NCBI GenBank assembly: GCA_012295275.1 | Contig: CM022673.1 | Location: 23,374,001-23,438,000, forward strand | Direction of reading: 5' to 3' | DNA: 64,000 nucleotides | Source: Chrysomallon squamiferum | Taxonomy: Eukaryota; Animalia; Mollusca | Shown here: one piece after another, positions 1 through 64,000 of the stretch | Numbering within the stretch: the stretch's first letter is position 1 | How the letters are laid out: every line of letters starts with the position of its first letter | Notes under the pieces: model-generated | Databases searched by the model: none | What the model was told of the DNA's origin: nothing | Seen by the model: the letters and a program-made list of their open reading frames with translations, nothing else | Position numbers and translations under genes: made by a program

Positions 1-647
1 AAATATGAAAACAGGCTTGTATTTGATGTCACATTTGCTTCAGTAAATGTAAAATCTATATGGAATTTCCACGACGGGATAATATCTTCACCATTGTGTT
101 TCCAAATAACTTGTCTAGAATCAGGTTCTACTTCTGATTCGAAAATCATGAAATCATAACAGCGAAACTTGACATCTTCGTTATTGTATCTGAAATGCTC
201 CTCAAGAAACTTAGGTTTTTCAGTTCGAATCATCGATGTTGTTTCATTTCTGTTTTCATCAATTATAATCACGCTGTCATCTAGACGACGTATCACGTTT
301 CCCTTAAGCTGTTCCCAGCAGAGTAGAGCCAATGAGTCTAAACCGTGAGCCACTAGAAAATAACTTAACAGTGAAATAAACAGCAAATACAGGCCAATAC
401 GCCATGCACCGTATCTCCTGTAATAATCATGAAAATACCCAAGAATCAAACAGACGATCAACCTCAAAAACAGTGACGTCTGCTCGATAACTGCCCGCCA
501 GTTGACGTAACAAACTTCAACACTGCTTGTTTGGCCAATGAAAAAAGTAAATAACGAACCAGTTAAACTTGCAACAGAAAACAGAAACAGCCACTTTCTT
601 GAAGTTTTCTTTTTACTTCGACAGCAACGTTTCAGTTGGTGATTCAT
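1..647 (-). CDS. 5' part of a multi-TM/Ig-domain receptor gene (paralog of 4027-6320); runs off the window start
   Basis: Open frame from ATG at 647 (immediately after a ...ttctaacag acceptor) to base 1: MNHQLKRCCRSKKKTSRKWLFLFSVASLTG...NVIRRLDDSVIIIDENRNETTSM...EEHFRYNNEDVKFRCYD...VIWKHNG. It is colinear with the 4027 protein (NVIRRLDDSIVIVNENRNETTSM, EEHFRYDYEDVRFHCYD, VLWKHNG). Absent from the ORF track because the stop lies outside the window. Confidence 0.88.
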   Translation of the reverse strand, partial: MNHQLKRCCRSKKKTSRKWLFLFSVASLTGSLFTFFIGQTSSVEVCYVNWRAVIEQTSLFLRLIVCLILGYFHDYYRRYGAWRIGLYLLFISLLSYFLVAHGLDSLALLCWEQLKGNVIRRLDDSVIIIDENRNETTSMIRTEKPKFLEEHFRYNNEDVKFRCYDFMIFESEVEPDSRQVIWKHNGEDIIPSWKFHIDFTFTEANVTSNTSLFSY

Positions 648-924
648 CTGTTAGAACAAAATGAGAATCATACATTACGTCTTGGATTTTTACAACAAAA
701 TACCCGCGGAGCGTAATTTCATACGAGAATTTAACACATTTTCATCTCTGGAAATGATTTTCTTCATTTTTCCCTTTCTATTTTCTCTTCTTTTTTTAAA
801 AAAAAAATTTATTATTATTATTATTATTATTATTTACACTTTATGGTAATTTACTTAATAAATTCGACAATATTGGTAAATAATACGACAATGATTTTTT
901 TCACTCTATTTTGTTTAAATTTTC

Positions 925-955
<31 letters not shown>

Positions 956-1198
956 ATAATTAAAGTGAGTAACAAGTATCTCTCTCTCCCTCTCTCTCTC
1001 TCCCTCTCTCTTATATACACACACACACACACACACATTTATGTATGCAAATATACATATGCATGTAATTAAATAAATAAATAAAAATGATTTAATGTAT
1101 ATTGCCTCTATAAAATCCATCTGAAAATCAGGTAACGCCGGCATGACGTAGGTAGTGTATATCCGCAGAATTTATCATATATCTAAATAAAACTAAAA

Positions 1199-1233
<35 letters not shown>

Positions 1234-1260
1234 AATTGTATCTTTATTAATGAGTGGATG

Positions 1261-1322
<62 letters not shown>

Positions 1323-2164
1323 CAGAACATGTTTTCCAAAAGAAACATCGAATTGCAGAACAGTTACAACACATACTATAATGATGAAAGTAGGTGTTAT
1401 GTTCATTTCAGTGATAGTTTATTATTATTAAAAATATATATATTTAGAAACTTCATTCATCTCCACAACTCGTAAAGAGTAATGAAGCACTAGAACGCGT
1501 GAAAAATCCGTATGGACATTCTGAAGAATATTAAGTCGCTTCTGTTTGAAAGATAATTAGGACCACTGTCTTTCGTGAATCGAATAGAATGAAATCTAGT
1601 TATTTTCGTAATGTTATTTTCCATTTTTTTCTCTTTGCGTTTATTCTTTCATTCCATTCAATTTTCCTACAGGAATAATTGAGGGATATAAAACAAGAAG
1701 GGAGATAACTCCAGTAACCTTCCTAATTTTAGTTATATTAACGGTTGCTTATCTAAATAGATTTATCTTTTCTTTTCTTTTTTTTTAAATTAATTTAAAA
1801 ATTAAAATTAAAAAGTCAGTTATAGGTGTAATTTGCTGACTCATTAGTTTCATGTTTCTTCGGTAAAGAATTGAATACAAACCATGCAGATAACGCACAG
1901 AACTATTGCAGAAGACAACTAATCCTGCGATCTGTCAGACGTCATTCATAACTTCCAATCAACGATACAACCCGCATAAAACAAATATAAACTTAACCAC
2001 ATAACAATGAAAATATTATATTTAAGCTTATTTATTTGTAAAATCAATAAACTAAATAAAGAATTAATATCCGGATTACTTTACAAACACCACCAGCAAT
2101 AGCAACAATAATAATAATAATAACAAAATGTAATTTAAAAAATAACATACCACAAACCTTGAAG

Positions 2165-2300
2165 TGTCAGTTTCAGTATCACTAAAATGGCGTCACGGTG
2201 TATTAATGGTATATGAAATACCGTCAGAATGAGATCGATAAACATCTGAATTTATCGATCATGCGCATTACACTTCGTGATAGAGAAAAACGGATTTTCC
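2165..2300. promoter_or_regulatory. Putative promoter motif cluster for the minus-strand receptor gene
   Basis: ISRE-like AGTTTCAGTATC (2169-2180), YY1-type AAAATGGCG (2184-2192), perfect 10-bp inverted repeat GATCGATAAA/TTTATCGATC (2233-2260, DRE-like), ATGCGCAT, and kB-like CGGATTTTCC (2291-2300). Motif matches only. Confidence 0.4.
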
Positions 2301-2465
2301 ACCGCTACATTTAACTGAATCTAAAATTACTTTAGTAACGACTTGAAAAATGTCACTGTAGTTAGTTATGGTAATTCAAACCGTAAAATATCTGTTGATA
2401 GATGGTTTAACTGTAATTAAAAAACTAATAAATAAATTTAAAAAAAACAACTAATAATAATAAAA

Positions 2466-2509
<44 letters not shown>

Positions 2510-2959
2510 TATAATATTACTGTCGTGGTCGTAACTAAACTCTTTTTGAAATGAGGCAAAAACTCTAATCGTTGAGCGAAGCAAAAACATTTGGGCATTC
2601 TTTCTTGAAAGACGAAAAATCCTCGATTCTAGCCATTTCCTGGCACCTTTTTCCTAGTTCAGTAATCATAACTTTTTATGATTTAACTTTCGTATTTTCC
2701 ACTTTTCCAGGCAAGAGGGAGTACTTCGAAATCCATGTACAAAGAAATGCACTAAACGAACACCAGAATTAAAAGCAGTCTGGTAGACATAAACGAATTG
2801 ATTCAGTGGATGTCGTTTCGATCGGAATAGAAATTTATATTTTATATTTTTAAAATAAAATATTTATATAAAAATAAATAAATAAATAAAAAATAAAAAT
2901 CTCTGTATGTGTGTACGTATAAGTGTATATTTCTGGTATGTGTGGATGCCTCTCTGTTC

Positions 2960-3380
2960 CCGCCATCTGCAGTATGTGAAATAAAAACCTGGGGAAACCC
3001 GTTACTGACAGACGTGGAGTTATTCTATTGGCTAAACGACGTGTCTCCCCACCAGTCACAAGACCCAAGTCTCGATTTGTTTACTAACATTGTGAGGTAA
3101 TCAAGAAACAGTAGCGGTTATCCGCAGACTTTACCAACCTGAAACGAAGCTTGTACTTTTACCATTTTAACGGCGCTTTGTTGTAATTTTCAGGTCAGTT
3201 GTTTTTGTTTTTCTTTTTACTGTTTTGATATTTAAAACATATGTACATATTTACTGATAGTTTATACTATTACTATTTTCAGAGTTAAATATATTGCAGT
3301 ACGCAACACGACATAGAAAATCAAATCAGAGGTAAATGTTAATTTATTTCATATCACAGTGGTCGAAACTGAAACTCGTT
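2960..3380 (+). promoter_or_regulatory. Putative promoter and 5'UTR exons of the plus-strand Ig-TIR gene
   Basis: kB-like GGGGAAACCC (2991-3000), reverse CCAAT (3027-3031), perfect ISRE GAAACTGAAACT (3365-3376). Candidate donor cag|gtcagt at 3193, micro-exon 3283-3331 (ttttcag|...gag|gtaaat), and acceptor (T)n-cag| at 3969, upstream of the ATG at 4027. Confidence 0.5.
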
Positions 3381-4026
3381 CTGCACTCTCTGTATTGTTG
3401 TTGTTGTTGTTGTTGTTATTATTATTATTAATAGTGGTAATAATAGCAGCAATAGTAGCAGTAGCAGCAATTGTTGTAATAGTTACTGTTGTCGATACAA
3501 AGGCCAATCTTTATATAGAATAGTCTATTATTTTTCTATTACTTTCCAAATCCTATAAACAAGAAAATATGATTTAAAACAACAACTATACATGTAGCTT
3601 GTTACTTATACTATACTGAAGTATACACATACACCGAGACAGAGAGAAAAATATGGATAAATAGATCTACAGTTATAGAAACAAAGACATATAAATAAAT
3701 AGATATACAGATAGAGAGATTATACACTTTACAGAGAGACTGATTTATAGATAGACAGGTGGAAAGAGAGATGAATAGATAAACAGATACAGAGACAAAC
3801 GGACAAACAGACAGTTAAAACTAGATAATAGATAGGCTGATAGGCAGTAGGATAGGCAGACATACAAATATACTGAGAAATCAGCACTCAGAGGCAGAGG
3901 GATATAGGTAGACAGATTGACAGTTTTTGGACAAGAGTTAACATTATTATTATTCTTTTTTTTTTTCAGAAAACTTTCAAGAATATATTTTTGTTAACTG
4001 TCGACTTGTAACATCAATATAAAAGG

Positions 4027-6320
4027 ATGAATCAGGAACTTAGACTTCGAAGAAAACGTAGGTCTCCAACATACATGATACTGTTTCTGACATTTGGACT
4101 GATTTTCTCTGTCGTTCCGATTTTTTTGTTTTCGCCCGAAAACCCAGAAATATGGTGCATGAACTGGAGACCAGTCTTTCAGCAGAGTCTTCTGTATGCT
4201 AGACTCCTCTTTTTCGTTATTCTTCGACATCTGAAGAACATTTATGAACAATACGATAGCTTACATATTCTGTTATATTTGGGATACATTGTATCTGTAA
4301 GTTATGTTTTTGCTGTGTATGTTTTGGACTGGTGTGCGCTGAAAATGTGGACATGGACAAAGGATAATGTCATACGAAGGCTTGACGACAGTATCGTAAT
4401 CGTTAATGAAAACCGAAATGAAACGACATCGATGAGGCGAATTGCAGAAAAACCTCTTTCCGTCGAAGAACATTTCAGATACGACTACGAAGATGTTCGC
4501 TTTCACTGTTACGACACCTTGACGTTCGATTCGGAAGTGATGCCAGTGAACGGGCAGGTGCTCTGGAAGCATAATGGCAAACTGGTCAAACCCTCCGAGA
4601 AACTCAGCATTGACCTGTCTTTTGAGGAAATCAATGCTACAAACAGTACCCTAGGTTTGCATTCATACTTGGTTCAGTCAACGATGACAATATATCTCTT
4701 GGAAGACCGAGATTACGGAACGTACACATGTCACCTGAAACAAATGGCACTGACGAAAGTCTTTAAAAGCAGCGAAGAGCATGCACCAAAACACAGCAAC
4801 AACAAAACCCAGAAACGTAATCTCAAACGTCATTTTGATTTTGAATTCTCGCCTTGTATTTGTACTTGTATGTGTATGGATCTGGAGAATTACGTCAGAT
4901 TGTTAGAAATCATTGCCAAACAGTTCGAGGAAATGCTTTATCATTTTTACATCAGTTTAGAAATATTTTTCAATCATCTGCACCAGAAGCGCATAAATCG
5001 AACGACAAACTACGACTGGACAGGCCAGTTCAAGCTCACGAAAATAAATAAAACTAGAAAAACAGTTTCAGCTCCACCAGGAACAATTATATCAGTGAGC
5101 GCATCTTACCTGAATTTAGCTGAAAAGCAAGATATATCTCTGGATTACCAAATCAACAACAACGATTTTAGCAACGTGTGTGCCACTGATGTAAATAAAT
5201 GCTCCTTTTTCATCGTGATGTACTGGATTTTGTGGCACGCCGAAGGATTCTTTGGAGTTATTCCTAATTTAGGTATTTACTGGCTGCAAATGCAGAATTC
5301 TATTTTAGGAAAAGCATGGCTATGCGTGTGTCCATCAGCGTACGGTATTCACGTTTTCCGGTTTTATAGAAACTTCTACAATATAACAAGTGGAAAAACA
5401 GAAATCATAGAAGTGGAACATCACCAAACAATTAAACTCATTCCTCGATCAGCAGACCTACTTTTGGTACTCCATAACGATTCTAAACCTTTTGTAATAG
5501 CCGAAGAATGTTGGGATTCGGCAACTAAAAGTAGTTGGTGCTCCAAGCAGGAAAAAGTTATTTCAGAAATAAATACAAACTTTTTCTGGATCGAACGTTT
5601 GTCATGTTTTCTGTTGTTCAGTTTTGGAACACGAGTCACATGTTTTGTTATATGGCTCATAAATCAAATGGGAAAAAAAGGGAAAATAATTATTTTGGAA
5701 GGACTAAGACGTATTGTGACAACTAAGGAAACATTAGGCAGTATTGGTAATATGGGTTTACCTGCTATTATCGACGTTTACATTATTATGCAGACGCTGA
5801 GAATAATCTTGCGCATGACTTAGCGAACATATTAGAATCTTTTGGGAAGAAAGTGTTTTTCAGAGATCGCGATGTCGCAGGCGGACGCATAGAAACTGAA
5901 GCAGTGGGTGAAGCTATAGATACAAGCAGCAAGTATTTAGTCATTGTTTCCGACAACTACATCAACAGCCCTTTTCAGAATAGTTTCGAGTTTCACATGA
6001 TACTGAACAAAATACTCGAGAAGAGGATAAAAGGAAAAGATGTTTTACTGCTTATACACGGAACATGCAACACTGGAAATTTCTTCCACAATTGTACTGA
6101 TTTCGAAATAATAGTCAGTGCTCTGATTTGTAACGAAAAATTGAAACAGTGGTCATCAGCTGACAAGGAAGAGAAGTCAAATATCATGTTATTTGCTTTT
6201 CTTTTCTTGACCAGTGCCATATTCGGAACTGCAGTGACAGTTCCAAATGTTCATATCATTATTCTGAACTATATAACAACAGTATCAGTCTTGTTCTTGA
6301 CGAATGTTATTTATGGATAG
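4027..6320 (+). CDS. Membrane receptor with intronless CDS: 3 N-terminal hydrophobic helices - Ig domain(s) - TM - TIR domain - 2 C-terminal TM helices (IL-1R-like Ig-TIR); 1-nt frameshift at ~5786
   Basis: The 598-aa ORF has Ig hallmarks (VRFHC, VLWKHNG, TMTIYLLEDRDYGTYTC), NxS/T sites and a TM segment ending ...FVIWLINQMGKKGK. After DVYI the frame shifts by -1 into YADAENNLAHDLANILESFGKKVFFRDRDVAGG...AIDTSSKYLVIVSDNYINSPFQNSFEF, which matches TIR box1/BB-loop/betaC-alphaC. Restoring one T gives about 764 aa. Confidence 0.82.
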
Positions 6321-6519
6321 TAAAAACACGCTGTACATTATAAGTGTATTTCAGAACGTAAATACATGAAATCTTGCCGTATATGTAAATGTATAGTAAG
6401 ACTAACGACAATAAGGATGATGATGATAGTAAAAACTAGTAATACATCTTCCGCTTGTAAATCTTCTTAAATAAAATAATACTAACCATGATGATGATAA
6501 TGATAAAAAGTGAAAACTA

Positions 6520-7010
6520 ATAATACTTCTTTGGATTACCAAATCAACAACAAAAAGTTTATCAATGTGTGTGCCACTGATGTAAATAAATGCTCCTTTT
6601 TCATTCTGATGTACTGGATTTTGCGGCACGCCGAAGGATTCTTTGGAGTAAATCCTGATTTGCGTATGTACTGGCTACAAATGCAGGATCTACAGTGACA
6701 AAACCAAATGTTTATATCATTATTGTGAACTATATAACCAGATTGCCAGTCATATTGTTGACGAAAGTTATTTATGGATAGTAAAAAGAAACTGTACATT
6801 AAAAGTGTATTTCAGAATGTAAATACATTTCTGCAACAATCATTACGTTGTGCTCTGAGTGTGTGATGTTGTTACTTAATTTGATTCTAAAAATGAAATC
6901 TTGCCATATCTGTAAATATGTAGTAACAGTAATAAAGATGATGATAGTAAAAACTAGTAAATCTATTTAAATAAAATAATAATAATTATGATGATGATAA
7001 TGATAATAAT
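6520..7010 (+). pseudogene. Internally deleted tandem partial copy of the Ig-TIR gene
   Basis: ~6528-6688 matches ~5138-5298 (SLDYQINN...NVCATDVNKCSFFI.MYWIL.HAEGFFGV...YWLQMQ). It is joined directly to ~6690-6828, which matches ~6229-6367 (final TM, stop, 3'UTR), and ~6893-7005 matches ~6366-6505. No start codon, and an in-frame stop follows the junction. Confidence 0.85.
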
Positions 7011-7702
7011 GAAATGATATCGTTTGAATTATAACTGAATGAGTGGCAGATTAAAACACTGAAACGTTAAAGTAGTAACTTTACACTGAACAATTGTTAT
7101 TTTTATAGTTACATTCCCTGAGTCATTGAAAATCGTTTCTGCGAATAAACTAATGTATTTAATTCTAACATACATTAACAAGATTTTTCTATTGGAGAAA
7201 ATAATTTATACTGTTTTTTTTTGTTTTTTTTTAATAACAAAAATACTGAACAGATTTCCGTAAATAAATATAATGTTTATTTCAAATGCACAAATCATAA
7301 AAGTGATATAATTTTAATATGCAAATTACCAAGATCATGCTTTCTCCCATATTAAAAAAGCAGTATCTGGAATAAGAAAGTAAATAAATAAATAAATAAA
7401 TGATAGATAGATAGATAGTTAATCAGTCAAACAGACACATAGAAATAGTTTATATAGTTAGTTAGACAGATAGACAGATTGATAGACAGAGATAAAGGTA
7501 GACATATAGATCAATTAATCAAAAACCAGACATATAAATATATTATATTTTAAAATGATAGACAGGTTAGAAAGATGCATAGATAAATAAATTAAATAAG
7601 AATACAAATAAATAGGTCTGCCAATCTACTCGAATAAATTTAAAAAAAAGAAGAAAAAAAAAGAACAAACATAAATACTACTACTTACTTTTGTTTCTTT
7701 CT

Positions 7703-7896
7703 TTAACCCTTTCGACCCCAACGACGACCGCCGCCACGCCTGCCTCCCCATCGTCTGCCTCCCCAGCGACGACCACCACATCTACCTCGTCCACCTCGCC
7801 TGCCACGACGTCCCCAGGCATCGACAAATCCGAAGTCAAAAAGGAGAAGAGAGACTGCAATGATCGTTTGTAAAAACAAATGTTTTAGTTATTCAT
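7703..7896 (-). CDS. Secreted Gly/Arg/Trp-rich cationic peptide precursor (putative antimicrobial peptide); 1-nt deletion near codon 3
   Basis: Minus strand reads ATG AAT AA CTA AAA..., i.e. MN(K)LKHLFLQTIIAVSLLLFDFGFVDA|WGRRGRRGGRGRCGGRRWGGRRWGGRRGGGRRWGRKG*. The exon (7899-7689) is bounded by a ttcgatacag| acceptor and a |gtaagt donor. A 3'UTR exon starts at 7366 (ttcttattccag|) with AATAAA at 7281-7276. Confidence 0.72.
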
Positions 7897-9539
7897 GTTC
7901 TGTATCGAATTAAAATAAACATATTTTTACACAATTAGAAACAATTAACCTATTTTTAATTATGGTTTATATACTTTTGAATTTAATCAAAGCCGTAGGA
8001 AAGATAGTTTGTATTTTTCCAAGTGTTTCGTTGTTTCGTAATTTTTCTTTGTTTATTCAACAAAATTTTATAAAATTTCTACACTGTATCAGATAAAATA
8101 CCAGCATCTAGCCCATATTATTTTATTATCATACTTTATTATTAACACAGATTGGTCGTAACAAAAAAAAACATAAAAGGAATGTTTTGGAAGTATTCAC
8201 AGTTACACAATATATTTTGGTTATTTGCACATTTGTACATGCAGTAAATATAGGTCTTATTGTTAAACTGTATTTTGTCGTAGCGCATTCAAATCTTTAA
8301 GTCTGTGTATAATAGTTTGTTAGCTTTAATAAAATAACTATGACAAATAGTTATTTTTTATTTTTAATATTTCAAATCTGGCTAAATATAATATTCAGAA
8401 TTTAATCAAACTCAGCATTGTTTTGGAATATCTTAAATTTAATTATAATCAAATTTTCAATATTCGCAATTTAACTATTAGAGAATATTTCAAATTTAAC
8501 AGAGTTTTCAATAATGGAATTTTAAATGTAATAAAATATTTCTAATTCAACAATAATTTAATTCAATATTTAACTAAGTGTTCATGAACAAACTTTTTAC
8601 TTACATATTACAAGAAATACAAACAGAACTGATATCTTCATTGTTCAGGCTTGCAGACAATTACGGCTGTAACTCCTGTCTTTAAAGTCTCAAAGTCTGG
8701 ACAAACTAGGCTTATAGCAACAAGCTGGTTGATGCTTTAACTCCCTTGTCCAAGACTGGACACTAAAGCTTGACCATAACACTCGTCTTTTTATTCACAG
8801 TAGCAGCATGAAGCAAAATGATCGTGTGGACATTTAGATATGTCCAGGATATACGTGTGAATCCAAGTCATCTCGACAGGTGCTAATCTTGCTGTGAAGT
8901 GACTGCTAATTAACAGTACAGGAAGAAAAACACCTAAGTAGATGTGGGAGAATAACAAAAACGCTGTGTGATGTAACTGATACCGCTATGTTATATTAAA
9001 ATCAGTATAGGGAATCTAGGGGAGGTAGGTTGCACACTACTCGTTTCATTTAGCTTCAAATTTAAGCCAGTTTATAATTATTGTAAATATCATCTTGATA
9101 TATAATTTTTTGATTCAGGTTCACGCTGGTTTGCACTGTTTCCTAATGTTTTGAGATGATCTGTTTTTTAACATTCTTTTTATAGATTTTACCTCCCAGG
9201 TCTTGAAATTTTATGTACTTTATTAGGATTAATCTAATCATAGGTAAGAAGCATAAACGATTATTTTCGATTTTTTATTATCATCATATAACTTAATGTG
9301 TAAAATGTTTTTGTGCGATTGCTTGCACATTTATTTATTTAATTATTTATATACTTATATACCACTGGTTATTTCTCGTTCCATTCAGTGCTCTCCATAT
9401 CTGGTTTATCAAAGACTTGCATATGTTCTCTGTCTAGGAGATGGTGCAAATAAAATATTTGTTATTTGTTATTCAATAAGGAATTGTATCGTCAAATAAA
9501 AATACCAAAACAACAGTAATAAATAAATAAATAAACAAA

Positions 9540-9598
<59 letters not shown>

Positions 9599-11659
9599 AG
9601 GACACACACATATAATAATAGTAATAAATATAAGGTAGTAGTAGCAGTCGTAGTAGCAGTAGTGAAGGTGGTGGAAATTTGACGCGTCCTCAATAACATG
9701 ACGGAAGCAGACTGTCTCAACGTCGTCATTTAATATCTAAAATCAAAATCTTGAGTGTGAAACACCAGTTCATTCATTTATATATATGGAAATTTCTACA
9801 TAATGTAAGTAAAGTTTCTTCTTTTTCTTCTTCCTGTTATTAAATTTGATATGTTTCATGCTGGAAATAAATTAAATAAAAACAAAATAAAAAATTTAAA
9901 AAAATACAAAAAAACAAACAACACAATAGTTTGCATGATTTAATGCTTGCATTAGCACAACAACTGACACACATTCATCTTAATTACACAAATAAAACCA
10001 TCCATCCTCATTTTAATATATATTTACATTGCATCACATAAACATGAATGTTTTACATTCTCTGGCTTAACGCAAGTCCATCAAGGCAGTACGTGCCACA
10101 TGAATCTGGTCAGAAGCATGTTAATACACTGCAGAGGAAAAACAGCAGGTATGCAGTTTTGTTTAACACCGTTAGCTGCAGTTTCTTTCAAAGTGAAAAA
10201 CATTTTAATATGTCTATTTAATTTAATGATCGAAATAATTATTTTAAAAGCAAAACCGTCCTATTTCAAGAAATAACTATAACATTATTAATGACTCGTC
10301 AAACATAAATAAAATAAATAAATAAATAAATAAATAAAAAAAAATGTAAAACGGTTAATAAAAATAAATGAATAAAACGTAAATAAAATAAAATAAATAA
10401 ATAATAAAAAAAATTATATTTCATGAATTAATAAATAATCAGAAATAACGTATATCATCTACTTTTCATTAACAAAATATACTTATGTTATTTTAATAAC
10501 AATTATGCTAGAATTGATTTCCGTTAGTTGTTTTAATAACTTTTTATTTAAGCATTATCAGAATTATTTAGTTTATTGGTATTTCAGTGAATGGATTATT
10601 CTTTGATTGATATTTGTTATTTAATCCACAGCATGAAACACACAAGCTTAGCAATAATCAACACTGATTTTATTAGAACAAAACTCAACATTCCGTGCAA
10701 TAACAATAAATAGCATGAGTTATTTTAATTGGTATTGGTATAATTTATGTGGTTCTTGCAGTTAAGATGACAAATTAGAATTTATATACTTTTTTCTGTT
10801 TTCAGCAAGTGATTATTCAGTACATTTGGCTATCAGTCAATATTTGACGTGTTTTGATTTGTAAAAAATTATATTAACAGGAACAGAATTTAAAACTTAT
10901 CTCTGTCTGTTAGTACTTGGTGCTTACAAAAATTCTTAAATTGGTAAATTATTAAAACGTATTTTTATTCTCAAGGAGAAAACAGCTTGTTAACCATGAA
11001 TAACACACATCATTTGAAAGAGAGAAAGAGCGAAGAAAATAAAAAAAATCAACAATATTTTAAAATATGAAAATTAATACACTCTATGCATATTTTTTTG
11101 GTATAAATAAATTAATATTATACCTGTTTATATTTACACGTTAATATGATTGGTGTAACTGTACGTAAATTAATAACGTACTTCTTTTTTTTTTTACAGA
11201 AAAAAATAAAAAATATTAACGTTGAGAATCAAAACATTTCACTATTATTTCTTTCAAAAATTTGTTCCCAGCTTTTCTGTCACTTTCTGATTCTGAGCTC
11301 TAGATAATCCACCAGACTGACTTGAATTAATGGATTAGAAGAGATTTCACATCCTGCGATTCCAGAAGAACAAAATAAAGTTCTTATAATCAGCGCTTGT
11401 GTAGCCGTCAGTTTCTATATTCAACAAGTTATACGCTTTCGTTGAAGGATTTTTGTCAGTTCAATAAGAATTCCACATTGTGATTTAGTGTTTTCAGACC
11501 TTAATCGCCCCAAAAACATATGACACATTAACAAATAATAATTTGTGTACAGCTTCAGTGAAGAAACAAGTCATTCAACAAATAAATAATGAGTATGTTA
11601 CTGTGTTTGTTTGTTGGTGGGTTTTTTTGGCAATCAACAGAAGTTTTGTTTTTTAAATA

Positions 11660-11917
11660 TCACATAACCACACAGCTTTTAGCTGCTTCAGTTCTCAGTT
11701 GTAATTTCGCCTCGTTTATTCCACTGAATCGCTTCCTGCGAATGAAAGACCTGTGTCTGTGAAAACTGCTGGGGTTTCCAGCAGCTTCGCAACTGTTCTT
11801 CGTGCCAGCGGACGACAAAGCAGCAACTTCCATGACGTCGTTGACACTCTTTTGTGCAGTTTTCGCTGTGGTTTCCGAATAGACTAGAGCACCTATGTGT
11901 TTGGCAGTTTTGAGACC
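11660..11917 (-). CDS. Rnd-like Rho GTPase, exon 4 (G5 region, polybasic tail, CAAX CVVM)
   Basis: cttcag|GGT CTC...: GLKTAKHIGALVYSETTAK...RRKRF...EAAKSCVVM*. The ending resembles the Rnd3 C-terminus AKSCTVM. Confidence 0.92.
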   Translation of the reverse strand, partial: GLKTAKHIGALVYSETTAKTAQKSVNDVMEVAALSSAGTKNSCEAAGNPSSFHRHRSFIRRKRFSGINEAKLQLRTEAAKSCVVM

Positions 11918-12143
11918 CTGAAGTGAACAACAACAACAATAATAATAATAATACATTACAACACAGTACTAGACTGATTTTTTTAATAAATAAAATACAT
12001 TATATGTAAATTAGTTTATATTTGTTTGGAATTGTTTTTATATTTATTTTTTTATATATATATTTTTTTTTTTTCAATGAATAATAAAATACTTAACTTA
12101 CAGAACTAATAAACATGGATTATACATCGACATCCTTATCATT

Positions 12144-12208
<65 letters not shown>

Positions 12209-12280
12209 CATTTACATTAAATAAATAAATAAATAAATTTAAAAATAACTACAACAATAAACAAACCAAATAACACTTGC

Positions 12281-12522
12281 CTGATCGTAGGACACGAGTG
12301 ACAATTTTTCGTTTTCTTTGGGTAATGTTTTAATTTCATTACGCATGTCTGTCTTACAGCCAACCAGCATTAGCGGTTGTTTGGGGCAGTGTTCGCGGAC
12401 TTCTGGGACCCACTTTGACACAACATTGTCCATGGACTCGGGATCCGACACCGAAAAACAGATCATTATGAGGTCTGCATCTGTATATGAAAGGGGGCGA
12501 ACTCTGTCGTAACCCGAATCAC
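12281..12522 (-). CDS. Rnd-like Rho GTPase, exon 3 (switch II to G4), GC donor
   Basis: ctag|GT GAT...: (G)DSGYDRVRPLSYTDADLIMICFSVSDPESMDNVVSKWVPEVREHCPKQPLMLVGCKTDMR...SYDQ|gcaagt. Phase matches exon 4. Confidence 0.93.
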
Positions 12523-13226
12523 CTAGAGCAAATAAAATATAAAGACTGAGTTAATTTGTTCGTAAAATCTGTAATGAGACGAAACATGTTACGCATATGA
12601 CATGCACATAATACAGATTAAAAAAAAAAAAAAAAACAACATTTCAAACAACCGAATAGTTCTGTTAAAGAAAAGAACTTTATTTTTGTAAAAAGTTTCA
12701 TGCATATAATTTTACAATTTACGTAACTGTTGAAACGAATTGGAACAATGACTCTTGGAATTAGCTTGTTATTTAAACCGTTTTCAACGGGTCATCCTGA
12801 ACCTCAAGATAGAATTTCAAAACGAACGGGAGGAATTTTAAATAGGCGAAGAATTTTATAGTAAATCTGGGTAGTGTTATGTACCTTCACTAACTTTAAA
12901 CTGGACGCGAGCGATATAGTTTTATATCAGTAATGTTTGTTTTGATACCTACTGAATCTAATAAAAGTAATACTATAATGAGACATATATTTTTTCTTTC
13001 ACACTGATTTACTGCGGTACGAACATGAAAAATATCAAGTGCAAAAAGGTTTAACGATTCCTGAACGAGTTTAAACTTACACATACTTGGTAATAAAGAA
13101 TGTATCCTTTACTGACACTAAAACTTTGTAACAGGTGTTTCCTCTATAATAATATGCATTTATTAGCTAATTGATTTATGAATTGTGAAAATAGACAATT
13201 ACAACAAAAATAACGTACATGAACCA

Positions 13227-13261
<35 letters not shown>

Positions 13262-13383
13262 AAACGGGAAACTATTTGTATATTACACGTACATTAATTT
13301 TGTTACAGCTGTATTTTGTTTTGATTTCTATTGTTATTTTTATTATCCAAGACTGAATATCTCGATTACTTTACAAAGTATTT

Positions 13384-13422
<39 letters not shown>

Positions 13423-13939
13423 CTTATTTATTTTAACGATTTCTTGTTTACATTTGCTGATTTTAAATTTACAAGTAACTGTTTCGATCAAAACTCCCGG
13501 TTTGTTTTTAAATGGTATATTAGAGATAAAAACTATATTATTGCCAGTGAATAAAGCAATAGAATAAAGGAAATTGAGAAATAGTAAAGGTAACATATAA
13601 TTAAAAATAACGGTGAGAAATCCATAGACAGGTCACCATGAACCCGATACAGCTCTGCACATTGCCTAAAAATAGACATCCTACGAAGAGTGAAAAATTG
13701 GAAAGCATCAAACCAAAAAAACAAAAAGAAAAAATACACAGCAGAAATGTTCCTGCGTCAAACGCGTAAGACCAACATTTTATTTTTTGTATTTTATTTT
13801 TAAGCAGTTTAACAAATTTGTTTTTGCTCAGACCGCCTTCAGAATATCAATATTCGTCAACAAACTGTGTAAGAAACGTTTTCAATTTTTATAGATTGAC
13901 TATAATATAATAAGATTTTTGTTGTCGCTTCTGGACATT

Positions 13940-14325
13940 TTCAGCTGGAGAATACGTAACAGATGTGTGCCACCAAGGTTGCACGTGCTGATTTAAATAT
14001 TAATTTTGAACTTATAAATGTATTCCCTTCTAGTTGAAACCAGGCGTTGTTGAGTTTTAGATTCCGGTCCACGGACATCTCTACGCCCCTTTAATTAATT
14101 ATTTGCCAACAGCTGCGTGGCGATTAACACTGACACCTGCTGAATTAAATATTATTCCGTGGCCCATGAAATGTTGACCATACAGGTGATATCAATTCGT
14201 TAAATTTTTGGGTCCTGCCCGCTGAATTATCAATAATATAATTTCTTTTATTAGTGAACTCCAGATGACTGTTCGGCCATCACACCCTGCACGTGCTGAA
14301 TCAAGTTTTATTCCTGGCCTATCAC
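13940..14325. repeat. Decayed ~75-80 bp-period repeat rich in E-boxes
   Basis: Core resembling (t)gcacgtgctgaattaaatattatt recurs with GCTGA at 13987, 14139, 14221 and 14295. Confidence 0.55.
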
Positions 14326-14790
14326 TCAGATAAGGGTGACAAGGGATGAAACCAGAAGTTCTGAAATGGCATCACCAGATTTGTGCTTTTGTTATCATCT
14401 TGATCATTCCAGTAAGGCCGACAAGATACACGTTTATCTCGACATGTCTGTGCTGAGAGCAAATGGTTTACAGTCGAAAGCTGTCAGGGAGTTCAGATAA
14501 CGATGTCTGTCCATCGAAAATAATCACCAGAAACGATATGATTTTATTTCTATCTTGACATAAATCTGCTCCAGTGTGGATAGAAATAGTATCCAGCCGT
14601 TCGGTGCAACTGACGACGTATCTACCAATTAATTGTTCAGTTCATAAGATCATTTAAAAAAAATATCTAGTGGTATGCATAAAAATAGGCTAAGGAAATG
14701 GGGAAAAGAATATTAATATATTATCATGCATTTTTCACATTTTTTTTAAATTCTAGTTTATGCGTGGATGATATACACATTCGTTTGAAA

Positions 14791-14830
14791 TAAACTAACA
14801 TAAACTAACGTAAACTAACATAAACTAATA
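14791..14830. repeat. 10-bp tandem repeat (TAAACTAACA) x4
   Basis: taaactaaca taaactaacg taaactaaca taaactaata. Confidence 0.85.
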
Positions 14831-15959
14831 GTTGATTTAAAGTGGGAGAAAAACACACTGAGTGATTTATAAAAAAAAGAAAAGAAAAAGAAAACGAAAT
14901 AAAAGTAACAGTTAATCGTTGTGATCCTCATATCGAAAGCCAACCAGTACAATGATGATGCAATTGTTTCTGACTAAATAGGTTAAATGCTACAAAACAT
15001 GAATGAAGGAAACAAAAGTTGTATTAAGAAACACTTTAAAAGCTGTCATGCAGGCGGAACTAGTTAATCGTATTAACTTTTATTAACCATAGAAAAAAAT
15101 AAAGCACATAATTTGATTTACAGGATCATTCCGTAATTAAAAACAAAGCAGTATGGATAAGACCGGCGATGCACTTATGTTATTGGTAATTCTCGAATAT
15201 AAGAGATGTCGAACAAACGGGAACATTAGTAATGAAAAAGGGTATCGTTGTATACACATTACTCAACACTGAACATATTTTAAAAAATCTGTCATATGCT
15301 TGCCATATGCCACATGTTCAGAAACTTTAAAACCCCTCGCAACATATTGCATACGCAACAAGGAGAAATATAAAGAGGTTTTTGTTGAGGAGAAGTGATG
15401 AATACCGCGGAATGATAGAAATCTCTTCCTTTTCCCAGCCCTGCCCATTCAGGCTCGGATACCGTAGCGGAACGCAGGAGCCTGTCACGATATTTTAACA
15501 ACAATGAAATTTTGAAAGCTCGGTAAAACAACGGGGAGTGTCTGAGACATAAAAATGAATAAAACATATATTAGAGATGGTGTCTTGCAGATAAAGGACA
15601 ACTTCTGATGATTAGCAATGAAGTCAGATGCAAAATTCTTTTTGTACAGAAAATAAAAAAGTTTCAGCAATAAAATCAGTTTTATTGTGAACTGTTTAAA
15701 TAATTATATGACAGCAATAAAATACCTTGTAGCAAAGCGATCCTGCTATGACAACAATAAAAAATACAAACAAAACCCACTTGTGTTATATACAAAGGCG
15801 TAAAGTGTATAACAGATATGGCTTTTTACTACAATCCATGTTTATTTATAATGCAAGTACAAAGATTTTTTGAAGAAATCATATTATAAAGAATAGTTAA
15901 AAAATAAAACAATTTTTAAAAATGATTATATTTTTCATATAGGATACTTATTTATGAAG

Positions 15960-15992
<33 letters not shown>

Positions 15993-18900
15993 CGTTATTT
16001 GACTAAGATATGAAACATTTTTATTCATTTTTTTTTTTTTTAACGATATAATTTATTTATCTCAAACATTACATCATCCACGATTATAATACTCCAAGGC
16101 CTCTGAACAAATCTGTCCGTGTCAACGCAAGATTCAAAGGCCTTATGTGCAATAGAAAAACTCTCGAGAAACACTCCTTTCCTGTCTGCGGGCTCTCGGC
16201 ATCCCATGAATGTTAAAACTGGTTACAACACGAGGTTTCTAATTACCGTACACATGCAGCGTAACGAGCCTGTCGTCTGACATCTTTAATATTGACGTAT
16301 GTCCGCATCGCTTTCTAATTTCCATCAATTACCGGATTTTCTAATAAAGTCCAAACGCAAGTGACATTTTCTGACACGTGTTGGTATAGTATTTCGCGAC
16401 ATGGCTGAAATATGTTAATAGAGATTAGCTTGTAACTGGAGCCGTCTTCACTTAACGATAAGAAAACAATTTTAGCCAATGTGTCACATTAACTTGTTAT
16501 GAAAGAAAAGACACGAGAAGAAAAGAAACGAAAAGCCTTGCTTATTTATATGTATATTTATGAAAATGTTGTGTTCGTGTATTGTATATTTATAAGGAGC
16601 ACGCGTATGTTGTTACATATATGAAAGACCAAAGAAAGTTTGGTAAATCTAGCACGATGTGTTAATAGCCAATTCAAATTATATTTAAATATGCTGTAAT
16701 TTACATCTATAGAAAAGAAAGAAGGCGATAAAAGGAAAAAAAAAAATAATAATAAAAAAAGAAAAAAGATTTATGACTTATGTTACATTATTAATGGGGA
16801 TACAACAATATCTCGAATATCAGAATATTTCAACACTGTTTGAAATGAAAGCAGGAAAGAAAAAATAATTATATATAAAGACGGTTTATTAAAAAAGGAT
16901 GAAAGAGAATTCTTTACATGTAACTTAAATCGTTCTATGTATGATAAGAACAGTCTGTGTATATCTCTACATCACAATGCTTGGAAAATGAAACAAAGAC
17001 AGAAACATAAGAAAGAGATGAAAGCTAAACTGATTTATGGGGTCCAAACTGTGAAAAAGTGAAAGAAACCGAACACTCATCTTCAGAAAAAAAAAAATCA
17101 AATTAAAAAAAAAAAAAAAAAAAAAAAAGATTAATAAAAACAAAAATTTAAATAAAAAATAAATAAATAAAATATATTATAAATCAGTTATAGCGCAGTG
17201 GTTGCATGTTATGTAATTATTACAGGCTACAGAGTATGTTTTTAACCATGATTTACCTGTTTGATTTACCAAGGGATGTAAATATCAATGAGAAGCTGCT
17301 TATAAATGACTCAAGTTAACTGATAAGAATAAGACCAAGTCAGATTGTTCTTTTTATTCATAATTACAGTAAACTTGAAGAGCTTTTAATTCGATTTCTT
17401 TCTAAACATTATAACTAAATATATTATTGTGTAATCAAGACATAGGTTTTTATAATGAACACATTCAGAGTATCCAGATTTAAATTTCAAGTGTTTACAC
17501 TTCTGGTTTAGGTATAACGCAAACTGAGAATAGTGTGTGAGCAAGCTGAAGGAGAACAAAAATAAAGAAAGTTGTTATATTAGCTGAATCCAATTTGCCA
17601 CCAGCTTGTAATATAATATATGTTCTTTTTAAAATTGTTTTATTTGGTGAAGGACCACAGGCTAGAAAAGAGAACACGAACAAAACAAGAAACATAACCT
17701 CCGGTTAACATAGAGCAAGTAAAACAAAAAATAATGTTTAAAAATAAAAAATTAAAATCATCAATATTCTTGGGATTTAAAAATGGTAATCATTGTTCAC
17801 ATTAATATTAATATTAATACAGAAAAAGTGTTTATTTATTGCTGCAGCACTTTCTGATATAAATTCAGGAAACCCCAACGATTAAACTACATTTATTTTT
17901 TACCATTTAGGCTACTTTTTTTAACTATGAAGATTAGACTGCAGCTTTAAATTCAAATGACCATTACAAACGAGACGGCATTTTGAAATATATATAGGTA
18001 TTGAATATCAATAGCGGATCTCTAAACAAAGCTCTAGACTGACTGCAATCGCCTATCCATTACATGCACACACGCTATTTCACGTGGCATTTCGTAAACA
18101 GAATAGTTTGTTATGTAGCTGAAACGGCTCCATAACTCCGAGTTTCCGTGGGCCGGACCAGACCATCAGGAGAGGATCAAATAGCACGAGGAATGCGTAC
18201 CCCGCCCAGTCCCCACGGAGTGTTCCGTTCACGAAAACCAGCCAGACAAAACGGTCTTGATCTGCAGTGTGTTAACGCCAGGTTATCTTATCTCCACATC
18301 AGAACCATGTACTGTGCAGGGGAGAAGGTCTTTGTATTAGTTTCATGTCTCAGTTTTATCGTTTTATATTATATATGTATATATATAATTTCCACATTGT
18401 ATTATAAACGTACAGTGTCGGGTAGACGGTCTTTGGGTTCGTGTTGTCACAACTGAACAGTTGTGTAGTTTCTATCAGCACAGACTGCGTAATAGTTGCA
18501 GTAATACATTATTTAAACATTATTCTTATATAGATAAATCATCCCGCTTACACATTCTATTTATAATATTATTATTTATACACTGATTTTGTTTTGATTT
18601 TGGCTGTCGTTATGCTTGTAGTCATCCATCTCTATTTGTCTCTCTACTAAAGAAATATGTTCACGTCTATCTATGAGTAAGAAGGCAGACAGGTTGAGAA
18701 AAAATGCAGAAGGAATCAGAATCAAAACTGATAAAATAATCTTCAGTAAATAATGATATAAAGGTTATAATTATCGTAAATTCATGTTTCTAAACATATC
18801 AAATGAACTTGTAGCTCTTGAAAAAAGGCATCAACGAAAACGGTAAGTCTAGAACTGCACATTCTACTCATTAAAGACAATATATTGAAGGTTACTGTTA

Positions 18901-20084
18901 ACAAAGTTAATGAAGAAAAATTATTTTAGCCAAATGACCGAGTCGGCCTGTTGATGATATTAATAAAGCTACACCTAGAACAACAACACCCCTTGCCTCG
19001 GCGTATTTGAAGTAAAACAAAGACGAACATGTGAGGCATGCTTGGCGCGTCTCACTTGGGATTAGGAATCTGTCTCTTCAGAGAAAGGAATCCGTCACGT
19101 TCCGGACACTTCCAGTTTTATGGTCACATCGGTCAACAGCTCGTCCTCAGTGTGGAATTTATCTGACCACATCGCTCAGGAATACAAAAGGAACTTCCCC
19201 AAACACTAAAAAGTGTCCGCTCGCGGATAAGTAATGGAAATAACACAAGGAAGCTGAAAACAGATACGGTTTATGGGGAACATTACTGCCGACTTGAAGC
19301 TTTCAACTAAATTTTATTACATATTAACTTCTTTCGTATTTTTCTTTTTCACAGAAAGGAAAACAGTTCTTGAGTGAATGTTCCACAGTTAATGCTGTTT
19401 TATCTGTTATGGCTGCAGTTAGTTTAAATGTAGCTTGAACTAGTCAAATAAGTTATATGTCCAACAGCTATTGCTTCTACGTAAAAGAAATATTAAGGTA
19501 GCATTAAACAGTATTTCATCTAAAGAACTGAACTCATAAAATTAATTGTTACATTTTAATTTAATTTTTTTTTAATCACGACCCCTGTAACTCGTATGCG
19601 TATTTGAAATGGGAGAATCATTTTAAATAACATTTTATAAAAGCCTTTGTCTCTTTTATTTATAGTGCTATTTTTAAATTAAAATATCATTTTAAATAAA
19701 AATTAAATGAGCAATAAAGTATTATTTTCCCAATAACTGTAACTATTAAACACAATTTCGTTGTTTTTCGATTCATGAGATTAATATTCTGAGGGTGCTC
19801 TTCATACCTGTTTTGCTAGGAACATTATAATATGAATTACTGTTTAAAGTTTTCTAAGTGGTCGTGTGTAAACATCATCGACGAGTATGAGAAAACAAAG
19901 TTTCCACGGACAATTGGTAAACTGAAAACAATACACTTAACTCGCTTATATTATTATCAACAACAAAATTGCTTCGCAAACACGCTGTCAGATAGGCCGT
20001 TAACTGTTAAATATCATTACGTTCATAATGCAAAAACTTGATAGATCATAACCAAAGAACTAAAATGATCGGTCTTGTTTGATT

Positions 20085-20310
20085 TTCAGAATGCTTTTAT
20101 ATGGTTCTGAAAATGCTATCGTATATTATACAAAATACTTTCATGTGAAACACAAAGAGCTACGAGAACAATCCCATCATGCAGTCTTCCTTCATGCTGT
20201 TCTCAAAATGCTACCAGTATCATGATATTCGAAATGCTACTATGTGGTACTCAAATATTACCATGTGGTACTTGAAATGCTATCATGGAATTCTTGATAT
20301 GTTATGGTAT
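20085..20310. repeat. Degenerate ~20-bp minisatellite (AAATGCTAyCATGTGGTACTC-like)
   Basis: Recurrent aaatgctat/aaatgctac...atgtggtac units. Confidence 0.55.
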
Positions 20311-22023
20311 TGCGATCTTTTTTGTCATGGACACTGTGTTTAAAGAATTCACTTCTAACTTAAATTAAAAGACGTTTATTTTAAAATTGTTTTTTATAAT
20401 TTTGTTGCTTGTTTTATCATCCGAATTATGAAATAATTTTTAAAATTTAAATATCGCAGAGGAAATAAAAATATCTCTCAAACTTCACGAATTAACAGAA
20501 AATGTAAGGAGCACTGCTGCACAAAATATTACCGAAATGACCTTTTTCATTTGAAATTCTGAATCACTAGGAAATTGCCAAGCTATGTCGTGTTGTGGAA
20601 GGAAACACTCAGTTCCCGAGACAGAAATACCAGCTATGTAACAACATGCCGAGTATTCTGGCCTGAAATTAGGTTGAGGGCACTATTAGCGTACATTAAA
20701 TCACAAAACTCCATGCAAGTAAACCTGTCTTTATTTATATTACTTAAACATTTATCATATATATAAAACCATATTGCTTTTTAGTTTTTTTAAAGACATA
20801 CACTCGCACACACACAAATACACACAACGACAAATATAAATACGTAACCAGGTATTTTTATTGCAACTATCTTTAATCAGACATAATAATAATAATCATG
20901 GCCCCAAGCCTTGCATTTTTACTAAACGTTTGAAGTGACAAGCCATATATTAAAACCAAAATTTTCTGCTGACTAGTCAAGATCTAATATTAGAAACCAA
21001 AATATGTAATGGATTCCTGAAAACAGTGAGAAAGGTTTCAAGCATATATTATGTGAACCTTTCTCTGCAGCACCTGTGTTCCCAACGTTTAAGATAGGTT
21101 TCTATGAAAAGTCAAGTGTTTCCAGGATATATAATATAATGCTAGGGTGATCTCAGCCACGCACTTTCCTCGGCTGTTTGTTTACATTTCAGGAAATGAG
21201 TTGCGTAATCTCTACAGATGAAAATATCGTTAGTAATTTAATCGGTACCATCTACATACAGAGAATTCAAAACAATAGGCATACCAAAAATACTGTTACG
21301 TTAAAGAGAAGTGCATGATTTTATAACGTTATTCTTGTTTTCTAATTTACTTGATAAATTTATGTTTACCTAGATAAAAACGCACATAAATCTTTAGAAA
21401 AAATCAAAACTGTTTCCTTTATTACACAAGCAGAGCATAATCGTCTAAAGCGCTGCCAGGTACAAGAATACTTTTTTATTTATTTATTTTCTTTTTTTTT
21501 TTTCAGCATTTACAGTTTGTTTCTCATTTGAAAACGTATATTCTGGACACGTAATTAATCATTAGTTTTCCTGTGGCTTTTACAGATTTTCTTCTAGGGG
21601 CTGTTGTTGGTGCACAAAAGTATATAACTAATATCAAACATTAAATAACAACATGCACAACAGTTCTAACAATAGCTTCAACAAATCAGCGTTCAAAAGT
21701 AACTGTTCTATAAGCTACATTAGCGATACCAAAAGTTTCGTGTCAAAACTGAAACCCATAAAGATTAATTAAATCCTCCATCCTACTCAGTTGTCCATTT
21801 CACAAAGAGCGCGTTTATCCCTGGGGACAGCTTATAAACAGGCTCTGGTTTTGCGGTTAAAGGTGCTGTTACATGATGCAACTTAAAGTACGTATTTGTT
21901 TTCAAACTATACGTGCCTATGTAAGGAGGCTTTAGTTTTGAGGTTAAACGGATCTTTGCACAGGACATAGTCTGGATGTATGGCATATGCAGGGCATATA
22001 TTTAAAGTGAATGGGCATTGTTA

Positions 22024-22138
22024 TTCCAGATAATTACGTAACGATCGTTTTGACTTCCAAATGTTATTTACTTTCTAGATCTGTGTGAAAGTAAATAACA
22101 TTTGGAAGTCAAAACGATCATTACATAATTATCTGGAA
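22024..22138. repeat. Near-perfect inverted repeat/hairpin (52-bp arms, 11-nt loop)
   Basis: 22024-22075 is the reverse complement of 22087-22138 with 2 mismatches; loop TAGATCTGTGT. Confidence 0.95.
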
Positions 22139-22990
22139 CAATCATGGAAAATTTGTATGCAGTGTACAATATAAAAATACATTTGAACGACATCTCAGAA
22201 CACATACACAAAAAAAAAAGAAAAAAAGCGAGATCATTGCTATGAATGGCATCCTATGAACGGACCTTTAATTCAGTGAAATGTGACACGCGCCACCTGG
22301 CTACTTGTGCAAGATAACGATGCGTCAAATTCAGTACTAATTGCAATCAACGTACTTATTGCTATATAGAGAGAGACCACCTTGGTTTGGTGTACTGGCC
22401 TGTTTCGTATCATTCCTATAGAAAGGTTAAACGGTAAATTTGAAATGTTATGCACTTGTAAAACGAACATGCACAAAGAGTCAAAGATAAAACCTATAAA
22501 AAGACTGGTGTTGTGTATATGACCAGGACAGGCTGAAGGTACTGGCAACTCGGAAGGTTACCCATGGCGCCATATACTAGGTAGGGGGTGCCATATTATG
22601 TGTTTCGGATCTTGCAAATGCAGTGTGGGCAAATGTTAAAATAATAAATGTTAATTATTATTTCTGTTATCTCTTTCCTACCTGTCAATTATACATTTAT
22701 TTATACGGTTTGGGATGGACCGTTTAGGAAATATTTGTCTCCAAAGGTGTTGTTGGTGTCCATTTTGAATATATGCAAATTAGTATACTTCATAATTTGG
22801 GTAGATATTCAAAGTGCCATCCCCCAAACATATTATTTCATTAAAAAATTCTATTGCAATTTGTTTCAGGTTTTTGATAATTCTACTGCGCTACAGCATT
22901 TCGTATTGTCATGATCAATGATAGGTTGACCAAAATGATAAAATAATTATTTGAATTCTATTATTTAATCGTTCTATCAGTTAGATTTTA

Positions 22991-22992
<2 letters not shown>

Positions 22993-23044
<52 letters not shown>

Positions 23045-23105
23045 CATCATAATCCAAATCATAATCATAATAATAGTAGTAGTAGTAGTAGCAGCAGCAG
23101 TAGTT

Positions 23106-23170
<65 letters not shown>
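22993..23170. repeat. Compound trinucleotide microsatellite (AAT/AGT/AGC)
   Basis: Read directly. Confidence 0.95.
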
Positions 23171-23171
<1 letters not shown>

Positions 23172-24274
23172 CTGAATAAAAAGCAATTCCATCATTTCAT
23201 AAGTTCTGAAAGTTCCTTACTAAGTTGTTCCATGAGATGGTAAAACTAAAAGCTAGTGATACCCTCTACAACTCTCAAATGAAAGAAACTCACGATATCG
23301 CCGCAGCACTTTGATAAACAGCTGAGTAAATTCGGTTAATGTGTTAGAAAACGATAAACAGGTTATTACATGGATCACCACCAGTTGGTTATGTACCAGC
23401 GATGATGTGATAATGTACAATAAGAATATGTTGAAATATCCAAAGATGCGCAATAAGTTATATGTGTCAGTACGTGTGTATGCGTTACATGCACTTATCT
23501 TTACTTAGGGTTATTTAAATGCACGTGGAATTCACTCTCTTGTTAATACCACCCAAGTATTCCGCATTTTTTTTTAAATTTATTGCTTTATATATTCATT
23601 TATCTACACATAAAAAATAAACAAAAACGGCTTCAGTTAATTTAAGTGACATTTACAGATTGTTTGTACAATGTAATTATTCTTTTAAGGTTTTCCCTAC
23701 TAAATAGTACGTAATTTGCTGGATCAGAAAAACATACAGCATCACTAACTAATCGTATATAAAATATTCTCAGGGATATATTCCGAAATGAAAAAGATTC
23801 CAGAAACTATTGTCAAGAGTTTTCAGATTTTTCACGTTGAGGCTAGTATCCCATAATGAGTTTCTCACAGGCTTTGGTATATATTTTCCCCTATTTGAGG
23901 GAAAAAGAAAAAAACTTCTTATGTCTTGCTATCAGAGATTATTAGTCAACAACAACAATTTCCGCCATAAGTTTAAAATTAAAACCCTTCATCTATAAAC
24001 ATGTTCTGGATGTACTAGATTATTATGCTCGTATAGACCACAAACATTCAGACATCGCTGAATGTGGAAAAGCCACCCAATGTAATCATTGCTAGACTCC
24101 ACGCACGCAATATGGCCGTCACAGGAGACAGTGGTGTTGAAAGATAAGTGGAAACACTAAACGGACTGGTGCATCTGTTGGCGAGATAACACTACAACAA
24201 GACTATCAACTGGCAGATGAAGCCCATGATTACAATAAAAGTGCATTTTATTTATTCTTTTAGGAGAAATATGG

Positions 24275-24457
<183 letters not shown>

Positions 24458-24838
24458 ATTAAAAGATAACAGTATAACTACTTGGTTTGATCCAGTACCT
24501 AACTGACATTTCGTTTTACTGCACAGGTTTCAAATGAGGCCATAAAACATGTTACGTCACATTAAATTATGGTGCGGGAAAATGATCTCTCTTTAATCAC
24601 GTTACGATAAAATGTTTATTCAGCACTTATTAGGGAGGATTGGGTGTCAAGCCATTTGTTAAATAATGATATTTTGATATACATCGTGTTGCTTGGTAAC
24701 CAAGTTAGGATGGGATTCGTTGCATCATAATATTAAAAAGTTTTTAGAAAGGGGGTAAAAAGCGCAGTGCAGCTAAATTGATGGCTGTGTCCATAACAGA
24801 CACACTTGAACTGTTCTCTGATTGAAATATGCTAAAAG

Positions 24839-24900
<62 letters not shown>

Positions 24901-24945
24901 GTGGATGGGATAAAGGAAATGTTGGCATCATTCTGGTGGACAGAA

Positions 24946-24992
<47 letters not shown>

Positions 24993-25827
24993 TAATCAGT
25001 TTTATTATAAAGATAAGAAAAGAAAAGAAAAGAAAAAAGTTCTGACAACCTACAAAAGCAGCAACACGTCGAGGGCAGATCGACCTGTGCAGACATATAT
25101 TTCTATTTTCCAAACGTTTCTCAAGAACGTAATATGTGCCGAGCCAATAAAGTAGTCACAAATATTCCGTTATCGGTTCTCTCGTGCCATTTACGAGTTC
25201 ATTTCACATTAATCTTGGTAAAAGGTTTAGAAAAAGAGCCAGGGATGATATACATTTCTGACAACTGTTGCTTTACAAAATAGCACCTTTTAAAATGACT
25301 TTTTATCAGATGTTGAAAACGATCAGCCGAAAATGTGTCATGTTGTTCAACTTTGGTGGGGTTTTTTAAGTTTACTGCTTGACATAGAAATATTTTCTTG
25401 TAATTATATAAAATACCATTCAGAAACGAATCCTTGCTTGTCGAAGTCTTCTAAATTACGATGAATACAGCTTTCAAAATGTTTGTTTATTTTTAAAATT
25501 ATTTATATATTATTACTGGGTTTAACTGATAGGAAGATGTGCAGAATATTTCAAAATAATATTTCAGTCAAATGATTTACACTGAAATATGATGAAACTA
25601 TTAATTTCGAAAGAAGTGAGTAAAATTGGTGTAGTTGTTCATACTGTTTTGATGACACTCTTTGCAGTCACTTTATGATGTCATAAACATTGTCAGTATA
25701 TTTTGGTCTATAAAATAAGACCAGGTTGAAGTGAATATAATTACATTTTTGTTTATTATACTGTGCCACTTGGGCTATTTCAAAATTAGTCTTGACAACA
25801 TGAAAAATAATTATGTAATTTACTTAC

Positions 25828-25918
25828 CAGAGGTATCCCATATACTGAGTTGTATTTTGTATGTACTGGAAACATTGTATGTGCTTGTAAATGTGTCGAA
25901 ACCTGTAGGTGTGTATTC
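25828..25918 (-). CDS. Rnd-like Rho GTPase, exon 2 (switch I/effector loop, G3)
   Basis: ttacag|GAA TAC...: EYTPTGFDTFTSTYNVSSTYKIQLSIWDTS(G)|gtaagt. 91 nt, phase 0 to 1, joins exons 1 and 3 in frame. Not in the ORF track. Confidence 0.93.
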
Positions 25919-27523
25919 CTGTAATTAAAACAGATTCATATTAAGTAAAGGTTAAAATTGCTGTAAATAACAAGAGTAATAATTATACCTGCAGGGGGAG
26001 AAATACATAATGGAATTAAGTTTGTTAACACATGAAAGTTAATTATTTTAAATACAGTTTAATATTAATTATGAGAAATTAATGAAATATAACATATTAT
26101 ACATGATGTTTATCTTTGACTAATGACTTCGCTGAAGTTATCCTACAAAAACATTAGTAACACATCGCTAATGATCAAATCAACATAAGCTTATGTATGT
26201 CAAAGTATGTTTGTCTTTATTTTTGTCATAAGCCGGCGGCTACTTTACATAAAGTGTTGTAAGCTTGTCTGAAAAGAATGCTAAACGATGCCTTAATGCA
26301 CTTTTTTTCCTAAGAATGTTTATAGGTCATTTAGTTAAATGAGAGCTTCTAGATTAACATTTAACATCAAGGTCTGAATTACAGAAGCGTCTTTTCTCAG
26401 ACAGGGAAGTACATATCACAGCCATTCATAAAGCAGGCTTAGTGGAGTGGCTGTTCCGGGAAACTGCCAAACAAACAAACGAGTGAGAAAAATATGTCTT
26501 TGTGTAATTTGTATATTTTTAGTAAACCTTTCATTTCATAGTCAGTACAACTGCAGTTTATAAATTACATTAAGTAACAGTTAACTTAAATAAATGTTTA
26601 GTTCAAAATACACTTCATCATAAAAGCCTCATTTGAAGACACTGGATGATATTATTTTATTAACAGGTCGCACAGTTTCATGTGTCTGTACGTTTAACGA
26701 CAAGGCTTCTCTAATTTCCTTTTTGTTTTTTGTTTTCTTGTACGTTTACTGCTACCATAATGTGAAAGCAAAGCCAAAACTAAAACAAAACCATCTGGAC
26801 ACACCTGTTCAGAGGAAATGAAAAAAATAAAAAATAATAATAATAAAAAAAAATACTTGAAAATTTGCGTCAGGGTTTAACTTGGAAATCTCTTTACACA
26901 AGAAAAACTAGGTTCCCATCTGTCATGCACGGTTTATTGAGCAACGCCAGCAGGCCCATGAGCTCTGTCAACCATAAAGTGATGTTTATAGGATCCCACG
27001 AAGCAATTCTTTACATGTTTCATAGCCCTGCTCAGCTGGTCTCGGGGCGTTTAGTGTCTAGAGTCTTTCACTCAGCAATGCTCTTGGTCTCTTACTGTAC
27101 AATAGGTCTCGATACATTTCAAAAACCACAATCTGCTCGGTGGTTTTACTTACCAGGTCACTTGTGAAATCTTATATTCTGATTCTGAGGTTAATCGAGA
27201 CTGAGGGACAAACAGATAAAAGATATTTCGATTTCCTTTAGTTGTGTTATTATATATGAGTCACCCAAAAAATATTTAAGCGAGAGAGAAAATAAAGCTC
27301 ATTTCAGATACTTTGGAAAACAGTTTACTTACAGCCTGTTGAAATATAATTAGATGGTCTAATCATTCTTTATACGATTTTATTATTTGTACAAAGTTAT
27401 TTTTGTCACTGTTATATTTGCTTGAAACGTTACTTAAACGGCATATGCATAATCATCATTAACAAAGTTTTCAATAAGGTTTTTTTTTTATATAGATCTC
27501 TGAAATGTATACAGAAATACACG

Positions 27524-27612
<89 letters not shown>

Positions 27613-30600
27613 AGCAAAGAACGTGTGAACATTAAAACAGGTTTTCAGCACAAAGCGTCTTCATTCATCTGCGCTGTGAATAGAATACGGCTGTTTGCTA
27701 CGATTATAATGATCTCTCTTAGGGCAACTTTGTTCGTTGTGAATGACATTTGTTTACACACGTACGACTCAATCATTCACCTGTCCATAGTGGATCTCTT
27801 CTATTTGTTTATAGTTTTCAACAGACCACAGCGCTAACCGCAAAAATCTGCTATAATCAGAAGAGTTTAACTTGTTTCATAGCATAAAAAGCAAAGAAAA
27901 TATTTATCTGGACATTCTTCTGTAATAAAGCAGAAGAAAAGTAAAACTGCTTTTAATTCAGGAAAATCAGATTGTTCAACTAGATTTAATTATTACACAC
28001 ATTCTCTCTCTTTCTTTTTAAATCTCTGTTTAAAAACAGACCTCCTACATAACTAAGTGATTCCAACATCTGTGTAATCGTTCAGCATCAACAGAAACGT
28101 TTATAGAAACAGCGAGCAGCAAACTTAATTGTACTAAATGTACTTTCAACTGCGCACACGCTTTCTATTTTGAGGGTTGTTATTTTCGTTTCGTTGTAAA
28201 TATATATATACTGTTTCGTTTTGGGTTGTTTTTTCTCTTCTTTTTTTTTTTTTTTTTTTTTATACGCATTTCTTCAGGAAGGTGAAAAAAGGAACAGTAT
28301 TTCCAAAACCATTCATATATTAACCAAATTGCGATTCGCCCCAAATATCATAAATGTCCTTTAACCCTCCTCCCATGCAGTCCCTTTCTTTCTCTCATTT
28401 CCTGCCTACCTCATTCTCTGTAATATATTTAAACTGCATAGGAAATTCAATATGGCAGAAAATAAAAATTTATTGCAAACATTTTAGTATGATTTATTCT
28501 GACCTTATTAATTAATGTTGCGATTCAAACAGATAATTTGTTTTTATACGAACATCAAAAAAGAGGAATTTACCTCTCCCCTGCAACCAGCCACACAGCT
28601 GCTACCCATTATAAACAGCTAATTAGTTTAATAATTCTATAACACAAATAAAAAATATTTAACAGCATTATATATGTAAAAATTAACATTAATCTGTTCT
28701 TTTAACTTTTAAGACTAAAAAAAATACTAAAAAATAAATAATTTGAAAAAAATACTAATAAATAAATAATTTAAAAAATACTAATACTACTACTAATAAT
28801 AATGAAAAAGAATCTGACCACTGTCCGGAGAATCGTTTTCCGAACTTATTTGCTAGAACTTAAACTGATCATTATTCTGACGACGTTCACAATATTGGTG
28901 CTGTGAAAAACAATGCGGGACGTCTGGTAATCATCTGCGCGTGCATAATTGTGACACAACACAGATGTGAGACCACCATCGAAACCCAGAACAAGTTTCA
29001 GTAAACACAGGTTGTCACAGCATCCACTGCATATGCAGGACAGTTTATACATTAAAATAATTACTTGTATTACGCTTTGCATTACCATATACTGAAATAA
29101 TTATCTGTATTAGTTTTTACATGACCATGTATTAAAATAATTACTTATACTGGTTTTTACATGATGAGTACGCTACATTTGCTTAAATTTAAAACAGTTT
29201 TATTACTTACAATTATTTACGCCTCAAACACCTACATAAAGCCCCCCCCCATACACTGTTACACCGTTTATGATTATTTGCTTTTCGCTATATAAGAATA
29301 AAAATAAAATGAATAATTGAATAAATAAATAAATAAATAAATAAATAAATCTGTCAGTCAGTCGGTTATGCATTGCGGCCCGCTAACCTGGGACTGGGGA
29401 AAAAGCAGAAGTTATCTGAAACCTTCCTCTTTTTTTCAGTAAAGTTCTCGTCTCTTAGGTCGTGCTAATTTGTTTTTCTTTCTAAGATGGGACATGCTGA
29501 ACGAAGCTAAAGCGACTCTGATTGAACGATATCACGTGCTGCACTTTGCCCAGACAGCGCACCGACTATGAAGAAATACCTTGAATGTGAAGGACATTTA
29601 AAATGAACAGGAAACAGGCGTATTGAACGACATTGTCGTGTGACGGGCGGGTTTCAAAGTTCAGTCGGTGTCAGCGCTAGACTCGAGATATGAAAGAAGT
29701 GAGGTCAAAAGCCAGAAATCCGAAGAGCTCGTTTCCTTTTTCAAAACGAAAAGTACTTAACGCACTTTCTCGTGGAACGTGTGTCTTGTGACGTAGTGAT
29801 ACCGTTATTAGTGGTAAAACATGACTTTTTATGGACATAATAACAAAATATTTCGGGCTGTTGTTATTTATAGATTTCATATTCCGAGAGGTCTGCGTTT
29901 TAGTTTAGTTCTTATCTCTGTTGTAGCGTTTGTTTAAAGTAAAATATATTTGTATAAAAGAATGCAGGTATACTGAATTAATTATTATTATGTTTAACTA
30001 CTAAAAGCGTAATTTAAACATCAGTTTGATAGTCAGCTACTGAATTTATTAATAAACCTTTTATTATAGATATTATCAATATAAATGTAAATGTTATTCT
30101 CATTAATAATCCTGATTACATAATCATTAATGTTTGCTAGCTAAAATGATATTAAACAGTACAGGCGATTTTTATATTGGTTTTTAACTATATGGGATAG
30201 TTAGAAATAAAACGTTCAAATTGTGTTATTCGCGATACAAATAAATTTGAAAGGCAATATATAAAAATAATAAAATTAATTGATGCTGCCATTCTCTTAT
30301 ATATTTATATATGTGAGAGTTTTGTTTAGATAATCATGCAGAAAGACAGCCTCTCAATTTAGAACCTAAACTGAAGAGCTTTTGTTATTTTTCTATCATA
30401 TTAATGTCATTAAATGCAACAATTTACAGCCTAATTCCATCAAATATAAGGACACAAACACACACAAACACACACAAACCACATAGCAATTTACTGTAAT
30501 CGTTCCCTTGTAGAGAAGACAAAAAGGAATACAACCACAAATTTGTCCTACACTATTATGAACGACGTACTCAGCTACAACAGTTCAGCATACATGTATT

Positions 30601-32925
30601 CAGTACAGAGATGTTGCCCAGAGGAAACCTTTGCATTGTCATGTTCATGGTTTCACGCCGTCACATGCCCTACATAGCAATATTTGCAAATCGTCCCAAG
30701 GCATAAAAAAGTGTTTTTGACAACTGGCTCAATGAAACACGTTCTGCGAGTCTATTCAAAGGTAACAAGTAAACGTAGGGATTTAAAGTTCTGTAACAAT
30801 TCAACATAAACATGGCTAGTATAAGTGTAGGAAGATATAAAATGATTATTGAATAATTAGTAAAATACATATTCTCGAGCAAATAAAATAAAATGAAATT
30901 GATTGATTGTTTATAAAGTTGCAGATATGTAATTAAACTGAGTTATGTTCAGTAATATAACCTTATGATTATTATTTATAAATATTAGCGATGACTAAAC
31001 CAATATAAATAAAACGCATAATCATTAGTCATAATCAGCCATCATACTTATATATTTTTCACTTTTAACCAGTTTTAGACGTGGTATCTAATAAAATCAG
31101 ATTTTTTTCTTATAATATTTATTTAAACTTTGGATTACGGCAACACATTTCCGTCTCTTGACGACCGAACCCAAAACATTGCAGTAGTTTACATAACTAT
31201 CTTCATCACACCTGCTGGCAGAACATTTCCATTTAAACATTTTGACAATAAATGAAAAACAAGTCACCTAGTTTCTTTCCTGTTCAAAAAAACTAATAAA
31301 ATCAGGTCAAAATCCCAAAGTGGCTGATAACGAAACAGTATTTGTAACGGAAACAAACAGAAGATTTATTTCACAGCTTGAGTAATAAACAGTCATACAA
31401 TACAGCCGTGTTATATTACATTTTATTATATGAACTTGCGCTGTAGTATAAACAGATGTAACGTAATGGCATATGAAAAAACTTGCCAGTAAACAGTTCT
31501 CCAGCCAAAATATACTAATTAGTGTTGTTCTAGTACAATTAATCTACCGCCTACGGTGAAGAAGATGTGTTGATTTGAATACTTATGGTAATTACTACTG
31601 CTTTTCGCGAGACTAATGTTTTATTACGACTGGTGTGGAAAAAAAAAAAAATAATAATAATAATATTTATTATAAATTAAATGCATTTTCAAGTGATCAA
31701 TTTTTCTAGAGGGCAAAACAGTACCAAAACGTCATCTTCTCTCTTCTGTTTTTATATTTATGAATCTGTTTATGTTTTTCTGCGTTATGTTTACACGTGT
31801 GTCTTTATTTTTATTATTCTATGTTGTTTTCAAGATCGTAAACAATTGTATTTTTAACGCAAATCTTACAAATTCTTGAGATTGATGGTTAGATTACGAG
31901 AAGCAGAACTGTATGTGCTCTTTCGTTATGTATGTGTTCGTAAGTTGTCTGTCTTTTTCAAGTAAAACTTTCAAAGTGCAAAAACATCTGTTTCCTATTG
32001 CTTGAAATAAAGTGCTTTTTTCTCACGGGTGTAACGTCACGTCAGTTCTTATAATCTAGCCGCCATATTCGGAAGAGTTGGTAAACAACATTTTTACTCG
32101 TTGTCTTTACTCTAGAGAATTTAAAACTGCTTTTACTCTCTATATTAAAATACCACTGATATTTTATTTAGGTCAACCTAATATTTAATATCTAATGAAC
32201 AAAATATTATAACTCAGAGCTTTTGCTTTATTAACGATAATTAGGAAAGTTTTGTTCAGAGGTAAATGAATACTACTTCACAGGAATTCGCTTCCGCATT
32301 AAAATATCACTGATCACACAGACATATAATAAACATTTTTGCCACAATCTGTTTCGACTAAGCGAGACTGATGCTAAATACTGCTTATCCGTGTTTTAAT
32401 CAATTCACATCACGTCAAAATTAAAACGGTAAATATTCACTGAGTTAAAATAATTAACTAATAAAGAAATTTGCCATGTCTCTTCTTGACAGTATTAACT
32501 CTACTTTCTCGTGTAGGCACTATGAGAGGCAGTTATACTGAGAATAAACCTTCTCAGTTATGTGTGGTATGACATTAGATATTTATCTCGTTTAGAACAA
32601 TCTTATACCCTTAAGCTTGACACGGCACACATGTGTTTCCAATTGTTCTGTAATACGCAACATTACAAATGGGAAGTTGAAAGTAAAACGTGGAATTTTT
32701 CTTCGTTATACTGACATCTGATATCACTTTCTATTAATAAAAATCTCATTAAAGAGGTTTAAATTTCAGTCATTAGTAAAGATAAACATGTTAATAATAA
32801 AACATATTACCTCCCCCATAAATCACTGATATTATATATTTCAGTTTAATGTATTAAGAGTTTTGTAACTTAGTTCAAATATATTATTATTAGAATAATT
32901 GTTAATCTATTTTTTTTTTAAATCT

Positions 32926-32996
<71 letters not shown>

Positions 32997-33098
32997 TTCT
33001 CTCTCAGTTATTCTTTTATACAGTAATAATATGGTGACAGTGGTAATAATGATGATGATCATAATAATAATGATAATTGTGATGGTGTTGATGATGAA

Positions 33099-33146
<48 letters not shown>

Positions 33147-33170
33147 CACTGAAACTACAAGTATACTAAC

Positions 33171-33401
33171 CTCTTTATATTCCCCATTAACATATCTGTG
33201 AATCAAACTCGTTTTTCCACATCCGCAATCACCAACCACAACTATTTTCGATTTCACAACTGTTACTTCTTTTTCCAAGTCTGAACTTGTCGCGTTCTGA
33301 TGGCCTTTAACTTTCTCGCTACTACTCTGCGAATGATCTTTGCTGCTATCTTTCTCATTCAGGGGCATGTACACAAAGTTTGAACAAGCCTTGTCTTTCA
33401 T
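33171..33401 (-). CDS. Rnd-like Rho GTPase, exon 1 (N-terminal extension, P-loop)
   Basis: MKDKACS...KSKIVVVGDCGCGKTSLIHRYVNGEYKE|gttagt. The spliced protein is about 273 aa. The start is taken as the first in-frame ATG. Confidence 0.9.
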
Positions 33402-33454
33402 TTCGGCGTCCTGTACGGGATCCGTGATGAAGAAAATTATCCGTAGGGAAAGTA

Positions 33455-33660
33455 AATTCCTAAGTATCCAAAGATTTCGCCTCACCCATGCGTGCTACGC
33501 TTCACTTAGTTCTGTTCTGTTCGTCAAGTCCGGACTGCACCCACAAACCTTATACATGCGCACTGATCAAACACCGACACCATCGTCTGCTTCACACAAA
33601 CTATGTCACATGCTTTAGATGAATGAACTGATCACGTGACCAGTCCTTCTGCCAATGGAA
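33455..33660 (-). promoter_or_regulatory. Putative 5'UTR/promoter of the Rnd-like gene with a short uORF
   Basis: uORF from ATG 33489 to TAG 33460 (MGEAKSLDT*); TCACGTGAC E-box 33632-33640; CCAAT 33652-33656; TGCGCA at ~33557. Confidence 0.45.
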
Positions 33661-34519
33661 ATGATCGTCTCTCGAGTAGCAGACGTCTTGGGAAAGTCCG
33701 GTAAGAATGAAGCTGATTGACAGCTATATTATATAGACTTTCTTAAAGCTACTGGACATTTATAATATATTGTATGGTACAGTTGTATTTGTTTTATAAC
33801 GAATGTTTATGGTTGTATAAATATTTTGAAATTACAGTGTGTGATAATTTTTAGTATATAACAGCACAAGCAGATAATACGACGAAAACAATATTACGAT
33901 TACTATAACTAGTTATTACTACCATCACTATTACTATCACAACTATTAGCACGGTTATTACCACTAATATTGTTAGTACTGCTACTGCTGTCATTACAAC
34001 AACAACAACTTCTACTACTAGTACTACTACAATAACTACTACTAATAATAATAATTTCATAAAATTCAGGATATCTTAATAACAGAAAGCTTTTACCTAG
34101 AAAAAGCGTAATAATTTTTTTTATAAATCAGCTTTTTCCCTAACAGTTCACACATGAACATTCTCACATACATAAACAGCCATGCACATTTCACGACACC
34201 GGTACAAGAAAGAAAGAAACTGTGAGTAAATGTTAGGTGGATCGTGTATTCTGAATTATAATTCATATTTATGTTTTAGTTAAATTTTATTTAGTTATTC
34301 ATTTTCTCGTTCATTCTTTTGTTTTGCTTGTGATTTTTTTTTATCTGTGTGAATAAACCATTTTCGACAATAGAATATATTTGTTAATATTATGGTGTTG
34401 CTCGATGATTTTTTTTTTTTTTTTTTGGTTTCTGAAAAATGATGTCTCTAGTAGGAGCTAATCAGCAGATATTTTAAATTTACTTTCCTATAGGCAGGAA
34501 AATATATTGCAAACAGCCT

Positions 34520-34635
34520 TTGACAGAGGCAATTCATTGGGTTCTGCCTGAACATTCCGATGCTTGACTGAACCAGGGATCGTACCCGACTCAAGGATCA
34601 ACAGTCTAACAACCGAACTCGAGCACGATCACTTT
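34520..34635 (-). mobile_element. Possible tRNA-derived SINE head (degenerate)
   Basis: Minus strand has a B-box-like GGTACGATCCC about 35 nt downstream of an A-box-like stretch. No intact cloverleaf seen. Confidence 0.35.
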
Positions 34636-35097
34636 CATCTTCATTGTTCCGTGTTACTGTCTTTTGTAAACAGTAACTAGTCTGAGCGGGTAGTCTTCAT
34701 TTCTGGGTGCACATAACCGTTGTCGACGTCGTGTTACATCATCAGTTAATCAAAGACAACGCGACTCCGCGTCCCATCTCGTCTTATGTCGTGTGTAACC
34801 GCCACTGTGGGAGTTTATTACCGAGACTCCATTACGCGCAGCGTGTGACATGTTAATTATAAGAAAGCACGATAACGCTCGGGGATTATCGGTTCTTTGA
34901 TCTCCGTCGACGATCGAAACTGTGTGTGGTAACACCTGTGACAGGCTGAGTTCTGTGGGAAGCTGTGTGATGCTTACGTTATTGGGATTATCATAACAAC
35001 TCTGTCTACATGTTGTGTTTATCTCTCTGTGAATCAAATTACCCCAAATCCTGGGAAGGGAGAACTGAGATTGTTATTATAAATGTTGCTGTTCTTG

Positions 35098-35189
35098 TTA
35101 CTACTGCTACTGCTATTACTGCTACTGCTACTGCTACTGCTACTGCTACTGCTACTGCTACTGCTACTATTATTATTATTATTATTATT

Positions 35190-35239
<50 letters not shown>

Positions 35240-35240
35240 A
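35098..35240. repeat. Compound (ACTGCT)n(ATT)n(GTT)n microsatellite
   Basis: Read directly. Confidence 0.95.
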
Positions 35241-35402
35241 ATCCTTATCGGCAGGTTAATTTACCTTTACAAAAAGAACAAACAATTAAAGAAAAATTGT
35301 ATAGGTTCTGTATTTCAGTTTTCATGCTTGTTACTCTTTGTGGTTCATAATATCCAGTGTATTAAAATATCCATTATATAAGGTCTAAATACATGCATAC
35401 AT

Positions 35403-35461
<59 letters not shown>

Positions 35462-35624
35462 TTTCTTTCTTTTTTCTTCTTTTTTTCTTTACTATTTATT
35501 TTTAGAAATTTATTATTATTATTATTTTAATCAGAAGTATACAGGTTAATAATATATAAATTAAAAAATTAGTTTTCTGATCTTTTAACAACAGTAATGT
35601 CTTCATTTGTATAGTTAGATATAA

Positions 35625-35668
<44 letters not shown>

Positions 35669-36853
35669 ATTATTTTTTATTTTTTTATCATAAAAGCACT
35701 TAACTGTGTCTAGAAAGACGTATGGGTCATTCACTGAATTTGATTCTGACGTGTGGCAAGTCTAGGTAACGATAACGGTTTTTAACGAATCCACTCTACG
35801 TCAAGAGACACACCTGGCGTGACCTTTATCCGTTACCCTAATGAATGAGCAGGTTTACAGCTAGATTCTTTTTTTTCTTTCTTTCTTTTTTTTTGTTTCA
35901 CCTGTTGGTTCTTTTATTTATGGAGGTTGTCAGTTAGAGTAAACATTTTAATAAAACAGAAAAAAATCTCCCTTCAAACAATTATGGCAACATTAATTAC
36001 AACCCACATTTTCTGCATGTTATTTTATTAGTAGTATGGGAATTCGTTAGTAAAGGGTAATTTAAAACATAAATAGGACAGATAGCAGACAGAAATACAC
36101 ACAGACACGGAGACAGACAGATTTTTTTCTAACAGTGTGTGTTTAATTTGGTTGATTCTTTTTAATTTAATTTTATAATAATATAACTACTAGTACAATA
36201 TATTTTTATTAATTTAATTTAATTTATTCATTTATTTATTCATTTAGTTAATGGTAATCAGAAACTTTTATTCTTGGTTTTGTTTTTTCAAACTGTAATA
36301 TGTTATAATAGTTAAACATACTAATGTATGTAAATAACAATCTTTTTAACTTATTTCTTTTCTTTTATTTTTTTTTTTTTTTTCATTCTTAAAACTATAT
36401 TCTGGTCAAGATGCAAACAAAAAGCTTAATATATTATTTGTTCTTCCAGGTTATTGTTATAATATTGTAGAAATAAATTAAACATAAATGACGTCATAAC
36501 GAATGGAGAAATTCCGCTTCCGTGCCTTGTGGCGAACTTTATTATTAGCAAAGATTGTTCGTTGCAGCTTGTAAATAAAACAGTTGGTTAAAAGTGCATA
36601 AGTTATGCCATTTCTCTACATACCGTTAAATACTTTAAAGTTACTAGATTAAAAAATATGAAATAATCTTGTTTAATTTCTACCCTGAACAGTATGCTTT
36701 TCTTTTTAATAAAAATACTTTTAAACATCCTATCCGTAATGGCGCCCACTTTTTGAATAACCCTACAATGGTTAACATTAAAGACAAAATGTAAATTGTT
36801 GTAGTTTAAAAGTGTTCATTTGTGTGTGTGTTGTGTATATGTGTGTGTGTGTC

Positions 36854-36885
<32 letters not shown>

Positions 36886-38598
36886 AATAAAAAATAAACA
36901 GGTAAAACAATGACATAACACTCATTAATCAAACGAAATTAATTTTCGTTTTGTAACACTGAACATTCTCTGGCTTTTGTTTGTTTTTCTTTCTATTTTC
37001 AGATATAAGAGTGCTGACATTTTGCATTACTGTAACTAAATTATAAATTTAATATATATTTGTTTTCCATAACAATGAACATCACATTCAAAGTTATGGC
37101 AGTTTTGGCATTTTGCATTATAATGACTGAAATATATTACTGTTTCTGAAAACGATACATTGGTTTTTTAAACTAGGAATGTGCTTTGTCACAATCGTTT
37201 ATTACTTGGAAACTTTGCTCTATATTGAAACGTCTCGTAACAAACAGAATTCATAAAATGAATAAAATAAAAACTCATCGGCGAAGAGAATGATCCAAGA
37301 TTTCAGAAAAGGGTTAGATTTTCATTATAGTTGGATTTAGCTTTCAGGACAAAAGAAATTTCATTATGAATAAGAAAACAAAATAAATTTCATCCGGTGA
37401 CAGAAGGGGAGAGGGTTCGGCGAGGCGATCACTTCTCATGAACTAGCTTACTGTGTTCCGAATTAAATTAGGAATTTGCTTTGTCATAGCCAAATGCTAA
37501 ATGAAAAGTGCAGAATCATTATCTGAGGGATTTGTATTGAAAAGCAATAGGGTATACGATCGGATATCGTTTTTCTGTTTCTTTGATGTTATCCTTTTAT
37601 ACAGAGAAATCCAAGTACCTGGTAAGAGGATTGTTTTGATGAACTGAAAACTTAGCTGTGAGCAGTAAAAATAAAATGAATATTTGTGAAATTACATCAC
37701 AACAACAATAATCTTCGGTTTATATTATTATTAAAGAAGAAACTCAGTAATAAAATTCTTATTGTGATTGGAAACAAATTGACTAGATGTCATATTCTGG
37801 ACAGAATGGCGATAACTTTCTATTATATTTAGAAATATCTTAAAACGCTTTTTACCAACAGTATCTTATGATTATAAAGAAAACGATAAATATATAAACT
37901 GAGGTGAGGGCGATAAATAAAATAAAAATAACCATTGACAAACAGACAGGCACAGAAAAAAAACCTAGACAGACAGATTCGATTAGTTTTGATTAGATTA
38001 GATGAGATAAACAGGCAGGTATGTAGGCAGGTAGAGAAAATGTGAGAGAAACAGACAGAAAAAAGACGGAGGGTGATACATTAAAAACACACACAGAAAA
38101 ATGGTACACAGGGGAAAAGGGAGGAGAAGAAACAGAAGGGAGAACATTTTCAAACCATCTTCAACCCCATTTTCAACCCAAACTCTTATAAGCCGCTTCA
38201 GTTTTTCTTTTCACGCATCTGTATAAAAAAAACACCTGCAGAAATTAAAACCACTTCTCACAGTTGTGACTAAATTAACTAGCTGATATAATAGCAAGAT
38301 GTCTGATTACAGCACATAAACGTTATGATAACCGTTTAATAGATAACAGACTCGCCGAGCTCACATTACTGACTTGCATATAGTCAGAGATCGCTGTGAA
38401 GAGGGCAGATTAGAGTACAATGACTTGTTTCAAGAGGAAACCCGAAACTCCTCGTTTGTCCTTGAAATACAACCCGACTGAAGTGGTCTGTAAATGAATA
38501 ATTAGCAAACAACTAGAGGGAAAAATGCTGCACTTTACATAGAACACTGACAATAATAATAACAAAAATCAAAACAATAAAGTAATGACAGTAGAAAG

Positions 38599-38630
<32 letters not shown>

Positions 38631-39553
38631 ATAAAGAAACCAGCAACAACATAGAAAACAACAACAACAACAACAAAAACACCCCAAAACGAAAACAACA
38701 ACAAAATAATAATAATCATTAAAAACAACGAAATTCGGTCTTTGCTCCTCTCTGTTTTATTAATAAATATAATTTAATGTCCGATTTACTAGCTAAATTT
38801 CGTCAGAACATGAACGAAATCTCCGTTCGAGATCTGGATTATTATTATTTTTTTTTTAATTGCTTACTCGATACCAGACCCCAAGACTGCTGAATTCCCC
38901 GCACCTCTTGAACCACATTCAACATGCCTAGAAGAAAACATAATGCAACTGATCTCTACGATCTACAAAAAAAATTCAAGCAAAAGAATTAACCGCCACC
39001 GCATTTATACCCGACCATTCATTTAGTGCCGCTTGACTCACTTCACAACCACCAGAACGAATTTAGCCATTGTCGAACAGGACGTCCCTGTGTACAATTC
39101 CAAAGATTCATTCAAGCTTTTTTTTTTTTTTAAATGTTTGTTGTACACGGTGCATTACGGGTGACCCTTCCCATGTACCAGACATGTCGTCCATTCATTG
39201 AGTCAGATTGTGTAGAGAGATGCATTTATTTGTGTTGTTGTTGGGTTTTTTTGTTTTTTTTTTTTCTTATGCGCCGATATGTTGAGAACTGTTCAAAACA
39301 AATCTGTGTCTGGTTCTCACGGGTACAACGTGTTGTTCATATGAAGGGGAAATTTTTTCGAGAATTTTATTAGTAGCATCTTTTATATATTATTATTATT
39401 GTTGTACATTACCTCAATCTTAATAAAGTGGTTTGGACCTGGGGAAATGGTTCCACAAGATGGATCTTAATGACATGATTTTATTTATACGCTGTTAAAC
39501 ATTATACACATAATTATGTAGATGAATGTATGTATTATTTTTTTATATACTTA

Positions 39554-39634
<81 letters not shown>

Positions 39635-40089
39635 TTAAATACATGCACATAATAACATACAAGTAGTTCAAACTGCTAAAGAATGGATAAATAAATAAAT
39701 TATATCAGGTGAAAATATCAATGAAGTGAGCTTTTTAGTGTTATTGTAGGTCAACATTTATTACTGGAGAGCAATAAATTCACATCTAGACAGATGTAAG
39801 AATTTCGTACATATTTGTACACACGGTTCTGATACCAGAAAAGTAATAACAATCTTAAAACATTATTTTATGTCACATTAAAAAAGAGACACGTTAAAAT
39901 ATAGCTAAGTGATACGAACAAAAATCATCAACAAAATTTTAAACATTTTCCAAGACTGTTTTATTTCTTGCTTGACACGAATAATAAAATATAACAGTAA
40001 AATAACCAGATTTAAGATGCGAATGAAGACCTACATTTTATCTATTTTTCGTTTTATTTTATTCTGTTGTGTTATTTCGTTCACAGAAA

Positions 40090-40129
<40 letters not shown>

Positions 40130-40410
40130 ATGTTTTTGTAGCGGGAGTAATTTTTTTCAGAACTGCATTGTGAAATAATCTTTTGTTAGTAAACAAAAGT
40201 AAATAAAGAATTAACAACAATAATTAGCAACGTGTCAGCGATACAATGACTTAATGTCAATTTTGTCGGTCAGTTTTGTCGAATCTTGGCATTGAATTTA
40301 AATAAAGATTCAAGACGACATCACCAGAACTTCTGCTAGCTTCTGTTTAGTTTTAACCACTTAATAATAACATAACATGGATTCAAACTTTTAAAACTGT
40401 TATGTACTAG

Positions 40411-40679
40411 CAGGGCCGGATTTCCCATACAGACTTTCTAGGACGGCAGGATGATAGGGGTTAGAGTTTATGTTACATAAATTCGTTTTTTTACATTTGA
40501 TTTATAAATAAATCATTATGTAAATGTAAAACCATGTTTTTGCTTTCAACTAGATCATAAGTTATAACCATTCATATTATACAAACTAAGTGGGAAGGGT
40601 GAGGGGGACTTGAGTCTTTAGATGGGGGCGGTAAATTAGTTTTAGCCTATGGGCGGCAAGCACATTAAATCCAACCCCG
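40411..40679. mobile_element. Non-autonomous hAT-like MITE (~270 bp)
   Basis: Imperfect TIRs CAGGGCCGGATTT ... AAATCCAACCCCG, flanked by near-duplicated 8-mers TGTACTAG (40403-40410) and AGTACGAG (40680-40687), consistent with an 8-bp hAT TSD. Confidence 0.6.
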
Positions 40680-42974
40680 AGTACGAGATAATAACTTTGT
40701 GCCCAAACCCACAAATCATGCACGAAAACTAGTTCAGGTCGGAAACATATTGACTCGACTACAACGTTTATATATTCATGTCAATGCATTAATATTTTCA
40801 CGTAATATTCAAGCCTGTACCTGGCCGCCAGAACGTGTTATCTGACACCCACATAATATTACATGTACTTTGTTGGCGATTATATTCGTTTGAACAAGTA
40901 ATTCACGTATCGTGGCGTCCTAGCAGCGACTCGAAAGAATGTTATCTTTCTGTCGGTGTTCAGCCGCTATCAGTGCAGTGAATGGAAATAATGAATGGCG
41001 AGATCTGTACGCACCCACCCGAATAAATTAAATGACGCCCACCATATATGTAAAATAGAATCTTACTATCAGTGAAGAAAGAGAAAAAAATAAAATAAAT
41101 AAAGAGTACGACGTCTGAAAAGTAATAACTGAGATATAAATAATAATAATAATAATAATATCGGCGACCGAAATAATTATTAAAAAAAAAAAAAAAAAAA
41201 AAAAAAGCGGTGTGTTTGTGTGCGTGGTTATTTGTTACAGTAACTGATGCAACTTGACTGGATGTTATTAGTAATTAAAAGAAACTAAAGATTTATTTTA
41301 TGATTTTATTATAGATCTATTTTTTACGTTACTACCTTGTTCATTACTGATTTATTTTAACCGGTACAGTAGTATTAGGGCCGGATCAAAAATTTCAGAA
41401 AATAATTTTCAATCACTGTTGTAAAATTAACTATCAGAATTAAACGAATTTCTGGAAAAACAACAACAAGAACAACAACCAAAAAAAAAAAAAAAAAAAA
41501 AATGTAAAAAAAAAAATAAAAAGAAGAGAAAAATATAAATAAAAAAACAATCAGTCGGAAATTTTGCCTTTCTTCTCTTATCTTGAAGCCCTTGTATATT
41601 TATTATCGCTTATTATAAGTATACAGGTATACTACTTATATCATATTATATCATATTATCAGATAAATGTTTCATCAAAAGGAAAATATATTTAAATACT
41701 TTTGTACATCAACCAAAACAAATGGGCAAATCAAAGGTCTAAACAAAAACTTCACCGGGAAATATGAACTAATAGTAATTTCCAAATAGACTAACCAGTT
41801 CAGGCTTTTCAACAAATAATAACGCATGGTTTTCGGTAACACATATAAACTACGTTTTAAATGTCAACTACGATTAATAAGTTGTTAATGTAGTCTGAGA
41901 TGAAAATTTAACGAAGTGGTTATCACGACATTGTGTGTATGTACAAAATTAATCATGAAAAAACGTTTATGTGTGAAATTTATGAATGCAACAGAAAGAA
42001 TTTGCGAAAAAATATTATTACTTAACCAGGCCTTTTTCTATGCATTATTAGTCGCTGAAAGTAACGATCATATGTTATAAATATTAAGATTCCCATGACG
42101 CTAGTAATGATATGATTATCACAGCATAATTACATCATTATAATGTATTACATAAACACATTATGTTTGTCTATTCTGTAGAATTATAGAAACTTACGTA
42201 ATGTTTCTACATATATGTTTCTGGCAAGTATTGGAAGAGCTATATGCTATATATAAAGGAAAAAAAAAAAGGTAAGGAATATTTTGAAATGGGGAAGTAA
42301 AAAGCACATCACGGTCTATCCATTTTTAAATATTTATTTATTTATTTATTTATTATGAATATTATTTCATCTTTACAATTATAACTTCCATTTAATTTTT
42401 CTGTCTCTCTCAAAAAATCCTGTTTCCTCCCCTAAATTGGGACTAATGAAATTAAATTAAGGATTTGTGTGTATGTATGTATGTATGTATATATATATAT
42501 ATATGTAATGTCATTTACATAATTATATATCCTAACAGACTGCGATTAAAAAAAAGAAAAAAAAAAGAGCCCACCTCGTAAGGATACAGCAAGCTGTTGA
42601 TAAATCACAGCCGCACTCTATAGTCTACCCGTTATAGGTTCATCAACATTTCATTGTTACATGAGACTACGTCACCAACTTTTCGGATATCTCAAAGTCC
42701 GTGAAGCGAGATGGAATTTTATTCACTGACCCAGCTTTCGTTATTACTTCAGCAGCAGACAAACAGCCCGAGGCAAGCGACCACAAAGCGGACAGTGACG
42801 TAAAAAGCCGATTACCAAGTTCGTAAACAGAAAGAGATGCTTATTATCAAATTTCCGGGATGGTTACATTTCAAAAGAAATTCCAAGCATTGTAATTATG
42901 AGTAAAAGCTGAAAAAGATAGCCCTTGTCATTTAAATGTTTAAAAGTGAAGTGTATATATTATTTTGTAATGAT

Positions 42975-42987
42975 TCTATCTATCTAA

Positions 42988-43032
<45 letters not shown>

Positions 43033-43155
43033 ACTATCTCTCTATCCATCCATCCATCCATCCATCTATCTATCCATCCATCCATCCATCCATCCATCCA
43101 TCTATCCATCCATCAATCTATCTATCTATCTATCTGTCTTTCTGTCTGTCTGTCT
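42975..43155. repeat. (TATC)n/(CATC)n/(TGTC)n tetranucleotide microsatellite
   Basis: Read directly. Confidence 0.95.
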
Positions 43156-43204
43156 TCTAGTCTGTCTATCTATATCTTTGTATGTTGTTAACACATACAT
43201 CCGA

Positions 43205-43252
<48 letters not shown>

Positions 43253-45801
43253 TTTAAAAAAAAGAAAAAAAAACAACAACAACAACATACAAACAAAGAA
43301 AAAAGAGAAACAGATTCACATCTAGAAAGGTAAACAAACAATTACAGAAAACACTGTATGCTTGGCATCCTCGTGGAATTTGGTCAAAATATAAATTTAG
43401 GTTAAACTAAGAAAATATATTTACTACTATAGACACGTGAAGTTTAAGACAATAATTTAGAATTATTCATTTTCGAAGAAAAACGATAGAGAAATAAATA
43501 AATAAACTAGAGTAGTGACTGCAATACATACATGTATATTCATTTATTCATATTATTATGCGTTCAGAGATATACACAGACACAAGTTCCATCTTAAAAC
43601 ACATATATATCTTTTTACATATATACACATAAAGGTATAAAGACATCTACACACGCAAAGTGATACATAAAGGACACGTTCATCGAATCACATATCAGTG
43701 ATTGGTATCCAGGATATAACTTCAATGGACAAAAGTTCAAACGAAATTTAGATGCAGACTGTAAGTTTTAGGAGTGTATACATACAGATAGTTATATGTT
43801 TCTTCATATACATAATAAATTTATTATAAAAGGTGTTTATCATTATGTTAATTACCTATTTTAAGTGGAAAACGAAACGTTCCTGCAAACTAAAACTTTT
43901 ATTTCACTACAATCCTGCAACATTTATTCACACGTGATATACTTCACTACTGATAAACGGTAATGCTTTTTTTGTTTTCGATTTTTTCTGGCCTTAAGAC
44001 AAGATACTAAAACTACGAGATATTCTTACCATTTCTTCTGTTCTAAAAATAAAACTAACAGTAATAATTTTCTGAATGATAATGTAGTCTCTCAATAAAG
44101 CAAAAAAAAAAAAAAAAAAAAAAAAAGAAAAAGAAAAGAAAGAAAAAAAAAAGGTTGAACAGAAACCGACAGTTTTATTTTTATTTTTATACTTAAATCA
44201 GTTCGTACATACAAATGCGAAAAAGTCCTGTTAGATCGAGGATATAATAAACCAGCAATAAACGTACTCAGTCTATTATGGTTATAATACAGTATTTCAA
44301 GTTCTGTATTGTAAATAGTCTTCACGAGCAGTTACCTTTTACTTTTTTTTTCTCTCTGTCTAGACATTTTAACTGTCTGCCAGACCGCATGATAAGCTGA
44401 AAAAAGCTCTTAGTAGATTTGTTTTTGTAACTTGCTCAGACTGACGCTCTGAAATATCAGTTAGCTCATCGATATAGCTTTTGTTACAATTTTAGAACGA
44501 TTTGTAAACTGCACTGACCGAATTTCCATATCATCGTCATTGCAAATTTATTAGTTTTGTCTTTGGAACAGTCATATCTTTTTATCTGCCAAATTCGCGC
44601 TTTCATTATACTATGTAAATGTATGATTTTTAATTACATATATAAGCTCCTCGTGAAATACAGTCTTTCTTTAATAATTATAAGAAACACTGAATTAATT
44701 TAACGATTAGGTAATGTTTCCAAAGAGTTTAGTCCTGTGGTTTTATGTTTTAAAAATATTCTTCTCTGGCGTTAAAACAAATTCTTCATAGTCCAATTGC
44801 CTCTCTTGTGTCATCATGGCAAATCATGTTCATAATTTGTGGTACTACAGACACTTCTTTGGACTGGTTATGTAACAGTGACATACAGATTATAAAAGTC
44901 TGAACAACATTGTCTCGAGTTTGTCTCCAAACATAAATAACAAAATCAAAAGCGGGGAAGCCTGGCCTTTCAACCTCCATTTGATAATAAGGAGATGTTT
45001 GACATTTTGAAGAATTGTTACGATTTCCGGGCTGACACGTGGCTCATAATGTAATTCATTCTAGCGCATGCGTAATAAGACCTAACTGCAGACAGGCTGG
45101 CGTGGGGTGTTGCTTTTATCGTAAGGCAAGACGTCGTCATCTGTTGCCCTTTGTTATGTTGATGTGTGCTGACAGAAAGTGCAACAACCCTGTGTTCCTT
45201 TATACACGTTATATATGTTATATTTAAGTCTGATTTTTTTTTTTTTTTTCAAACTGATGTATGCATGCTTTGCTCTTGCATCAGAATATCATGTTTTGAT
45301 GTAAGTTTAAATCTTTTTCACCCTCTTTAGCTGTAAGTAAAGTAAATCAGAAAATGATAAGAAAAATACTTTTGTTTCTTTATTGAGTGTGCGATCGTGC
45401 GTGTGTGTGTGTAACATCTAAAAAAACTAAATTATTTAATCCGAAAGTATTATATTCTGGTACAGTTTGTTCTTAACTGATTTAAAACATTTTATATTGA
45501 ATTGGCTTTTATTTTTAATTTTTAAAAAGTAAAATATATGGTGTTTATTTACTAATTCGTTCTGGTTTTAGCGTAACAGTTAATTCTAATCTACTGTCTA
45601 TTTCTCGCCACACAGTCATATGATACTTTTGTGTTTATGGGAAAGGGCATAAAAAAAAAATAATTCCTCGCTAATCGACGAGAGGGTGGCAACCCTTATT
45701 ATTATTATTATATTTTTTGACATGAATACAAACCTCTCATACACGATGTATAATGTGTGTGTATGTGTGTGTGTGTGTATATATCTATGTATGCATGTAT
45801 G

Positions 45802-45835
<34 letters not shown>

Positions 45836-47404
45836 ATATGTATGTATGTATGTATTAGTGATCTGTAAAAACTGTTAATATTAAAATGTTCAGATGTAGT
45901 AAACAAATACTCATTGATCTGATTTAATCTATAACGATTATGATGGATTAGTTATTACAGTGTCAGGTAACATTAAACAATTTTAAATTACTTTTATCGT
46001 TTTCATCTGTTGCTCACTTCACAGATGTTCAGAATCCGACATCCATGTTTTCTTTTATGCGTGCCTTTTGGTAATTTTTCTTTTTGTCCGTAAGAGTTCA
46101 ACATGTTACAGAGAATAGTAATAAGCTGAATAAATTCATACTACGTTTAGAAAACTCAGGGGCCGATTTGGGAGTGGGAAATTGAGAGACATCTTTAGGG
46201 AAAAGGGATATTGCATTTATGATATTTTCTATATCATGGTCACAAGTACCCTCTTACGAATAATTATGAATTACAAACATTTTCTCCAATTTTTTTACTT
46301 TAACTTTCTTTATTCTAAATTAAATAAAGAATAAGACAGAATGCTTGAAATAACCATTCCGACTACAGCAGTATTTTTGTAAAAGTTAAAAATACAAGCG
46401 TTTCTTTCTTTTCTTTTAAAATTATTATTAATTTTTTTTTATTAATTAATATATTAAAATAAATCTTAATCTTTTTTCTTTGTTTTTTAAATTAAATTTT
46501 CTTTTTTAATTTTTTTATTGATTTTTTTTATTATTTTTTCTTTTTTTTATTATTTTTTATTTTTTTACATTTTTTTTTTATTTTTATTGTTTTTTTATCA
46601 TATTTTAATACTTGAAACTCTTAGTTATTCCAATTATTTCCACTGGTTTTTATCGGATAATTTGTTGCACGTTGAAATATCTTGTGATGCTGTGTATAGG
46701 ATAAACATATTCTTTTACAAATGTTATTTACTGAACGAAGAATAAATGATAACTTTTTTTTATCTCACTATTTTAATTCTAATTATCGCTTCGACTTGTC
46801 AGTATGAAAGAAGCTTACTACAAACTTTAGAAAACGGTGAAAAGAGTGAAACTAAAATAATCTAAGAAAAAAAACTCCTGCAACCGAGTGATGCTGATTT
46901 ATAAATATAGTGCTAGAGCTTATCACCAGAAGGTGAAAAAATATAGCATATACATTTTCACAACCCAATCTAGAACAAACACTTGACTGAGTGGAAGCTT
47001 GTGATTACATAAACAACACTCGTGGCAGCTAAACGAAACGGTTATCTGCGTTACTTACATGATAGATAAAAAAAAAAAAAGAGAAATAGAAGAAGAAAAA
47101 CAGAAAGAAAAAAAAAGAGAAGGATAAATAAGGCTGGAAAAGAAGAATTAAAATTGAAAATTATAGAATTATATGTTGAGAACCTTGTAGAAACATTGTA
47201 TTCATAGAGATAAGTTTTAACACGAAATATGTTTCTTAGTTTATAAAATAGGGTTACGTTTTGTGAAGTAATTATGAATATACACTCTTTCACGTGAACA
47301 ATAACTTCGTGAATAAAATGCGTGTTTAAGATTACAGTAAGGCGTTTAAAACATAAAGTTCTATATCGTGAGTGGGCTTATACTTATTTAGAGAGTTTTA
47401 AACA

Positions 47405-47580
47405 TACATAGATACATGAACACACACACAGACACATACATATACATACGTACGTACATACATACATACATACATAAACACCTACACACATAGATTCATG
47501 AACGCACACACACACACACATACATATACATACGTACGTACATACATACATACATACATACATAAACACTTACACACATA
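47405..47580. repeat. Tandemly duplicated compound CA/TACA microsatellite block (~80-85 bp unit x2)
   Basis: The unit catgaac...cacacatacatatacatacgtacgtacatacatac...cataaacac occurs twice. Confidence 0.8.
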
Positions 47581-47771
47581 CGTTCGTAGACACTAAACAA
47601 CAGAAGACACCTCTTCATCCTAATATTACTACTACTACCACTACTAACCCTTCTTTCATACCCATGTTACTGCTAAATGTTAACAAATAACAGTGATAAC
47701 ATTAATATTAACAACAATTAAAAATAAAATACATCATCATCATCAGTAATAATAATAATGCAACTACTACT

Positions 47772-47818
<47 letters not shown>

Positions 47819-48393
47819 AGTAACCATTATTATTATTAAGGTAAACAAATAAATAAATAAAAAAAAAATAAATTATCTATTGCTGTTAATTATACTTACT
47901 GAAGAATTTTAATTTTGACTCACCTGAATTATTTTCACGTCTTTCTCAGCACAAAGTACCTTGTCTGTCTGACGTCATTGAGGTCAAATGTCATGCTATT
48001 ATGACGTCATAAATTTAGCTTAGCAATAAAGAATATCTATCTACCAGAACAGCTAGTAAATAAACTTTCATTCGGAATTTCTGTTTTAGACCCATTCCTG
48101 GAGTAAATTAAAGGATAACATATTTATTTTATTAATACTTTATATTTTCAAGTACATTATCAGCATAATAATTTTGTTAAATTAATGAGCAAAACTGTAA
48201 TATTTGTAACTGAAATATAAAATTAAAATTAAAATAATTAATAAAATGAAAAAATATAATAATAAAAAATTAATAAAAAAAAGTTGAAACATTTTGATTC
48301 TTATCCTTTTTATTACAATCGTTGTCGTTGTTTTCTTGTAGTTCTTATTCTTACTGCAGGTCGTTTTTGAACACATAATAATAATAAGAAGAA

Positions 48394-48424
<31 letters not shown>

Positions 48425-48944
48425 AAGACAAGAAAACAAAAACGGGGAAAAGTAAAGAAAAGAAAGAAATAAAGAAACGCCCATAAAGCACAACATCGTA
48501 AATAAACTGTATTATTTTTTAGGAAACATACCAATACTCGTATTTCACTGATTCAGTTTAAGGAATGCATAGCTTCTTTTTCTTTCTTCTTTTTAACAAA
48601 AATCTCAATGCAACCAAACAGACATTTCAGGAAAAAAAAAAAAAAAAAAAAAAAAGAAAAAGAAAGAAAGAAAGAAAAAAGGAAAAAAAAAAAAAAAAGA
48701 AAAAAAAAGAAAAAAAGAAATATGTATAAAACAGAAATGTTTCACAATAATTAGATCGCTCTCTGACGTACTTTCACGAAGAGAAAAAAGTTGGAGTAAA
48801 CAGAACGCGAGCGTGCTTCACGTTACATCATATCGGGTAAATACGTGTTGAGATAAGTGTGGTGAGATAAGAAAGTTATTTGTGATAGGAATGCTTCACG
48901 TTCATATCAATCTGTGTAATGTTTCATTACTTGTGATTTAAAGA

Positions 48945-49034
<90 letters not shown>

Positions 49035-51729
49035 AATTATATTAATAAATGAAGGAAGGAAGGAGAAAAAGAGTGATACAGACTGAAAGAGGAGCAGTCA
49101 GGGAAAGATAGAAAGTGAAGCAGACAGAGCGAAACGAATGGAGAAAGAGTATATTAATGAGTATATAAAGAAAAAAAATACTACCACTACTACTACGATT
49201 ACTACTACTACTACTATTACTACTACTACTACTAATAATAATAATAATAACAACAACATTTTATTAAATATTAATTTTTAAATTGAGATGTTAATTAATA
49301 TAATAAAACTGTCAAATAAATGATGTATTTTAAGATCTCAGTATATAATTTAAGCGAGATTTCACTTGTTAGAAATAATACATGTTTGCACTTAAGATGG
49401 GGTAAGATGATAATATATTTTTCAAGAGCTTCATGTTAACACGGTGCACAAACTTGGCACAGAATCAACATGATAAAAAATATGTTTCTAAATACTACAG
49501 CTTGTGCAATTTTATGACCTAGCGAGGCAGTAGTTATGTCATCAGTTCAAAATCTGGGAGTTGTGAGATCGCATTATGCACGGAAAAGCTGTATTGACAA
49601 CACAAACTTTTCATTAAGTTAACATAATTAAGAACTATATTTTTATAATACGAATCTGCTAAGTAATTTATGTGTGAAAATGCATTTCATTTGAGAACTG
49701 CAGCTAATGTAGGATTGTATAATTATGTTTGTTGTCTTTATTTTCAATTAACATATAAAGTATATTTTATCCACTTGGGTGAGATTAGAAACAAATTCCA
49801 TGTTAACAAGAGATCTAAGATAATTATGATGAACAGATTTTCAACATTTATTAAATTTAGAGATATAATAAAACACAGAATCTCACCTGTACCGGTTTCA
49901 CCGCAGGTTGTACTGTTACAGAACTGGACGGAGCAGTTATTATTTGTCACAGGTTTTGTTTTCTATCAACGAGAAGGCGCATATTATTATTAAAATCTGT
50001 TTCTATATTCTATACCAGTGATCACAGACTGACATCAGTCATCAGGTTTCCTCTCTCATACCAGTAAACGAAAATCACTTTAGTTAGTTACAGTAGTACA
50101 AAACAGTAGTTTGCTTTTAGTTTTCATTCGTAGATTTTATAACAGCAGTAATCTGATTAGATGCCGACAAATTAGATCTATGCTGAAAATTTATATTTAT
50201 ATGTTTTGTTTGTTTTTTTTTTCTTTAAAAGAAAGCAAAGAAACTGTTCCAAGTTACTAAACATAGATGTGAAAACCAGGCTCATAGCACTGTCTTCTTT
50301 AATATGTTGGGTGGTCATGTTAAAAGTATGAAGTTTTAAAAGAAATATAAACCAGAGATGTGTCATTCAACATTGCAAATATCTGTTTACAAATATTAGT
50401 GGCAAATCAGTTTATAACAGACGTCTTCTTGTACTAATATGTCATGACTTGTTAAGTGACCCCAAAAAGATAATAATCATAGAGATGTCTTTTAGCTCAG
50501 AAATCAGTTGTGAATTAACTGATGTATATTTAAGTTTTAATATTCTAACATAGGCGAAAAGGAAAATGTACACAAAAAGACTCCATAAATGAATATTAAT
50601 TTATTCTCAGTATGTTATAATGTTAACACGTACTGAATATCAAACTTTTAATTTTAGAGTCATGATGATATAAGACAAATCCAGCTACGGTTTCTTCATG
50701 GGATATACTTTTTGATTAGAGATTCTTTATGTTTTTCCTTGAAAATGACATTATATCGTGGTCTTTAATAACCATTTAAACAGCGCTGGATGAATCAGAA
50801 AAGCGTATAGGAAAGCACATAAAACAATCAAAGAGGATTGGAAACAGCGTAGTAATTACTAATACTGTACATTTGTTTTGTAAACACTCGGCCTGATAAT
50901 TATGTAAAAATTCTAAGAAGCAGCCATCTTCCATTTTAATATTTCTGAGTTCTAACGCAATAGAAAATTCAAAATAATTCTTCCCGAAAAAAATAAAATA
51001 AATAATAATAATACTAACATTTTAAAATATATCTACATTTCGTTGCGAAATGAATGTTTACAAATATCAATGGTGACTTGTTAGCTTTGAAGGCATCTTG
51101 TTGTTATAACTTGCCATCATTTTCTAAGTGAGATAATAACACAGACGCTGCTAACTGCATTAATATTATTGTAACAAGAAGAGAAAAATGATGCAAAAAT
51201 ATTTTTGAACGATGAATCCGACAGCGGTAATTCCAAAGGTTATTCCTACTGATCAGCAGCAAGGACTCGTTTATGCAAAAAATTCTGATTAACAACATGG
51301 CTAAAACTGGAACTAGCCAGTCTTTTTCATCTTTTGTAGTATAATTAATTTTTATTGGAATTATGTTTTATAATTACAAAATTCTCAGAGCAACGATTCT
51401 AAGTTTTAATAAAAAGTAGCAAATTGATAACTAAGTAAAAACAAAACAAATCAAAAAGTGTGTAATACATTGTATTATCCAAAAATGTCTCTTGATTATG
51501 ATTTATTAGTAATTAGCATAGCACTCAATACAATCAAACCCATATACATCTATACATTATATAACAAAGTAACAAAATAGTAAAAAAATACTTAACTGAA
51601 AACAAACGTGCAACAAACATAATTCTACAATATTAAATTATTCAACATTGTTGTTGATCCAACAAACCAGAAATTCTAAAATAAAATTTTCCTGAAAATT
51701 ATTTTCATTACCATATCTTAAAACAGATA

Positions 51730-51945
51730 GTGAACGTTTTAACACACGTTTCAACTCTAACAAAACAATACTTTTTTTTTCTGAATGTTTTCTTTAAACC
51801 TGTATTTTACTGGTTTTCATTTGTTTAAATAAAATTTTCCCGTAAAATATTTTCTTTACTAAAACTTAAATTAGAATGTGAACATTTTGTTTTTGACATA
51901 CGTTTCAACTCCAACAAAACAATACTATAATTTCTAAAAGTTTTT
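51730..51945. repeat. Short direct duplication downstream of the BRCA1 stop
   Basis: gtgaac...acgtttcaactcyaacaaaacaatact at ~51730-51790 and ~51878-51945. Confidence 0.7.
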
Positions 51946-52971
51946 TTTTTTTTTTTTTTTTGTTCTAAATAATCAATAAATGTTATACTTTTTATAGGTA
52001 ACATAAAACAATGTCAAGAAAAAGAAAGAAAAAAGACATATAATTATCTACATTGTCAACCATCTGGTAATAATATACAGAAACACGTTTAACATACACA
52101 CAACTATACAATACTTAATTAAACTTACATTAGTTTTTACTATTTGTATTTCATTATAACTTATTTTTGGAATAGCTGAATCTTACTCCTAACATACAAA
52201 GGGAAACAATTTGATATATATTTACATAAAAAAAAAAAAAAAAAAAAAACTTAAGCTGATTTCCAGTTCTAAATTACTCTTAAATACCTAAAAAAATAAA
52301 ATAAAAATAAAAATAATAATATAATGAAACTTTAATGAAACGTTTTATTTACAAATTCATGCTACTTAAGGTCTTATAAATTCATCAGACTACCTTAAAT
52401 TTACTGTTACCATTCCTACTAACACTGAGTTAACCAGACTCAACACAAAACTAAAAATGTGGCATACTCAGATGCACATTTATAGCTGAAATAGTACATC
52501 ATTTATATGCTTCGTTACATTCGTATATACTTTTTATATTTACCAACGAAAGAATATGCAGTGTGTGTGCGCGTGCATGCACTGAAGCCTGAATTAAAGT
52601 GTATTTTTGATAGTCTAGACAGCTTAAATTCTAATATTAAGTAAACTTCATAGTTATTTTTTTTTTATCTGAATGAATTAACATTACTATAAAGGGTAAA
52701 CTAAAGCTTTCAGGCATATTCATAAATTTGTAATTTTCTAACATTTATTTGTAAAAAAATAAGCTGTAGTATATATATATATATATATAAAATAGTAACT
52801 GTGGTACATCCAGAATTTATTTAAATGGCATGTAAAGATATATAATTATCAGTTACATGTATTAAATCTTTTCTGTAAAATTGATTATAGATTTTAATTA
52901 ATAGATCTACATTTTAAATGATATTTTATCAGCAGTGCTCTTTCAAATAATCAAGTCAAAACCTATAATTT

Positions 52972-53102
52972 TCAAAAAGGCAACAGCTCATGATCTATTT
53001 GAGTAAGGACATAGTCGGTCAGTGGCTGGAGCTGATACACACCAATACTGTCCAGTGCCCACTCTCTGGACACAGTGACAATACCCAGGTGTTTGTAGTG
53101 AC
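52972..53102 (-). CDS. BRCA1: BRCA1 last coding exon (end of BRCT2)
   Basis: (S)HYKHLGIVTVSREWALDSIGVYQLQPLTDYVL...LPF*; compare human [22 protein letters not shown]. Confidence 0.9.
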
Positions 53103-53463
53103 CTGCAAAAACAAGAAAAAAAAAAAATTTATGGAAAAATTATCCATGAACAAAAAAAAAAAAAAAAAAAAAAAAAAAGATATAGATTTAAAAAAATATA
53201 ATTGTATTTGTACCTGAAAATAAAACAAATTTGATTTGGTTTATATTTTTAATTAGATTTGAAATTAATTGACATTATTATTATTATTTTTTTAATTTTA
53301 TATTCTTCTTAGTGCTCATCATTATAAAACAATTTTGGCCTTTGATTAACAAGATAACTTCTCAAATTCTTTACAATCTGCATTTAAGGAATTTTAATCT
53401 GGTTCCTTAGCATGAAACTCCAGTTTCCCACTTTACAACTAACTGCTGTGTTCAAATACTCAC

Positions 53464-53619
53464 TGTTGAAAAAATCCACTTCAGAGAGGGATGGGGGAGA
53501 GTCCTCAGTGTCCAAGCATCGGATAATTAGTTTTCTGTTGTCTGTTTTTACTGTCCCCAACTCCCAGGGATCATCAGCTACGTCAGCACCACACATTTTT
53601 AACAAGTCAACCATATCGT
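53464..53619 (-). CDS. BRCA1: BRCA1 exon (BRCT2)
   Basis: tacag|AC GAT ATG...: DDMVDLLKMCGADV...DFFN|gtgagt. Confidence 0.9.
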
Positions 53620-53699
53620 CTGTACAGAACAATGATAAATAAATGACTGTAGTAGTATGTTTTTGTATTAATTAACAAATGCAACAAACTGACTAAATG

Positions 53700-53732
<33 letters not shown>

Positions 53733-53981
53733 AACAAAACTAACAGCCAGTCCACACTTCCAAAAAAATCCCAACATTAAAAATAATAATAATAACAACA
53801 AACAACAATAGTGATTAAAATAATAATAATTCCTCTTCTTTTTCTACTTGATAACAGTAATCATAATAATAATAATTTTGCTTTTTATTTTATTTAGGAC
53901 AAACCTCATTAACATAAATAACAATCGTAATTAAAATTTTTAAATTATAGTGATTTATAAACATAATATAAAATTAATTAC

Positions 53982-54117
53982 CTTTTGTCATTTCATTGCT
54001 AACACCAATGCAAGTCAAACTAAAACCAGTAAAGAGTTTGTCTGGTGTTGTTCTTGATGCCTTTGGTCCATAATGAACTTGTTCACTGACTGTATCACTA
54101 GTAATTTCATAATCATC
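53982..54117 (-). CDS. BRCA1: BRCA1 exon (BRCT linker, start of BRCT2)
   Basis: DDYEITSDTVSEQVHYGPKASRTTPDKLFTGFSLTCIGVSNEMTK|gtaatt; compare human HQGPKRAR...KIFRGLEICCYGPFTNMPT. Confidence 0.92.
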
Positions 54118-54791
54118 CTGAAATTAAAAGAAAAAAGTTAATAATTATAAAAATAATAAAATTAAATAAATAAATAAAAAAAAAAAAATGCATTTTTATA
54201 AATATCAACCTTTAAAAAGCTGAAAGGAGATAATAGCTGCTTCTTGCAAAATACAAAAATGTGATATCAATAAAATGAGGACAAAAATCAAGTTAAATAT
54301 TATAAATTATATACTGACATTAGTTTTAGATAATTTTACTTTAAGTAACAAATTAAAAAATAAAAACCAAAAAAACATTTCACTTTTTAGCTATCTTATT
54401 CAAAATGTACAAGAAATATTTATTCATGTATTCAGTTATATATGGCATTAATATTTTGAAAGATAATTCAAACACAGCATTCATACACTTGAATTTAAAG
54501 GAAAATAAATCTGGAAGAAATTGTTTTAAAAATATAAACTTTCCCTAGACTCAAAAAACAAATACCAAAGAATGTTAATAACATGAGTAGAAAACTACTG
54601 CCGATACTCTTATGATTCCTCTTGTCCACCAGCAGCTTCACATATACATAGGATAAAACCGAAACATCTTAGACAGGCTCACAAAGGAAAAGAATATAAG
54701 GTGGATTAATACTGTATGCTATATTTTGTAACTACTAAACCACTCTCTAAGAACATAATGTTGAAAGTAATCAAAACTTTTGTTTAAATAC

Positions 54792-54916
54792 CTCAGACAA
54801 CAATGTACCAGCCTCCCTTGAATCAATAACCCACTGGAAACTAACAATGAAACATTTAGCAGCAATACCCTGGAAATACTTCAGAGTTCTGTCACATCTT
54901 TTGTGTTCTTCATCAA
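54792..54916 (-). CDS. BRCA1: BRCA1 exon (BRCT1, RTLKY motif)
   Basis: (V)DEEHKRCDRTLKYFQGIAAKCFIVSFQWVIDSREAGTLLSE|gtattt; compare human [23 protein letters not shown]. Confidence 0.95.
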
Positions 54917-55174
54917 CTGGAAAAGACAACAACAATAATAATAATCATAAGCAAAATTAAAAAAAAAGAAGAAGAAGTAATTAACAAACAAAAGAAATTG
55001 AACTCTCAAAACACTAAAATAAGTGTTATCAATAAAATAAATGATCTTTGTTACCAACTGAATTAATTATTTATTTGGTGATACAAATAAATATTGTAAA
55101 AATTTTTACTAAACAGTAGAGGTAAGTTTTATAAACAAGCCATATGGTAAAGTTTAACATATCTCTGTACAAAC

Positions 55175-55262
55175 CTGTTTTCACAATAACGTGTGTCACC
55201 CTGTTGTTGAATTTTCTGTAAAATTTACATTCACTGTTTTCAGCAAACTGTTGCACAACAAG
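55175..55262 (-). CDS. BRCA1: BRCA1 exon (BRCT1)
   Basis: LVVQQFAENSECKFYRKFNNRVTHVIVKT|gtttgt; compare human TTHVVMKT. Confidence 0.92.
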
Positions 55263-55684
55263 CTGGAAAATAAAGTAACAGTATAATCATTAAATTTTAG
55301 TATAAGAATAGCAGAAAATAAAGTGGATCAAAAAGCAAATTAAAAATTCCAATTTGACTCAATGATTTTTCTTATTCAGGGTAACTCAGAAAATTGAAAA
55401 TATTTAGTGAAATAAGTGAATAAATAAATAAATAAATAAATTTGCTAAATAAATAAATCTACAAAATAATAAAAATAAAATCTATTTTCAAAGCAAAAAA
55501 TTAAATACAATATTCACAATACAAATTAAAAAAAGAAATTAAAACACTTTTTGGGGTGTATATCAATAAAATTAATTATAGTATCTTTAATTAAATGTGT
55601 ATATTTCATATTAACAAGCATGACTCTAATGTTATAATACAGTTTAAATAAATTTTAGAACAATATTTTCAAAAGATATCTTAC

Positions 55685-56112
55685 AACTTCATTCCTGCCA
55701 AGACCTGTGGCAACAAAACATTTTCTGGTGGAACTACAGCTACTCTGACTATTAGCTAAACATTTTCCATCTGCATCACCACTTCTCTGTTCAGCCACAT
55801 CCATTTTCATTTCTCTTCTGCTCCCATCTTTTATTAGCAAAGAGTTTTCAGAATCTGGTGAATGCACTGGTTTCTTCAGTTCATCGTTTAATCCATATGG
55901 GACATTTTTAGACTCTTCTGAATTAATTTTGTTAGAAATCTGTTCATGGTCTGTGAGGTCATTAGAGTTCTGCTGTTTCTCTGTTTGGTCTTGAGATGGA
56001 TCGATCAGATCTTCATTGAAGAAAAGATCCTCATTTTCTTCACCTGATAAAGACAGGTCCTTCTCATCCACACATGTAGCTTGGATCACTGACAAGCTGG
56101 AATAGGGACTGC
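55685..56112 (-). CDS. BRCA1: BRCA1 exon (linker, start of BRCT1)
   Basis: Ends ...RKCFVATGLGRNEV|gtaaga; compare human MVVSGLTPEEF. Confidence 0.88.
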
Positions 56113-56420
56113 CTGATAAAGAAAAAATAAAAAGAACCACACAATAATATTCCATTATTATTATATTTTGTATTCACACATACATACAGAGAGACACAAA
56201 AATACCCAAACATTACATATAGTATTTCAAGTAAAGAAATGTAGGCAGATGATGATATGTCTTGAAATATATCTTGTTATTTAAATTATTTAAATTACGT
56301 ATATGCTGAAATATGAAGTATAAAACTGCATTTAAATATTCAAATCATAAAGAATATATTTTCAATAAAACACAACTTAACCAGAATATCCAAAATATTA
56401 AGTATAATTAAATAACAAAC

Positions 56421-56559
56421 CTGTCTGTTTTTGTTCAGATTTCTGTTTTTCTTTCATGACACAACCTGGGGTCCGACTTGCCATATCTTTTATCTTTGCT
56501 TCTGCTGCCAAAATTTTAGCTTTCAGTTTCTCACAGTCTGTTTCCAGCAGTTCTTTTTG
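56421..56559 (-). CDS. BRCA1: BRCA1 exon (PALB2-binding coiled coil)
   Basis: QKELLETDCEKLKAKILAAEAKIKDM...|gtttgt, with heptad pattern. Confidence 0.88.
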
Positions 56560-56928
56560 CTGTAAATTGTTACCAAGAAATGTTAGTAACAGCTACAGAA
56601 CATTCAAAATTTAATGAACCATGATGAAATTATTTTGTGCTTTTATACACAAGTGAAATAATGTATTTCAAACTCAGTTTTAGATTAGAAACATTGTCAG
56701 AATACCAGCCAAAAATAATCCCATATCCCCATAAAAGGCTAGGAAATTGCTAGGACTGGGATTGATCCCAGATCAAAAATGGTGCCACCATTATGGTGGG
56801 TAAAATATCAGATTTATTTAATGGTTATGAAACAAGAGGAAAAAAGAAAAGAAAAGTAGTATTAATATTTGCCGTGTAAACATTTTTTTACCTACATGTA
56901 TAAGTGTCTATGCAAAATGGTAAAATAC

Positions 56929-57017
56929 CTGTGTTGTGAGTATTTCACTCTGGCTGGAGATGGCACTTGATGATGTCAGATTCAAACTGTGGTTTGTGTT
57001 GCTGTTCTGGCTTATAT
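56929..57017 (-). CDS. BRCA1: BRCA1 exon (SQ site preceding the coiled coil)
   Basis: ...SSAISSQSEILTTQ|gtattt; compare human SSQSDILTTQ. Confidence 0.9.
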
Positions 57018-57361
57018 CTGAAAAATAATAAATAAAATAATATTTTATTGAAAATGAAAACAAGTGTGAATAACAATGTCATCAAATCGGTGAAAAATAT
57101 TTGCCATATATTAACTTGTTTTGGTGTGACAGAAAATAAAATAATATGAATTAAAAACCAAAACAAAATGCAGACACATGTTACAAATTCTATTACATTT
57201 CAAAAGTAATGGAAAATGTTTATGATAATAATATGAACTAATACTAACAGTCACATTAAGATTTATATCATTTGTTTGTACCAAAAGCAAATTTATTATT
57301 TGTTTATAAAATAGTAATAATACAATTTACAATATAAGATATTATGTAAAATTTGTATAAC

Positions 57362-57431
57362 CTGAATCATCATCACTGTCATCTATAACAGCACATCTTT
57401 TCCTCTTCATTCTAACTGTAGTGTTAAAACT
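57362..57431 (-). CDS. BRCA1: BRCA1 small exon
   Basis: gtcag|SFNTTVRMKRKRCAVIDDSDDDS|gttata; phases fit both neighbours. Confidence 0.78.
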
Positions 57432-57797
57432 CTGACAATAAAAATAATAGGAAATGAAAAGAAAGAAGAAAGAAAAAAAAAAGGATGAAAATAATTACTG
57501 CATAAATCAATTTAATGGTTCCTTTAATTCATGTGTATGTTATAATTATGTTTATAAAAATAAAGAAACGATAAAGAGAAAAAAGAAAAGAAAAAAGACC
57601 AATAAGATTTTGCTCCAATTACGCACTTCATTTTGTACCAGTTGGAAATGAACATATTTATATATATATATATATATAAAAAAATATAAAAAATTGACAA
57701 GAAAATTAATAATAATAAATTTTCACTGGCCACAATGTTTTATTAGTACTAAGAGACCATTTACATAAACAATTAGTAGTGACAAAACTCCCCATAC

Positions 57798-60700
57798 CTC
57801 ATCTTCATCAGAAGTATCGTCCTTCAAACACTCAAATCTGTTTTCACCTTCATTAGGGGAGCTTGTCAATGGGAAAGCTTTATACTTCTGATCTATGTCC
57901 TGAGATTTATCAATCACTTTTGGGTCACTAAGGTCAAGGTCAAGTAATTGGTTGTCATGGTAAAGGTGACTGGGATCATAATCAATCCTGTCTTCATCTC
58001 TGAGAATGAACTCTTCAGAATCTGATGAATCAGTAACAGATACAATTTCTGATTTGTGTTGCTGAGTTTTTATACATCTTCTGCTTGTTGACTGCTTTGT
58101 ATTACTTTCACATTCTGAATGATCTAATTTATTATTTCTACATTCAGAATCAACATTACTCACAACAGAAGGTTTCTGTTTGCATACTGCTTGCTCTGTA
58201 TCACTTTCACATTCTGAATCAACTATCTTGACATGATTTTCCATTTCTGAATTGACTGCATTCTCAACAAAAGTTTTATGTGAACTTGCTGACAGTTCCG
58301 TAATATTTTGGAATTCAAAATCATCAGTCTTGACATTATTTTCATATTCTGTATCAACAGGATAAATATCAGAAGACTGCTGTTTAATTGGTGTCTGTTC
58401 CTTATTACCATCACATTCAGAATCGCTGATAATCACATCAATTGGGGATTCTTTCTGAATTATGTCAGAATTTTTGCTTCCTGAATAGTATTTACTATCT
58501 GCTGGTGATGACTTAATAATTTCAACACCTGATTCCTCTTGCTTAAGGTTAGTATTTGAATTTGTTGAATACATTTGATCACACTTCAGGGAATCAATAT
58601 CCTTCTCAGATGTATACTTCTTTTGTTTACACATTTTGCTTGTTGTATCATGTTGATCATCAACCTTTGTAGAATCACCTGTCTTTACATTTCTATGTTT
58701 TCTTAATTTATATTTCTTTGTATTAGTCTTTGTAGAAAAGATCTTCTCAGAAACAGGAGATTTTTGATGTACTGAATTATTTTTACTTGCAAGTTCATCC
58801 ATACTATTAACCTGTGATGACTCAGTCACTGAACTTTGTTCTAGACTTGATGAGTATTCATTATTTGCTGAATTCTGAGGAGAATTGCTTTTATTTACTG
58901 ATTTTTTTCTTGCAGGTGATACAAACTCCAACTGTGTATGACGCATAGCTTCAGCAAGAACTCTACTGCTACTGTCAAAATTTTCTGCAAGATTCCTTTT
59001 TGCTAAAGGAGCAGACAAACTTTGAGCTACTGTTGTGTTTTTGTTTTCCACTGCTGTTAAATTTATTTCTGAGGATTTACTGTTGTCTCTTTTAGAATTA
59101 TACAACATATTTGCTTCTATTTTTTGTCTAGAACTATTGCAATATTCATTTGAAGAATCTTGTATTAACATAATATTAGATCCTTCACAGCTTTTCAGCT
59201 GTCTACTGTATGGACTGAAGTTCAGTGTAGGACATTTTTCACTTGAAGTTGTATGAAAAAGACTTTCATATTTATTTCTCAGTTCAAAACTGCTTTGAGG
59301 TGTGGCCATTTTACCGCAATTACTTAATCTAAAACTTGGTTGAGGTGTATTTACCCTAATTTTGTTTTCCAAGCTAAAACTGGACTCAGGTGTGACCACA
59401 TCATTGCTGGACTTCTTTGCAGATGCAATTCCCCTCACTGTTCTCTTTCTTTGTGATTTAGATCTTTTAATAACTGGTTCTGAATCAGAACTGCTGTCAG
59501 AAATGAAAGATGTATGATTGGAACAAGTTTTTGAATCAGTAATATTTGATTCCTCAGCAACAATAAATTTGGTTTTTAAGGTATAATCAAAGTCTTTGTT
59601 TTCAATATGCTTGGTTTCAGAGCCTTTTGTACATTCTTCAGTATTGTCAACCATAGCATTTTCCTTTGGTTCATCATTTGGAAAATGTTCATCTATCAGA
59701 TTTTCCCTGTAATTCAACTGTGAAGATTCTCTTGCAGATTTTCCTTCAACAATGTCTCTATCAGTGGCATCAACTGTGTCATCAGTGCGTTTTAATTTTT
59801 CTGGTGATTTTCTATAGCCTGCCATCTTTTCATTTCTGAATCTTTTAGATATGTGAGAGTAAGGTGAAGCTTTTACAGGACTGCCATCCAAGGAAAAGCA
59901 TCTTCGTTTGGATCTTCTGACATGGAGAACTACATCATCAATGTCATGTCTTACAACAGGAATTGGATCACTACTTATCTGTTCAAATCTTGACAATGAA
60001 TTTATCAAATGAACTGGCGTAGACACTAACTTCACCTCTTTAATGTTTTGTCCTTTTTCAGAAGATTCTTCAATGGCTGAACATGACATCTCACTGTCAT
60101 TTTGTTTCCTTTTTCTATTCTGTGCTGAAGATTTAGAACTTTCCACAGAGGGCTGAAGCTGTCTGCAAAATGAAATATCTGTATTTTCCATTATTTTTTC
60201 TTTATCTGAAAAACTCTGAACAGATATACGGCTTGCAGAATAATCACTGTTATTCAAATTATTGCTAAATTTAACATTTTCATCTGGACATTGTGAAACT
60301 ATTTCCTTAAATTTTTCTGCACTAAATCCAGTTGTTCTTAAAATCGGATGTTCAAAATTTGCTGTTTGCGAGTCTCCATTGTTATTCAATTTCACTTTCT
60401 TTGTTGAAAGATTCTGGCTCTCTGAAGATGACATACATAATGGGGATGTGTAATTATTTACCTCTCTCTGAAATTCTACTGAACCTGTCTTTTTCTCTGT
60501 AACATTGCCACTGGTAGTGCTGAAACATTCAGTTAGAGGCAATGTGGAGTTAATAATCTGTTTGTTTGAACAATTTTTAATATTTGTTTTAGAAGGCATT
60601 TGATTAATAAGATTGTGAGTATCTGAAACTGGAATTAAAATGGATGTACTCTGATCACTTGCACTTGTAGTTCCAGATTCTAATGAAAAAGCCTGAGATC

Positions 60701-61291
60701 CAATGGACTCTTTTTCTTTGCTTTTAATTATTGAGGATTCTGCTAAGGAAATATCAGAAAACTGGATCATTTCAGTTCTAAAATCACATCTATCAGAATT
60801 TAACAAAGTTGATGCTTGACTATCAACCATGGATACATCATGACTATGTTTTTCATCCACTTCACCATCTCTTGAAATTCCTTTTCCAAAAGAAGAGTTT
60901 GTGTTGTCAGCTAATTCAACATCAGACTGATGATATGCTGAAGGCTTCATATCTAACAATTTATTTTCTTCCTTGGATGTTTTCATTTGGGAGTCACTTT
61001 GTGAATTTAATTCCTTTGTTTCTTGATATTTGATATAGCATTTATTTTTATCATTACTTTTATCTTGAAATGATGTTTTGGCATCCAGACTGTCAGGAAT
61101 GATGTTAATATTACAAACAGATGTAGTGTCCTCACAATTTTCATGTTTGTTCCATGCAGATGCAGAATCACAAGAAGGAACAAATTCTTCAGTTTCTGGA
61201 ATATTTACAACTGGATTTAGCCTTCTAGTAGCTGTTCCGATGTCTTCACTCATTTCTGATAACTGTCGTTTTACACTCTCTGGCTGAATAT
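57798..61291 (-). CDS. BRCA1: BRCA1 giant central exon (3494 nt; low-complexity S/E/K/N-rich)
   Basis: tttcag|AT ATT CAG ... GAT GAG|gtatgg; contains most of the 1176-aa ORF; analogous to vertebrate exon 11. Confidence 0.85.
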
Positions 61292-61419
61292 CTGAAAGTG
61301 AAATGTATCTCCTATTACAAATAAGTTTGTTATGATGAAAATATAAAAGTACAATTATATTTTAAAAAATTATGAGAATATTTAAGTTTTGTTTTTTGTT
61401 ATCACAGTCTTCTAGGCTG

Positions 61420-61520
61420 TAACAGCACCTCATTCATGAGAATAGCTTGAGTTAATACTTCTGGATCAGGTTGAATTGGAACCACTACCAAATTTGAACC
61501 ACAGGCTAGGCTATAACAGT
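61420..61520 (-). mobile_element. Possible degenerate SINE fragment in a BRCA1 intron
   Basis: B-box-like GGTTCAAAT on the minus strand in a locally GC-richer stretch; weak. Confidence 0.25.
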
Positions 61521-62057
61521 ATTTCATTAAACTGGGTTGGGGCTAAATGTATGAAACCAAGTTTTCATACATTTTATTTATGGCAAGAACATCATTTTCC
61601 ATAATTTTTCCACAGCCAAGGTAACAAAACCTTATTTTCCAAAACTTTTAAGTTCCTGGAAAACACTGTGATGAATTTTCAAAATGTTTTTTTTTCTTTG
61701 TTATGGATCAACTTTAAAAAGAAGAAACTACATTAACATGAATTAAGAACCTAAATAAGTTAAGTTTTATTTGTTCATAAATATAATCCTTTAATAATAA
61801 TAAATTATAACAATAGTACATCATGCTAATACTTTCCAAAAAAAATGTCAAATAGAGGACACAGTTACTTTGAAAAGTTACTCAGTCTTTATATGAAATG
61901 ACTCAAACAGAAAGTGTCAGATGTCTGCTTGTATTTTATTATTATAATCAAAGACAGTTACTTGAAATAAAATAAAAAAGTGATTATATGAAGAAAAGAA
62001 AGTACAAATATTAAAGGACACAAATGTATTTAAACTACATACATTTAAAACTGTTAC

Positions 62058-62141
62058 CTAGATTGGGGACTTCAAACTCAATGTTTTCCTGTGTTGCGTT
62101 AAGATCCTCAGTATCTGAACTTTCTGTATCACTCACGTCAA
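62058..62141 (-). CDS. BRCA1: BRCA1 84-nt exon
   Basis: ttatag|(V)DVSDTESSDTEDLNATQENIEFEVPNL|gtaaca; symmetric phase 1-1. Confidence 0.8.
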
Positions 62142-62475
62142 CTATAAGTATACATACACACCATATAAAACATTAATTTTAATATTCAAGTAAACAAGGC
62201 TAATTTTATACATAATAAAATTAACAATACTAATAACATTCCAAAATATAAACAAAGACATAAATATGGAAAGACTGTGCAAAATATTATTACAGCATAA
62301 GAGAATAAAATTCATACTAAAAAAAAGAAGAAAAAAAGAAGTAAATGTTGAAGAGAAAGAAAATTAAGTTAAGAAGTGAGCTAACTTGTCAATTCAAGCA
62401 TTATGCAATTTTTTCATCCTGAAGTAGATGTATGCTAATTATGTTAAAAGAATTTACAAAATATATTTTTAATAC

Positions 62476-64000
62476 CTTCATGTTCAACATTTGCATTCTG
62501 ATTCATCAAGTCTTCTTTTTCTGATTTGTTGCAAGTAGAATATTCTTTTAACTTCTGTACTGATTGCTGTGCTCCTTCATTACTGCCTGAAGATTCATCC
62601 TTTGTAGATACTTGATGATCAGCTAATTTTTCCTTATTTACTTGTCTGGAGTTGAAATTTCTACCCAAATTTTGTGTATGGATATGAGGACTAATTGGAG
62701 TAATCTTAGGATACAGAACAGATGGATTTTTTGGTTCATCCAGACTCCCTGATTTCTCCAACAGATTATCAGAACTGGAAACAGCACGTTCCAAATCATC
62801 TGCAATATTGGAAGTAACATGTTTATTATTCAATGACACTCCTGTGTCTAATACTGGAGTTTCAGCAACAACGCTACTGCTTGGAGAACATTTTATTGGT
62901 GATTTCATTTTAAGTTCAGAACTAGTCTCAAATACATTAGAATGAGATTCAGTATTAGTGTTGGTGCATATTACTTCCAATTGATGATGCTGATTTTTTA
63001 CCTTTGATTTAGTTACAACATAATCACAACCAACATTTTTCTTACATGTCTCATTTGGCTTCAAAGTAGAATCTTGATTTGGTATCTGATTGTCTCTCCC
63101 AACTACAGTCTCTGGTTCACATCCGCCTTCTGTTTTGTCTGATTGTTTCAAGACAGTGTCTGTATTATATTTCTGTTTATTTACTTTAGCATTATCCATC
63201 TTTTCAGGAGTAGATTCAAGATTTGTTTGTTGTTTATCCATTTTTGTTTCGTTCACTTGTATAATCATATTTTGGTCAGACTCTTTTAAGCCCACTACAG
63301 ATTTATTTAATCTATTGATATTGTTGTTAAAGATTAATCCTCTTTCTGAATTAGTTTCCCATTCATTTCCTTCATTTTCAGAGACTGGATCTTGTCTGAC
63401 TATTAAGCAGTTATCATGGTCATCATCATTATCAAAATACTGTGATGTTTCTACGGAAGAGGAAAGAGTATCATTTTGTTTTGTCATATTATTAATTGCG
63501 TCCTGTGTACTGAACAGAATATCATGGTCCTCAGCATCTGATATTTTGTCTACCAGCTTGTTCATTTCTTTACTATAATCTTTCCAGTGTACTTGCTTTT
63601 GTCTTCTGCTTTTCTTTGACACTTCCTCTTCTTTTAGAATGGTCTTATTTTGAATGCAATTTTCTTTATTGACATTAAACTTCAATAAGGCTTCATTGTC
63701 GCTTATCTCCATCTGTTCACCAGGTAATTCTGGAGACTGTTTTGGAAACTCCTCAGATATTTTTTGAAGTTTATCACTGTTTAAATTAATTTCTATTTTG
63801 TTCTCCAAAATCTGCAAAGGAATTTTGTCTGATTTCTTGGTACTGCATTTATTTCTTTTTTTACGCCTCTTTGCTTTTGGATTCACCTTAGGAGAAGACT
63901 CACTGCTTTTAAATTCGTAAGGATCAACCGTTAATTGATTCTCAACCGATACATGATTCTGAAGTTCCTCTTCAGACATGTGTCTGCACTTAAAAATGCT
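62476..64000 (-). CDS. BRCA1: BRCA1 large upstream exon (5' boundary uncertain; RING exons presumably beyond the window)
   Basis: The 511-aa ORF frame is open to the window edge; donor GAA G|gtatta at 62476 is in phase with the downstream exon. A possible acceptor lies near 63984. Confidence 0.78.

Follow-up and report, generated by a model that had tools for sequence, protein, structure and literature searches.

A 64,000-nucleotide stretch of the Chrysomallon squamiferum genome (contig CM022673.1, positions 23,374,001 to 23,438,000; referred to below as the window) very probably carries, on its minus strand, an intact three-exon gene whose first exon had been overlooked and whose reading frame needs no repair. 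The predicted product is a precursor of 62 aa, composed of a 25-aa signal peptide and a 37-aa Arg/Gly/Trp peptide. Among the possible functions of this peptide an antimicrobial one is tentatively placed first, and a role in an extracellular matrix or adhesive, itself somewhat unlikely, is placed second, an order already given in the original prediction.

The Peptide-Coding Island

The island stands out by its GC content of 69%, as compared with about 30% for the whole 64-kb window. Its minus strand contains, at 7816–7706, a 37-codon stretch with 15 Arg, one Lys, 16 Gly, four Trp, and one Cys, and with no acidic residues, confirming the composition given in the original prediction. The stretch is immediately preceded by V-D-A and is closed by a TAA stop at 7705–7703. 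When all six frames were scanned, it was the only one in the window in which Arg, Gly, and Trp together exceeded 0.55 over 30 codons (0.97); the next-best stretches, at 0.50–0.53, are (AG)n microsatellites. No paralog of the peptide was found across the 64-kb window, and no second copy at ≥80% on the coding exon was found among the contigs of the public runs X4 and X5.

The 37-mer is 43% Gly, 41% Arg, and 11% Trp, and 36 of its 37 codons are of the NGN type. It contains no Tyr, Ala, or Pro and, in the window allele, no His, no Ser, and no acidic block. Four five-residue units can be distinguished within it, three GGRRW and one GGRRG. The predicted mature peptide, of 4.25 kDa, has a net charge of about +16, a pI of 12 (the upper limit of the program), and a mean hydropathy of −2.1, and it ends in Lys-Gly. 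There are seven dibasic pairs, mostly with Gly before them, and a single furin-type R-X-R-R site at mature residues 4–7. A gene of this type is easily missed, since its 62 codons are spread over two exons, its sequence is of low complexity, and its tryptic pieces are too small for standard proteomics.

Predicted Structure of the Gene

The frame and the surrounding motifs support the earlier view that the minus strand of the island encodes a Gly/Arg/Trp polycation of the secreted type, its 3′UTR being spliced, and the proposed gene consists of the following elements, listed from its 5′ end.

8711–8716, minus strand: TATA-like TATAAG, putative promoter element, 75 nt upstream of the ATG (a candidate by consensus match only)
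8605–8641, minus strand: coding part of exon 1, 12 codons from the ATG on, encoding Met-Lys and a hydrophobic stretch, and one further nt
7855–8604, minus strand: predicted intron 1, 750 nt, phase 1, with a GTAAGT donor at 8604 and a TTGCAG acceptor ending at 7855
8114–8160 (approximate), no strand assigned: dispersed repeat within intron 1 with CCAAT at 8155–8151, marked in four of four runs by a depth spike and many loose contig ends
7889–7900, minus strand: competing acceptor AG ending at 7900 and ATG at 7896, likely intron sequence, with CTAAT at 7938; both run into stops within four codons
7817–7854, minus strand: start of exon 2, coding for the remaining half of the predicted signal peptide, an open frame ending V-D-A
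7706–7816, minus strand: predicted mature peptide of 37 aa, recognised by its open frame and composition
7689–7705, minus strand: TAA stop (7705–7703) and 14 nt of 3′UTR, end of exon 2
7367–7688, minus strand: predicted intron 2, 322 nt, within the 3′UTR, with a GTAAGT donor and a pyrimidine-rich TTCCAG acceptor
7262–7366, minus strand: predicted exon 3, 3′UTR (lower end approximate), with AATAAA at 7281–7276

The 3′ part agrees with what had been proposed: GTAAGT is present 14 nt after the stop, with the donor at 7688, and a pyrimidine-rich acceptor ending at 7367 opens a 3′UTR exon with AATAAA. As intron 2 begins only 14 nt past the stop, it is near enough to it to escape nonsense-mediated decay.

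The 5′ end had been sought in the wrong place. Upstream of the 37-mer the peptide frame extends over no more than 24 codons before an in-frame TAA at 7891–7889 cuts it off from the ATG at 7896; the 27-aa leader of the original prediction thus keeps its V-D-A end but extends behind a stop. Likewise, the cag acceptor and the ATG are where they had been reported, with the AG ending at 7900, but both lead into stops and probably belong to the intron. The start codon and the first half of the signal peptide are instead predicted at 8641–8605, beyond the coordinates considered before. Joined to 7854–7703, this exon gives a spliced frame of 189 nt with one stop, the terminal one. Between 7860 and 10927 the minus strand has no GTRAG donor other than the GTAAGT at 8604, and of the AGs from 8604 to 7817 none but the one ending at 7855 keeps the peptide frame open; both sites are of phase 1. 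The 3′ end of intron 1 offers a branch-like CTAAA at 7888–7884, 30 nt above the acceptor, then a T-rich tract and TTGCAG. The AG at 7900 is a weak point of this model: it looks no worse as an acceptor, having a perfect CTAAT branch motif and being also of phase 1, and its use would stop the frame right after exon 1. The segment 7896–7855 is likely to be an intron tail and not a leader.

The 117 GTRAG donors of the window yield 20 ATG-open phase-1 candidates (18 distinct donors), among which exon 1 has the highest hydrophobicity (3.72; the next reaches 2.22). In 1000 dinucleotide shuffles of 7900–11000, evaluated by criteria that were fixed after the exon had been noticed, an equally hydrophobic ATG exon with a GTAAG donor appeared two and zero times at thresholds of 2.5 and 3.5, respectively, one with a GTRAG donor five times and once, and a hydrophobic ATG exon with any GTR donor 97 and 16 times. 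Among the differences listed, none falls within exon 1 in runs X1 and X7, where it is identical. By inspection, the predicted leader has the anatomy of n-, h-, and c-regions, with a short basic start, a 16-residue hydrophobic core, a hydropathy peak of 3.4, and a V-X-A site; two Asp are present among its last eight residues. From the sequence we infer the splices 8605/7854 and 7689/7366, secretion of the product, and cleavage after V-D-A.

Two elements of the earlier 5′ end were set aside. A 5′ exon with its donor at 8102 had been proposed, together with a CCAAT box; there is a weak GT at 8101, and the phase-matched start would be supplied by the overlooked exon at 8641–8605 instead. The CCAAT motif exists at 8155–8151 but lies in the dispersed repeat, where many unrelated contigs pile up, and it was rejected as a promoter element.

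Allelic Variation and the Reading Frame

Alleles were compared in contigs of seven of the nine public runs that contain the stretch. Five of the seven, from three studies, cover 7888–7890 (X1, X3, X4, X5 with two haplotypes, and X7); the other two, X8 and X9, gave no contig on 7660–8112, and these blanks are not counted as evidence. One of the five may be the source of the window itself, though each shows differences from the window at several sites. The peptide frame is the same in the DNA of these other individuals. The contigs bridging 7888–7890 extend at least 41 letters to each side, and all gaps are accounted for elsewhere.

The repeat units differ among themselves mainly in ways that leave the protein unchanged. 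Pairwise differences among the four units number seven at the first codon position, none at the second, and 22 at the third, and 23 of the 29 are in codons for the same residue, with Arg alternating between CGN and AGR. The T-G-N codons of the peptide comprise four Trp, one Cys, and no stop, against 0.8, 2.8, and 1.4 expected, and Ser is absent where 2.2 would be expected from independent first and third positions; these expectations are supporting and not decisive, since the repeat units are not independent.

Among the variants listed, to which X1 and X7 may add others, four of six coding substitutions are synonymous, with 27% of sites being synonymous (P = 0.052), so that the SNP test for protein-level selection is marginal. 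The two nonsynonymous ones are Phe>Leu in the leader and Gly>Ser at mature residue 29; the leader part of exon 2 (7817–7854) bears the former and one synonymous change. Gly29 of the window was not seen in any of the five runs; Ser takes its place in three, and also in the two that have the shorter allele. The only coding indel seen, in runs X3 and X4 (two of five), removes 9 nt, i.e., three codons in frame, whereas seven of the eight indel rows outside coding sequence have lengths not divisible by 3. The natural alleles encode peptides of 37 and of 34 residues, one Arg pair being present in some and absent in others. A further variant, a non-conservative Leu>Ser at 7872, falls inside the leader of the original prediction and in intron 1 of the three-exon gene. 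The plus-strand frame from 7617 shares its third positions with the peptide frame, and there five of six changes are synonymous, so the SNP test does not separate the strands.

Two other readings of the island have to be set against the three-exon gene. In the gene as first proposed, translation starts at ATG 7896 behind the acceptor at 7900 and one base is missing at codon 3. An assembly error at this codon was rejected, as none of the five covering runs has the extra base; the absence of that base from all alleles seen means either that the gene is dead in all of them or that the model is wrong. A pseudogene of this kind is quite improbable. The acceptor at 7900 does have a good branch motif, with the ATG 3 nt further on, and the 11 codons at 7888–7856 make a passable leader with a hydropathy peak of 2.77. 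T-rich intron tails, however, naturally translate as hydrophobic, the variants downstream of the supposed lesion lean synonymous and stay in frame, and the phase-matched exon at 8641–8605, with its strong donor, would be left to chance (0–5 of 1000 shuffles). That the island codes on the plus strand, either in a Ser/Thr/Pro mucin-like frame (7616–7873) or in a Pro/Arg-rich frame (7707–7907) resembling proline-rich antimicrobial peptides (AMPs), is extremely improbable. Both frames are open across the island, and five of six variants are synonymous in the Pro/Arg frame; yet the Ser/Thr/Pro frame has no ATG and only one of six variants synonymous in it, while the Pro/Arg frame lies behind a stop, has no leader, has its sole Met after the repeats, and turns the CGN/AGR switches into Arg/Leu changes. 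Moreover, no GTRAG donor is present on that strand between 6396 and 9244, and there was no Pfam match at cut-off.

Genomic Neighbourhood

The peptide gene is located downstream of a Rnd/RhoE-like gene on the same strand; the adjoining exon of the latter is closest to Haliotis (84%), followed by other gastropods at 68–73% for the next hits (29 hits among 47 candidates), which makes a gastropod host likely. On the other side, at 4012–6320, a gene with Ig and TIR domains lies on the opposite strand, tail to tail with the peptide gene; it changes frame near 5780–5790 in the window, and a paralog with 45% identity to it lies at 641–1. Matches to the κB-like motif number 42 in the window (36.6 expected), none of them between 8641 and 11600, upstream of exon 1. 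The earlier description of an AMP sitting beside TIR receptors is correct in that the Ig-TIR gene adjoins, but given the other strand, the frame change, and the lack of a κB-like site upstream, this adjacency is weak evidence for an immune role.

Searches for Relatives

The exon-2 part of the peptide had no homolog among 482 candidates of 87–2000 aa at E ≤ 10. A second query was the open frame of 61 aa that begins at 7888; in the three-exon gene its initial 12 residues are not the real N-terminus. This frame had no homolog among 318 candidates of 33–107 aa at E ≤ 1, none at E ≤ 0.001 among 1.84 billion representatives, no Pfam family, and no usable match in the ESM Atlas. A pattern search for the peptide in metagenome contigs gave 599 matches, none of which was confirmed; no sequence in the PDB matched, nor did any Pfam family match three versions of the peptide. 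All these searches lose power because of the biased composition of the peptide, and their blanks are not proof of absence. Among the paper titles listed for its repeat motifs none concerned a natural mollusc peptide, and no description of this one was found among the papers listed in broader literature searches. The list of gastropod AMPs in section 4.7 of a 2025 review (PMC11767717) names no Gly/Arg/Trp peptide of such a type, and according to a 2025 paper bivalves have no known glycine-rich AMP (PMC12294457). Gly/Leu-rich mucus fragments have been reported from a land snail (PMC7554965), so that richness in Gly as such is not new to gastropods. No relative of the peptide was found in any of the protein searches; its gene is likely intact and of the unannotated type.

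Comparison with Known Peptide Families

The armadillidins, as described in PMC7017220, comprise a signal and a mature Gly/Arg/aromatic peptide of 46–59 aa in 16 of 17 species rows and of 129 aa in one, with a pI of 9.8–12.1. The likeness to them (PMC7017220, PMC5031766) lies in a signal followed directly by a short, linear, repeat-built Gly/Arg/aromatic cation with about 45% Gly, a pI near 12, and no anionic pro-piece. The repeat, however, is GGRRW here and GGGX there, the aromatic residue is Trp and not Phe or Tyr, the length is 37 aa as opposed to 46–59 aa, Arg reaches 41% as against the ">10%" given for most armadillidins, and the host is a gastropod and not a terrestrial isopod. Of the GGGX motif, present in armadillidins by definition in three to seven copies (PMC7017220), the window allele has one instance, GGGR, and the Ser alleles have none. 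Gly, at 43%, is just below the range of about 45–58% of 16 of 17 species, and the conserved armadillidin signal peptide has 19 aa as compared with the predicted 25 aa, the signals being compared by length. Membership was rejected on the absence of the GGGX array, the length of the signal, and the host, as far as that family is described.

The myticalins and modiocalins (PMC5577615, PMC12294457) are also molluscan, secreted, and linear; they comprise 23–47 aa with Arg above 10% and a pI exceeding 11, their genes have three exons and are often unannotated, and amidation is predicted for some. The peptide shares the pI (12) and the Arg content (41%). In contrast to them it has neither Pro nor an anionic C-terminal extension: the layout of signal, cation, dibasic site, and anionic extension is replaced by a stop directly after the cationic peptide. 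The phase-1 intron lies in the predicted signal peptide, which it splits, whereas in the myticalins signal and mature peptide are described on one exon and the intron is in the anionic extension; the last intron here is in the 3′UTR. Myticalins form clustered, variable families (PMC12294457), and the window gives no sign of a gene cluster. Membership was rejected on the missing extension and the other intron positions, both taken from the accounts of that family.

Molluscidins are Lys/Ala-rich and are not known to have a classical signal peptide, and membership in them was rejected for a peptide with one Lys, no Ala, and a predicted hydrophobic leader, the contrast being drawn from these general features. 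What is shared with the molluscidins of oyster, pen shell, and abalone, as summarised in PMC11767717, is a non-amphipathic chain, repeated dibasic residues (seven pairs here), and, in one case, a gastropod host. Mfp-3, in the account of PMC12721214, resembles the peptide as a small, cationic, Trp-bearing secreted mollusc peptide in which cation-π interactions are possible. Its Dopa depends on a Tyr-rich sequence, as described for that protein, and the peptide has no Tyr. Pfam, which should include a model of Mfp-3, gave no match to the peptide. On these two results membership was rejected; the host, a gastropod, differs as well. Arg pairs beside Trp in an extended chain also occur in indolicidin, tritrpticin, and the turgencin analogues (PMC6017362, PMC9696794), but these, as presented there, have 12–13 residues and a far higher Trp density, as compared with 37 aa and 11% Trp here. 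Of the features by which PMC12387859 characterises the glycine-rich AMP class, a length under 100 aa and Gly above 20% are matched by the 62-aa precursor and the 43% Gly of the mature peptide; the signal peptide, judged by its hydropathy peak and V-X-A site, depends on the inferred splice.

Possible Function of the Peptide

AMPs and basic matrix proteins cannot be told apart by composition alone, and no homolog was found that would support any function. Given the gene, an antimicrobial role is, by analogy with known peptides, slightly favoured; overall, the view that the product acts as an unstructured membrane-binding cationic AMP comes close to an even call. The 25-residue signal peptide would direct secretion, and cleavage after V-D-A would release a peptide of about 4.2 kDa. 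Its C-terminal Lys-Gly might be converted to an amide by way of the last Gly, or the chain might be trimmed back at Arg-Lys to a Trp amide; PAM and CPE processing of this sort has been predicted for myticalins (PMC5577615). Paired arginines would bind to anionic microbial surfaces, Trp at every fifth residue would anchor the chain at the membrane interface, and the Gly-Gly spacers would keep it flexible. In this way the peptide would permeabilise the membrane and might then enter the cell and bind nucleic acids, and the single Cys could permit a dimer.

Several known peptides serve as analogues. Armadillidin H, with 47% Gly, is unstructured even in TFE and is membrane-active on bacteria and fungi (PMC5031766); synthetic Arg/Trp-enriched turgencin analogues with a C-G-R-R-W-G motif have MICs of 4–32 µg/mL (PMC9696794); many AMPs rich in Trp and Arg pass through membranes and have their targets within the cell (PMC6017362); and a Gly-rich AMP of Artemia targets membranes and shifts DNA (PMC12387859). 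With 11% Trp and a mean hydropathy of −2.1, the peptide may be less lytic than short Trp/Arg-rich AMPs and more prone to enter cells. Owing to the seven dibasic pairs and the furin-type site, the product may be shorter than 36 residues, and the vulnerability to convertases that these pairs would confer on the intact peptide counts against the antimicrobial reading. Since killing of bacteria at low salt may be expected of nearly every polycation of this kind, an MIC alone would be no proof of a natural role.

The same intact gene could instead encode a polycation with a structural or adhesive task in shell, periostracum, operculum, radula, or foot mucus, where Arg-Trp cation-π pairs and one Cys, possibly forming a dimer, would provide cohesion or binding of polyanions and mineral. 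Mussel Mfp-3, of about 6 kDa, is likewise cationic, with Trp at interfaces (PMC12721214), small secreted basic matrix proteins containing Arg and Gly are described, e.g., Songin of 76 aa (PMC13756312) and perlinhibin (PMC6003135), and abalone shell proteomes are presented as rich in low-complexity tandem repeats (PMC6003135); the apparent single copy and the absence of a κB-like site upstream also fit a constitutive role. Yet without Tyr there can be no Dopa, which makes up 10–20 mol% of Mfp-3 (PMC12721214), Arg at 41% is three times the 13% given for Songin (PMC13756312), and the window allele has no His, Ser, or acidic block and no Pfam match. These points leave the matrix or adhesive role somewhat unlikely. 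A reproductive or other signalling secretion, i.e., a sperm, egg-coat, or seminal polycation, or a precursor diced at dibasic sites into very short amidated fragments, is improbable. Gastropods do have Gly/Arg-rich protamine-like proteins and fast-evolving gamete proteins, and the peptide offers seven dibasic pairs, most of them after Gly, as well as R-X-R-R at residues 4–7. However, full dibasic cutting would leave mostly products of one or two residues, too short for known neuropeptides, and protamines are not known to have a hydrophobic signal peptide, as opposed to the predicted leader with its 16-residue hydrophobic core.

Significance

Gastropod AMPs are few, and since a peptide of about 4 kDa is cheap to synthesise, both the antimicrobial and the structural reading can be tested directly. 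The most far-reaching version of the former is unlikely: the peptide would represent the first gene-encoded family of glycine-rich linear AMPs of gastropods, convergent with armadillidins, with a charge of about +0.43 per residue (near the upper limit), active in sea water, crossing membranes by means of its RRW units, condensing nucleic acids by RGG-like motifs, and controlling surface or resident bacteria. If it were true, the natural alleles would form a ready structure-activity series. If antimicrobial, the peptide would provide a new salt-exposed scaffold; if structural, it would be a Dopa-free Arg-Trp adhesive or matrix peptide.

Genes and Gene Fragments around the Predicted Peptide Gene

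The features that accompany the gene of the predicted secreted Arg/Gly/Trp polycation are as follows.

Features of the window
1-641 (-): partial paralog of the Ig-TIR gene, by similarity to its N-terminal part
4012-6320 (+): Ig-TIR gene, by Pfam matches; multi-pass membrane protein
6510-6778 (+): two short pieces duplicated from the Ig-TIR gene, by similarity
11660-33494 (-): Rnd/RhoE-like GTPase gene, by protein similarity
53384-63578 (-): large gene with an open exon

The product of the Ig-TIR gene contains a TIR domain (PF01582, E 4e-10) and a weak Ig match falling below the cut-off (PF13927, E 0.004), both from Pfam. The TIR match covers solely profile positions 11-89 of 179, and the frame changes at the TIR start, near 5780-5790; judged from the sequence, these two features would reflect either an assembly indel or a pseudogene. 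The paralog, oriented head to head with the Ig-TIR gene and continuing past the end of the window, shares 45% identity with the N-terminal part of its product over 219 aa, while the duplicated fragments, located just 3' of the gene, match it at 73% over 60 aa and 57% over 42 aa.

The exons of the Rnd/RhoE-like gene lie near 33494-33160, 12520-12281, and 11916-11660; its best named match is from Haliotis (84%, one exon). At 9880-9790 (-) a strong pyrimidine-rich acceptor stands immediately before an ATG with a short Lys-rich frame, perhaps part of the 3' end of this gene. In the large gene, none of three frames compared gave a Pfam match; its open exon, 61361-57723 (-), comprises 1212 Ser/Asn/Lys/Glu-rich codons.

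At about 1407-1322 (-) an ATG is followed by a hydrophobic stretch, about 29 codons long, that looks like a signal peptide and terminates in a (TA)n microsatellite. The layout loosely resembles that of the peptide's leader; no clear donor was seen at the locus.

Antisense Frame and Residue 29 of the Peptide

The antisense mirror of the peptide, 7707-7907 (+), encodes a Pro/Arg-rich chain resembling proline-rich AMPs, and is likely a by-product of the GGN/CGN codons. For residue 29 of the mature peptide (position 7732), the window has a Gly codon that was found in none of the five public sequencing runs covering the site, three of which have Ser here and two a three-codon deletion; this Gly represents either a rare allele or an assembly base error.
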